Below, one piece after another: positions 1 through 51,131 of a stretch of DNA of 51,131 nucleotides (position 1 is the stretch's first letter; every line of letters starts with the position of its first letter). The notes beneath the pieces are model-generated. The model searched no databases. It was not told where the DNA came from and saw only the letters and a program-made list of their open reading frames with translations. The stretch covers positions 138,167 through 189,297 of the forward strand of contig PS015133.1 in NCBI GenBank assembly GCA_048213135.1, given 5' to 3'. A program made the translations under genes and the position numbers. The DNA comes from Reclinomonas americana ATCC 50394. Lineage: Eukaryota.

Positions 1-3000
1 CGACCTGACGTTCCTCATGGAGCTCAACATCGGGCGCATCTTCTTCTCCAACGAGAACACGAGCGCCTACGACCCCTTCATCAAGCGTTCCGATTTGGAG
101 GTGTGCGGCGTGGAGTTCTCGCTCGAGACCATTGACTCGTCGTCCGAGGCCATTCGCGAGACCATCGAAGTGGTGCAGCCGGTGAATGTGAAAGTGTGGG
201 CCGTGGCGAAGCCGGCCTCGGTCCTCGGCTACCCGCACTTGCACGTCAGTGCCGACATTGACCGCATCCGAGGTACCTGGGTTGTGTTGGAAGTTCCCCT
301 TTCTCTCGCTAGTCGCCTCTTCTTACTTTGCCATTCGACAAGGTGTGCTCTCCATTCAAGTCTATGAGCGCCTCACCCACTCGATCGGCGGCTACATCGA
401 CGCGCTGTCCATGGACCAGTCGAAGGCGCCGCAGGAGAAGAAGTCAAAGAGCGAAATGTCACTCGATGTGATGGTGCACTTTATCGACTTTTCTCTGTGG
501 AGCGACTACGTGGCCGAGCTGGCGCTGTTCTACCTGCACACCAAGAACACGCATGCGTTTGCCAGTATTGGACCATGTTGCGTGGACGAGAAGCGAGAGA
601 GACGACAGAGAGAGAGAGAGAGAAGCAGGCAAGAGAATGCAAGACAGTGGCAAGAGGCTGCGAGGTGCTCAGAAGAGGAGAGAGAGACTGTTTAGAAGCG
701 AGAGTGACGAGGGAGAGAGAGAGAAGAGTATGCGTGTGCTTTCCCCCTTTTCGTCACTCGCTCACTCCCACCCTCTTCCTCCCCCCCCGTTGCGCAGCCG
801 GCATCAGCATCTCGGTGGACTCGAGCCTGGAGGTGCTGCTCAACAACCTCAACTTCAACATCCCGGAGCCGTTTATCGAGTCCTTCAATGTGGCGTTGGA
901 GGTGAAGAAGATTTCGGCCGCCGATCGCTCTCATCGCGCGCACGGCATCGTCATCACGGACACCGAGTCGGAGAGTCTNNNNNNNNNNNNNNNNNNNNNN
1001 NNNNNNNNNNNNNNNNNNNNNNNNNNNNNNNNNNNNNNNNNNNNNNNNNNNNNNNNNNNNNNNNNNNNNNNNNNNNNNNNNNNNNNNNNNNNNNNNNNNN
1101 NNNNNNNNNNNNNNNNNNNNNNNNNNNNNNNNNNNNNNNNNNNNNNNNNNNNNNNNNNNNNNNNNNNNNNNNNNNNNNNNNNNNNNNNNNNNNNNNNNNN
1201 NNNNNNNNNNNNNNNNNNNNNNNNNNNNNNNNNNNNNNNNNNNNNNNNNNNNNNNNNNNNNNNNNNNNNNNNNNNNNNNNNNNNNTGTGGGTTCCGGAAG
1301 TGGGCCAGCGACCGACAGCCCGAGTCGGTTGCAGATTGTTGGTGCGTTCGTTTGTGTGTGTCTCTCGGTAATCTCATGCGTTCCACCTCACCTTCTTTTT
1401 TCGTCCTTGTTGCAGTGCCGGAGAACGACGCTCGCGCGCTCTCACAACGTGCTGAAAACCAGCGCAAGCGCATTTTGCATTCTCGTGTGCTCTCCTCCAA
1501 CTCGCCGACCATGTCGCCGGCCTCCATGGCGACACCATCGGCGGCGGCCGGCATGGCCATGCAGCAGCTGTCGCCGGATACTCCCGTGCAGTACACCCAC
1601 TTTCGATTCCTGTTCAAGAACAGCACCGAAGAGGACATGTTGTTCAGCCAGACCGACTCGCAGAATCAATTCCGACTCAACTCTGGGTGCCAGTCGCCAT
1701 TCACGTTCCCGAATCCGTTCCTGCCAAAGCTTGTTGTTGCGTTTTGCAGCAGCACCTGCTCGTGACCTCTCACGCGACATGATGCTGACCCTCTTTTTGC
1801 AGGATTTCTGTATGAACGGCTGGTCACAAGTTTCACAACTCGAGGTGGAATATCCGGGCGTGGAGGAGCTCGTCGTATCCAGCTCGCCGTTCACCGCCAT
1901 GTTCTTCTCAACCACGGCCGCCGTGTCGACGGCGTCGGTTCCAACGACACCCGCTGGTGTGTGCCCTTGTATTATAGATGGTGCCTCTCTTGCTCATGTT
2001 TGACCCCCCCCCCCCTCCCCCCCTCTCTCTCTCACCCTCTTTCAGCATCGTCGGTGGTCGCATCCAACCGTCGCGTGTCACTGCACGCGGCTGGCAAGCG
2101 CGTGCAGCGTGGACACCACTCACGCGGCAATAGCGGCGGTGACGGCTCTGCCTCGCGCTCCATAATCGTGAATGTGGAAGTCAAAGGCATGCAGCGCTTT
2201 GTGGAGGTACATCGGTTGTTGCTGCCATGCTTGCCTGTTTGTGCGGTCGTCGCCCTTGTTGTTTACCCTCGCCTCGCCACGCAGTTCATGTCGTCGTTCG
2301 CGGCGGTGAACAAGACCGATGTGGAGATGCAGTTGCGCACGTACCGCCCAACTGGCGTGCCGCAAACCAACACCATTGTCCACGTGCCGCCTCTCGGTCA
2401 CGCACCGTTCTGCTACAACGAGAAGTGGCCGAATGTGCAGTACCAGCTCAAGCCCGCCGGCGAGTGGGAGTGGAGTCTGCCATTTTCGGTGGGTTCGAAA
2501 AAGTCCGACGTGCAGCTGCTGGTTGTGCGCAGCTCCGATCAGCTGCTGTGTCGCGAGTTCGCCGTCACCTGCCACCAGGACAAGCGCACCGGGCAGACGC
2601 GCGTGATTGTGGTGCCGCCGTTCACTATTTCCAACCGCGCCCCGTTCCCCGTGCATTTTTCGTTCCCCAACCGCGCCGAGTCTGAGTACCGTTTGTGCGA
2701 GTTGCCGCCGCTCTCTGTGAAGACGCTCTTTTTCACACCCGACGAGGAGCCATTCCGCCTGCGCATGGAGCAGTACGACACGTGGTCGCGTCCGATTTCG
2801 CTCAAGAAGCCAGGCACCTTTAACGTTCGCGTCTCGCGCAAGGTCTGGTCGTGGTTGTGCACTGGTGTCGCGCAAAACCCTAATAATAATGTCTCACTTG
2901 TTGATTTTCCAGACACCCACTGGCCAGTGGTTCAAGCAGCGACGACGCAGCGGCAGCATCACTGCCGCGTCGCTGTTATCGCCACAGGATGACCCCGAAG

Positions 3001-6000
3001 CGCACGGCAGCGAACTCCTGTCGCCGTTCACGACCCCACTGGCGAGCAGTAGCAGCGCTGCTGCTGCTGGTGGTTCGACTCCGTCGGCGGGTGTGGTGAT
3101 TGGCAGCGACGGCTCCGTGCTCGCGTGCAAGCGCGAGGGTCAGATTCTCGACGTTACAGTCGACCGGCCATCCGAAGAAGGCGGTCGCACCGTGATTGTG
3201 GAAGTGCCGATTGTGCTCATCAATCACACCAATATTGATGTGATGATTGAGCAGCGTGGGTACGATGCCGAGGCGCAGGTGGTCGCCAGTTACTCCGAGG
3301 CGCCGTTCTCGTCGGTGGTGCCGGGATACATTCTGCGAGTTGCGCAAAGGGGAAGGAACAGGGAGAGAGATGCGTACAGTTCCTGGAGTTTACTTACTTG
3401 CCGCGATTGATGTAGGCACGGGCTGTCCACGGTGGTTGGCAAACCAGTGCTCACGGATGGGGCGAGCCGTTCTCCATCGAGCTGCCGACAATGACGCCGG
3501 TGCGCATTCCGCTCTCTGCCAGCTCCGACACCGAGTACGAGATTCTCGTGCACGTGGTGTCGCGTGGCACGCGCGGTCGTACGGTGACGCTGACGCCTCG
3601 CTTCATGCTCTATAATCGCACGAGCATCAACCTGTTGGTAATTTTCGGTGAGCTCATTCTGCCCTGGTCTCGTTTTTTCGTCATTTTGCTCACTCTGGCA
3701 TATGCTCTTCTGCGTGCGCAGGCACGTTCCACACGCTGCTTCCGGCGCAATGCAACGAGGTTTGTTGTGTGGCCACCGATAACGCGTTCGTCACGGGTGA
3801 TCCGGAGGGCGGTGGGGAGTGGCAGGTGGTCGGCTTCAATGTCACCGACTCGAACGAGGCCATTGTGGAGCTGAACAACACGACCACGGACGCCAGCCAC
3901 ATGATTGCCGTGTCGGTGCGTAAATCCGACAGTGGCACCTCGATTACGCTGCTGGCGTCGCAGCATGCACCGTACGTGTTCTACAATCATACGCTGCGGG
4001 AGATCGAGCTGCGACAGACCACGCCACGACCACGCGTGCTGCGTTTGCCGCCGGGCACGTCGCGCAACTTTTTCTGGACGAATCTGTTGGACGATTTGCA
4101 CGTGCAGATCCGCAGGCGAAGCTTGGGTTCATCGGCCTCGCGCCCCAGTTCCACAATGCTGTCGTCGGCGGCGGTGGTCGTTGATGACGAGGGCGATGAT
4201 CGGCTTCTTGGTGACGGGTTGCGCAGCAGCTCGGCTGATGCGATGGATGGAGATGACGGCGCGATGGTGAGTGGGAGAAAAGGGAGGGAGAGTGAGAGAG
4301 GAAGGAGAGAAGAGAGAAAAAGGAGAGGGAGAGGGAGAGAGATGTGAGGAGTGGAAAAGAGAAAGTGACGGACTCGCAGTTTTGTTGTGTTACTCATGGT
4401 TTGTTTCCATATTGCAGGGTGTCGATCTCGAGCTGGAGGCTGGGTGGAGTGTTCCGTTTGTGGTCGACGAGCTGGGAGTGCTGGACATTGAATTTGAGGA
4501 GAGCGACGACATTATGTTGTCGAGTTGCGTGTTTCTTCCGACTGTCACCTGCAAAGTCATTTTGCCTGACGCCGTTGAATGCTTCCCACAGGACAACAAC
4601 TCGTCGCCGCCATTCATGCCGGGCAGCATTCAAAGATTGTGATCATTGCGCCACCGGAGGTTGCCGCAGGTCGGTCGCTCGAGGACCAGTTGGCCGACGT
4701 GCTCGGCGTGTCGAGCAAGACACTGAGTGCTGTCAAGGTGCGCGTGCCAAGCATCCAGTTGCAGCTGTTGCGTGACGACAAGGAGGAGATGCTGTGTGCC
4801 ACCATTTCGGATGTGCGTGGCAACTGGACACGACGCCCGCCGCAAGAGATTATGCACTTTTCGATTCAGGGTATGTGTTGCAGCTGCTGTGAAGCACTCT
4901 CTGCATATGTCTCACGTGGTGAGCGATTCTCCAGATGTGCAAATCGACAACATGCAACTCAACGCGGAAGACGAGGTGGTCTTGGCGTTCTCTCGCGACG
5001 ATTATCAGCACCTGCGGCCGAATTGTATCGAGCTACTGGTAGAGCGGTCGCTGTTTGATCAGTTCGAGTACATTCGGTGAGGGAAAGGGGAAGGAGAATG
5101 CGATAGAGATGCTTATGCTCTCGTGTCCATAGTCCTCTTCTGTGTGTGTCCATGTTCTAACCCTTCCCCCCCCCCCTTTTCTATCACCAGCTTCCTTGGC
5201 TTCCGCCTGCTGCCGCTGTCGATCCGCGTCGACGGCTTGGTGATTGACGCCATCATGGACTTGGTTCATGTGTTTGACGACGGCACGCAGCAGAGCTCGG
5301 ACGAAAGTGTCGATGTGTTGATGCTGGAGCCGCCGCCCATTGGCACCGTGGAGGGCAGCAAGCGTCTGTACTTTGAGCGCGTGGAGGTGATGCCACTCAA
5401 GCTGGCCGTCACTGTCGGTGCGNNNNNNNNNNNNNNNNNNNNNNNNNNNNNNNNNNNNNNNNNNNNNNNNNNNNNNNNNNNNNNNNNNNNNNNNNNNNNN
5501 NNNNNNNNNNNNNNNNNNNNNNNNNNNNNNNNNNNNNNNNNNNNNNNNNNNNNNNNNNNNNNNNNNNNNNNNNNNNNNNNNNNNNNNNNNNNNNNNNNNN
5601 NNNNNNNNNNNNNNNNNNNNNNNNNNNNNNNNNNNNNNNNNNNNNNNNNNNNNNNNNNNNNNNNNNNNNNNNNNNNNNNNNNNNNNNNNNNNNNNNNNNN
5701 NNNNNNNNNNNNNNNNNNNNNNNNNNNNNNNNNNNNNNNNNNNNNNNNNNNNNNNNNNNNNNNNNNNNNNNNNNNNNNNNNNNNNNNNNNNNNNNNNNNN
5801 NNNNNNNNNNNNNNNNNNNAACCGACTCGCCATTCCTGTTGTGCGTGAGCCAGTGATCATCCACCTCGACGAGTTCACCATGAACAACGAGCACGAGGAC
5901 GCCGCCTCGGCTGTCAATCGGTGCGTGTGTGTGTGTATGTGTGACCATCAACAGAAAACGCGCCTTGTCCTCTATATCTCACTGCGCCACAACTGTGCGC

Positions 6001-7192
6001 AGTGTCGTGCAACAATACACGAAGCGCGCGCTGCGACAAGTGGTGGTCATCCTCGCCTCGGTCGACTTCCTCGGCAGTCCAATGGGCGCGCTGAAGCTGT
6101 TGCGTGACGGCGTCAAGGACTTTATGTTTATGCCGTGGAACGGCTTGATGTACGACGACACACCCGGCTCGTTCTTGGGCGGTGTCCTGCGTGGCACCGG
6201 GTCGCTGCTGAAGCACTCGTCGGATGCGGCGCTGACCACCTTGGTCAAGGTCACACGCTCCTTCTCGCGCCTGGCCGCACGTGTCAGCCTACACGAGCAG
6301 TACTTTACGTACAAGCAGGAGATGGCGCGCAATCACCCGCGCAATGTGTTTGCCGGTGTGAAGCAGGGCACGCAAGAGTTGACGTCGGGCTTTTGGTTTG
6401 CGGCCAGTGGATTCGTGACGCAGACGAGAGAGGGCTGGAGGAGAGCCGGCTGGCGAGGTGCCAGCAAGGGTCTCGGCTATGCCGCCCTCGGCGCGCCCGT
6501 GAAGATTGCGTCGGGGTGTGTCGACTTTGTGAGCAAGATCCTGGAGAGCGTCAAGAACCAGACCGATCGAGAGCGCAAGGGCAAGCGACGTGTGCGCGAC
6601 CCGCTGGAGCGGCAGGAGCGGCAGGCTCGTGCAAAGGAGTTTTGCGTGTCGTTTGTGGAGAGCCGTGGCGAGCTGCCGGTGTTCTTCGACATGGTCCGCG
6701 TGGTGACATCGCGCGAGCACTTGCGCGATCGTGTGTTGGCGCTGTCGAACCAGTCGCTACGGTTCTTCAACCCCGAGCGCCTGAATCAGGAGACGCCCAC
6801 GGCCAACATGACCATTCCTATCAAGGACATTCGGCTGGTGGAGGCGCCGAAGAACTTGGAAATCAACTGCACGGTGCGTCTGTGCAGTTGCTCTTCCCAT
6901 TGCATTCTCACGCATTCTCACCTGTGCATCTTTTGCACGCTCGCAGCTGCACTTTACACGAGCCATCAGTGGGAAGCAGTTGGTGACCATGCGCACGGCG
7001 TCACGCGAGGAGTTTGTGGCGCAACTCGCCAAAGCCTACGAGGACGTGGACGGCTCGCGGCTGGAGGTCGAAACGGTACCCATGTACATTGGGTCAAGTG
7101 TCGCGCACGGCAGCGGCTCGGATGATGCTCTTGGCGGTCCGTCATCGCCCGTGCCCATTGGCGTCAAGGTCGACCGATTCGCCGAGTTGTAG
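1..7192 (+). CDS. VPS13: VPS13-family bridge-like lipid transfer protein, 3' portion (5' end outside window; multi-exon; two internal gaps)
   Basis: About 14 GT-AG introns join in frame. VAB/SHR-BD-like repeat starts are present (PFTISNRAPFPV, PIVLINHTNIDV, PRFMLYNRTSINL, APYVFYNHT). The C-terminal region has IQIDNM-like 'VQIDNMQ', 'LYFERVEVMPLKLAVT' and 'SVDFLGSPMGALKLLRDGVKDFMFMP', then a PH-like tail and TAG at 7190-7192. Paralog subtype not determined. Confidence 0.88.
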
Positions 7193-7273
7193 TAGTTCAC
7201 TATTTTTTATGTACAGGGGGGAGAGAGATAGATTACACGCACATAATACACGATACGATTAACTGTTTGGCAC

Positions 7274-8975
7274 CTAGCCGTGCGGAAAGCGACGCATGAG
7301 CGTGTTGGCATCCGCATCGGTGGCAACATGATGCACGGCAATGGTGGTGCGATCGGAGAGCGGCCGTGGGAAGGCCACTGTCGCCGCGCCGGGCATGTCG
7401 TGAATACGATCGTCGACAATGTGGTGCACCGGCAAGCGATGCCGCACAAACCACCACCCCGTCGTGCAGTCTTCCCACCCGTGCGTGTCCTCCACCGTCA
7501 ACTCGGCCTCGGCGATCCACAACACCAAGTCCATCGTGAGTGTGTACAGGGGGCCACCGGCGTGCATGTACACCTCGCGCTGGGGGCCACGCGAGGCCAT
7601 GCCCAGCGAACCCCAGTACAGGCGCACAGGTGGCAACAGATCCCGCTCACGCTCCAGTTTCACCGTGCGCACAAACGTGTCGGTGTCGCCCTTGCTGACG
7701 TACTGCACGGTGGTGTTGGCGAACTGCTGCGCCGCCCACACGAACCAGCGGTACGTCTTGCCACTCGATTGGTTCTCCTCGCACGGCAAGAACAGCATGT
7801 CGCCCTCGGCGGCCGCCTCGCGAGCGAGCTCCTCAACAAGGGAAGTGGCTGGGCGCGGCTGGCCGAGCACAAACATGACTTGCAGTGTGCCGTCGGGATT
7901 GCGCGTCGGATGGTACACATTCGGGTACTGCAGCCATGTGCGACGCGTGCGCCCACGACGCTCTCGCTCCGCGTCGTACGTGAACACGCCGATGACGTGC
8001 TTCACGCGAGGACCGAGTGCCGGTGGTGCGTGTGGTCCGTCTGTCGCACGCATGACTGATCGGTACCAGCGTGCGGCCGTCTTGGTGAGGGAGGAGAGCA
8101 CGATCTCGGAGGCCGCCGTTGCGTGGCGCACATTGGCGTGGCCACCACTGTCTGGGTCGCACAGGGGCGGCAAAGTACGATATGCGAAGATGCTGGTCAT
8201 CGGCGCAGTGGAAGCCATTGACAGCGAGTGGTGTCTGTCGGTCAGCAGGCGTTCGGTGGCGATGGGGAGGAGGGGTGGTTGGTGGGAGGAAGGGGCGGGG
8301 ACCTGGGTGGGAGGAAGGGAGCGAGAGAGAGTGAGAGTGAGTGAGAGGGAAGTGGGAGAAGGGTGAGAAATAGAGAGGAAACGAGGAGGAAAGCGACAGT
8401 GTGGAGAGAGAAGGTGTTCAAGGCACCTGCCACACACGTAGAGCGTGAAACAAAGAGAGAAGCGAGGGGAGAAGCGACTGTGCGGAGTGAAAAAGTGGTC
8501 AAAAACACTGCAAACTGAGACAGATACGAGAGAACGGGCGACTGAGTGGACAGGGACTGTGTTGAAATGGTTGCAAGCTGAGACGAGAAACAGAGTGACT
8601 GGTGGAGTGACAAAAGGGCTCAAACACACGTTGCAAACAGAGAGCGAGAACGGAAGGAGACACGAGAGAAACGGGGACTCTCATTGTGTATTCTCTCCTG
8701 TCGGTGGTTCCCTCTCCTCCTCTCTTCATTCGCCCTTCATCCTTGTCACTTGTAGCGACACTAAATCTCTCTCCTGACTACGTGGAGTGACAATGGGCTC
8801 AAACGCACGACGCCAACAGAGTGGAAGAAAGATCCAATCGACAGAGAGAGCAAGAGCCAGTGAACGAAGGATGATGCGACCGAACAGGGATACGGGTAAC
8901 AGAGAATGACGGTAGAGAAAGGGAGAACGAGGGGTGAAGAAAGTGAGCAAGGGACAAAACACGCAAGCAACGAGC

Positions 8976-9015
<40 letters not shown>

Positions 9016-11255
9016 AAGAAGAGCGAGACTAGTAAGTTGGAGGTACTTCGTCCTTAGAACACAGTCGGGCCTACTTGCTAGAAACGAGTGCTGACAAGTC
9101 AGCGATCGACCAGTGGCGCTGCACNNNNNNNNNNNNNNNNNNNNNNNNNNNNNNNNNNNNNNNNNNNNNNNNNNNNNNNNNNNNNNNNNNNNNNNNNNNN
9201 NNNNNNNNNNNNNNNNNNNNNNNNNNNNNNNNNNNNNNNNNNNNNNNNNNNNNNNNNNNNNNNNNNNNNNNNNNNNNNNNNNNNNNNNNNNNNNNNNNNN
9301 NNNNNNNNNNNNNNNNNNNNNNNNNNNNNNNNNNNNNNNNNNNNNNNNNNNNNNNNNNNNNNNNNNNNNNNNNNNNNNNNNNNNNNNNNNNNNNNNNNNN
9401 NNNNNNNNNNNNNNNNNNNNNNNNNNNNNNNNNNNNNNNNNNNNNNNNNNNNNNNNNNNNNNNNNNNNNNNNNNNNNNNNNNNNNNNNNNNNNNNNNNNN
9501 NNNNNNNNNNNNNNNNNNNNNNNNNNNNNNNNNNAGAGAGAGAGAGAGAGAGAGAGAGAGAACCAAGAAGAGCGAGACTGAATTGAGGACTTGCCTTGAA
9601 CACATGGGCCACTTGCTGAAACGAGTGCTGCAAGTCAGCGATGACCATGGCGCTGCACTGGAACACAAGACAGAGCACACACCTTGGCGTGCTGTGTTAA
9701 ATACTGGTCAACGATGACCATCATCACCTCGACCGCCGCCAGCATGTACTCGGTGTGCAAATCGGGAGAGAAGCGAGACGTGGGCACATTCCGGAGAGAC
9801 GAGGCAACTACACCGAAAAGAGAATCATGAGCTACAACTCTTCGTTCCGAGCCACGGTCCATTCATACCCTGATCGCGTAGGCTCAGCGGCCACACGGGA
9901 AGCAAGGCGAACCGAAAGGTATCGTCAAAATGAACAGTGTAGCGTATTATCGACAAGCCACCAGGCAGCGGAACTTGCACGTCAAATGGCGCCACTGGTA
10001 TGGCGACACCACGCACCAAATGCGAAGCGCGAGAGAGGAAAAACGGTGAAGGAGGAGGCAACTGTGAAAGCAAGACAAGTGAGCGAGAAACAACTTCACT
10101 CTCTGCCTCTCTCTCACACACACCGGCTTGTTCTCTGCGACTTCCTCCAACATGGCCTCGCGCAGCGCTGCTGAAAAGAAAGGACTGATGCGGTGCTCTG
10201 CCACCAGCTGGGGAACTGCGATGTGTTTCTGTGTGTGTGATCGCTCCATGCGCGAGAGCGCGCTTCTCCACTCTCTGTCATTACGCACCAAGTGCGTCGA
10301 CACCGGCTTGTAGTTCCTCATCCGTCGCACCAGGCACCGTGACTCTCACCTCACGTCCATCGATGAGGAGAGCGATTTCGCGAGACGGGACGGGGCGACT
10401 CTGCAGACGTGAGGGGAGAGGAATGAGGGAAGGATTGAGGGAAGGAGGAGAGAAGGAGGATGGAAGGAGGAGGGAAGGAGGAGGGAAGGAGAGGAGAGAA
10501 GGAGAGGAGAGAAGGAGAGGAGGGAAGGAGAGGAGGGAAGGAGAAGGGAAGGAGAAGGCAAGGAGGAGGCAAGGAGGAGGAGGCAAGGAGGAGGAGGCAA
10601 GGAGGAGGAGGCAAGGAGGAGGAGGCAAGGAGGAGGCAAGGAGGAGGCAAGGAAGGAAGAAACGGATGCAAGGGAGAGGGAAGAAGAAAGGAAGTGGCAC
10701 TTGAGACGGACGAGAGGGGGATAAGGCGCAGGCGAAACAATGAGGAGGACAAGACGAGAAGAGCGGGGGAGGCGAAAAGATGACGCCAGCGAGCAATCAC
10801 TCTTTCACTCACACTTGCATCAAGCGCAGCCCACAGCTGCTCAGCAGAGTTTCCAATAAGAAGCGCTATCTCCGACTGTGCGCTGCTCAAGTCGGGTCGC
10901 GACGCAATCAAGGCCTCGGCTGTGCGCATGCATGCACAATCACCGATGAATGAATGATTGCATGCATATACTCTCTCACACACACACACGCACGCACACA
11001 CTTTTCCCGCTCACCTGCCTCTCTTGCAGTCCTCCTGTCTGCCACTGACACCAGCAGTTTGCCTCCATCAAGCGAGTGGAGAGTGACATACGAGGTCTTC
11101 ATGAGCTGGAAGGGCCACAAGAAGCGGTTGTCGGCGGAACCATACGAATCCTCATCGGAAAAGTCTGCGTCCTCGGTGGCGGAGATGAGTGTGGTGGAGG
11201 AGAAGAAGAGGAGGAAGAGGAGGAGCAGGAAGAGTGAGGCACGATGGTGCCACAT
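7274..11255 (-). CDS. GT31-family (beta-1,3-galactosyltransferase-like) glycosyltransferase with N-terminal signal/anchor and long uncharacterised stem; predicted 618 aa
   Basis: The last exon (8302-7274) carries GT31 motifs RRGRTRRTW, VMFVLG, EGDMLFL..EN..GKT, YVSKGDTDTFV (DxD), LYWG, GGPLYTLT and GWEDCTTGWW. Upstream exons 11255-11015, 10919-10813, 10400-10289, 10207-10124, 9994-9869, 9807-9683 and 9627-9595 splice in phase and begin with MWHHRASLFLLLLLFLLFFSSTTLISA. The GT domain call is firm; the link across the 9125-9534 gap is inferred. Confidence 0.72.
10480..10660. repeat. Intronic purine/pyrimidine minisatellite, (GGAGGCAAGGAG/GGA)n
   Basis: Tandem GGAGGCAAGGAGGA units lie inside the 10812-10401 intron. 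Confidence 0.85.
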
Positions 11256-12069
11256 GCACTGAGCAATGAATATCCGATTCGGAGAGAGACGGGACGAACA
11301 ACCAATCGTGTACATGTGATGAACAAGCTCCACAACACCAATGAAGTGTAGTGTACACGCTCCAAGAGGGAAAACAAACACGGAGACTGCAACGTGCTTC
11401 ATTTCTCCGCTCGAGCTTGAAGCTCATCGGCGGCCTCGCGATCCACTCGAGCTCTTCCGAAGTCGACCCGTACGACAGAGGAATGGCTTGCGGAACCGGC
11501 ACAGCGGCCGGCTTCATTGCTTGCGCAGCGAGCAGTACATAGGAGAATCGAGATTGCGAAACGATGCTTGCGTTTCTGCGAGAGAAACCACGGCCACTGG
11601 CATAGGATCCACGCAGACAACGCAGCGGGTTCAACCCTTGTAGCAGACAGATGGTCATTGTCGGCAATTGCAAGGGATTTGTGGGTGTTTATCGCATTAT
11701 TGGAATGTGGTGAATGAAGTGTTTTGTTTGTTTTTACTCATTCCTGTCTGCCATTCTGTCACCAGCAAGTGTGAAAGACCTCGACGACCGACGCGTTCGG
11801 CTTCAGTATCGCACCCAGTATTGTGATGTTTCACTTTCCGTCTTTCTCTTTGGCAAGGCAGTGCCCCCTCAATTCCGTTGTCTCTCCTCATCTTCCATCC
11901 CCCCCACAGACAGTTGTTGAGTTGCAAGAGGACAGACAACGAGTTTTTCATTATCTTCAAAACATTCTCTCGAGCTCGTCATCATTATTGTTTGGATTAG
12001 GAGGGCAGTTAACACATGCACGTACTGCATGCTGTACAAGGAAAGCGCGCTGTTTGACGAGCTCACAAC

Positions 12070-12702
12070 TTAGTTGGCCGGGACCTTCTTGGTGCAGGCG
12101 ACGCCGTTGTCGTTCACCCACTTGTTGCAGGTGCAGATGTTGTTGCCGTCGCACTGGCAGTTGGTGTGGCACTTGCACACGCCGTCGACCGACGCCGTAG
12201 CACCGACGCAGTTGCCGTACAGGCCGCACACCTGCTCCTTGCCGAGCTTGCACGGGATCTCAGCCGGCACGCTGCAGTCGGCACCAGTCCAGCCCGGCTT
12301 GCAGGTGCAGGTCAGGTCGGGGTTGCAGTCGCCGTTGCTGGGGCCAGAGCAGTTCTTGGGGCAGTCGTTGCAGGTGCCGTTGGCGTTGGCGACGGGGGCG
12401 TTGTTGGGCGACACGGCGCTCCACTGCAGGGTGCACGGGGTGCCAATGGCGGCGGGGCAAGCGGTGTGGGAAGCCTGGCGGCACTGGTAGTGCGAGCCCC
12501 AGTTGCCGCTGGCGGTCGCCTGGCACTTGCCCGACACACACTTGGCGTTGGAGTCGACGGCCGCACCGGCCGAGTCACGGTAGTTGCCGCCCAGACAATT
12601 GGCGTCGGTGGAACACTTGCCGCCGCCGATAATGGCCGGAGGCGCGGCGAGGGCGAGGGCGAAGAGGGCGGTGAAAGCCACAACGGCGATGATGATCTTC
12701 AT
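12070..12702 (-). CDS. Secreted cysteine-rich protein with tenascin-type EGF-like module, 210 aa, intronless
   Basis: Signal peptide MKIIIAVVAFTALFALALA; EGF-like CPKNCSGPSNGDCNPDLTCTCKPGWTGADCS; strong GC3 bias; TAA stop. Confidence 0.9.
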   Translation of the reverse strand: MKIIIAVVAFTALFALALAAPPAIIGGGKCSTDANCLGGNYRDSAGAAVDSNAKCVSGKCQATASGNWGSHYQCRQASHTACPAAIGTPCTLQWSAVSPNNAPVANANGTCNDCPKNCSGPSNGDCNPDLTCTCKPGWTGADCSVPAEIPCKLGKEQVCGLYGNCVGATASVDGVCKCHTNCQCDGNNICTCNKWVNDNGVACTKKVPAN

Positions 12703-12769
12703 GGTGAGAGAGTGGGTTGGATGGATTGAGGGAAGAGGAGGAGGAGGTTCTCTTGGCTCTTGGAGGGCG

Positions 12770-12810
12770 ATGTGAATGCAGCAGCTTGCAGCACCCTCGG
12801 CTTATATAAT
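12770..12810 (-). promoter_or_regulatory. Putative TATA box and initiator of the EGF-like gene
   Basis: Minus-strand TTATATAAG at 12809-12801 lies about 100 nt upstream of the ATG, with a pyrimidine/CA initiator-like 'GCATTCAC' about 25 nt downstream. Confidence 0.5.
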
Positions 12811-13284
12811 CCGTCATGACCGCGGAATAACTCCCAATCGACGAAAAGCAAACCAAAAAGTTCGGACCTCCTCCGGCTGCCAGGTGATGCAGACGGAGGT
12901 GGTCACTAGATAGTAACGTGCTGTCGCTGCGGTGAGCGTGCAATCGCAGGTGGAGTGGTTTCCTGAGAATCTGATGCAGCAATGCATCCGGAAGATATTG
13001 TTGTATCGATATTCTTCCGGTCAGACGATCTAAGCTGCTGCAGCAGCACCGTATGCTGCCTTATCACCACCGCGAGGGAGTCCATGAAACAGATGACATA
13101 CACAGCAACATGAGATACTGCATGATCACAACGTCGCGATCGAGCTCGTTCGAATTCGCCATGCCGACCGACCGGACTTTTCCCTTCTTTTCTCACCTCT
13201 TCAAGCACACCCTCGATAGCGTGATGACGCACAAAAGCAACTCAATTGAATAGAATTGCTCTCCGTCTTCACCCGCGGGCGAGA

Positions 13285-15519
13285 ATGTTCTTCTCTCCTC
13301 TCGCGCGTGCCATCCAACGCGGCGGTGAGTAAAAGCTTTCCTCTCTCTCTCACTCACTCTCTCTCCCTCCCCTCCCCTTCTCCTCTCTCCCTCTCACTCT
13401 CGCTCACTCACTCACAGGCGGTCCACTCCTTCCCGCAAGCTGTCGTGCATCTCTCCCCGTCTCTCACGCGCCATGGTGATCGTTGTGTCTGTACGTCTCA
13501 TACATGTTCATGTGAGCAGGAGTGTGTGTGCGTGAGCGAGGGAGTTAGTGTGTGTGTGTGCGTGTGTGTGTGAATGGGTGATGAGATTGGATTGTGTAAA
13601 CTCTCCTGAGCTGTTATTTCCATCTCGCAGCCGCGCATTCAGCGCTTCGTCACAGGCGGCACTCGAGCCACTTGACATCACCTCCAGTGAGGTCACTCGC
13701 TCTAGTGAGTCACTCGACGTATTCGAGTCTGTTTCTCTTTCCATTCTCTGTTTTTTCTCATATCCCTCGACACAGACTGGATGGAGAAGCTCATCGCTGC
13801 TATGCGTCGAGCCACTCTGTGGCACATGGATCCCACCACAGATATTCGCACCAAGACCACCGACATCACCTCTGCCACCTACATTGAGCTGGAGGAAGGC
13901 ATGGATTGGCCGGGCATCGACTCGCGCGTTCTCTTTGTGCGCGACTTTTACGACCGCCTCTTCTCGACGTCAATCGGCCTCGGCGGTCTCGATCCCTCTT
14001 GCTCGCGACATAACCTCTCCAAGTTCTACATTACGGGCACTCCTGGCATGTGAGTTGCCGACTCATGTTGCATTTCCCCCCCCTTGCACCATTCTCATGT
14101 ATTCGTCGTGCAGCTCCAAGTCGGCGTTCGGTATGTACGTGCTATACCGAGCGCTGATGGCCAACAAGACGATCTTGCTCTGCCATGGCGACATTCTGAA
14201 ATACAGACCCCACTTGATCGTTGGCGAGCGCGTCTGGGCGTCGTCGACGGAGGGCGCGTTGCTGCAGGCGTATGGGCCTGTCGTCGACTTCTACCTGGCC
14301 GATGGCACCACGCCCGGCAGGTACTCTTTCAAGAGGGTCACAATGTCGCTCCTCATCACCTCGCCGTACCGCCTCCTCTGGAAAGAATTTGCCAAGCATC
14401 ACGCCATTCCTCTGTTCTTCCCGACGTACAGTGCCGAAGAGTTGGAGCTGTTGCGGCGGGTGGCCTTTGCCGAGCAGAGCCCTGAGGAGGTGGCCGAACG
14501 TCACCGCAAGTGGGGCGGGTCGGCACGCGCGGTGCTCACCAGCACTAGTACTAGCTCGGAGGAGCAGCTCGAGTTGGAGTCGGCAGGCGCTGCTTTTCTG
14601 CCTCAGGACCTTGTGCGAGCGGTGCAGCTGGCCCACAACCGTGATGATGACAGTAGTGCTACAATTTCCCTCCGTCTCGTGCATCTCATCGTCAACCGCA
14701 CGAACTTTACGCTGGAGAGTATGGACTTCGCCTCCACCTACGTGGGGATGATGCTGCTCGAGCGGTGGCGCAAGTCGAGTGACCTGGATGCCAAGTTGGT
14801 GCTGTCGCGTCTACAGGCGACGGGCACGATAGCGTCGGTCATGTACGGTCGGGTGTTTGAGGACCATGCCCATGTCGCTTTGGCTGCCGGTGGTCGCTTC
14901 GAGTGCCGCGAGTTGGTGGTCAAGGGTGGTGGCGAGGTGCCGTCGACGGAGATAGAGTTGCCGCCGAGTTGCGTTCTCTCGTACTTTGCTTTGGAGTTAG
15001 TGCGCAGCAGCCGTGCGCTAACTTGGCATCGTCGTGGGTACAGGTATCGAGAAGAAGTTTTCCACCATACAGGAGGTGGCTGCAGCGGCGAACTCTTCGA
15101 ATATCTATTGGCACCCGCAGGCCGGTGCCTTCGCTGCTGTCGACTGCATCATGCACCCAGTCGGTGACAAGCAGGTGTTTGGCAGCATGACGACCAGCAA
15201 CGCCAACCACGACATTATCGCGCTGACGGGGGACGGCAAGGACGGACTGCTGCCCCTCGTGCGCGCCCTTGGCCGTGAGGCGGATGTGGAAATCAAGTTC
15301 TACTGGGTGGTTCCGGCGCACGTGTTTGAGCGAATGCGCACTCCTGGTGACACTGTCCACAACAACAAGCGGAAGAAAGAGGAGGAGGCCGCGACCAAGC
15401 TAGAGGAGGAGCAGAAGGCCGCTGCCAAGCTGGAGGAGGAGCAGAAGGACGTTGCCAAGCTGCGAGCGCAAGTGCGGCAGTTTGTGTTGCGCATTAACGT
15501 AGATCCAACCAAGAGTTAA
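13285..15519 (+). CDS. Crinkler/RHS-type (CR) P-loop NTPase + restriction-endonuclease-fold protein with predicted mitochondrial presequence, 591 aa
   Basis: Exons 13285-13324, 13418-13475, 13631-13704, 13776-14049, 14114-14967 and 15044-15519 total 1776 nt, all in phase. Motifs: LFVRDFYDRL, Walker A ITGTPGISKS, Walker B YLADG, LLITSP, PTYSAEEL, WGGSARAVL, FASTYV, YGRVFEDHAH, YWHP...FAAVDCI, SMTTSNANHDI, FYWVVP, VRQFVLRI. Confidence 0.82.
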
Positions 15520-15986
15520 TGGCAGAATAAGAGGGAGGAAACAAATGATACAGATCGTTGTTGTTGTTGTTGCTGTTGTTGTCGATCGTTCCTTGTCGTT
15601 TGTCTGTGTGTGTGACAGAGCCTACATGTACATGTTACAGGGTACGGGCGACCCCCATCCCGCGAAAGATCTAGAAGTCCACCCCGCAATTCGCGGGACA
15701 CCACCTGCTGCTGATCGACGTCGCTGGTGGGGGCGACGGGCCTGGCCATGCATAGCGGATGAGCTCTTAATTATAAGCTTCGCAGTTTACGTTGGTAGGA
15801 GTTTCGTCTGCAAATTTATAATGCAGCCAGCATCGGACTTGGCGTGCATGTAAGCTGTCAGTTGCCACCGCCCCTTCAAGAGATCTAGAAGCGCATGAGA
15901 GACAACTGCGCTGGTTGTCGGATTTGTCGCATATGCGCGCGCGGAAAATTCACGCACCACACTTCGCATCTCACTGGCAAGAGAGA

Positions 15987-16634
15987 ATGCTCGTTCGTCG
16001 ACTGGCCTCGCTGGTGCACTCGGCAACAACGCGACCGATGCTCGCGTCATCCGCGGCACGGCACTTTGCCTCAGTCGGCGACATGTACTCGCGCGATCAG
16101 TTGCAACATGCGCATCTCTCCCCCCACCATCATCAGCATCATCGTCACCAGCATCAGCACGTGACAAGTGCCACGTGTTCCCGCGCAGTTGTTGATCTGC
16201 TCAGTCCGGCGGGAAACCTCGTGCACACGATTGGTGAGTGAGTGTGATAGAAGTGGAATGCATTCTTGGTAAGTGAGGGATTGTNNNNNNNNNNNNNNNN
16301 NNNNNNNNNNNNNNNNNNNNNNNNNNNNNNNNNNNNNNNNNNNNNNNNNNNNNNNNNNNNNNNNNNNNNNNNNNNNNNNNNNNNNNNNNNNNNNNNNNNN
16401 NNNNNNNNNNNNNNNNNNNNNNNNNNNNNNNNNNNNNNNNNNNNNNNNNNNNNNNNNNNNNNNNNNNNNNNNNNNNNNNNNNNNNNNNNNNNNNNNNNNN
16501 NNNNNNNNNNNNNNNNNNNNNNNNNNNNNNNNNNNNNNNNNNNNNNNNNNNNNNNNNNNNNNNNNNNNNNNNNNNNNNNNNNNNNNNNNNNNNNNNNNNN
16601 NNNNNNNNNNNNCCACGACTACTCGTTCTACGTC

Positions 16635-16690
<56 letters not shown>

Positions 16691-18454
16691 CTCACTGACG
16701 CATACACTGGGAAGTGGGTGATTGTGCAAGACAGTCAACAAGGCGACGAGCAACAACAGTCTCATCAGATGCTGTTCAGTCTCTCCCTCGTCTCTCTCTC
16801 TCACTTACTCTCTCTCTCTCTCTCTCTCTCCCCGTCTGACACGCTCTGAGAAAGGAATGTGCAAGCCAATCACGCAGCCCTTCTTCTTTTCCTTCTCTTC
16901 CTTCTCTTACTCTCCCCCTTTCCCCCCCTGTTGTCCACATCAGACTCGCGCTGGCTTCGCGACCACTGCCGCTGCTCCGAGTGCTTCCACCCGAAAACGC
17001 TGCAGCGACTGGTGGAGACTTTCGATGCCGTGACGCGACCTGTGGAGTGCGAACTGGGTGAATCCTTTGTGTCGTCGACCCCGGCGCTGCGCGTGACGTG
17101 GGCCGACGGGCATCGCAGCGAGTACCCGCTCGACTGGCTGCGCCAGCTGTTGCCTCCGTTCGAGGCCAGTCCGCATGCGCAGCAGTTTGCGCGACTGCTG
17201 GAGGCGGTGCAGCCGAACAACAAGGCCGCGACGTCGACCTCGTATCTGCCGTGTGCGGGCGGTGCGCCGCTGGAGACGCTCCCGGGAGCGCACGAGCAGC
17301 GATTGTGGGTGGCCGCTGATGTGGAGCAGAACCCGCCGACGGTGCGTTACGACGCGTTGATGAGTGACGAGGGCGAGCGCATGCGCTGGCTCCGACTGCT
17401 GCGCCAGTGGGGATTCACGTTTATCGAGGGCACGCCGGCCACACTCGAGGACACTCGTGAGGTTCCGTGTCTTTCTGTGAATGTGTCACTTTCCCCCATT
17501 CCTCACAGTTGCTACAGCTGTGCCTGCGTCTCATGCGTGGCGTGCTGCGTGACTCGCACTACGGAAGCTTCTTTGATGTGACCAACGACCTCAAGTTTGG
17601 CGACACGGCGTACACCAACCTTGGCCTGGGCTTGCACACCGACGGCACGTATTTTAGCGACACTCCTGGCCTGCAGTCGCTGCATGTCATTGAATTCCAG
17701 GGCACGGGTGCCTACAGCACGTTTGGTGAGTGACAATTGCACTCCCTTGTATGCGAGAAGTTGGAGTTGAATGTGCATCGCTGTTTACAAACAGCCGATG
17801 GTTTTGCTGCGGCCGAGGAACTCAAGAGAGCGGCACCGGAGCACTTTGAGGTGCTGGCCACGGTTCCGGTGAGTCCCTCGCGTTGAGTGCATTCTCTCCG
17901 CCCTTCCAGTTCTCATCAGTTGTTGCGCAGGTCCCTTGCCAATACGTCGACGAGCACCAGGTTTGCTCATTGCATGACAGTGACTGTTTGTGTCATTTTC
18001 TCATCGCTCCCCTTGCGTGCAGCACTTTTTGGTGCACGCCCCGGTTCTCTCACTGGATCCGGCCACCGGACAGCTGGTGCAGGTACTCCGCGCCCTCTCT
18101 CCCTCTTTCTCCTTTTCTCTCTCTCTCTCCCTGACTCGCGATGCACAGGTCCGCTACAACAACTACGATCGTGCTCCGCTCTACCATCCCAGCGTGGCCT
18201 CTGTGCGTCGCCTGTACACCGCCCTGAACGCCTACCACGACATTGTGACGAGCCAGAAGGCTGTGTACAAGCTTCAGCTGCTGCCAGGCAGACCCATCAT
18301 CTTTGACAATTGGCGCGTATTGCACGGACGCACCGCGTTCGAGGGACGACGGCGCTTTGTCGGCTGCTACCATCCACGCGACGATTACGTGTCGCAGGTG
18401 CGACGTGCCATGATGGGAATGTCGGCCGGCAAGTCACACGGCACTCGTCAGTGA
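15987..18454 (+). CDS. TMLHE: Trimethyllysine dioxygenase-like (TMLD/BBOX family Fe(II)/2-oxoglutarate dioxygenase; carnitine biosynthesis), mitochondrial
   Basis: Presequence MLVRRLASLVHSATTRPMLASSAARHFAS; Zn-binding WLRDHCRCSECFHPKTLQR and WADGHRSEY; HxD motif HTDGTY; VRYNNYDRA; FDNWRVLHGR. Exon 1 (15987-16233) joins 16944 in phase; about 7 exons. Confidence 0.88.
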
Positions 18455-18494
18455 TGAGGTCGAGAAGCTTCATAAACATTGGCGTTCTTGTTTT

Positions 18495-21400
18495 TTATGC
18501 AGACTTCATAATCTGAGCGATTTCCATCTTGCGAATGGTGCGCACAGGCAACCAGGAGCCGATGACGGCCACCACCAGCGACATGAAAAACACCGAGAAG
18601 AAGAGCAGTAGAGGGAAGTTGACTTGGAATGGTAGCGACAGGAAGAGGTCGAATTGGAGGGTGAGCGTGATGCCGATGATGAAGCCTAAGGGGTGGGGGG
18701 AGGTTGGGGGAGAAGGGTGAGGCAATGCCGAGAGAGAAGACTCTTTGACCCCCGACGAAAGAGCGCCACTGCTCACCAATGATAGTGCCCATCAGTACGG
18801 ATGACATGATGAGCACGAGGGCCTCGTAAATGTACACACGCGTCACTTGCGCGCGCTGTGTTGAGAGCAGTGAGATGCCAAACACATTAGCCGCACAACA
18901 CCGGCTGACGCAACACTCAAGCCGACGGCACGAAGGACGCCGAGCTCCCACAGATTCTCACGCACGTTGGCCGTGAAGGACAGCCACAGCATGAAGAAGC
19001 ACAGCACCACCGCGATAATGGCCACTGCACACAATCATGAGACCAGTAAACATCGTAGAAACGCTCACACACTTCTGGCACAAACCGAGATTGTAAAACA
19101 ACACAATCATGTCGGTGGTCTTCTTGGTGCCGTCAATCGCGTCTTGCGTGTCGCCAATGCTGTTGCAAGCGACAGAATGAGTTCAAGGATCTCACACAAA
19201 GGATGGGGCTCACGCAAAAAAAATGAGACAAGATACGCAACGTCACCAACTGGGGATCGACAAACACGCGAATGCGGTTCATGACGTCTTCACGATCGAA
19301 CTTGGTGGCACCGGGTGGCATCTTCACAACCAGACCGCGCATGCGTACCAGCGAATCAACGCTAACATTTTTATCCTGCGAGGCGTGACAGGTGAGTGTG
19401 AGAATTTACACACATTAACGGAAAAAAGCACACGCACTTCCTGCACGGCCGCGAGGGTCTCCTGAATCAGTCTCTTGTACACTGGCAGCGAAGTGAGCGT
19501 GCCCGCTTGCAGGGCGCCCAAGAAGAAGGAGGAGAAGGTTAGGATGCCTGCGATGACTGTGTCAGCCAATCGACACTCGCTGGAACAAGCCTTCAGTTTC
19601 GAATGCTCACCCGGAATCTTCTCCGCCATGCCACGCGCCTCGGCGAGCGAGTAGATCGATCGACGCCAGCTACCGTCGATCTTTTGCCCGTCCACTTGCA
19701 TCAGCAGCGGTTTCGAGGTGTCAATGGCAGTGAATTGTCGCTGTGTAACGTCGTGAGTGAGGCGCACTGTAAACAGGCGATGTCAAAGGCCACTCTACGC
19801 ACCGCAGCCTCGGTGACCACCACCGCCGCCGACGAGTGGTACTCACGCGCCAACTCTTGTTGCAGATGCGCGAGATCCGTGCCCTCATCAAAGCCGTTAA
19901 TGTAGAGTGGTGGAGCAAAGTCGCCTGCCGAAGCGCATGCGTGTGAGAACACAAATCACACAGTGGATACAAAACCACGCTCTCACTCATCTCTCAGCTC
20001 ACCTCCCACGGTCGGCACATACAAGGCCTCCACAACGTCAGGCTTGCCACCGGTGCTGTTGTACTGAATGCCCGACTGCACCTCAGAGGGCATGTAATAC
20101 TGTGGGTAGGCCACTTGCAAGAAGTTACTCTCAATGCCGTACAATCGCTGCGTGTCGCACGACAGGTCAGCGCACAATGGAGCTTCATGCAGTGGGAGGC
20201 CATTGCGGCGCAACATTCTGTAACCGAGGGAAACCGCCTAATGACGACACATAGGTGCGCCTGACGTACGGCAGCGAGTCCATCGGGAACGTGTAGACTG
20301 CCGAGAGTGATGAGCGACGAGAGACGACATATAACACAGCACATGAGATGACGCACAAGAGTAACCCAGGATGATGCCTTCCGTCTGCATGCGTTGCAAA
20401 TCCACTCGCATGGAGTCGGCGTTGAGCGACGAATCAAAGGAGCGAGCCACAGCCGTCACATCGCCACCGCCCTGCCATCTAATGTTCTCGCCGACTGCAC
20501 CGGCCATGAGCGTGAAGACGCTGCCGGCGAACACGCTGTGGGGGGAAGGGGGTGAGGGGAAAAGTGGGAAGGGGGGAGGGGGACAGGGGGAAAGGGGGAA
20601 GAAGGAGGGGGGAGNNNNNNNNNNNNNNNNNNNNNNNNNNNNNNNNNNNNNNNNNNNNNNNNNNNNNNNNNNNNNNNNNNNNNNNNNNNNNNNNNNNNNN
20701 NNNNNNNNNNNNNNNNNNNNNNNNNNNNNNNNNNNNNNNNNNNNNNNNNNNNNNNNNNNNNNNNNNNNNNTACCCGCTCACTCTCACGCTCGCTTACCCG
20801 CTCACTCTCACGCTCGCTCACTCTCACACTCACTTACCCGCTCACTCTCTCTCTCTCTCTCACACTCACAAGCTCGCATGCCTCTCACTCACAACAAGCA
20901 AGGACAGGCAAGCGATCCTTGCCAACGCAAACCAAACGCAACATGAAAGCAATGGCCACGGTGAACATGAGTGCCGTCTTGCGTGACCGCGGTCGATGGC
21001 TCGCCAGATTCTTGCAAATTAGAGTCTGCGGCAAGTGGTCAGCAAAATCCAAGGGCACCGCATCTCGCCCACGCACAGACACCTCACCTCCAAGCGGCGC
21101 TCGCGACCCCACAAGACGCCCTTGAGCAGCACACGCTCGAGTAGCGGCTGGAATGTTTGCGCAATGATACACAAGCCGAGCAGCATGCCTGCGCAATACG
21201 CGTGAGAAACGAAAAACAAGCGTCGCTCTCCACCGAGTCTCCAACGCAACCCATGAGAATGAGATTGAGAATGGTGAAGAAGATGGAGTACTTGCGGAAG
21301 GTGAACGTCAGCGGCACAATGTAGTAAACCACAAAGCCGGCGGTGACCAAGAACAGCGCCAGAATCGTCTGCAAGCAAAGGTGAGGCTACAGGTAAGGGC

Positions 21401-24400
21401 GTAGAGTTACTGTCTCGAGAGAGACGCAACTTGCCACGGTCGCAATCCCATCTCCTCCAGCTTGAGCATGCGCACGGTGGTGTCGTTGAACGACTGGTGG
21501 TAGATATCCAGCGAGTCGCGCAGCGACTTGCCGAGCGCACGCTTGATGGGCACGTAGTTGGCCACCAGCGGCATGCAGATGCCCAACACGATCGGCAACC
21601 ACACCGCAATCGGCTTGAGGTCGAGCTCCCACTTGAGCGCGGCCCAGTCGGCGAGAATCCAATTCACCAGCAGCGAGGTCACGTAGGAGGTGGCCAGACC
21701 GAGGATGATGCCGGGGATGGCCACGAAGAAGGACTGTCGGAGAAGGGGGAGAAGGGGGAGAAGGGGGAGAAGGGGGAGAAGGGGAAGGAGGGGAAGTGTG
21801 AGAGGTAACGATGGTGTCTACGTCTCTCTGTAACAACAACTCTCTGGATCACATCTGCGTCTCTGTGTCAATGCTCTCTGGGTTGCTGCTGTTTCTCTGA
21901 TTTGAGTGTAGCTACTCTCAACGTCACACTGTTTGCTGACATGCTCCTCTCCGTGTCTCACTTGTAGCTCCTCACTGTGTATCGATTGCAAGCTGTGTCC
22001 TTCATCGCTAACTTGCTCTTTCCTGCTCTAGCGTGCCCTATTCGTCTGTGCGTCGTCGACTTTCCGTCTCAGAAGCGATCGTCTCCGTATTTCGCTTGCA
22101 TGTTGGGTCCAACTGCATCGCCCATTATCTCTGTCTCGCTGACTGTCTCGTGTGACATACTCGTCTGTGCGTCGTTGACTTTTCAAATCTGCATCTCTCA
22201 GAAGCGTTCTTCTCGTGTTCTCTTCAGCTTGTCTCTGAATTCAGTTGAATCGCTGTTCTCTAAGTAGTACTGTGCCCATAATCTCTGTCTTGCTCCTCTC
22301 TCTCACACACACACTCTTTGTCAGTCACTCCGTCATCTCACCTCCGAGAAAATAAGCTGGAAGAGAGCCTTGGCGCGCAATCCGAGCGCTCGCAACATGC
22401 CATACTCGTACGTCTTCTCGTCGACCTTGCTGATGAGGAAGGTGAAGATGACGAGACTGCCGAGGGACACCAGCAGAATGACGACGCCCAACAGCAACTG
22501 TAGTAGAAGAGGAGGAGTAATGAAGTGAGCAAGCACCACTATCCATGTGTGTCACGGTCAACGCAACTTGGTCGAGGAACAACTTGAAAAAGTTTACGGC
22601 AAACATGGCCAGTGCCACGGGGAAGGACGGCGTGGCGGGATAATCGTAGCCAACGTGCTCGTACACCTCGTTCGAGAGCTGGATCATGCGCTGATCCATC
22701 TGCAGCTGCTCGGTCATGTAGCCGCTGAGGCGCTCCTTCCATTGCACCACCGATAACAGGGCGAACTCCTGTCAATGGGAGGAGCGGTGTGAGAAGGAAG
22801 TGGGGAGGGAATGGGAGAAGAGGGAGGGGAAAGAGGGAAAGAGTCAAGGTGAAGAGACGCGGAGTGAAGAGACGCAGAGTGGAAGGACGCAGCGAAGGAA
22901 GACGCACTGGGGATAGAGAAGAGAGGGGAAACGCAGAGTCTCGATTAAATTAAGGATGTCGTTTCCGCTTCTCACCTCCATGCGGAAGTTGTTAAACACC
23001 GGGTCGAGTAAACTGTTCACCGTGAGACCCAATGCCGGCAGCAGCGGGGCGAACTGCGAGTTGATGATAACGCGCTCAAAGTGCGCGCGGACGAGCGCCG
23101 GCAAGTAATGCCAATCCATGACCGCCACGTTGCCGATTGCACCCGGGTATCGATTGTATGTGTCCTCGATGCCGTTGACGACTGTGTCGATAGAGTGAGC
23201 ACGAGATAAAAACTGAAAAACCGAACAGGAATGCGAAGACACTGCGGCACAGGCATAGCTGCGGATGACAGGCGCACAAGCTGGCGCACTCGACTGTGCA
23301 CAGGGATTTCTTGCTTTCTCCTTCTCTTCTCTCTCCCTCTCTCCTCTTTGTCTCTCTCCTTCTCTCTCTCTATTTCTCTCCTTTCTATCTGTCGCTCTCT
23401 TTCTCTCTCTCTCTATTTCTCTTCTATCTTTCATGCTCGCTTTCTCCGTCCCTCTCTCTCCTTCCCCCTCTATCTCTACCCTTCCCCCCTCCACACACAC
23501 ACGCCTTTCACCGTGCCCTGCACATCCAGCAAATCCAAAAACGTGGGATAAAAGAGATCAAACAGCTGATTGTAGGTGATCTTGCGGAATTGAGGGGGAA
23601 TTCCTGCAGCACACAGGCGTGAGGAGTTAGTTGTGCAATCCGCACGCGCCACGCCAAAATTCGGCGCAACTGGAATCGGTAATATTGAGCGGCACTTGTG
23701 CATTCCAGTCGGTGATGTTGAGGAAGGACGCAATCAAGTCACGCGCCGCGGACTCGCTCGGCACTCCAGTCACACCGGCGCCAGTGGCTGCGGCGGTCAA
23801 CTGTGGACCCGCCAACCGCAGTGCAAGCTGGTCGATCGGCAACTTGAGCGTGACCTTTTGCTTCTCCTTGATGCCGACGGTGCGCAGTGCGGTGGCAGTG
23901 AGGTGCATTTCGTACTCGTCGAGCACGGGGTACGGCCATTCGCGACCGATGCGCAAGTCCTGCGAGTCGCAAAAGAGTGTGTGAGGCTTGCATGAGAGAG
24001 ATATGGGGATAGACGGCAGCCCACAATACCTCTTCGCGCGCCGTGTCCATGGGAAGCAGGAGGAGACTGATGTTGCGCATGGCGTCTCGCTGATTCAGGA
24101 CGACGGCCGGGAGCAGCCAGCGTGGGGTGGTTCCGTTCACCGGAGCCAGGCCAGTCATACTCTGTCGCATGCATGAGGAGGGGGAGAAGGGAGAAGGGAG
24201 AGATGTCCTCTGGTGTCACGCAACTCGTTCCAACTGCGTCTGGTTGAGGAAGGGTAGGGCGGTGAGGCTCGAGGTGGAGTCGGGGGTGAGCACCTGCGAT
24301 GTTTGTGAGGCGAAGGTGGGAAGAGTGGGTGGAGGAATAAGACGCAACAATGTCCAGCTCGCCGGCCGTGTTTTCGCCGAGCTTGAAGAAGATGACGGGG

Positions 24401-24427
24401 GCGCGTTCGACGGCGTTCTCAAGGACG
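18495..24427 (-). CDS. FtsX/MacB-like (DUF214, type VII) ABC transporter permease, two-repeat architecture; 5' end in or beyond gaps
   Basis: Two FtsX signatures, EKTYEYGMLRALGLR and ENLWELGVLRAVGLSRAQVTRVYIYEAL, plus multiple TM helices. About 20 introns join in frame; TAA at 18497-18495. Confidence 0.85.
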
Positions 24428-24504
24428 CTGTGGTGGGGGAAGGGAGGGTGTGAGAGGAGAAGGGAGGGGAAGGAGGGGAAGAGAGGGGAAGGAGGGAAAG
24501 AGGG

Positions 24505-24582
24505 GAGAAGGAGGGAGAAGGAGGGAGAAGGAGGGAGAAGGAGGGAGAAGGAGGGAGAAGGAGGGAGAAGGAGGGAGAAGGA
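24505..24582. repeat. Intronic 10-bp tandem repeat (GGAGGGAGAA)n; the same unit recurs at about 25636-25682
   Basis: About 7 perfect copies are visible directly. Confidence 0.9.
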
Positions 24583-26294
24583 GAAAGAAGGAGGGAGAAA
24601 AGGGAGAAGGGGAAAGAGGGGGAGAGGGCAAAGAGGGGAAAGTTGACTGGGGCAGGAAAAGGTAAAAAATGGCGGGAGTTCGAAAGAGAGAGGGAAACGG
24701 CGTGAAGCAGAGGGAGAGTAGGAAAGGCACAAGCAAAGGGATGGGACGAGGTGGGGAGAAGGAGAGGAAGTGAATGAGAAGGCAAGAAGGGAAGGGAAGA
24801 GGGTCGGGAAAGGGAAATGGTGGAAGAAATCGGAGGGAAAGGAAAAAGAAATCAGGCAAGGTGAGACTGACGTGAGTAGCAGAGGGGCACAAGACGAAGA
24901 AAGAAAGGAGGACGAGAAGACGAGGATGGACAGAGTGAGTGACACATTAAGATCAAATGAAGAGAAACGACTGCATTCTGCAATCTCCTCGAAATGTGCG
25001 AAATAAACGAGCAAAAAGCGGGGAGAGAGAGAGAGAGGAGAGAGAGGAGAGAGAGAGAGGAGAAGGAGAGAGAGACGCAGACAGAGAGAGAATGCAACAT
25101 GAGAGCGAGAAGGAGGGAGAGACGGCAGTCTCCTGTTTCTTGCGTGTCGCGGAGAGAATGAGGGAACAAGCGAATGTCAAAGGAGGAGAGAGTAACAGTG
25201 AGCAGCCTCTCTCTCTCTCTCTCTCTCTCTCTCCTCCTCTCTACTACTACGACAACGACGACACAACACACACACTACACACACTACGTCTCCTCCTCCG
25301 TCGTCGTCGTCGTCGTCACCTACTCCTACTACCTANNNNNNNNNNNNNNNNNNNNNNNNNNNNNNNNNNNNNNNNNNNNNNNNNNNNNNNNNNNNNNNNN
25401 NNNNNNNNNNNNNNNNNNNNNNNNNNNNNNNNNNNNNNNNNNNNNNNNNNNNNNNNNNNNNNNNNNNNNNNNNNNNNNNNNNNNNNNNNNNNNNNNNNNN
25501 NNNNNNNNNNNNNNNNNNNNNNNNNNNNNNNNNNNNNNNNNNNNNNNNNNNNNNNNNNNNNNNNNNNNNNNNNNNNNNNNNNNNNNNNNNNNGAGAGGAG
25601 AAGGAGAGGAGAAGGAGAGGAGAAGGAGGAGGAGAAGGAGGGAGAAGGAGGGAGAAGGAGGGAGAAGGAGGGAGAAGGAGGGAAAGGAGGGGGAAGGAGG
25701 GGGAAAAGAGGGGAAAGGAAAAGAAGGGAAGAGAGAGAATGAAGACCGAGGCAAAGAGAGCAAGAGGAAGACAGTGAAAACAACGAGTGAAGGAAGAGAG
25801 GGCGAGGATGGGGAGCATGGTGGGAGAAGGGGAAGAGAGGGAAGAGGGCGAGGAGGGGGAGGATGGTGGAGGAAGGGGAAGAGAGGGAAGAGGGAGAAGA
25901 GAGGGGAAGGTGGAGAAGAGAGGGGAAGAGAGGGGAAGATATGGAAAGAGAGGAAGGAGGGAGAATAGAGGGGAAGGTGGAGAAAGTGGAAAAGGTGGAG
26001 AAGGAGGAGCAGGAGGGGGGAGGAGGGAAGGAGGGGAGCAGTGGAGGCAATGAGTGCGAGAGGAAATAAGTGAAGCTTGAAGAGATGAGAAGAAAGTGAC
26101 GCACGATACGAAGCAGCAAGCAAAGCGGAGAAAGAAGGAAATTCAGGAGGGAGAAGAAGCAGCAGGTACGACCCAACTGAAACTGCACTGTACCTCCTCT
26201 CNNNNNNNNNNNNNNNNNNNNCGTTACGGTACGGACGGAACGTACGTACGGTACGAGAGAAGTAGTGTAGTCGTATACGTAGTGTGTGTAGAAC

Positions 26295-26295
<1 letters not shown>

Positions 26296-26351
<56 letters not shown>
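26296..26351. repeat. (CA)n microsatellite; other dinucleotide tracts at about 8979-9012 (GA), 16638-16687 (CT), 29540-29596 (CA/CT) and 37090-37122 (GT)
   Basis: Visible directly; most lie next to assembly gaps. Confidence 0.95.
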
Positions 26352-26353
<2 letters not shown>

Positions 26354-26485
26354 CAGTTCAGGTGACGACTCAGGCGTGAGAGCAGTGTGTGTGTGTGTGC
26401 ATCAGTTGTCTCTGTCTTTCTCTCTCTGTCTCTCCCCGTGCGCACACATAATGAACGCGCGTGTCTCTCTCTGCATACATACCAG

Positions 26486-27191
26486 TCTCACGAGACGCCA
26501 TATCCGCTGCTCTGTGTGAGCTCCAAGGCCTCTGTCTCCGATGCTCGAGAACATCTGTCATTTGTCTCGCATTGCATTCATTAATTGGCCCTTATTTCAC
26601 CTCTCCTCCTCGCGCTCCTCATCCTCGCTCACTTGACCCGGCAGCTGCTGCTGCTCCTGTTGCTGCATCATTATCTCGTGGCCGACGCCCTCTCCACCGT
26701 CACCACTCGCAGGCACATTGTCGCCCTCGTCTGTCAGCAGGTCGCGACCGTCGCGACGTGGCAACTGTGAGGCCGGTCGTCGCATAAGTTCCTGTGTACA
26801 CCGACCGTGAGCGTTCTTAACACATGGCATGCGGGGAGAGCGCGCGCGTACCAGTGATGGTCGGCGAGCGAGGTCGGCGTGCACCTCGGAGGGAATGTAC
26901 AGTGGCAGGTCGGCGGCCTGCTCGGGTCTCATTTCGCCGCCAAACTGCATGTAGAGAGATGGTGAGAGAGTGGGGAAGGATGGCATTGAGAAACACTCTT
27001 GTGAAACGCACCCATCCTCCCGAGCCGATTTCGATAATGGAGCCGGAGAAACCGAGCTCGAGGTCGCCACCGCCGGCATCCGTGTACTCGTCTTCGGCGC
27101 GTGGTGGTGGCGGTAATCTGCGCGCCCGTTCCTGGGCATTCAAGCTGGCGGCACGGGCGTCGAGGAGGACTTCGTTTTGGAGGCGTTCCAT
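26486..27191 (-). CDS. Hydrophilic coding exons, probably the N-terminus of the FtsX-like permease (alternatively a separate small gene)
   Basis: ATG at 27191 (MERLQNEVLLDARAASLNAQ...) is followed by exons joined at GTGCGT and GTACGC donors. A further GTATGT donor near 26485 points toward the gaps at 26202-26221 and 25336-25591. The permease lacks its start and first TM helix otherwise. Confidence 0.5.
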
Positions 27192-27542
27192 TTCAGTGGC
27201 TCGTTCTGTGTGTGCGGCACGCGGAGTGAGGGGGTTGATGACAGGAGTGGCTATAGAAGTGGCGATGACTCACCAGCTTCCCATTGGGCGTGCACGTCGG
27301 TTTTGAGTTGGAATTCATCGGCGTGTTGTAATCTGGGGTGAGGCGAAGAGGAATAAGAAGGGGAGACGGAGGACGTGTTGCGTGCTGAATGATTTCTTCG
27401 GCACGATGTCAACAGGGAAACGAAGATTCTGAGAGTGCGTTGTGCAAACAGAGGGATGCACACGAACGACTGTGAGGTGCGAGGATGGTTGTGTTGGGTG
27501 GAGAGAGAGATGGCAAGCATCGCATGTTCGTGTTGTCGCGTG

Positions 27543-29560
27543 TCAGTTGATCTTCGTGCGCGCGCGCTTGTGGCACTCAAACCTTTGCTTCTCCGCACGC
27601 GACTTGCAGCACACGCACGGCAGAATGAGAAAGAGACATGAGCATTTGACGGCCTTTTGCAACCATTTCGCTCTGCGTTCCCAGTCAGCGCACTGCAAAG
27701 GCGCGACACGATTCACGTCGAGAAACGCAACAAGCCGAGCAAGCACGCATCCACATCACAGTCCAGATCGCACGCGCCACACGAGCACAGGAACACCGGT
27801 AGCACGGCAAACACAATCCAGCATCTGCGTGCGTGTGCTGTTAGAGGTGATCCGCAACGGTCACTCTTGTGTGTTTTGGCGACCACGCAACGAATACATG
27901 ATGGCGACCAGCGGGAAAAACAAGGCGTTGAGCACCACGTCCCACACGAAGCGGAGGCAGGAATCTGCACCGGAAGAGAGCGAGAGTGATTGGGTGAGAA
28001 GGAGATTTCAACTATAAACAGGCAGAGAATGCCGACGAGAAGAAGCTATGCACAACCCCCTCGTCCTCACAGTAAAGGAGATCTTGAACTCGATGCGCTC
28101 AAGGTAAACCAGCGAGGACATGTCACTCATCCTCGATGAGAAGGCAATTGTACATGAACTCTTAGTGAAGAATGACGAAAAAGGGTCTTCATCTCACTTG
28201 AACATTCTTCTAGTGGCGAGACAATCTTTGATGAAACACAGACGAAAGGACGCTCTCCACAAGAAGGGCATTCAGGTAACAGACGACAGAGCACTCTTCC
28301 ACACTGCGCTCACATGGTGATGGACCAAGACGAGAAGGTTTTCTCACTTGAAATCTCTAGGTTGCACTGAGATAGTCTATCGTGAAGCGCAGGCGAAAGG
28401 AGACCCTTCACAAGATGGACTCTGTTCCCTCACATATTCAACAGACTCTTCCTTTCTGCAAAGCATCGTCTTCTCACACGCCGCGCCACTCTTCTCACTT
28501 GAACATTCTTTGTGAGAAAGGATACTCTCGCAAAACGAGCAGCAACATCTGCTCCTTCAGCAGACACCCTCAAAGGCATTGCTGCCGAAACACCATCCTC
28601 GCATCTCCTCCCTCACAAACCTTCATGACAACAGCAGGCAAACGAGCAGCGTCCCATTGCGGAACAACAATCCACGCATCGCGCGCCGCACATCTAGTCA
28701 ACCCAGTGAGAACACAACAAACAACAAACAACACCAAGCAACCGAAATACGCACCCGACACGAGTCACAAACAGGCGCTGAGAGGAAAAAAACGATCATG
28801 ATGTTCGATTATGAGTTGCGGCCAACAACACGACAATCTACTCTCCCTCACAGTCACTCTCATCACTCTCTCTCTCAGTCTTGCACACACTTGTTCGCAC
28901 TNNNNNNNNNNNNNNNNNNNNNNNNNNNNNNNNNNNNNNNNNNNNNNNNNNNNNNNNNNNNNNNNNNNNNNNNNNNNNNNNNNNNNNNNNNNNNNNNNNN
29001 NNNNNNNNNNNNNNNNNNNNNNNNNNNNNNNNNNNNNNNNNNNNNNNNNNNNNNNNNNNNNNNNNNNNNNNNNNNNNNNNNNNNNNNNNNNNNNNNNNNN
29101 NNNNNNNNNNNNNNNNNNNNNNNNNNNNNNNNNNNNNNNNNNNNNNNNNNNNNNNNNNNNNNNNNNNNNNNNNNNNNNNNNNNNNNNNNNNNNNNNNNNN
29201 NNNNNNNNNNNNNNNNNNNNNNNNNNNNNNNNNNNNNNNNNNNNNNNNNNNNNNNNNNNNNNNNNNNNNNNNNNNNNNNNNNNNNNNNNNNNNNNNNNNN
29301 NNNNNNNNNNNNNNNNNNNNNNNNNNNNNNNNNNNNNNNNNNNNNNNNNNNNNNNNNNNNNNNNNNNNNNNNNNNNNNNNNNNNNNNNNNNNNNNNNNNN
29401 NNNNNNNNNNNNNNNNNNNNNNNNNNNNNNNNNNNNNNNNNNNNNNNNNNNNNNNNNNNNNNNNNNNNNNNNNNNNNNNNNNNNNNNNNNNNNNNNNNNN
29501 NNNNNNNNNNNNNNNNNNNNNNNNNNNNNNCTTCGTCACTCACACACACACACACACACA

Positions 29561-29599
<39 letters not shown>

Positions 29600-30033
29600 A
29601 ACAACTTCGCACCCTCGAACTTCGCACATTCTCTCCTTCCCTGCTCTTTCTCACACACACTCACACTACACACACTACACACACTCTCACACACTCACTA
29701 TCTCTCTCACACACTCACTATCTCTCTCACACACACACACATTCTTTCTTCCTTTCCTCGTGATCTCACTCTCTCTCCTATATTCCCCACACAATCCCTT
29801 ATCTTTCACCCTTTCCCTCCCTCTCTCTCCCTCTCTCCCTCTCTCTCACCTGGTCTAAACCAACAATGACACGCGCAAAAGTCACTGCCCGTTCGTTGAC
29901 AACAAAACACCCACTCACTGCACCACAATCTGCACAATCGCAGGCCTCCCTCTGCTGCTGCTGGTGGCACAGCTGCTTCTCCGCCTCCGCCTCCAAGCGC
30001 AGGAGGAAGAGGAGCAACAGCGCCGCCTTGCAT
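27543..30033 (-). CDS. Uncharacterised cysteine-rich membrane protein, predicted 188 aa, 6 exons
   Basis: Exons 30033-29850, 28777-28755, 28693-28621, 27964-27892, 27837-27774 and 27692-27543 total 567 nt, in phase with GT-AG junctions. Strong GC3 bias in the 27964 exon fixes the frame (DSCLRFVWDVVLNALFFPLVAIMYS). The gap at 28902-29530 could hide more exons. Confidence 0.62.
28174..28530. repeat. Decayed tandem repeat with about 150-bp period, within an intron
   Basis: TCTCACTTGAA recurs at about 28192, 28342 and 28493. GAGACAATCTTTGATGAAACACAGACGAAAGGA aligns with GAGATAGTCTATCGTGAAGCGCAGGCGAAAGGA about 150 nt later. Confidence 0.75.
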
Positions 30034-30141
30034 TATGCAAAAAAGACGAACGTTTGAGAGACCGTTGCCGTGTCCTCCCGGTCCCGCGGTCCCGCATGGA
30101 GTTTGTCCATTGTGTCAAAAGTGTGTGTGAGAGAGTGTGTA

Positions 30142-32825
30142 ATGCCGCCAACGATTCGCGTGCGGTTTATCGATGAGCAGACGAGAGAGAAGCGGAGGAT
30201 TGTGCGAGGTGAGGGAAAAAAAGAGAATGTGTGTGTGTTTTTTCCGAGTCTGAGTTTGTGTGTGAGAGTGAGAGTGTATGTGAGAGAGAGGAAAGTGCGA
30301 AGTAATTGATAAAGTCTGTCTTCCAAATCATCACTCTTCTCACTCAGTTTCTCTTCTTCTTCTCCCTCCTCTCTCTCTCTCTCCCAACCCACCCACTCAT
30401 CCTTCTTTTTCCACCAGGCGACAAACGATCATCGGAGCAACTAGTTGCCGCCGGACCACGCGTTTCATTCTACGAATCCGCTCTCTGCAATGCCGACCCC
30501 ACATTCGCCCATCGCGTGGAATACCCAAAGGACCCAGCAAATCCTGGTGAGTCATTCCCTTGAGCGTCTCATTTGCTCTCACTGTTCCATTCTTCTCTTC
30601 CTCTTTTCTCTTCTTTTCCATGCCGCTTACTGTCTCTCCTTCTGTCTCTCCCTCCCTCCCTCTCTCTATCTACCTATCTATCTATCTATCTCTCTCTCTC
30701 TCTCTATCTCTCGTTCTCCGCCTTGTTCGCATACCTCACTCTGCCTCTTTCTCTTTCTCTCCACCCTCCCTTGCCCTCTCACTCACCCTTCTCCTTCATC
30801 TCACTCGCCCGTCCCCCTTTCCCCCTTTTTCAGGCGCCCGCCCGGAACCCCTCCACCCCCCAGAACCCGGCGAAACCTTCACCGACGAGGAGATTTGCCT
30901 GTTTCGACCGGAACTCGGCGAACCGCTGTGCGGCTCCATCGAGGTCTCCTACGGCAAGTCGCTGGCGCACGAGGGCATTGTGGTGGCGGTGGTCGGGCAA
31001 ATCCGTGAGTGCACACCGATGTCCACCCCCACCCCTTCTCGTGCGACACTCACCATACGCGCAGTGGTGAGCTTTGTGCAACCGGAAAAGCACCACTTTT
31101 TGGTGTCGGAGGCCACCGTGGCGCAACCTGGTCAGCTCCCGGCCGGTGTCTCCACGATACCTTTCGAGGTGAAACCGCCGGAGCTACCGTACGACTCGTA
31201 CGTTGGGGCGGATGTGGTGTTGAGATATTTTGTGCGCGTGCAAATCAAGCGGAAGCGCTCGAGCGACATTTATCACGAGCAGGACTTTTGGGTGGAGAAC
31301 CTAGGCATGCGCTCCTCCGATGTGCCGATCGACGACTCGCTGCAGAGTGCGCGGCAGGTGGATGTGGGCATCGAGGGGTATCTGCACATTGTGTTTGAGT
31401 TTGACAAGACCTGGTGAGTGGCAGGGGGGGAAGGGAGAGAGGGAGACAGGGTAGACAGGGGAAGGAGAGGTTTGTTAGCTTGCTCTTACGGATAGAGGTG
31501 CAGTCTCATGTTAGTGGCAGAGCAAAGCTGGTACTTTGCAGAGATGTGATATCTATCGAGAGGAGAATCAGAAAGGCTTTCGCTTTGCTGGTGGGAAGGA
31601 GCGCTCTCATGTTTGTGTGGTGGTGAAGATGAGATTGAGTTTGAATGATTTAGGCGCTGTGCATGCGCGTGTGAGAGAGAGATCGAGTGAATGTTTCTTT
31701 CGCTTGCCAGCCATAATGCAGGCTTGTTCATGCCCGCCGTGTCGCTGTCATCTTTGCTCCAGCTAAACTCTCGCGTAATGGATACTCCGCATGCATACAG
31801 TTCTCATCCGCTTGCTGCTCTTCTCCAGGTACCATCTCAACGACGTCATTCTTGGTCAAGTCTTCTTTGCACAAGTACACCTCCCGATCGACCAAATGTT
31901 CATCACAGTTGAGTGCGCCCTGTGCTTTCGCTTCTATATTTTTTTATATCGCTCTCCATTTCAATGCCTTCTCTCGTGTGCCTTCCCCATTCGGTTCTCC
32001 TGTGCTCTCTGGTGTCGCCCTACCGCTTTCGTGCATGTATGTTTCATCGCTTCACTCTCCACTATTCGCTTTCCTTCACTCCACCCCTCCTTTCTCTGTT
32101 CCTCTCCCCTCCCTCTTCAACTTCTTCTCCCTCACCTTCTCTCTACTTCTCTCTCTTTCTGTCTCCCACTTTCCATTCCTTCCCCTTTCTTCTTCTTCCG
32201 TGCGTTTTCCTCGCTTCAGTTCTCTTGTGGTCTCTTTCCCTCAACTTTTCGCTTCCCTTCACTCCACCCCTCATCCTCTTCTCTGTTCCTCTCCCTCTAC
32301 TTCTCCCTCTCCTTCTCTCTACTTCTCCCGCTTTCATTGTCACCCATCCCTTTCTCCTTCTTCCATGCGCTTTCCTCGCTTCAGTTCTTTTGTGATCTCT
32401 TTCCCTCCACTCTTTGCTGTCCGTCACTCCCCCTCTCCTTTCTCCGTCCTCTTCTCTTTTCGTCTCTCAATCTTCCTCTCTCCCTCACCTTCCGTCTTTC
32501 CCTTCCCCCTCCCCTCCCTTCCCCCTCCTTCCCCCCCCCCTTCCCACAGATGGTCCGCAAGGAAATCTGCGGCTCGGGCCCCACCGACGTCACCGAAACC
32601 ACCATGCTGGCCTCGTCGGAGCTCATGGACGGATTCCCGGGCGAGGGCGACAATGTACCGGTGCGCTTCTTCTTAAAGCCGGTGTTCAGCCTGACACCGA
32701 CCTTTGTCAACGTGCACAATGTGTACTCGGTGCGCTACTTTATCAACCTGGTGCTCATCGACACCGAGAATCGCAAGTTCTTCAAGCAGCACGAGGTGTA
32801 CCTGTATCGCGAGCGGCCCGGGTGA
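30142..32825 (+). CDS. VPS26: Retromer subunit VPS26 (arrestin fold), divergent, with an N-terminal insertion
   Basis: [68 protein letters not shown] and LTPTFVNVHNVYSVRYFINLVLIDTENRKFFKQHEVYLYR match VPS26. Six exons join in phase. Confidence 0.93.
32065..32407. repeat. About 180-bp tandem duplication in the last VPS26 intron
   Basis: TTCGCTT(T/C)CCTTCACTCCACCCCTC...TTTCCTCGCTTCAGTTCT(C/T)TTGTG(G/A)TCTCTTTCCCTC occurs twice. Confidence 0.8.
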
Positions 32826-32921
32826 TGGTTGGTGTGAGAGAACGAGAAGATGATGAAAAGAAATGTAATCAATCAGTGCATTGTGTGAACCCTAAAGGAA
32901 ACACTCTGTACATTGCTAAAG

Positions 32922-35900
32922 TCACCTCCACCCTGGTTTCGCCGTCGGCGATGCACTGCGCACCGTCGTTGTCACCGTCAACTGCTGTTGCTGCTGTTGC
33001 TGTAGCTGTTGCTGCGGTGGCGGCTGTTGAATTGGCTGTGATCGTGCGGCGTAGCCACCACCACCACCACCACCGCGCTTCTTCTGCTCACCGCCGCCCA
33101 CTCGCCGCTTCTTGCCCCGCTGGCCACCTCCATCCTCATTGCCGGTGTCATCCGCCTCACCATCCGCATCGCCATCGTCGACCTCATGCTTGCCGTTCGT
33201 CTCCGCGTGCGCATCAGCCGACACATCGACAACGGCATGCCGTGGCGGCCGACTGAGCGAGGCCAGTTCCAGCTGTCGGCGACACTGCTCGAGTTGGAGG
33301 CGGAGCACGCCAATCTCCTCGTTCTTGCGAAATTCGAGTTCGGTCAGCGAGCGGCCATTCTCTTGCTGCGGAGAGCGGGAGAAAGGGCGTCATCAGTGAT
33401 TGATTGAGGCGATCAATTCATCAATCTCTTCTTTTCCATCTACTTCTGTTGCCTTCCGATCTACCGCTTCTGCCATTCTCCGTCCCTCGCCTTTCCTTTC
33501 CCCAAATATCTCCCTCTCGTGCCACCCTCCCTTGTCTTCTCTTTATCACATCACTGCGGCATTCCACATAGTGCGTGCATCATTCTTCTTCACCTCCGTT
33601 GCACTCCCTCCTTCTTCTTTTTCCATATTATTCCACTATTTCCTCATCTCTCTACCTCCCCCTCCTTTCTCTCCACATGCCAACCTCTCTGCAGCGTCCC
33701 ACTTAGCCGTCTTTAGTACTTCGCATCGTTTGTCAATCCCATTTCTTCGCCCTTTTCCTCCTCTTCCCTCCCCATCCTTGGCCTCCTGTGCCTCTCCCCT
33801 CCTTGTCTCAGTTTCTTCGCCACCACTTTGATTACTCGCCGCATCTTTCCCCTATCTTCCCGCTTTCCACTTTTCGTCCTCCTCTCTACCTCCCCCTCCT
33901 TTCTCTTCCCATTCCAAACCCTCTGCAGCACCCAATACCAACCTTCTTCGTCTACATATCTCCCCACCTGCACTCAACACCATTTACCTCCCCCTTCCCC
34001 TTCCCCCCTACTCTCCCTCCTCCCTCTTCCCTTCCCCCTTCCCCCTTCTTCCCCTTTCCCCACTCACCAACTGCTCCAACAACGACTCACACACCGCCTG
34101 ATCGACCGTGCCCTGTGCCATTCTCAAAATCGCCCCATGCAACACCTCCGCCTGCTGCTTCCACTCCGCCGCCTGCTGCCGCGCCCGCTTCAGCTCCTTG
34201 GCCATGCGCTGCAGTCGGCGATCGTCTGCCGCCGCCGCCGCTGCCGCCGCCGCCGATGACGACGACGAGGAGGCGGAAGACGGCACTTGGATGGGATGCT
34301 GCAGGCGGTGCGTAAATTGTCGACTGAGGTCGCGCAGGCGCGTCACCTGCAAGCATGCACCCATCCAGCAGGTATTAGTGTACGTTTCTGTTTGCGGGCA
34401 CCACAATCACCCGCCGACGCACCTCATTCTCTCGCTCCATCCACTCCAAATCAAACATGTGCTGTACAACAAAATTGTGCTCCTCGTCCTCGTCGAGCAC
34501 CGCCGCTGTCGTCGTGCCTCGCACGTCACTGGGGCGGCCCGATGCCGCCGCATAAAGGGGCGGTGACGAGGGCGCCATCAGGAGCTCCGTCGAAAACAGA
34601 TGCGGCAGTGGACTGAACTCGCCGCTGGCCGTTCGCCCGCCTTGCGACTCCGAGGCCATGCCACCTCCGGCTCCGCCGCCGACTCCCAACTGTCCGACAC
34701 TCAGCAGATTCTTGGTGTTTGACGAGGCCTCACGCCGCGGTGACACGTCGGCCGACACCGACACGCCGCCGCCATACGAATCATGCAGCTTTCCCTCGTG
34801 ACCAGCATTCGCATGCGCCGCCAAGCGTGTCTCCGAGGCCGCACTGAGTGGCACGCGTGGTGTCACCTCCGGCACCGGGAGCACATCGATCGGCAGCGAC
34901 GGCACCACCGACGGACGCGGTGGCGAGCGGTGGTACTCCTCACGCATTTGCTGCGGCGACATGTCAGCAATCTTCCTCCTATTTCTCTCACTATTCCCCC
35001 TTGGCTCACCTTGGTCGGCGACGGCGTGCTGGTTCCCATCGTGTACTCGCCCTCCGACTCCTCCCCGTTGAGACTCCAGTCGCTGGAGGTGTTCAGAGGA
35101 TCCCCAATGGCGGCGCCGGGCACGCGCTCCGCCGGCACTCCCAGGGTTCGCGGACTGCCCACTGGCGTGCTCTTCTTCGACAACGTCTTGCGCCGCTCCT
35201 CCACCACCCGCTTCACCCGCTGAATGTGCTGCTTCAGCGCCTCAGTGTCGCGCTGTCGCTGCGCTGTCAAGCGAGACCGCTCGTCACTCAGCAACTCCCC
35301 AATCGCCTCCTGCATCGTCTTGGAACTGACGGCCGAGATGGCGCCGGCGGAACTCCGACGCCCGCCAATCATCGTGGGTCTCTGCTGCTGCTGCTGTTGT
35401 TGTTGTTGTTGTGGCTGCGGGGGCGGTGGTGGTGGTGGTGGTGGTGGTGCTACTGCCGGCGGTTGTGACGCGCCAGTTCGCTCTCGCGGTGACGTCGAGA
35501 GGAGCGACTCGGTAGTGCGCAGCCGCTCCAGCGAGACGCCCGGCAAGTTCATCGTGCCCGAGATCTCGTTGAAGCTGTGCGCCAGTTGCTCCAGTGACAG
35601 TGCATTCGGCGCCGCGGCACCCGCCGCCAGCGGACTGGTCACCACGCCCTGCGCCACACCCTCGCCCGACCGGCGAACGCCTTTTCTCCGCGAATCCTCT
35701 GCAGTGTCGTTGCTGAAGGAGACGGCGGCGAGGGTGGCGGCCATCGACGGCCGCTCCTCCACTCGACTGGTCAGGTTGCCGGACCGAGAGTCGCGCTCGG
35801 AGCTCTTGGAGCGTGCCGAGGCCGAATCACGCGGCGTAATCGGCGCACTCTTGGTGCCGCTCTTGGAGCGCGCGGCCACCACTGCCTGGTGCGGTTGTCC

Positions 35901-37088
35901 AAGGCTGCCGACTGTGACCGGCTTTTGCAAATGGACGGAAATGGTGGTGGTCGCCGGTAGCGATGTCACCGTCGTGGCAGAGGGGCGCATCGGCGGATAC
36001 GTGACGGTGCGTGAGCCGACAGGCGGACTCACGACAGCGGCAGCCGTCGTCGACGTGGTTGTGGTTCCGCTTGCGCCGGCCGACAGCGAGGCATTCAGTC
36101 GTGGACTGGCCGCCGGACTGGAGCCGCTCTTGTTGGGCGAAACCTTGGCCGCTGCCTTGCCGCCCTTGACCACAGACACACGCGCCGCCACGGATTCGTC
36201 GACGTGTGTCGGCGACAGTGTCGACGCGCTGAATGGTGAGTGCACAAGCGCCCGGCCAATGAGCTCGTCCAGCGCTGCTGCGCCTCCACTACCACCGTCT
36301 CCTCCGCCATGAGCTGGCTCCGTTGTCATGCGTCGATTGACACGCGGACTGTTGCCGCCACCGGTGGTCGCCCCCGCACTGATTCGTCGCCGATGATTGC
36401 TGCGAGTCTGCGACGCATTAAAACGCACCGTGTCAGCAAAAGCAGAGCGGGTGATGGATGAGGGGAAAATGTGCACCACATCGAGGTCTGTCGCGCTGGG
36501 TTTCGGTGGAGACACGGGAGGCGATGCAGATGCAGCAAAAACAGCAGCAGCAGCGGTTGGTGCGAGTACAGGTGGAGGGGAGGCCAGCGGAGAATCCGCC
36601 GAGGTGACAATCGGCGAACTGCCACGACCCGTGGTCTTCAGGAACGAGGGTGCGGGGACGGGAGAACCGCGCGACGCGGGAGCAGCAACGGCGGCCGCTG
36701 GTCCTCTGGCGCTCCGATGAGCACCCACGGGACGACCACCGTCCTCCAACACAGAGTCCACTGGCGACTTCCACTCCAGCGCCTCGGCCGCCGGCGACAT
36801 GCCCATCCGACTCCCAAACATGGCCTCGTCGGGCGACAGCGGCAGCTCCACAGGTGGTGCGGCAGCCGCCGGCTCGAACAGTCGATTGAACTTGACTCGA
36901 TCGTGCGGATCCGGCGGCACGAGTGGACCAGTGCCGGAGCGTGGCGGTGGTGGTTGCAGAAAGCGGCGTGCACTGCTCGGGGCCGCGATGGGGGACAGCT
37001 GGGGGGACGGGCAAAGGGTGAGTCAATGTGAAGCGAAAGGGGGAGGGAGAGAAAGAAGATGCAATACTCTCTCTCTCATTCTCCATGA

Positions 37089-37128
<40 letters not shown>

Positions 37129-39578
37129 GTGCACGAAACGACGTTTTGTGATGGTGGCGACTGCACACCACTGCCGCCATCAGCGGGTGGAGGTGAGCCC
37201 ATGCTCTCGGGTGAGGTGAGAATGGAGCGCTCCGACTTAAAAATGCTCTCGACACGCATTACTGTGGAGGTAGACATGAGTCAGCACACAGGGAGGTAGA
37301 GAGAAAATAAAGCGAAACACAGCATACCTTGCTCAAGCACACTGCTCCGCCACTCGCTGTTGCGTTTGATGACATCCATGTACGTGGACGAGGTCCGGGA
37401 GGTCAGCTGCAGCGGTGTCTCCTGATTGACGCCCCACCAAAACACAGTGCCGCGGTCTGCACGCATGTTCCATGTGAGTGAGCAAGGCACAGGAATCAAA
37501 ACACAGTCTCACATCAAGGGCGATCTCTCTTCGAGCCAAGATGGATCTCACATGTGCACCTGAGCCTGGCACAAGGAACTGACCTTCGCCCACCAACTCT
37601 CTTGTATCTCACTCTGTCGCCTGACACTCGCCCAAACATAAACATCGCCCGTTTGCTTTCGATCGTCCTTCTAACCTGTTGCTAAGGCAACCTCACTTGC
37701 TGGATCGCATTCCGAGCAGATCTATTCCATCCATTTCTCCCTATCTCTTTTTCTCCCTTGATGCATGTGTTCTTCCTCCTTTGTCTTCTTCTTCCTCCTC
37801 CTCCTTTTCTTGTTTTCTTCTTCTTATCGTTCTTCTTCTACTCTTTCCTCATCTCCTTCTTCCTTTCTCTGTCCCTCATCTAATTCTTTTTTCCTTCCTT
37901 TGTACTCGCTCCTTCCCCTTCTGCTTCCTCCCCTCAACAACCCTCACCTGTCACCGCCACACAATGCGAAGGCGAGCAGACCAGATCGCGCACATTGTGA
38001 CCCGTGAGAGCCTCCACCACGGTCGGCTGCGACGACGACTCGGACGACCCGCGCGCCAACAGCCCGTCCGCCCGATTGCCCCACGAATAGAGAGCGCCGG
38101 TCTCTGTCACCGCAAAACTCGACTCCTTTTCCGCAAACACTCGCAGCACTCGTAATCTCTCAAGTCCCGACACTGGCAGTAGCGAATCTGCGCATCGCCG
38201 CAAATGCACAATCAGCAAACAATCACATCACGAACCCGACTCTCTTCGTGAGCGCACCATGTGACGATGTCCCGGGACCGAGTTGACCCTGCTTGTTGAC
38301 ACCGCAGCCGACCACGTGCCCATCCACGGTCAAAAACAGCACGTGCCGTGAGCCAGTGGCACAATCCACAAAATTGCCCTGCACCGAGTGCGAGTGCGTC
38401 ACTCGCTTGCCGTCCTGCACCCACCAGAATGCCCGTGACTCTGCGCGCCACGAGTATTAGCAAGCGGTTACAAAAAGAGAGCCGACGCATTCGAGGAGAG
38501 GCGAGTCACCAGTGCAGGCACAAAAACGCGCCACCAATGACGCCGCCGACATGCCAATGACGGGCTCACGGCCAATCGGTTCTCGGTCATCCACCACCGC
38601 CGCCTCGTTCCACGTGTTGAGCAGGGCGGCCTCTAATGGTGGTGGTTCACCTGCGCAACGGACGAAAAGGGTGAGATGAGAGAGAGAAGCGACAATGAGA
38701 AGCCGCAACACACTACTCACCGACTGCGCCCACTGGCCGCTCCGCCACCATCTCCAGCGCCTCCGACACGCTCCTCGCAGCGATGCTGCTCTTGGTCGAC
38801 GCTAATTGTGTTGGCGACCACACCAGAACGTGCCGGCCACTTCGATGTTGATCTGTGGGTGAGTAGGAGAAGAGAAATGGTGAGAAAGGAGAAGGGAAGG
38901 AGAAAGAGGGAACGGAGGAGACAGCGGAGGAGATAGAGGGAACGGTAGAGAAAGAGGGAATGGAGGAGAAAGAAGGAACGGAGGAGAAAGAGGGAATGGA
39001 GGAGAAAGAGAGAAGGACGAGAAAGAGCGAAGGACGAGAAAGAGGAAGGGACGAGAAAGAGTGAAGAGAGGAGAATAAGGGAACGGAGGAGAACGAGGGA
39101 ACAGAGGAGAGAGAGGGAACGAATGCAGAGATAGAAGCGAGAAGGACGCGGAGAATGATAGACACGGAGAAGAAAACTGAGATGAAGGCACCCCTTCCCC
39201 TGTAATGCCACTTTCCCTTTGACTCACCAATGGCCACCGCCAAATGCGACTCGCCCACGCTCATGTGGGTCACCGACACATGCCCACCGCCCAGCATCGC
39301 CATTTGATCCACATGCACCGTGCCCAGCTCCGAATCGACCTCCACGCGATACACATGCATCGACTGCGCATCGGAGATAGCAAACAAGAAGCGCCCGTCC
39401 TCCACCAACACCATGCGCTTGGCGCGCTTCACACTGGCATGACAGGAGCCGACACGCAGCGGCTGCAGCACGTTGCTGTCCCCGTCGCCATCGTCGGCGG
39501 CCAGCGACGAAGCCGTGGCCGCAGCACGTCGCTGCCAGGCACTCAGCTCGCGAGTTGACCAGCCACTCGGGTCACCAG
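32922..39578 (-). CDS. Large protein with N-terminal RCC1-like repeats, long S/P/T/A-rich disordered linker and C-terminal coiled coils; 5' end in or beyond the 39834-40215 gap
   Basis: RCC1 blades CATGSRHVLFLTVDGHVVGCGVNKQGQLG, SSFAVTETGALYSWGNRADGLLARG and SHCVAVTDRGTVFWWG; about 10 exons splice in phase; TGA at 32924-32922. Confidence 0.8.
38905..39122. repeat. 18-bp intronic minisatellite (GGAACGGAGGAGAAAGAG-like)
   Basis: Multiple diverged copies lie in an intron of the RCC1-repeat gene. Confidence 0.75.
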
Positions 39579-40644
39579 CTGCACGGGGAAAGAGGGAAGA
39601 GTGAGTGAAAGAGAAGGGCGATGAGATGCAGAGAGAGAAGAAGGCTCAGAGGCCACAATCTCACTCTCTGAGAGAGACAGAAGGATGAACAAGGCATATA
39701 ATGCATCGGAAGGCGACAGAGGGTGACAAGGAGAAACCAACAGAGAAGAGAGGAGTCACAGTGAGAGACACTGAAGAATGAAAGAGCGTGTCATAAGGCG
39801 TCGGAAGGAGACGGTTACCAAGGCATTGACTGANNNNNNNNNNNNNNNNNNNNNNNNNNNNNNNNNNNNNNNNNNNNNNNNNNNNNNNNNNNNNNNNNNN
39901 NNNNNNNNNNNNNNNNNNNNNNNNNNNNNNNNNNNNNNNNNNNNNNNNNNNNNNNNNNNNNNNNNNNNNNNNNNNNNNNNNNNNNNNNNNNNNNNNNNNN
40001 NNNNNNNNNNNNNNNNNNNNNNNNNNNNNNNNNNNNNNNNNNNNNNNNNNNNNNNNNNNNNNNNNNNNNNNNNNNNNNNNNNNNNNNNNNNNNNNNNNNN
40101 NNNNNNNNNNNNNNNNNNNNNNNNNNNNNNNNNNNNNNNNNNNNNNNNNNNNNNNNNNNNNNNNNNNNNNNNNNNNNNNNNNNNNNNNNNNNNNNNNNNN
40201 NNNNNNNNNNNNNNNCTCTCTCTCTCTCTCTCTCTCTCTGTGCAGCGACTGTGAGGAAACCGAGCAAGTCACTCAGTCAGAGACAGAGAGAGACATCCTC
40301 CCTTCTCTCACTCACTCTCACTCTCTCTCTCTCTCTCACTCACTCACTCACCCGCCAACACCAACACCAATCGCGACGAACAACATGCCACAGGCCAAAG
40401 CACACTCTCACTCATAAAAAAACACACACAAGAGAAAAAAAAGGCCCTCACAAACAGAGACAAATTGCAACTGAGCAGCTCTCCACACAATCACACTGTC
40501 TCACATACAACACAACGCGCAAAAGAGAGACGTGCGCAGTGTGTGTTTCTCTCTCTCTCTCTCTCTGTGTGTGTGTGCGCGTGTCTGACTGTCTCACTCA
40601 CTGACACACACACAAGAAAGTGAGCGACTCCTTTTCTTTCTCAC

Positions 40645-43600
40645 ATGTCAATCCGCGATCAACGCGATCTCTTTGCTGCTGCTGCTCAACAACAACAGCA
40701 ACAGCAACAGCAACAACAAGTTGGACCCATGCATGGTGAGCAGCAAAGAGAGAGTGAGAGAGTAAGACATAGAGTGAGTGTGTGCAACTGCTCGCATGTG
40801 CAAGTGTGCGTGTGTATGCATGTGTGGAGAGAGTGTGCGTGCGAGAGTGCGTGTGTGTGTGAGAGTGCGTGAGTGTGAGAGAGAGAGAGGAAGACGCGAC
40901 TTTTGTCTCGATTTCTCCTACTGTTCGCACACACGCACGCGCACGCACACTTCACACACACACGCACGCGCTCTCTCTCACGCACACACACCCTGCCTTC
41001 CCTTGCACTCACGCACACGCTCACACACACGCACACGCACACATGACTCACACTATCACACACAGACGGTCGTCACGATGGCAGCGGCCTCACGTCGACT
41101 GCCGAGCTGCAACAACGCCTGGCCGCCTATCGCACACGCCGACGCCAGGCATCGTCTGCGTCAGGCGGAGGAGGTGCCGCAAACTCGGCCTCTGCGCTGG
41201 TCATGTCGGCCGCGAGCGCCACACACGCGCACTCGNNNNNNNNNNNNNNNNNNNNTTCCAGAATGCGGAGACGGCTCGCGCGGACATGGAGCGGCGAGTT
41301 CGTGCCGAGGTCGAGCAGGCGTCGGCGGTGGAGCGCAGCATGCTGCAGAAGCGTGTGGCCAGCTTGCAGCAGGAGATTGAGGCACTGCGCAAGACGGATC
41401 GTGACGGCAAGGAGCGCTTTGCGCAGGAGAATCGCGATGTGCGCGACGAGGTTTGTTCGATGGACGCTCACTTTTTTCTTTGATTTACAAAAAAATATCC
41501 TCACCTCTTCCTCCTCCATTTCGCCAGTCGTCGCGTCGCCTGCAGGAGCAATCGGCCATGTTCATGGAGCAAATTGCGGCGCTGAATGCCGAACTCAATC
41601 AGGCTCGCGACGAGAACAAGCGACTGGAGTTGGAGCACATGCGCCGCCTCGATCAGATGCGCAAGGAGGTGGAGGACCACGGTGACCAGAAGGCTTCCAG
41701 TATCGCCGGCGAGTACAAGGCGCTGGCCGACGAGACGCTGGCCGAGTGCAACCGTCTGAAGGAGTCGCTGCGTGTGCGTGAGAACGAGCATCAGCGCCTG
41801 CTGGAGGACGTGAAGCGCGACGCCAATGCCAAGTGGTCGGACAAGCTGGCGCGCTCCGAGTCGGACTTCCGCGAGAAGCTCCGTGTGGCGCAAGTGGCGT
41901 TGGAGGAGCAGCGGTCGGCGGCTCACGAGCGCGAAGTCCAGTTCCTCTCGCAGTTGGAGGACGCACGCTCCGAGGTCGAGGCCGAGAGTGTGCGCAAGGC
42001 GCGCGAAATGATCGAGCACTACAAGCAGTTGCACGCCGAGGCCGACCGCGCATTGGCAGCGGTGAGTTTAATCATTGCGCATTCATCTCCTCCTTCCTCC
42101 CTGGTTTATTCACTCCTCATTCGTGCAGGAACGCGAAAAGCTGCGCCAGCAAGAAGTCATGCGCGTGCAGGAGGCCGACGAGGCACGCCTGCGCTACGAG
42201 CAGGAACTGAAGGTGCAGACGGAGAAGGCGATTGGCGAGTACCGCTCGGCCGCCTCGACAGCGCGCCAGGAGGCTGCACAGCTGCGCGAGGAGCTCAACA
42301 AGCGCACTGTGGCGAACGCCAAGGCACTGGAGGAGGCACGCCTGCGTATGCAGCAAGAGGCCACGGCCAAGGTGGAGAGCGTAATTCGCGAGTTCGAGGA
42401 GCTGTCGCACAAGAACACGGAGAACGTGTCGCGCGAGCACAGCGACTTGATGCGCAAGGTGGAGGAGCAAAAGGCGACGCTGGAGCGCCGTTTGCGCGTG
42501 GAGCATGCCGCAGTGATTGAGGTGTGGTTGGGCGAGATCGTTTGTGGAGACGTTGTTATTGTCTGTGCTGAACTTGTGCTCGCAGGAAATGACACAACGA
42601 CTAATGGCCGCCGAGGAGAAGCTGGCGCACGAGCGCGAGGGTTCGGTGCAACGCGAGAAGGCGATGCTGGAGCGCATGGAGGCGGAGCGGAACTCCCGCA
42701 TTGACGAGTACCGACAGCGGTTGGAGGAGGTGACGCAGCAGCACCGCAAGGATGTGGAGCTGATGTTGAGCCGGCTGGAGAGCATTGAGCGAGGTTTGGT
42801 TGGGGGGGAAACGCACGCGGCAATCGTGGAATGTGTCTCTCATTATTGTGGCACACACATGCAGATGGCTTTGCTCAGTCGGCTTCCAGCCGCCTGGAAT
42901 TCGAGCGCGCAGTGATGCTGAAGGCCGAGGAGTTGGTGGCGCATCACCGCCACGTATCCGACGCCGCCGTGCGTGACGTGGAGAAGGCCAAGGCCGCCAA
43001 TGCTGCCGCGGAGTTGGTGAGTGTTTGTGTCTCTTTGTCCCTTTAGTATCATTTTCTTGTACTCTTTACTGCCTTCTATAGTTCATGTGCTCCCTCTTTT
43101 TCTTTTTCTTCTTCTCCCGGCCATTTCCCGTGTTTATTTCCTTCTCGCTGTCTCTTTCTCTCCCTCCTTCCCTCTCCTCCTCCCCCTCCCTCTGCCTTGG
43201 CACTCCCTCTTTTTTCCCTCTCTCCCTCTCCCTCTCCCTCTCCCTCTCCCTCTCCCTCTCCCTCTCCCTCTCCCTCTCCCTCTCCCCTCTCCCCTCTCCC
43301 CTCTCCCCTCTCCTGCCTTCCCCTCTCCTGCCTTCCCCTCATTCGCCTTGGCCCCACAGGACGGCAAGCAACGCCTGCTGGAGGCCGTGTCGCGCGCCAA
43401 GGAGGAGTGCAACCGCCTGCTGGAGCTCAAGATTATGGAGCGCGACCGTCGCGAGGCCGACCTGCGTGACCAGATCCGCCAGCTGCATGAGCAAAAGGCA
43501 GTGGAGGTTGCGTGCATATTCTGTTGTGGTTGTGTGTTCTCCTCCGTGAGACAATTGTCACTCACATATAACTTTGATCATCCGCAGATGGCCGCACTCA

Positions 43601-46600
43601 CCGAGGAGCACACGCGCGAGGCGTCTGAGTTTGAGCGCAAGGTGTTTGATCGCAGTGCGCTGCTCATTGAGCAGTACCAGGCGTCGACGCGCAAGGCCAA
43701 CCAGATGCTGGAGGAGGAGCGACTGGCGTGGGCGGAGCGTGAGCGTGCTCTTCTGTCCCAGATCGAGGCTATGCGTGTGGACATTTCCGCGCAGGCCGAC
43801 GAAAAGTCACGACAGACGGTCGACTTTTACGCCAAGCAACTGAAGAAGGCGGAGGAACGAGCGGCGGCGGCGGAGCAGCGCATGGCTTCTCGGGAGGCTG
43901 AGTTGCTGGACGAGGATGCGCGAGCGAAACACGAGGCGATTGCCGAAACGCGCAAGGCGGTGGAGAAGGAGTACGAGGGTGCAGTGCGTCGTCTGGAGGA
44001 GACGATTACTCAGCTGCGCGCCGAGCTGCTGCAGCGCGAAGAGGTGTGTGTGTGTTTCTTTTCCTGTTGATATGATTTGTGCTTTCTGCCCTGCTCACTC
44101 GCGTATCCACCGCAGCGTCTCAACAAGGGCCTCGAAGAGGGTGCGGCGGCCAGCAGTGCTCGTGAGCAGGCGTTGCAGCGCAAGTTGGAGGAGCGCATGG
44201 CAGCGTATCGCGACAGCGTGTTGAAGGAGATTGCGGAGAAGGAGGCTCAGTTGCGAGTCGACAGGGCGCAGATTGACGAGCACCGCGCTCAGCTGGAGCG
44301 TGAAATGGTCGCCCACTTGCAGTCCGAGAAGCTCAAGAGTTGCGTTGTTTTGTCAGGGGCGATGTTTGTTGTCTCTGCGTCCTGTTGACTTACCGAGCGC
44401 GACATGAACAGTGGAAACGGATTTGCGATCGGCGGTGGACCAGGTGCGCCGCAAGATGGAGGAGTCGTTTGAGTCGAGACTAAAGGCCGACCGTGCGGCT
44501 CACAACAACGAGGTGGCGACGTACTTGGCTGAACTTGTTGCGTACCTTGTCGTGAACACATCGCCCTCCGGAAAAGATGACTCGTTCTCACGCATTTTAT
44601 ACTGCAGGATCGTCTGAGGGCAGCACTGGACGACCAGGAGGCTCAGTTGCACGCCAAGGATGCCGAGGTGTCCGACATTCGTCTGCAGACCAAGATGGAC
44701 TTGCGCACGCTGGCTGGTGAGTTTTTTCCTTTTGCTGAGCACGCTCGAGAGTCCACGATTCGTGTCATGCTCACTTGCTTGTGTGTGCAGCGAAAGCACA
44801 AGAGGAGATTGCAAACAAGCAGCGGGAGGTGGAAGCACGAGTGCAGCAGCTCATTGACGAGCACGCACATGAGCGCAGTCGCCTGGCGGAGGAGAACGAC
44901 CGCCGCCACAATCAGCTCTTGTTGCAGGAGCAGCAGGTGCGATCACTGTGTCGTCTCTACGTGCATTGTGCGTTTACATGCCGTTGCTGACCCTGGATTT
45001 TTCTCACAGGCGCGCACCGAGTTTGAGCACGCTGTCCGTCTCGAGTACGCCGGTGCCATCAAGCAAATCGAGGCCAAGTGGCAGGCCGAGTTTGATCGGT
45101 GAGTGAGTTGAAGAATAGGTAGAGAGAATTGCTGCTTCCAGAGACTCACCTTCCTCTCTCCGCAGTCTCCAAGCGCAGCTTCGTGAAGAGCAACTGGAGG
45201 GCGAGAAGCGTGAGGCCGCCCTGCGTGCACAACTTGTGTCTGTGCGTCAGCGAGCAGAGGAGGAGGCACGACAGCGGTGGTTGGTGACCAAGAACGAGCT
45301 GACTGTTGCGTACATTGCTGGCTTGACGCTGTCATCATACCTATTGTGTGTGAGCTTTGATGCTCGTGTGCCGCGCTGCCTGCTGCTCTCTTTCCGTCGT
45401 TCATGTCATTCTTCTTTAGAGTGCTCTTTGTTTATTTGTCTTGCCAAAGTCTGTGTGCTCTTCCTCTCTCTATGCTTACTGGTGGGTGACGTGCAGGCCC
45501 TTCACGAGCAACGTGTGCAAGCGCTGGTGGTGCAAGCGGAGGAGAGCAAGCGTGCGTGGGAGATTGAGCGTGAATCGATGCGCACGGCCAAGGCCCGCGC
45601 TCTGGACCAGGTCACTGATGAGCTGAAGAGAGTGCACGAGAAGGAGAAGGCCGATTTGGAGCGTGCCCGGGAGATGGAGCGATCGGCGTTGCGCGAGTCG
45701 CTGGAATCGGAGCGCCGACAGTGGGAGGAGCAGTACGTGGAGATTACGCGCCTGCATGAGCTCAGTTTGATTGAGCTGGAGGAGAAGAATCGCGCTGCGA
45801 CGCGCGACTTTTTGGCCACCATGCGCGCCGACGAGGAGGGCCAGATTCGCAAGCTGAAGGACGAGGAGCTGAAGCTGCGCGAGCAGTTCATGGCCGCCTA
45901 CCGCGAGCGTGAGGGTCGAATGTTGGACGAGAAGTTGGCGCTGGAGAAGGACTTGCGTCGCAAGGTGAAAAGAAGAGAGAAAGAGAATTGACCTTGTGAT
46001 GGTTTCTGATCGCTCACTCGCGCTTGCAGATGGAAGAGCATCTGGCCGCCGCAGAGGAGGCCGCCAAGTTGGAGTTGGAGCAACGCGAGACCTACTACCG
46101 ATCCATGCTGCAGCAACTGGACGACGAGCGTATTCAGCTGAAGCGCTCCTCGGAGGCCGATCGCAAGCGGTTCGAGCAGGACATTTTGGAGCGCACGAAC
46201 CGGCTGCTGGCGGAGCGCGAATCGGACTACGAGGACCGTCTGCGGTCGCTCACCGAGACGCAGGACCGTGAGCGCACTCTGTGGACCGAGGAGAAGGAGA
46301 CGATGCGGCAGCTGACGCACGACTGGCAGCTGAAGGTGGATGTGGCCGAGGAGCGTCTGGTCACGACGCGCTCGCACCTGGAGACGCAACTCCGGCAGCA
46401 GGAGCTGGCCTCATCCGACGCGCGACGCAAGCTGGAGGACGACTTGCGCCGCAAGTACGAGACCGATCTGCAGCAGATTGGCAAGCGCCTGAAGGAGACC
46501 TACGACCTGGAGTACCAGGCCATGCGCGAGCAGGCGGAGAGCGACAAGAAGCACGAGATCAGTCTGGTGGAGTCGCGTGAGCAGGGTGCACGGTTGGAGT

Positions 46601-47654
46601 TCCAGCGTGCCCTGGTCGAGAGACACTCGGCCGATCTCACCGAGTTGGAGGAGCGGTGGCGCGGCGAGGTTGAGAAGCTCCACAAGGCGCTGCAGGAGGC
46701 GCACCACGAGCGCGAGTCGGAGGCAGTGCAAGCCGGCATTCGTGCGGAGAAGGAGCGGCAGCGACTTGTGAGTGAGTTTGCGAAGGAGGCGGAGCGTTCA
46801 CGCGAATTGCTGGAGCAGACGCACGCCGAGTCGGCCAAGAGGCTCAAGTTGCGTAGCGCAGAGGGTCAAGAACCACGACGCGCGAGAGATGCTGACTGTG
46901 TTTTTTTCTTTAATGTTGCTACAGGACACAAGCGGCAGAGGAGAGTGCGGCGGCGGAGGCGCGTCATGTGGCCGAAGTGGAGGCACTGCGGCTGCAACTG
47001 GATCTCGACAAGCGCAACTTCACTGACAGTCTGCGCGCCCAGTACGAGGAGAAGCACGCTGCGCTGAAGGCCACCTACGACGAGTTGCTGTCGGACCGCG
47101 ACAGCGGTGTGGAAGCGGAGCGTGTGCGGCTGCACGAGACGTTTGCGCAGCAGTCGCAGACTCTGCGCTCGCAGCTCGATCAGATTCTGCGCCAGAAGGA
47201 CGACGATGTGAAGATCATGTTGCAGCAGGCCGAGGAGCGCTTTGCTCAGATTGACGCGGAGCGACAGGAACGGACTGCGCAGCAGCTGCACAAGTCGTTG
47301 GTGGAGCGCCGCGAATACGAGCAGCATGTGCACGAGCAGGCGGAGCAGCGCATCGAGGAGGTTCGCGACGGCCTGCGCAAGGAGCTTGCGGAGGCACTGA
47401 AGCGGGAGGAGGACGAGCGCGAGCAGCGGGATCGGGTGGCGACGGAGAAGGAGCACTTGGAGGCGCAAGTCCGCAAGTTGAAGCAGACGACATTCCGCTG
47501 GCGTGTCGACTACCAGCGGGAGACGCAGGAACGGTACAGCAACCTGCTGGCCGACATGGAGGCACGTCTGCAGGGCGAGTGCGAAGACTTGCGACGACAG
47601 ATTCTGCAAATGCAGGAGTTGCACCGACAGGAGGTTCTCACGTGGCAAGAGAAG
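40645..47654 (+). CDS. Very long E/R/Q/A/K-rich coiled-coil protein (about 1700 aa visible; 3' end in the 47677-47696 gap)
   Basis: Poly-Q start MSIRDQRDLFAAAAQQQ...; about 18 exons in phase; continuous charged helical composition nearly free of Pro; last visible donor at 47655. Confidence 0.82.
43220..43305. repeat. (CTCTCC)n hexanucleotide microsatellite, intronic
   Basis: Visible directly. Confidence 0.9.
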
Positions 47655-47696
47655 GTGTGTCGCCGCGGATTTTTACNNNNNNNNNNNNNNNNNNNN

Positions 47697-48589
47697 CGCC
47701 CCTCCATTTCCGTTTGTCATGCGAGCAAAGGCGTCCAATAGGCTGCGTTGCTCGGCGTCAGCTCCGTTGCCTCTGACTTCGTCGTCACCGTCGTCGTCAT
47801 CGTCACCTTCGTAGCGGCAGCAACCTTTGACCTGTGGAATGGAGCTCTCGTCTGCCACTCCCACGCAGTCGCACTCGCAGTAAAGATACCGGTCGCGAAA
47901 GGCGACTCGCCGCATGTCGTCCATGCAGGAGCACACGCGGGACGGCATGCAGCGCCAGCAGATGCAGCATACGGCCAGCGGCATCGTGCACGCTGTACGA
48001 ACCATGGACGGCGTGCAGCGGCCGGGAATCACCGGCAATATCATGCACGGAATGCTGGCAATGCCGGCAACGAGCGACAAGGCAAACAACGGCGGCGCCA
48101 GTGGTGCACACGAGATGCAGTGGTAGCAGCGAGCGCAGTGAGCACCGCCGCAGTGGCACGGTTGGGGGCAGCAGTAAAAGTCGCGCGCACAGCACCCGCA
48201 GCAGTGTTCGATGTACGGGCGGTAGCAGTCGCGCACGTGGCAGCAGCCGGCGGTACAGAATCGAGTCGTCGACAAGTACGGGATGCCGCTCTCCACGAAA
48301 ATGGAGCCCACCTCAACTTGGCGACCGTTGGACGCCGTGCGAGTTCCAATGGCAGTCGTCGTGGACCTATGTGGGTCCAATCGCATCCTACGCGCGCAGG
48401 AGAAGTAGAAGGAGAAGGACGACGAGTTAGAAAACACGGCAGCTAATTTTCTGTGCACACCCAGTTTACTCACGTGATATCCGTCGCACCGAGAGAAGCC
48501 AAGTCATTGAGTGCGTCCCGAACGCGCTCTTGATGCAGTTCCTGGAGGAACGCACTCTTGGAAACAGAAGTGGATTTGTTCGTCGCCAT
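47697..48589 (-). CDS. Uncharacterised cysteine-rich membrane protein (about 30 Cys; 3' end runs into the gap)
   Basis: Exon 1, 48589-48474 (MATNKSTSVSKSAFLQELHQERV...), joins in phase 2 via GTGAGT...TAG to exon 2 starting at 48387. CC clusters flank the hydrophobic segment APLAPPLFALSLVAGIASIPCMILPVIP; acidic tail. Confidence 0.72.
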
Positions 48590-49055
48590 CTCTCCGCTCA
48601 CCAACGTGGCACAAATCAGTTGGTGTTGTCAGAGCCGATGGTGCTGTCGCAAATGATGCATGCGTCGTGTTTGTCAGGCGGAGTGTGCCTGTTTGCCGTG
48701 AAGAGAAGCAATTCGGCCAATCCGCCGACATCCCTCCGCCGACATTGGTGATGCGACATTACCTTGTCGACTGCAACAACAACAACAGCAACGTTCATTT
48801 CTCTCTCTCATTTCTTTAGATGATAATAGTGATCGTACAGGAAGAGCAGACGAACCCGAGCCAGCTCACGTAAAAAGAACGAGACAACGAACAAGGGCAC
48901 TGCACTCTATTCGTCTCTCGACAGATAAGGGGGGAACAGATTAGATCAACAACACAGCAGATAAAGGCGACAACAGCAACAGCAACAGCAACAACAGCAA
49001 CAACATCAACAGCACAATAGGACACAGCACGAACACGAACGCGCGTGTGTGTGCA

Positions 49056-51131
49056 TTACGAGGGTAACCGCCGACCACTGTCACCGACGCCTCCCAATGT
49101 CCGTGCGTCGAGTTCACGATTCAAGTCATCGATTCTACGCAGAGGTGCGGCCACTCGCCCTGCACGATACTGGTGAGCACGGGAAAAGATTGATGGACAA
49201 TCGCAGTGTGCAGTCTCACCTATGCTCTCGGTTAACCGCAATCCCAGCGCGTCGCGCCCACTGGCCACACTCGCGGGTCCTGCAGACTGACTGCGGACCT
49301 CAAGCATGCGCTGTTGTCGTTCGCGCTGTACCTGTGCGGGAGAGGGGGTTGAGTGAAAGGGGGAAAAGGGAAGGGGTAAAAGGAAAGGGAGGGGGAAAGT
49401 GAAGGAAAGGAGGAGAAGGAGAAAGAAAGGGGAAGACAGAAAGGGAAGGAAGGGAGAGAAAGGGTGTGAGGGAAGAGAAAGCATAGGAAGGGAGGGAAAC
49501 ATAGCAAGGACAGGAGGAAGAGAGAAAGCAAAGACGGGAAAGGCAGGGAAGAGAAAATAGTGAGAGGTAGACAGTAGGAGGGGAAACACAGAAGGACTGA
49601 GACGGAAAGAGAGAGAAGGAAAGGAGGGGAAGAAAGCGCTTTCAATGAGAGGTAGAGAAAGAGCTTTCAAAGGATGAAAGAATAGAGAGAAGCAAAGGTG
49701 GGAAAGTGCAAGGACAGGGAGAAAAGATAGAAATGTATCGAGGGGACGAAGGAAGGAAAGGAACGAAAGAGAGAAATGGAATGATAGGAAAAGAGGGGGA
49801 GGACAGAAAGGAAGCCGGTCTCAAACTGCATGCAATTGGGGGGAAGAGAAATAAGATGGAGGGGGCTAGAGATGGGGAAGGGCGAGAGAGGGGAAGGGAG
49901 AAAAGGAATTAAGAGAAAATGACCAAAAAGAAAGGAAAGGAAGAGCTTTCAAGGAAGGGAGGGAAAGAGAAGACAGCGCTTGTGTGATGCGATGCCTCCC
50001 TCATCTCGCAATCAGAGTCGGGGCTGATCAACCCTCTCCTCTCTCTCGGTGGACTCACCGATCGCCTTGATCGCGACGCCGTGCTCTCCAAACTGTTCAA
50101 TCGCTGTTCCAGTGCATCTACGCAAAATATAATAGCCGTGAGAATCATCAGTGCAAACATTCCTCTCTCTCTCTCGCTCAGTCTCTCTCCACACAAACCT
50201 CTTGTCAGCTGCAACTCCAGCGTCTTCGTCGCGTGTGAGCTCTTCTCCGCGCGCAAATCGTCTAGTTGCTGCTGCAGTGAGCGCTTCTCACGCTTGAATC
50301 TCCTCCGCAAATCCATCAAATCCTTCTCCGCCTGTCCTTTTTCTACTTTCAGTGCCTCGATAATGGTTTTGAAGGCGCTCCGCATGTTGAGCATCTTGTG
50401 CTGCGCGAGGAACACAATAATCAGCAATCTCGCCATGTGGTGGCCACAGCGACAACCGCCACGAACCGCAGTCTCGTCACGCATTTTCCGTTGCCGAACA
50501 GACTCGGCCTGCGCCTCGTCAATCTCCTTGTGTACCACCGCAAGCTCCGCCGCCAAACGATCTCGTTCTCGCCTGTACGCCCATCGATGTTTAGCAACTG
50601 CTCCCTTCACCGAGCACACACACACGAGTAGTGTACGCACTGCACTTGTTCGAGCGACTGCTCGCTGCCCGACGCCTTGCCGCTGAGATCCTCGGCACGC
50701 CTCTTGTGATGCTCCATCTCCTCCTCGGCACGAGCAGCCGCCCGCTTCGCCTCAGCCGCCGTCCTCTCCGCCTCGTCGGCCACCAACTGCATGCGCATTG
50801 CGAGTGAGACACGCAAAGAATCCTGTGACGATTCGCTCGACTCGCCGCCCACACCTGCTTCTTTAACAACTCCTCACGCAGTGTGGTCACCTCCTTGCGG
50901 CTCGAATCGGCATCGCTCTGCATGGACTCGCGATGCCGATCGGTTTCGGCACGCAGTTCCTCATTTTTTCGCAACAGCTGGTCGTGCTTCTCTTGCAGCG
51001 CACGCTTCTGGTTCTTCAGATCCGATATCTCCGACTGGAACAGCTCCTTGGTGCGCTCCACTCGCTCCTGCGCACGCTGCTCGGCCTCGACGACCTGCGC
51101 ACGACTGTCTTCAAGCCGCTTTGACAGCTCA
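49056..51131 (-). CDS. Coiled-coil protein, 3' portion (5' end outside window; exact last exon uncertain)
   Basis: In-phase exons encode charged helical sequence (ERTKELFQSEISDLKNQKRALQEKHDQLL..., RERDRLAAELAVVHKEIDEAQ..., HKMLNMRSAFKTIIEALK). The frame of the terminal exon(s) near 49332-49056 is ambiguous. Confidence 0.72.

Follow-up and report, generated by a model that had tools for sequence, protein, structure and literature searches.

In the window, the whole 51,131-nucleotide stretch of DNA that was analyzed, a forward-strand gene, taken to be nuclear, encodes what was judged, at somewhat better than even odds (about 0.55), to be a headerless, intron-containing member of the Crinkler/RHS-type (CR) NTPase-linker-nuclease family, with its core starting at ATG 13781 and with upstream exons that are most likely non-coding or unselected. 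Assignment of the C-terminal 532 residues to the CR NTPase-linker-nuclease module draws its support from homology and from the models of relatives rather than from Pfam, and the fusion of a P-loop NTPase to a nuclease-fold module, as given in the original prediction, was borne out on the same footing. The CR identity claimed there was upheld by the Crinkler N-domain (PF20147) in relatives, a Crinkler name in UniRef, language-model clusters that carry RHSP, and the fold of the relatives' models.

Six exons, all on the forward strand and all bounded by GT..AG, were joined into one open frame of 591 codons, which agrees with the length originally predicted. The conserved part is carried by the last three. 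Exon 4 (13776-14049) contains ATG 13781 at the start of the conserved family core, then the LFVRDFY block, and ends in the first half of the Walker A motif (14036-14049); the second half (14114-14123) opens exon 5 (14114-14967), and the joined motif reads G-T-P-G-I-S-K-S. Exon 5 further encodes the Walker B Asp, the WGG..R block, a helical/winged-helix linker and the start of the nuclease-type domain, with the first helix and strands of that domain (Glu codon 14859-14861) at the exon end. The remainder of the domain is encoded by exon 6 (15044-15519), including the codons for Asp (15142-15144), Thr (15193-15195) and His (15208-15210), the FYWVVP strand and the stop codon TAA (15517-15519). Exon 6 also holds a lineage-specific loop insertion (15367-15462), in which a K-R-K-K motif (15367-15378) precedes a coding tandem repeat (30-nt unit, 2.3 copies). 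As a motif, K-R-K-K resembles a nuclear localisation signal and may act as one.

The full phmmer scan returned 465 relatives at E ≤ 0.001, 71 at E ≤ 1e-10, with a best identity of 38%; a word-indexed protein search with exon 5, limited to longer proteins, returned none at E ≤ 0.001 among 8,000 candidates. Against a profile of 40 relatives, residues 24-90 of exon 4 aligned to profile positions 17-77 (E = 3.8e-14), residues 2-284 of exon 5 to positions 80-349 (E = 1.4e-63), and residues 3-152 of exon 6 to positions 353-474 (E = 8.3e-23). Exons 4-6 cover this profile end to end without a gap at the exon junctions, which indicates that the gene is real; the residues spanning the two junctions numbered 2 and 3, exactly as expected from the profile. 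A Pfam scan gave no match for the exon 4 and exon 5 products and only two sub-threshold matches for exon 6.

Family membership was read from the relatives. PF20147 was present above the Pfam cut-off in 4 of the 150 best relatives (P0011, P0018, P0021 and P0044), and exon 5 matched these Crinkler-headed proteins at E = 2.2e-15 to 1.7e-12 (phmmer). A Volvox relative (P0184) is named 'Crinkler (CRN) family protein' in UniRef. Sub-threshold Pfam matches among the 40 relatives were to nSTAND3 (36/40) and RHSP (7/40 at E ≤ 1, best E = 0.055, none reaching the Pfam threshold). Several paralogs per genome were found in this family. A tblastn search of the window with the three exon products gave no paralog, and no terminal inverted repeats or transposon frame were found around the gene. 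Its neighbors are housekeeping genes, namely VPS13, Vps26, a galactosyltransferase and a butyrobetaine-hydroxylase-like gene.

The architecture was taken from models of relatives. The model of P0013 (pLDDT 85.5) comprised a STAND/AAA+-like P-loop domain, a helical/winged-helix linker and a C-terminal domain, and in a structure search its N-terminal half matched AAA+/STAND proteins and mS29. The latter raises the alternative of a divergent form of mS29/DAP3, the P-loop protein in the small subunit of the mitochondrial ribosome, which would explain a presequence together with an NTPase fold. Chains of mS29 accounted for 7 of the 50 matches listed for the NTPase domain and for ranks 1-3 (Z = 9.9, 9.6 and 9.3; 183-196 residues aligned), the best of them with an rmsd of 4.6 over 187 residues, and a profile search of solved structures gave mS29 at E = 0.15, with the match confined to the Walker A region. 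However, these matches were tied, within 1 Z, with AAA+/STAND proteins such as Pex1/6 (Z = 9.3). The Pfam DAP3 family (PF10236) matched 0 of 3 exon products at E ≤ 1 and 1 of 40 relatives (E = 0.049), the mS29 alignments left the family's 200-residue nuclease-type domain uncovered, and the family includes Crinkler-headed members and several paralogs per genome. An mS29/DAP3 identity was rejected for want of a significant sequence match and of any counterpart of the C-terminal nuclease-type domain; we regard it as very improbable, and the outcome named in the original prediction as refuting it, placement in a DAP3-like family with no REase fold, did not arise despite the Z of 9.9.

For the last domain, a C-terminal fragment of relative P0065 was modeled (pLDDT 92.8). 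Of the 50 matches listed in the structure search, 30 covered this domain, and sorting by entry title placed 16 as restriction/modification enzymes, 11 as other nucleases or nuclease-containing entries and 3 as neither. All last-domain matches had Z ≤ 5.2 and refer to the model of a relative, the window gene's own domain being split by an intron; Foldseek with the C-terminal fragment model gave 0 matches at E ≤ 0.001. A restriction-endonuclease fold for the C-terminal domain is weakly supported by these models. In its last domain the window protein retains the Glu, Asp, Thr and His that are conserved in the family, and D33, T50 and P90 of exon 6 were invariant across 30 sequences. At the third nuclease motif the family has (Q/N)-x-T and then His, and the window gene S/M-x-T and then His, with no canonical (D/E)xK lysine. 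The predicted domain order would be a STAND/AAA+-like P-loop NTPase, a helical/winged-helix linker and a restriction-endonuclease-type domain; by analogy with proposals made for CR proteins, the NTPase would serve as a gate on the binding or cutting of DNA by the nuclease domain.

Some residues depart from the family pattern. The Walker A reads G-x-x-G-x-S-K-S where the family has G-x-x-G-x-G-K-S/T (the same Ser occurs in 1 of 150 relatives), Ser or Met replaces the Asn/Gln found two positions ahead of the invariant Thr, and Leu takes the place of the first His in the SHRLLH block. Such changes could mark a decaying or catalytically dead family member, confined to binding or on its way to a pseudogene. 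This was considered unlikely, given that the 532-codon frame is intact over three exons with strong coding codon bias and that the Walker A Lys and Walker B Asp, both aligned to columns invariant in the 40 relatives, are kept along with the WGG..R Arg and the last-domain Glu, Asp, Thr, His and Pro.

Upstream of the core, three further exons were proposed. Putative exon 1 (13285-13324) begins at ATG 13285, with A at -3 and an in-frame stop upstream (13225-13227, read from the sequence), and ends at a GTGAGT donor (13325). Putative exon 2 (13418-13475) follows a ...CACAG acceptor (13417) and ends at a weaker donor, GTGATC (13476), directly after which lies an in-frame TGA. Putative exon 3 (13631-13704) carries an R-x-F-S site and ends at a GTGAGT donor (13705); a 17-nt tandem duplication (13682-13716) creates a second donor-like site at 13688, out of phase. 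Intron 3 (13705-13775) combines the GTGAGT donor with a pyrimidine tract and a CAG acceptor, and the heptamer TTCTCAT about 15 nt upstream of that acceptor occurs likewise in the homology-validated intron 4; judged by these signals, intron 3 is probably real.

The original prediction of three 5' exons stood in so far as they are GT-AG bounded, in phase and part of the single 591-codon frame; the codon usage of exons 1-3, exon 1 included, was non-coding-like. Splicing in phase says little alone: if the quality of the splice sites is disregarded, 72,139 open GT-AG chains that keep the phase can be drawn upstream of exon 4. It was therefore discarded as evidence for coding 5' exons. Between 12850 and 13775 there are only two GT[AG]AGT donors and only three YAG acceptors with a pyrimidine tract, and the model uses exactly these. 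With these sites held constant, 30 GT sites were tried; 11 were in phase, and one of these, the exon 2 donor, kept the frame open.

The peptide make-up that had been described for the extension was confirmed on re-reading. The first 44 residues of the 591-codon model contain 0 Asp/Glu, 4 Arg, 7 Ser/Thr and 9 Ala, the R-x-F-S site begins at residue 34, and residues 2-12 have a high helical hydrophobic moment (0.82, 11-residue window). Sites of the R-x-F-S type follow the R-3 rule of mitochondrial processing. Exons 1-3 may then be coding and the 59-residue extension a cleavable organellar presequence (for the mitochondrion, or for a plastid if the organism has one), in which case the CR NTPase-nuclease would be imported and act on organellar nucleic acid. 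This we hold to be doubtful, though it is the less improbable of the readings in which the extension is translated. In its favor are the open in-phase GT-AG chain built on the two best donors and three best acceptors, and the acid-free, Arg-rich first 44 residues with their R-x-F-S site and amphipathic N-terminal stretch. Only 5 of 417 control peptides (ATG-started, open, 57 residues, from the window) were acid-free and basic and also carried R-x-[FYL]-[SA]; against this, 19 of the 417 were acid-free with at least 4 basic residues, so that the GC-rich non-coding DNA of the window itself yields such peptides. Splicing from the other donor-like site, at 13688, would disrupt the frame, and the C-terminal K-R-K-K would point to the nucleus. 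GC-rich leaders, once translated, can resemble presequences, and a synonymous-codon test can flag such cases.

In that test, trained on only 1,246 codons from 6 genes, the extension scored a synonymous log-odds of -0.136 per codon. All 76 leave-one-out coding windows scored higher (minimum -0.045, median 0.20), and the median over the 524 stop-free windows lay nearby, at -0.18. Its GC3 was 0.61, vs. 0.78 in coding controls. The first 59 codons from ATG 13781 scored +0.32, and coding bias begins there; the first 59 codons of an independent neighboring gene, signal peptide included, also scored +0.32. This non-coding-like usage argues against a presequence. A presequence of recent origin could, though, lack such a bias.

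The objection from codon usage also holds for a translated N-terminal extension without a targeting role, either a disordered tail or, on a transcript that begins within 'intron 2', a shorter form initiated at ATG 13581. The exon 3 frame is open back to 13536 with an in-frame ATG at 13581, and intron 3 looks real, therefore some upstream exon exists; we nevertheless consider an extension of this kind improbable.

The start of the core was also compared with relatives. The nearest relatives (28-32% identity) start mostly 10-35 residues upstream of the LPxGxxWP block, beginning translation at a position matching ATG 13781, and a comparable extension is absent from them. Of 76 complete relatives, only 2 showed an acid-free basic start, and in both the gene call may have run on through an untranslated leader. 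Two leads in the other direction came from within the family: the Volvox reticuliferus paralogs P0181 and P0187 begin with a very Arg-rich leader, and in a metagenomic cluster (P0149, P0160 and P0162) a ubiquitin-like header is preceded by a long, nearly acid-free leader rich in Arg, Ala and Pro. Arg-rich, transit-peptide-like leaders could thus recur in the family, in two Volvox paralogs and one metagenomic cluster. No header domain, whether ubiquitin-like/Crinkler or helical, was found in the window protein: exon 4 has no Pfam match, and the 59-residue extension is too short and of low complexity. The proposal that a header had been replaced by a presequence was not sustained. An N-terminal extension of <20 residues is found in 42 of 76 complete relatives, so that unextended forms are the majority and a missing header needs no replacement event.

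On the favored reading, a headerless CR protein, the conserved protein would start at ATG 13781 and comprise about 532 residues from exons 4-6, the upstream exons being most likely 5' untranslated or a recent, unselected extension. With an untranslated leader, the protein would act in the cytosol or nucleus, not the mitochondrion. The K-R-K-K motif (15367-15378), if a nuclear signal, fits the nuclear localisation described for Crinklers (available portions of PMC5353544 and PMC5289972).

Some observations speak against the favored start at ATG 13781. The best splice signals and an open in-phase chain from a well-placed ATG would, if the leader is untranslated, be expected about 5-10% of the time (our own estimate; the figure was not computed). 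The -3 position of ATG 13781 is T, and in an mRNA that contains ATG 13285, scanning ribosomes should initiate there.

CR proteins are known mainly as nucleus-directed pathogen effectors and transposon-derived proteins. A headerless, intron-containing copy among housekeeping genes is further evidence that free-living eukaryotes widely retain the module for cellular purposes of their own. With a genuine presequence, the protein would be the first organelle-addressed CR enzyme and a candidate for organellar DNA degradation or conflict; its roles there might include organellar DNA elimination, defence against organellar selfish elements, or cell death. At survey level, a literature search on Crinklers, organelle targeting and green algae found no organelle-targeted CR protein in the portions of the sources available.

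Among known systems, oomycete CRN effectors with an NTPase + HTH + REase C-terminus (classification of Zhang et al., 2016, as given in the available portions of PMC5289972 and PMC11064341) carry a homologous NTPase-linker-nuclease module in identical domain order, for example Hyaloperonospora P0011. The window gene differs from them in having no Crinkler/ubiquitin-like header, an identity of about 30% or less, introns, a Walker A Ser for Gly, and a possible presequence where the translocation header would sit. Trypanosomatid RHS proteins (PF07999) may be linked to the family, as suggested by the sub-threshold RHSP matches described above and, as a lead only, by the nearest language-model clusters at ranks 2, 3 and 17, in which 16%, 12% and 64% of members carry RHSP. 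For the last domain, consistent structural matches came only from PD-(D/E)xK nucleases (R.BspD6I, SdaI, SgrAI, Cfr10I, McrC, Card1 and Can2), at Z ≤ 5.2. As modeled, the Glu would lie on the first helix and the Asp at a strand start, as in that fold, whereas the third motif, (Q/N)-x-T and then His, would depart from the (D/E)-x-K of that fold. Closest by sequence, with 28-32% identity over the three exons, are headerless relatives from marine or freshwater metagenomes or metatranscriptomes (P0013, P0014, P0032, P0041, P0169 and others) together with P0184 of Volvox reticuliferus. They start at the core, none with the 59-residue extension, and the K-R-K-K and repeat insertion is confined to the window gene; the LPxGxxWP...LFVRDFY block and the overall length are the same in these relatives and in the window protein.

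The gene at 13285-15519 (forward strand) was rebuilt from sequence as six exons with GT..AG boundaries throughout. Exons 1 to 3 (13285-13324, 13418-13475 and 13631-13704) are putative, while exons 4 to 6 (13776-14049, 14114-14967 and 15044-15519) also have homology support. Joined, they gave a single open frame of 591 codons, which reproduced the in-phase splicing of three 5' exons to the core and the protein length of the original prediction. An in-frame stop was read at 13225-13227, so ATG 13285 is the first start of this frame.

A Pfam scan of the exon products returned nothing usable and a word-indexed protein search returned no match. With exon 5 as the query, a full phmmer scan recovered 465 proteins at E ≤ 0.001 (71 at E ≤ 1e-10, top identity 38%), and 40 of these were used to build a profile. 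Exon 4 residues 24-90, exon 5 residues 2-284 and exon 6 residues 3-152 matched profile positions 17-77, 80-349 and 353-474, respectively, and the positions left unfilled between the matches (2 and 3) equal the number of residues spanning each junction. Exons 4 to 6 and introns 4 and 5, including the weak donor GTTGCG at 14968, are therefore validated at the level of homology. Intron 4 (14050-14113) interrupts the Walker A motif; in six relatives from intron-blind gene calls (P0056, P0069, P0103, P0107, P0119 and P0128) an unrelated start runs directly into '(A/G)KS(A/V)FG', which suggests an intron at the same position in those genomes.

The relatives point to the Crinkler/RHS-type (CR) family. 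The Pfam Crinkler N-terminal domain was found in 4 of the 150 best relatives (one a Hyaloperonospora protein), a Volvox reticuliferus relative is labeled 'Crinkler (CRN) family protein' in UniRef, and the closest language-model clusters carried PF07999 RHSP in part of their members. Sub-threshold Pfam matches among the 40 profile relatives were nSTAND3 (36), KaiC (15), RHSP (7) and DAP3 (1). According to excerpts of PMC5289972, the commonest Crinkler C-terminus is NTPase + HTH + REase, and the REase was proposed to confer toxicity with the NTPase as its regulator (Zhang et al., 2016).

Folding was performed on two relatives, not on the spliced product of the window. The model of P0013, a headerless relative of 541 residues (pLDDT 85.5, pTM 0.72), runs from an alpha/beta domain with a P-loop, through a linker that is helical and resembles a winged helix, to a C-terminal alpha/beta domain. 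In a Foldseek search the N-terminal half of this model hit AAA+/STAND proteins (ClpA, E = 1.5e-5, then AVAST5, RPP1, RuvB, MuB and CED-4). In an exhaustive structural alignment of its NTPase domain (residues 11-219), mS29/DAP3 ranked top (Z = 9.9, 9.6 and 9.3) and accounted for 7 of the 50 matches listed (seven mitoribosome entries, Z 8.3-9.9). Pex1/6 and further AAA+ or STAND proteins tied with these to within 1 Z; the mS29 ranking may hint at a specific relationship between the CR NTPase and mS29. The second model, of P0065, a natural fragment with only the linker and last domain (pLDDT 92.8, pTM 0.90), gave no Foldseek match at E ≤ 0.001. The exhaustive search listed 50 matches, 30 of them over the last domain. 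By title, 16 of the 30 were restriction/modification enzymes (BspD6I twice, LlaBIII, SdaI, SgrAI, McrBC, Cfr10I, Bse634I, FokI, PspGI, Ecl18kI, BstYI, EcoP15I, EcoRII, NgoMIV and HindIII), 11 were other nuclease or nuclease-containing entries (CdiA-CT, Card1, Can1, Can2 and related, Cdn1, NucS, excision factor, DdmD and LmuAB), and 3 were neither. Z-scores were low (top 5.2), and the matches are consistent, if weakly, with a restriction-endonuclease-type fold. Homology and the fold of relatives bear out the P-loop NTPase plus REase-type module of CR kind that had been proposed, with Z ≤ 5.2 for the REase-type part.

The window protein has the family-conserved Walker A Lys, Walker B Asp and WGG..R Arg, and its last domain retains the conserved Glu, Asp, Thr, His and Pro. 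It deviates by a Ser in place of the Gly preceding the Walker A Lys (as in 1 of 150 relatives), by lacking the Asn/Gln two residues ahead of the invariant Thr, and by Leu for the first His of the SHRLLH block. Because the canonical (D/E)xK lysine is absent family-wide, we only infer nuclease activity.

Exons 1 to 3 had been read as a mitochondrial presequence, and the 59-residue extension they would encode does have presequence-like features. The rebuilt model confirmed that the first Asp/Glu comes no earlier than residue 45 and that an R-x-F-S site begins at residue 34; the first 44 residues include 4 Arg, 7 Ser/Thr and 9 Ala, and residues 2-12 are strongly amphipathic. Such a make-up is uncommon among control peptides: the window yields 417 open peptides starting with ATG, of which 19 were acid-free and basic, and 5 of these also had an R-3-type site. 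Targeting of the protein to an organelle, mitochondrion or plastid, by this extension is nevertheless judged unlikely. Leaders in relatives may lend it some support: the V. reticuliferus paralogs P0181 and P0187 start with a very Arg-rich leader, and in the cluster P0149/P0160/P0162 a ubiquitin-like header is preceded by a long leader that is rich in Arg, Ala and Pro and almost free of acidic residues, but both may be untranslated-region read-through or nucleolar signals. In P0181 and P0187, KKLEDxE coiled-coil repeats follow the leader.

In favor of the extension, the model uses every GT[AG]AGT donor in 12850-13775 (two, at 13325 and 13705) and every YAG acceptor there that has a pyrimidine-rich tract (three, at 13417, 13630 and 13775). 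With other sites fixed, the intron 2 donor had 30 GT candidates, 11 in phase, and only 13476 keeps the frame open. The heptamer TTCTCAT lies about 15 nt upstream of the acceptor in both intron 3 and the validated intron 4. From these signals we take intron 3 to be real, so some upstream exon would exist. Splicing phase alone means little, since 72,139 open in-phase chains exist when splice-site quality is ignored. Also against the extension, a 17-nt duplication creates a second, frame-breaking donor-like site at 13688, the CT-rich tract of intron 1 has many counterparts in this genome, and by the profile the family core starts at ATG 13781. Among 76 relatives with a Met start and the core N-terminal part, 42 had extensions of <20 residues, 32 had other extensions and 2 had acid-free basic ones; the closest ones have, for the most part, 10-35 residues ahead of the LPxGxxWP block.

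Codon usage carries the most weight against a coding extension. GC3 was 0.61 in the extension vs. 0.78 in 1,246 homology-supported codons, and its synonymous log-odds, which are independent of amino-acid content, were -0.136 per codon and negative in each half. All 76 leave-one-out coding windows of equal length scored higher (minimum -0.045, median 0.20), and the median for all stop-free windows (n = 524) was -0.18. The first 59 codons from ATG 13781 scored +0.32, as did those of an independent neighboring gene, signal peptide included. The training set was small, and a recently gained presequence may be without codon bias.

We therefore favor, at slightly better than even odds (about 0.55), a headerless CR-type NTPase-linker-nuclease protein whose translation would start at ATG 13781 and whose site of action would be the cytosol or nucleus. 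On this account the upstream exons would be untranslated leader or no more than a recent extension. Known Crinklers are nuclear, according to an excerpt of PMC5353544. A lineage-specific loop (15367-15462) carries a K-R-K-K motif and, next to it, an in-frame tandem repeat with a 30-nt unit (15379-15462, 2.3 copies) that encodes K-L-E-E-E-Q-K; loop length differs among relatives.

The divergently oriented neighbor (12073-12801, reverse strand) has very strong codon bias (GC3 0.91); its product is Cys-rich, starts like a signal peptide and gives a teneurin-type EGF match just below the Pfam cut-off (E = 3.5e-5). Downstream, the product of 16850-18451 (forward strand) resembles butyrobetaine or trimethyllysine hydroxylase, as it combines a GBBH-like N-domain with a TauD dioxygenase domain; the 5' end of this gene is missing in an N gap (16285-16612) and CT microsatellites. 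At 21410-21817 (reverse strand), an open frame matches an FtsX-like permease below the threshold (E = 3.9e-5; 24.1 bits vs. a cut-off of 25.5), which is unusual for a eukaryotic nuclear region. The Vps26 gene at 30551-32822 (forward strand) is interrupted by a CT-rich intron of >1 kb, so intron lengths in this genome range widely. The window contains 11 N runs totaling 2,926 bases.

The CR family and its domain order are already known, and headerless members in free-living eukaryotes have been described (excerpt of PMC5289972). Among the results of a literature search, no account was found of an organellar presequence on a CR protein. The gene is a further member of this known family, for which the organellar reading is moderately interesting and cheaply testable.
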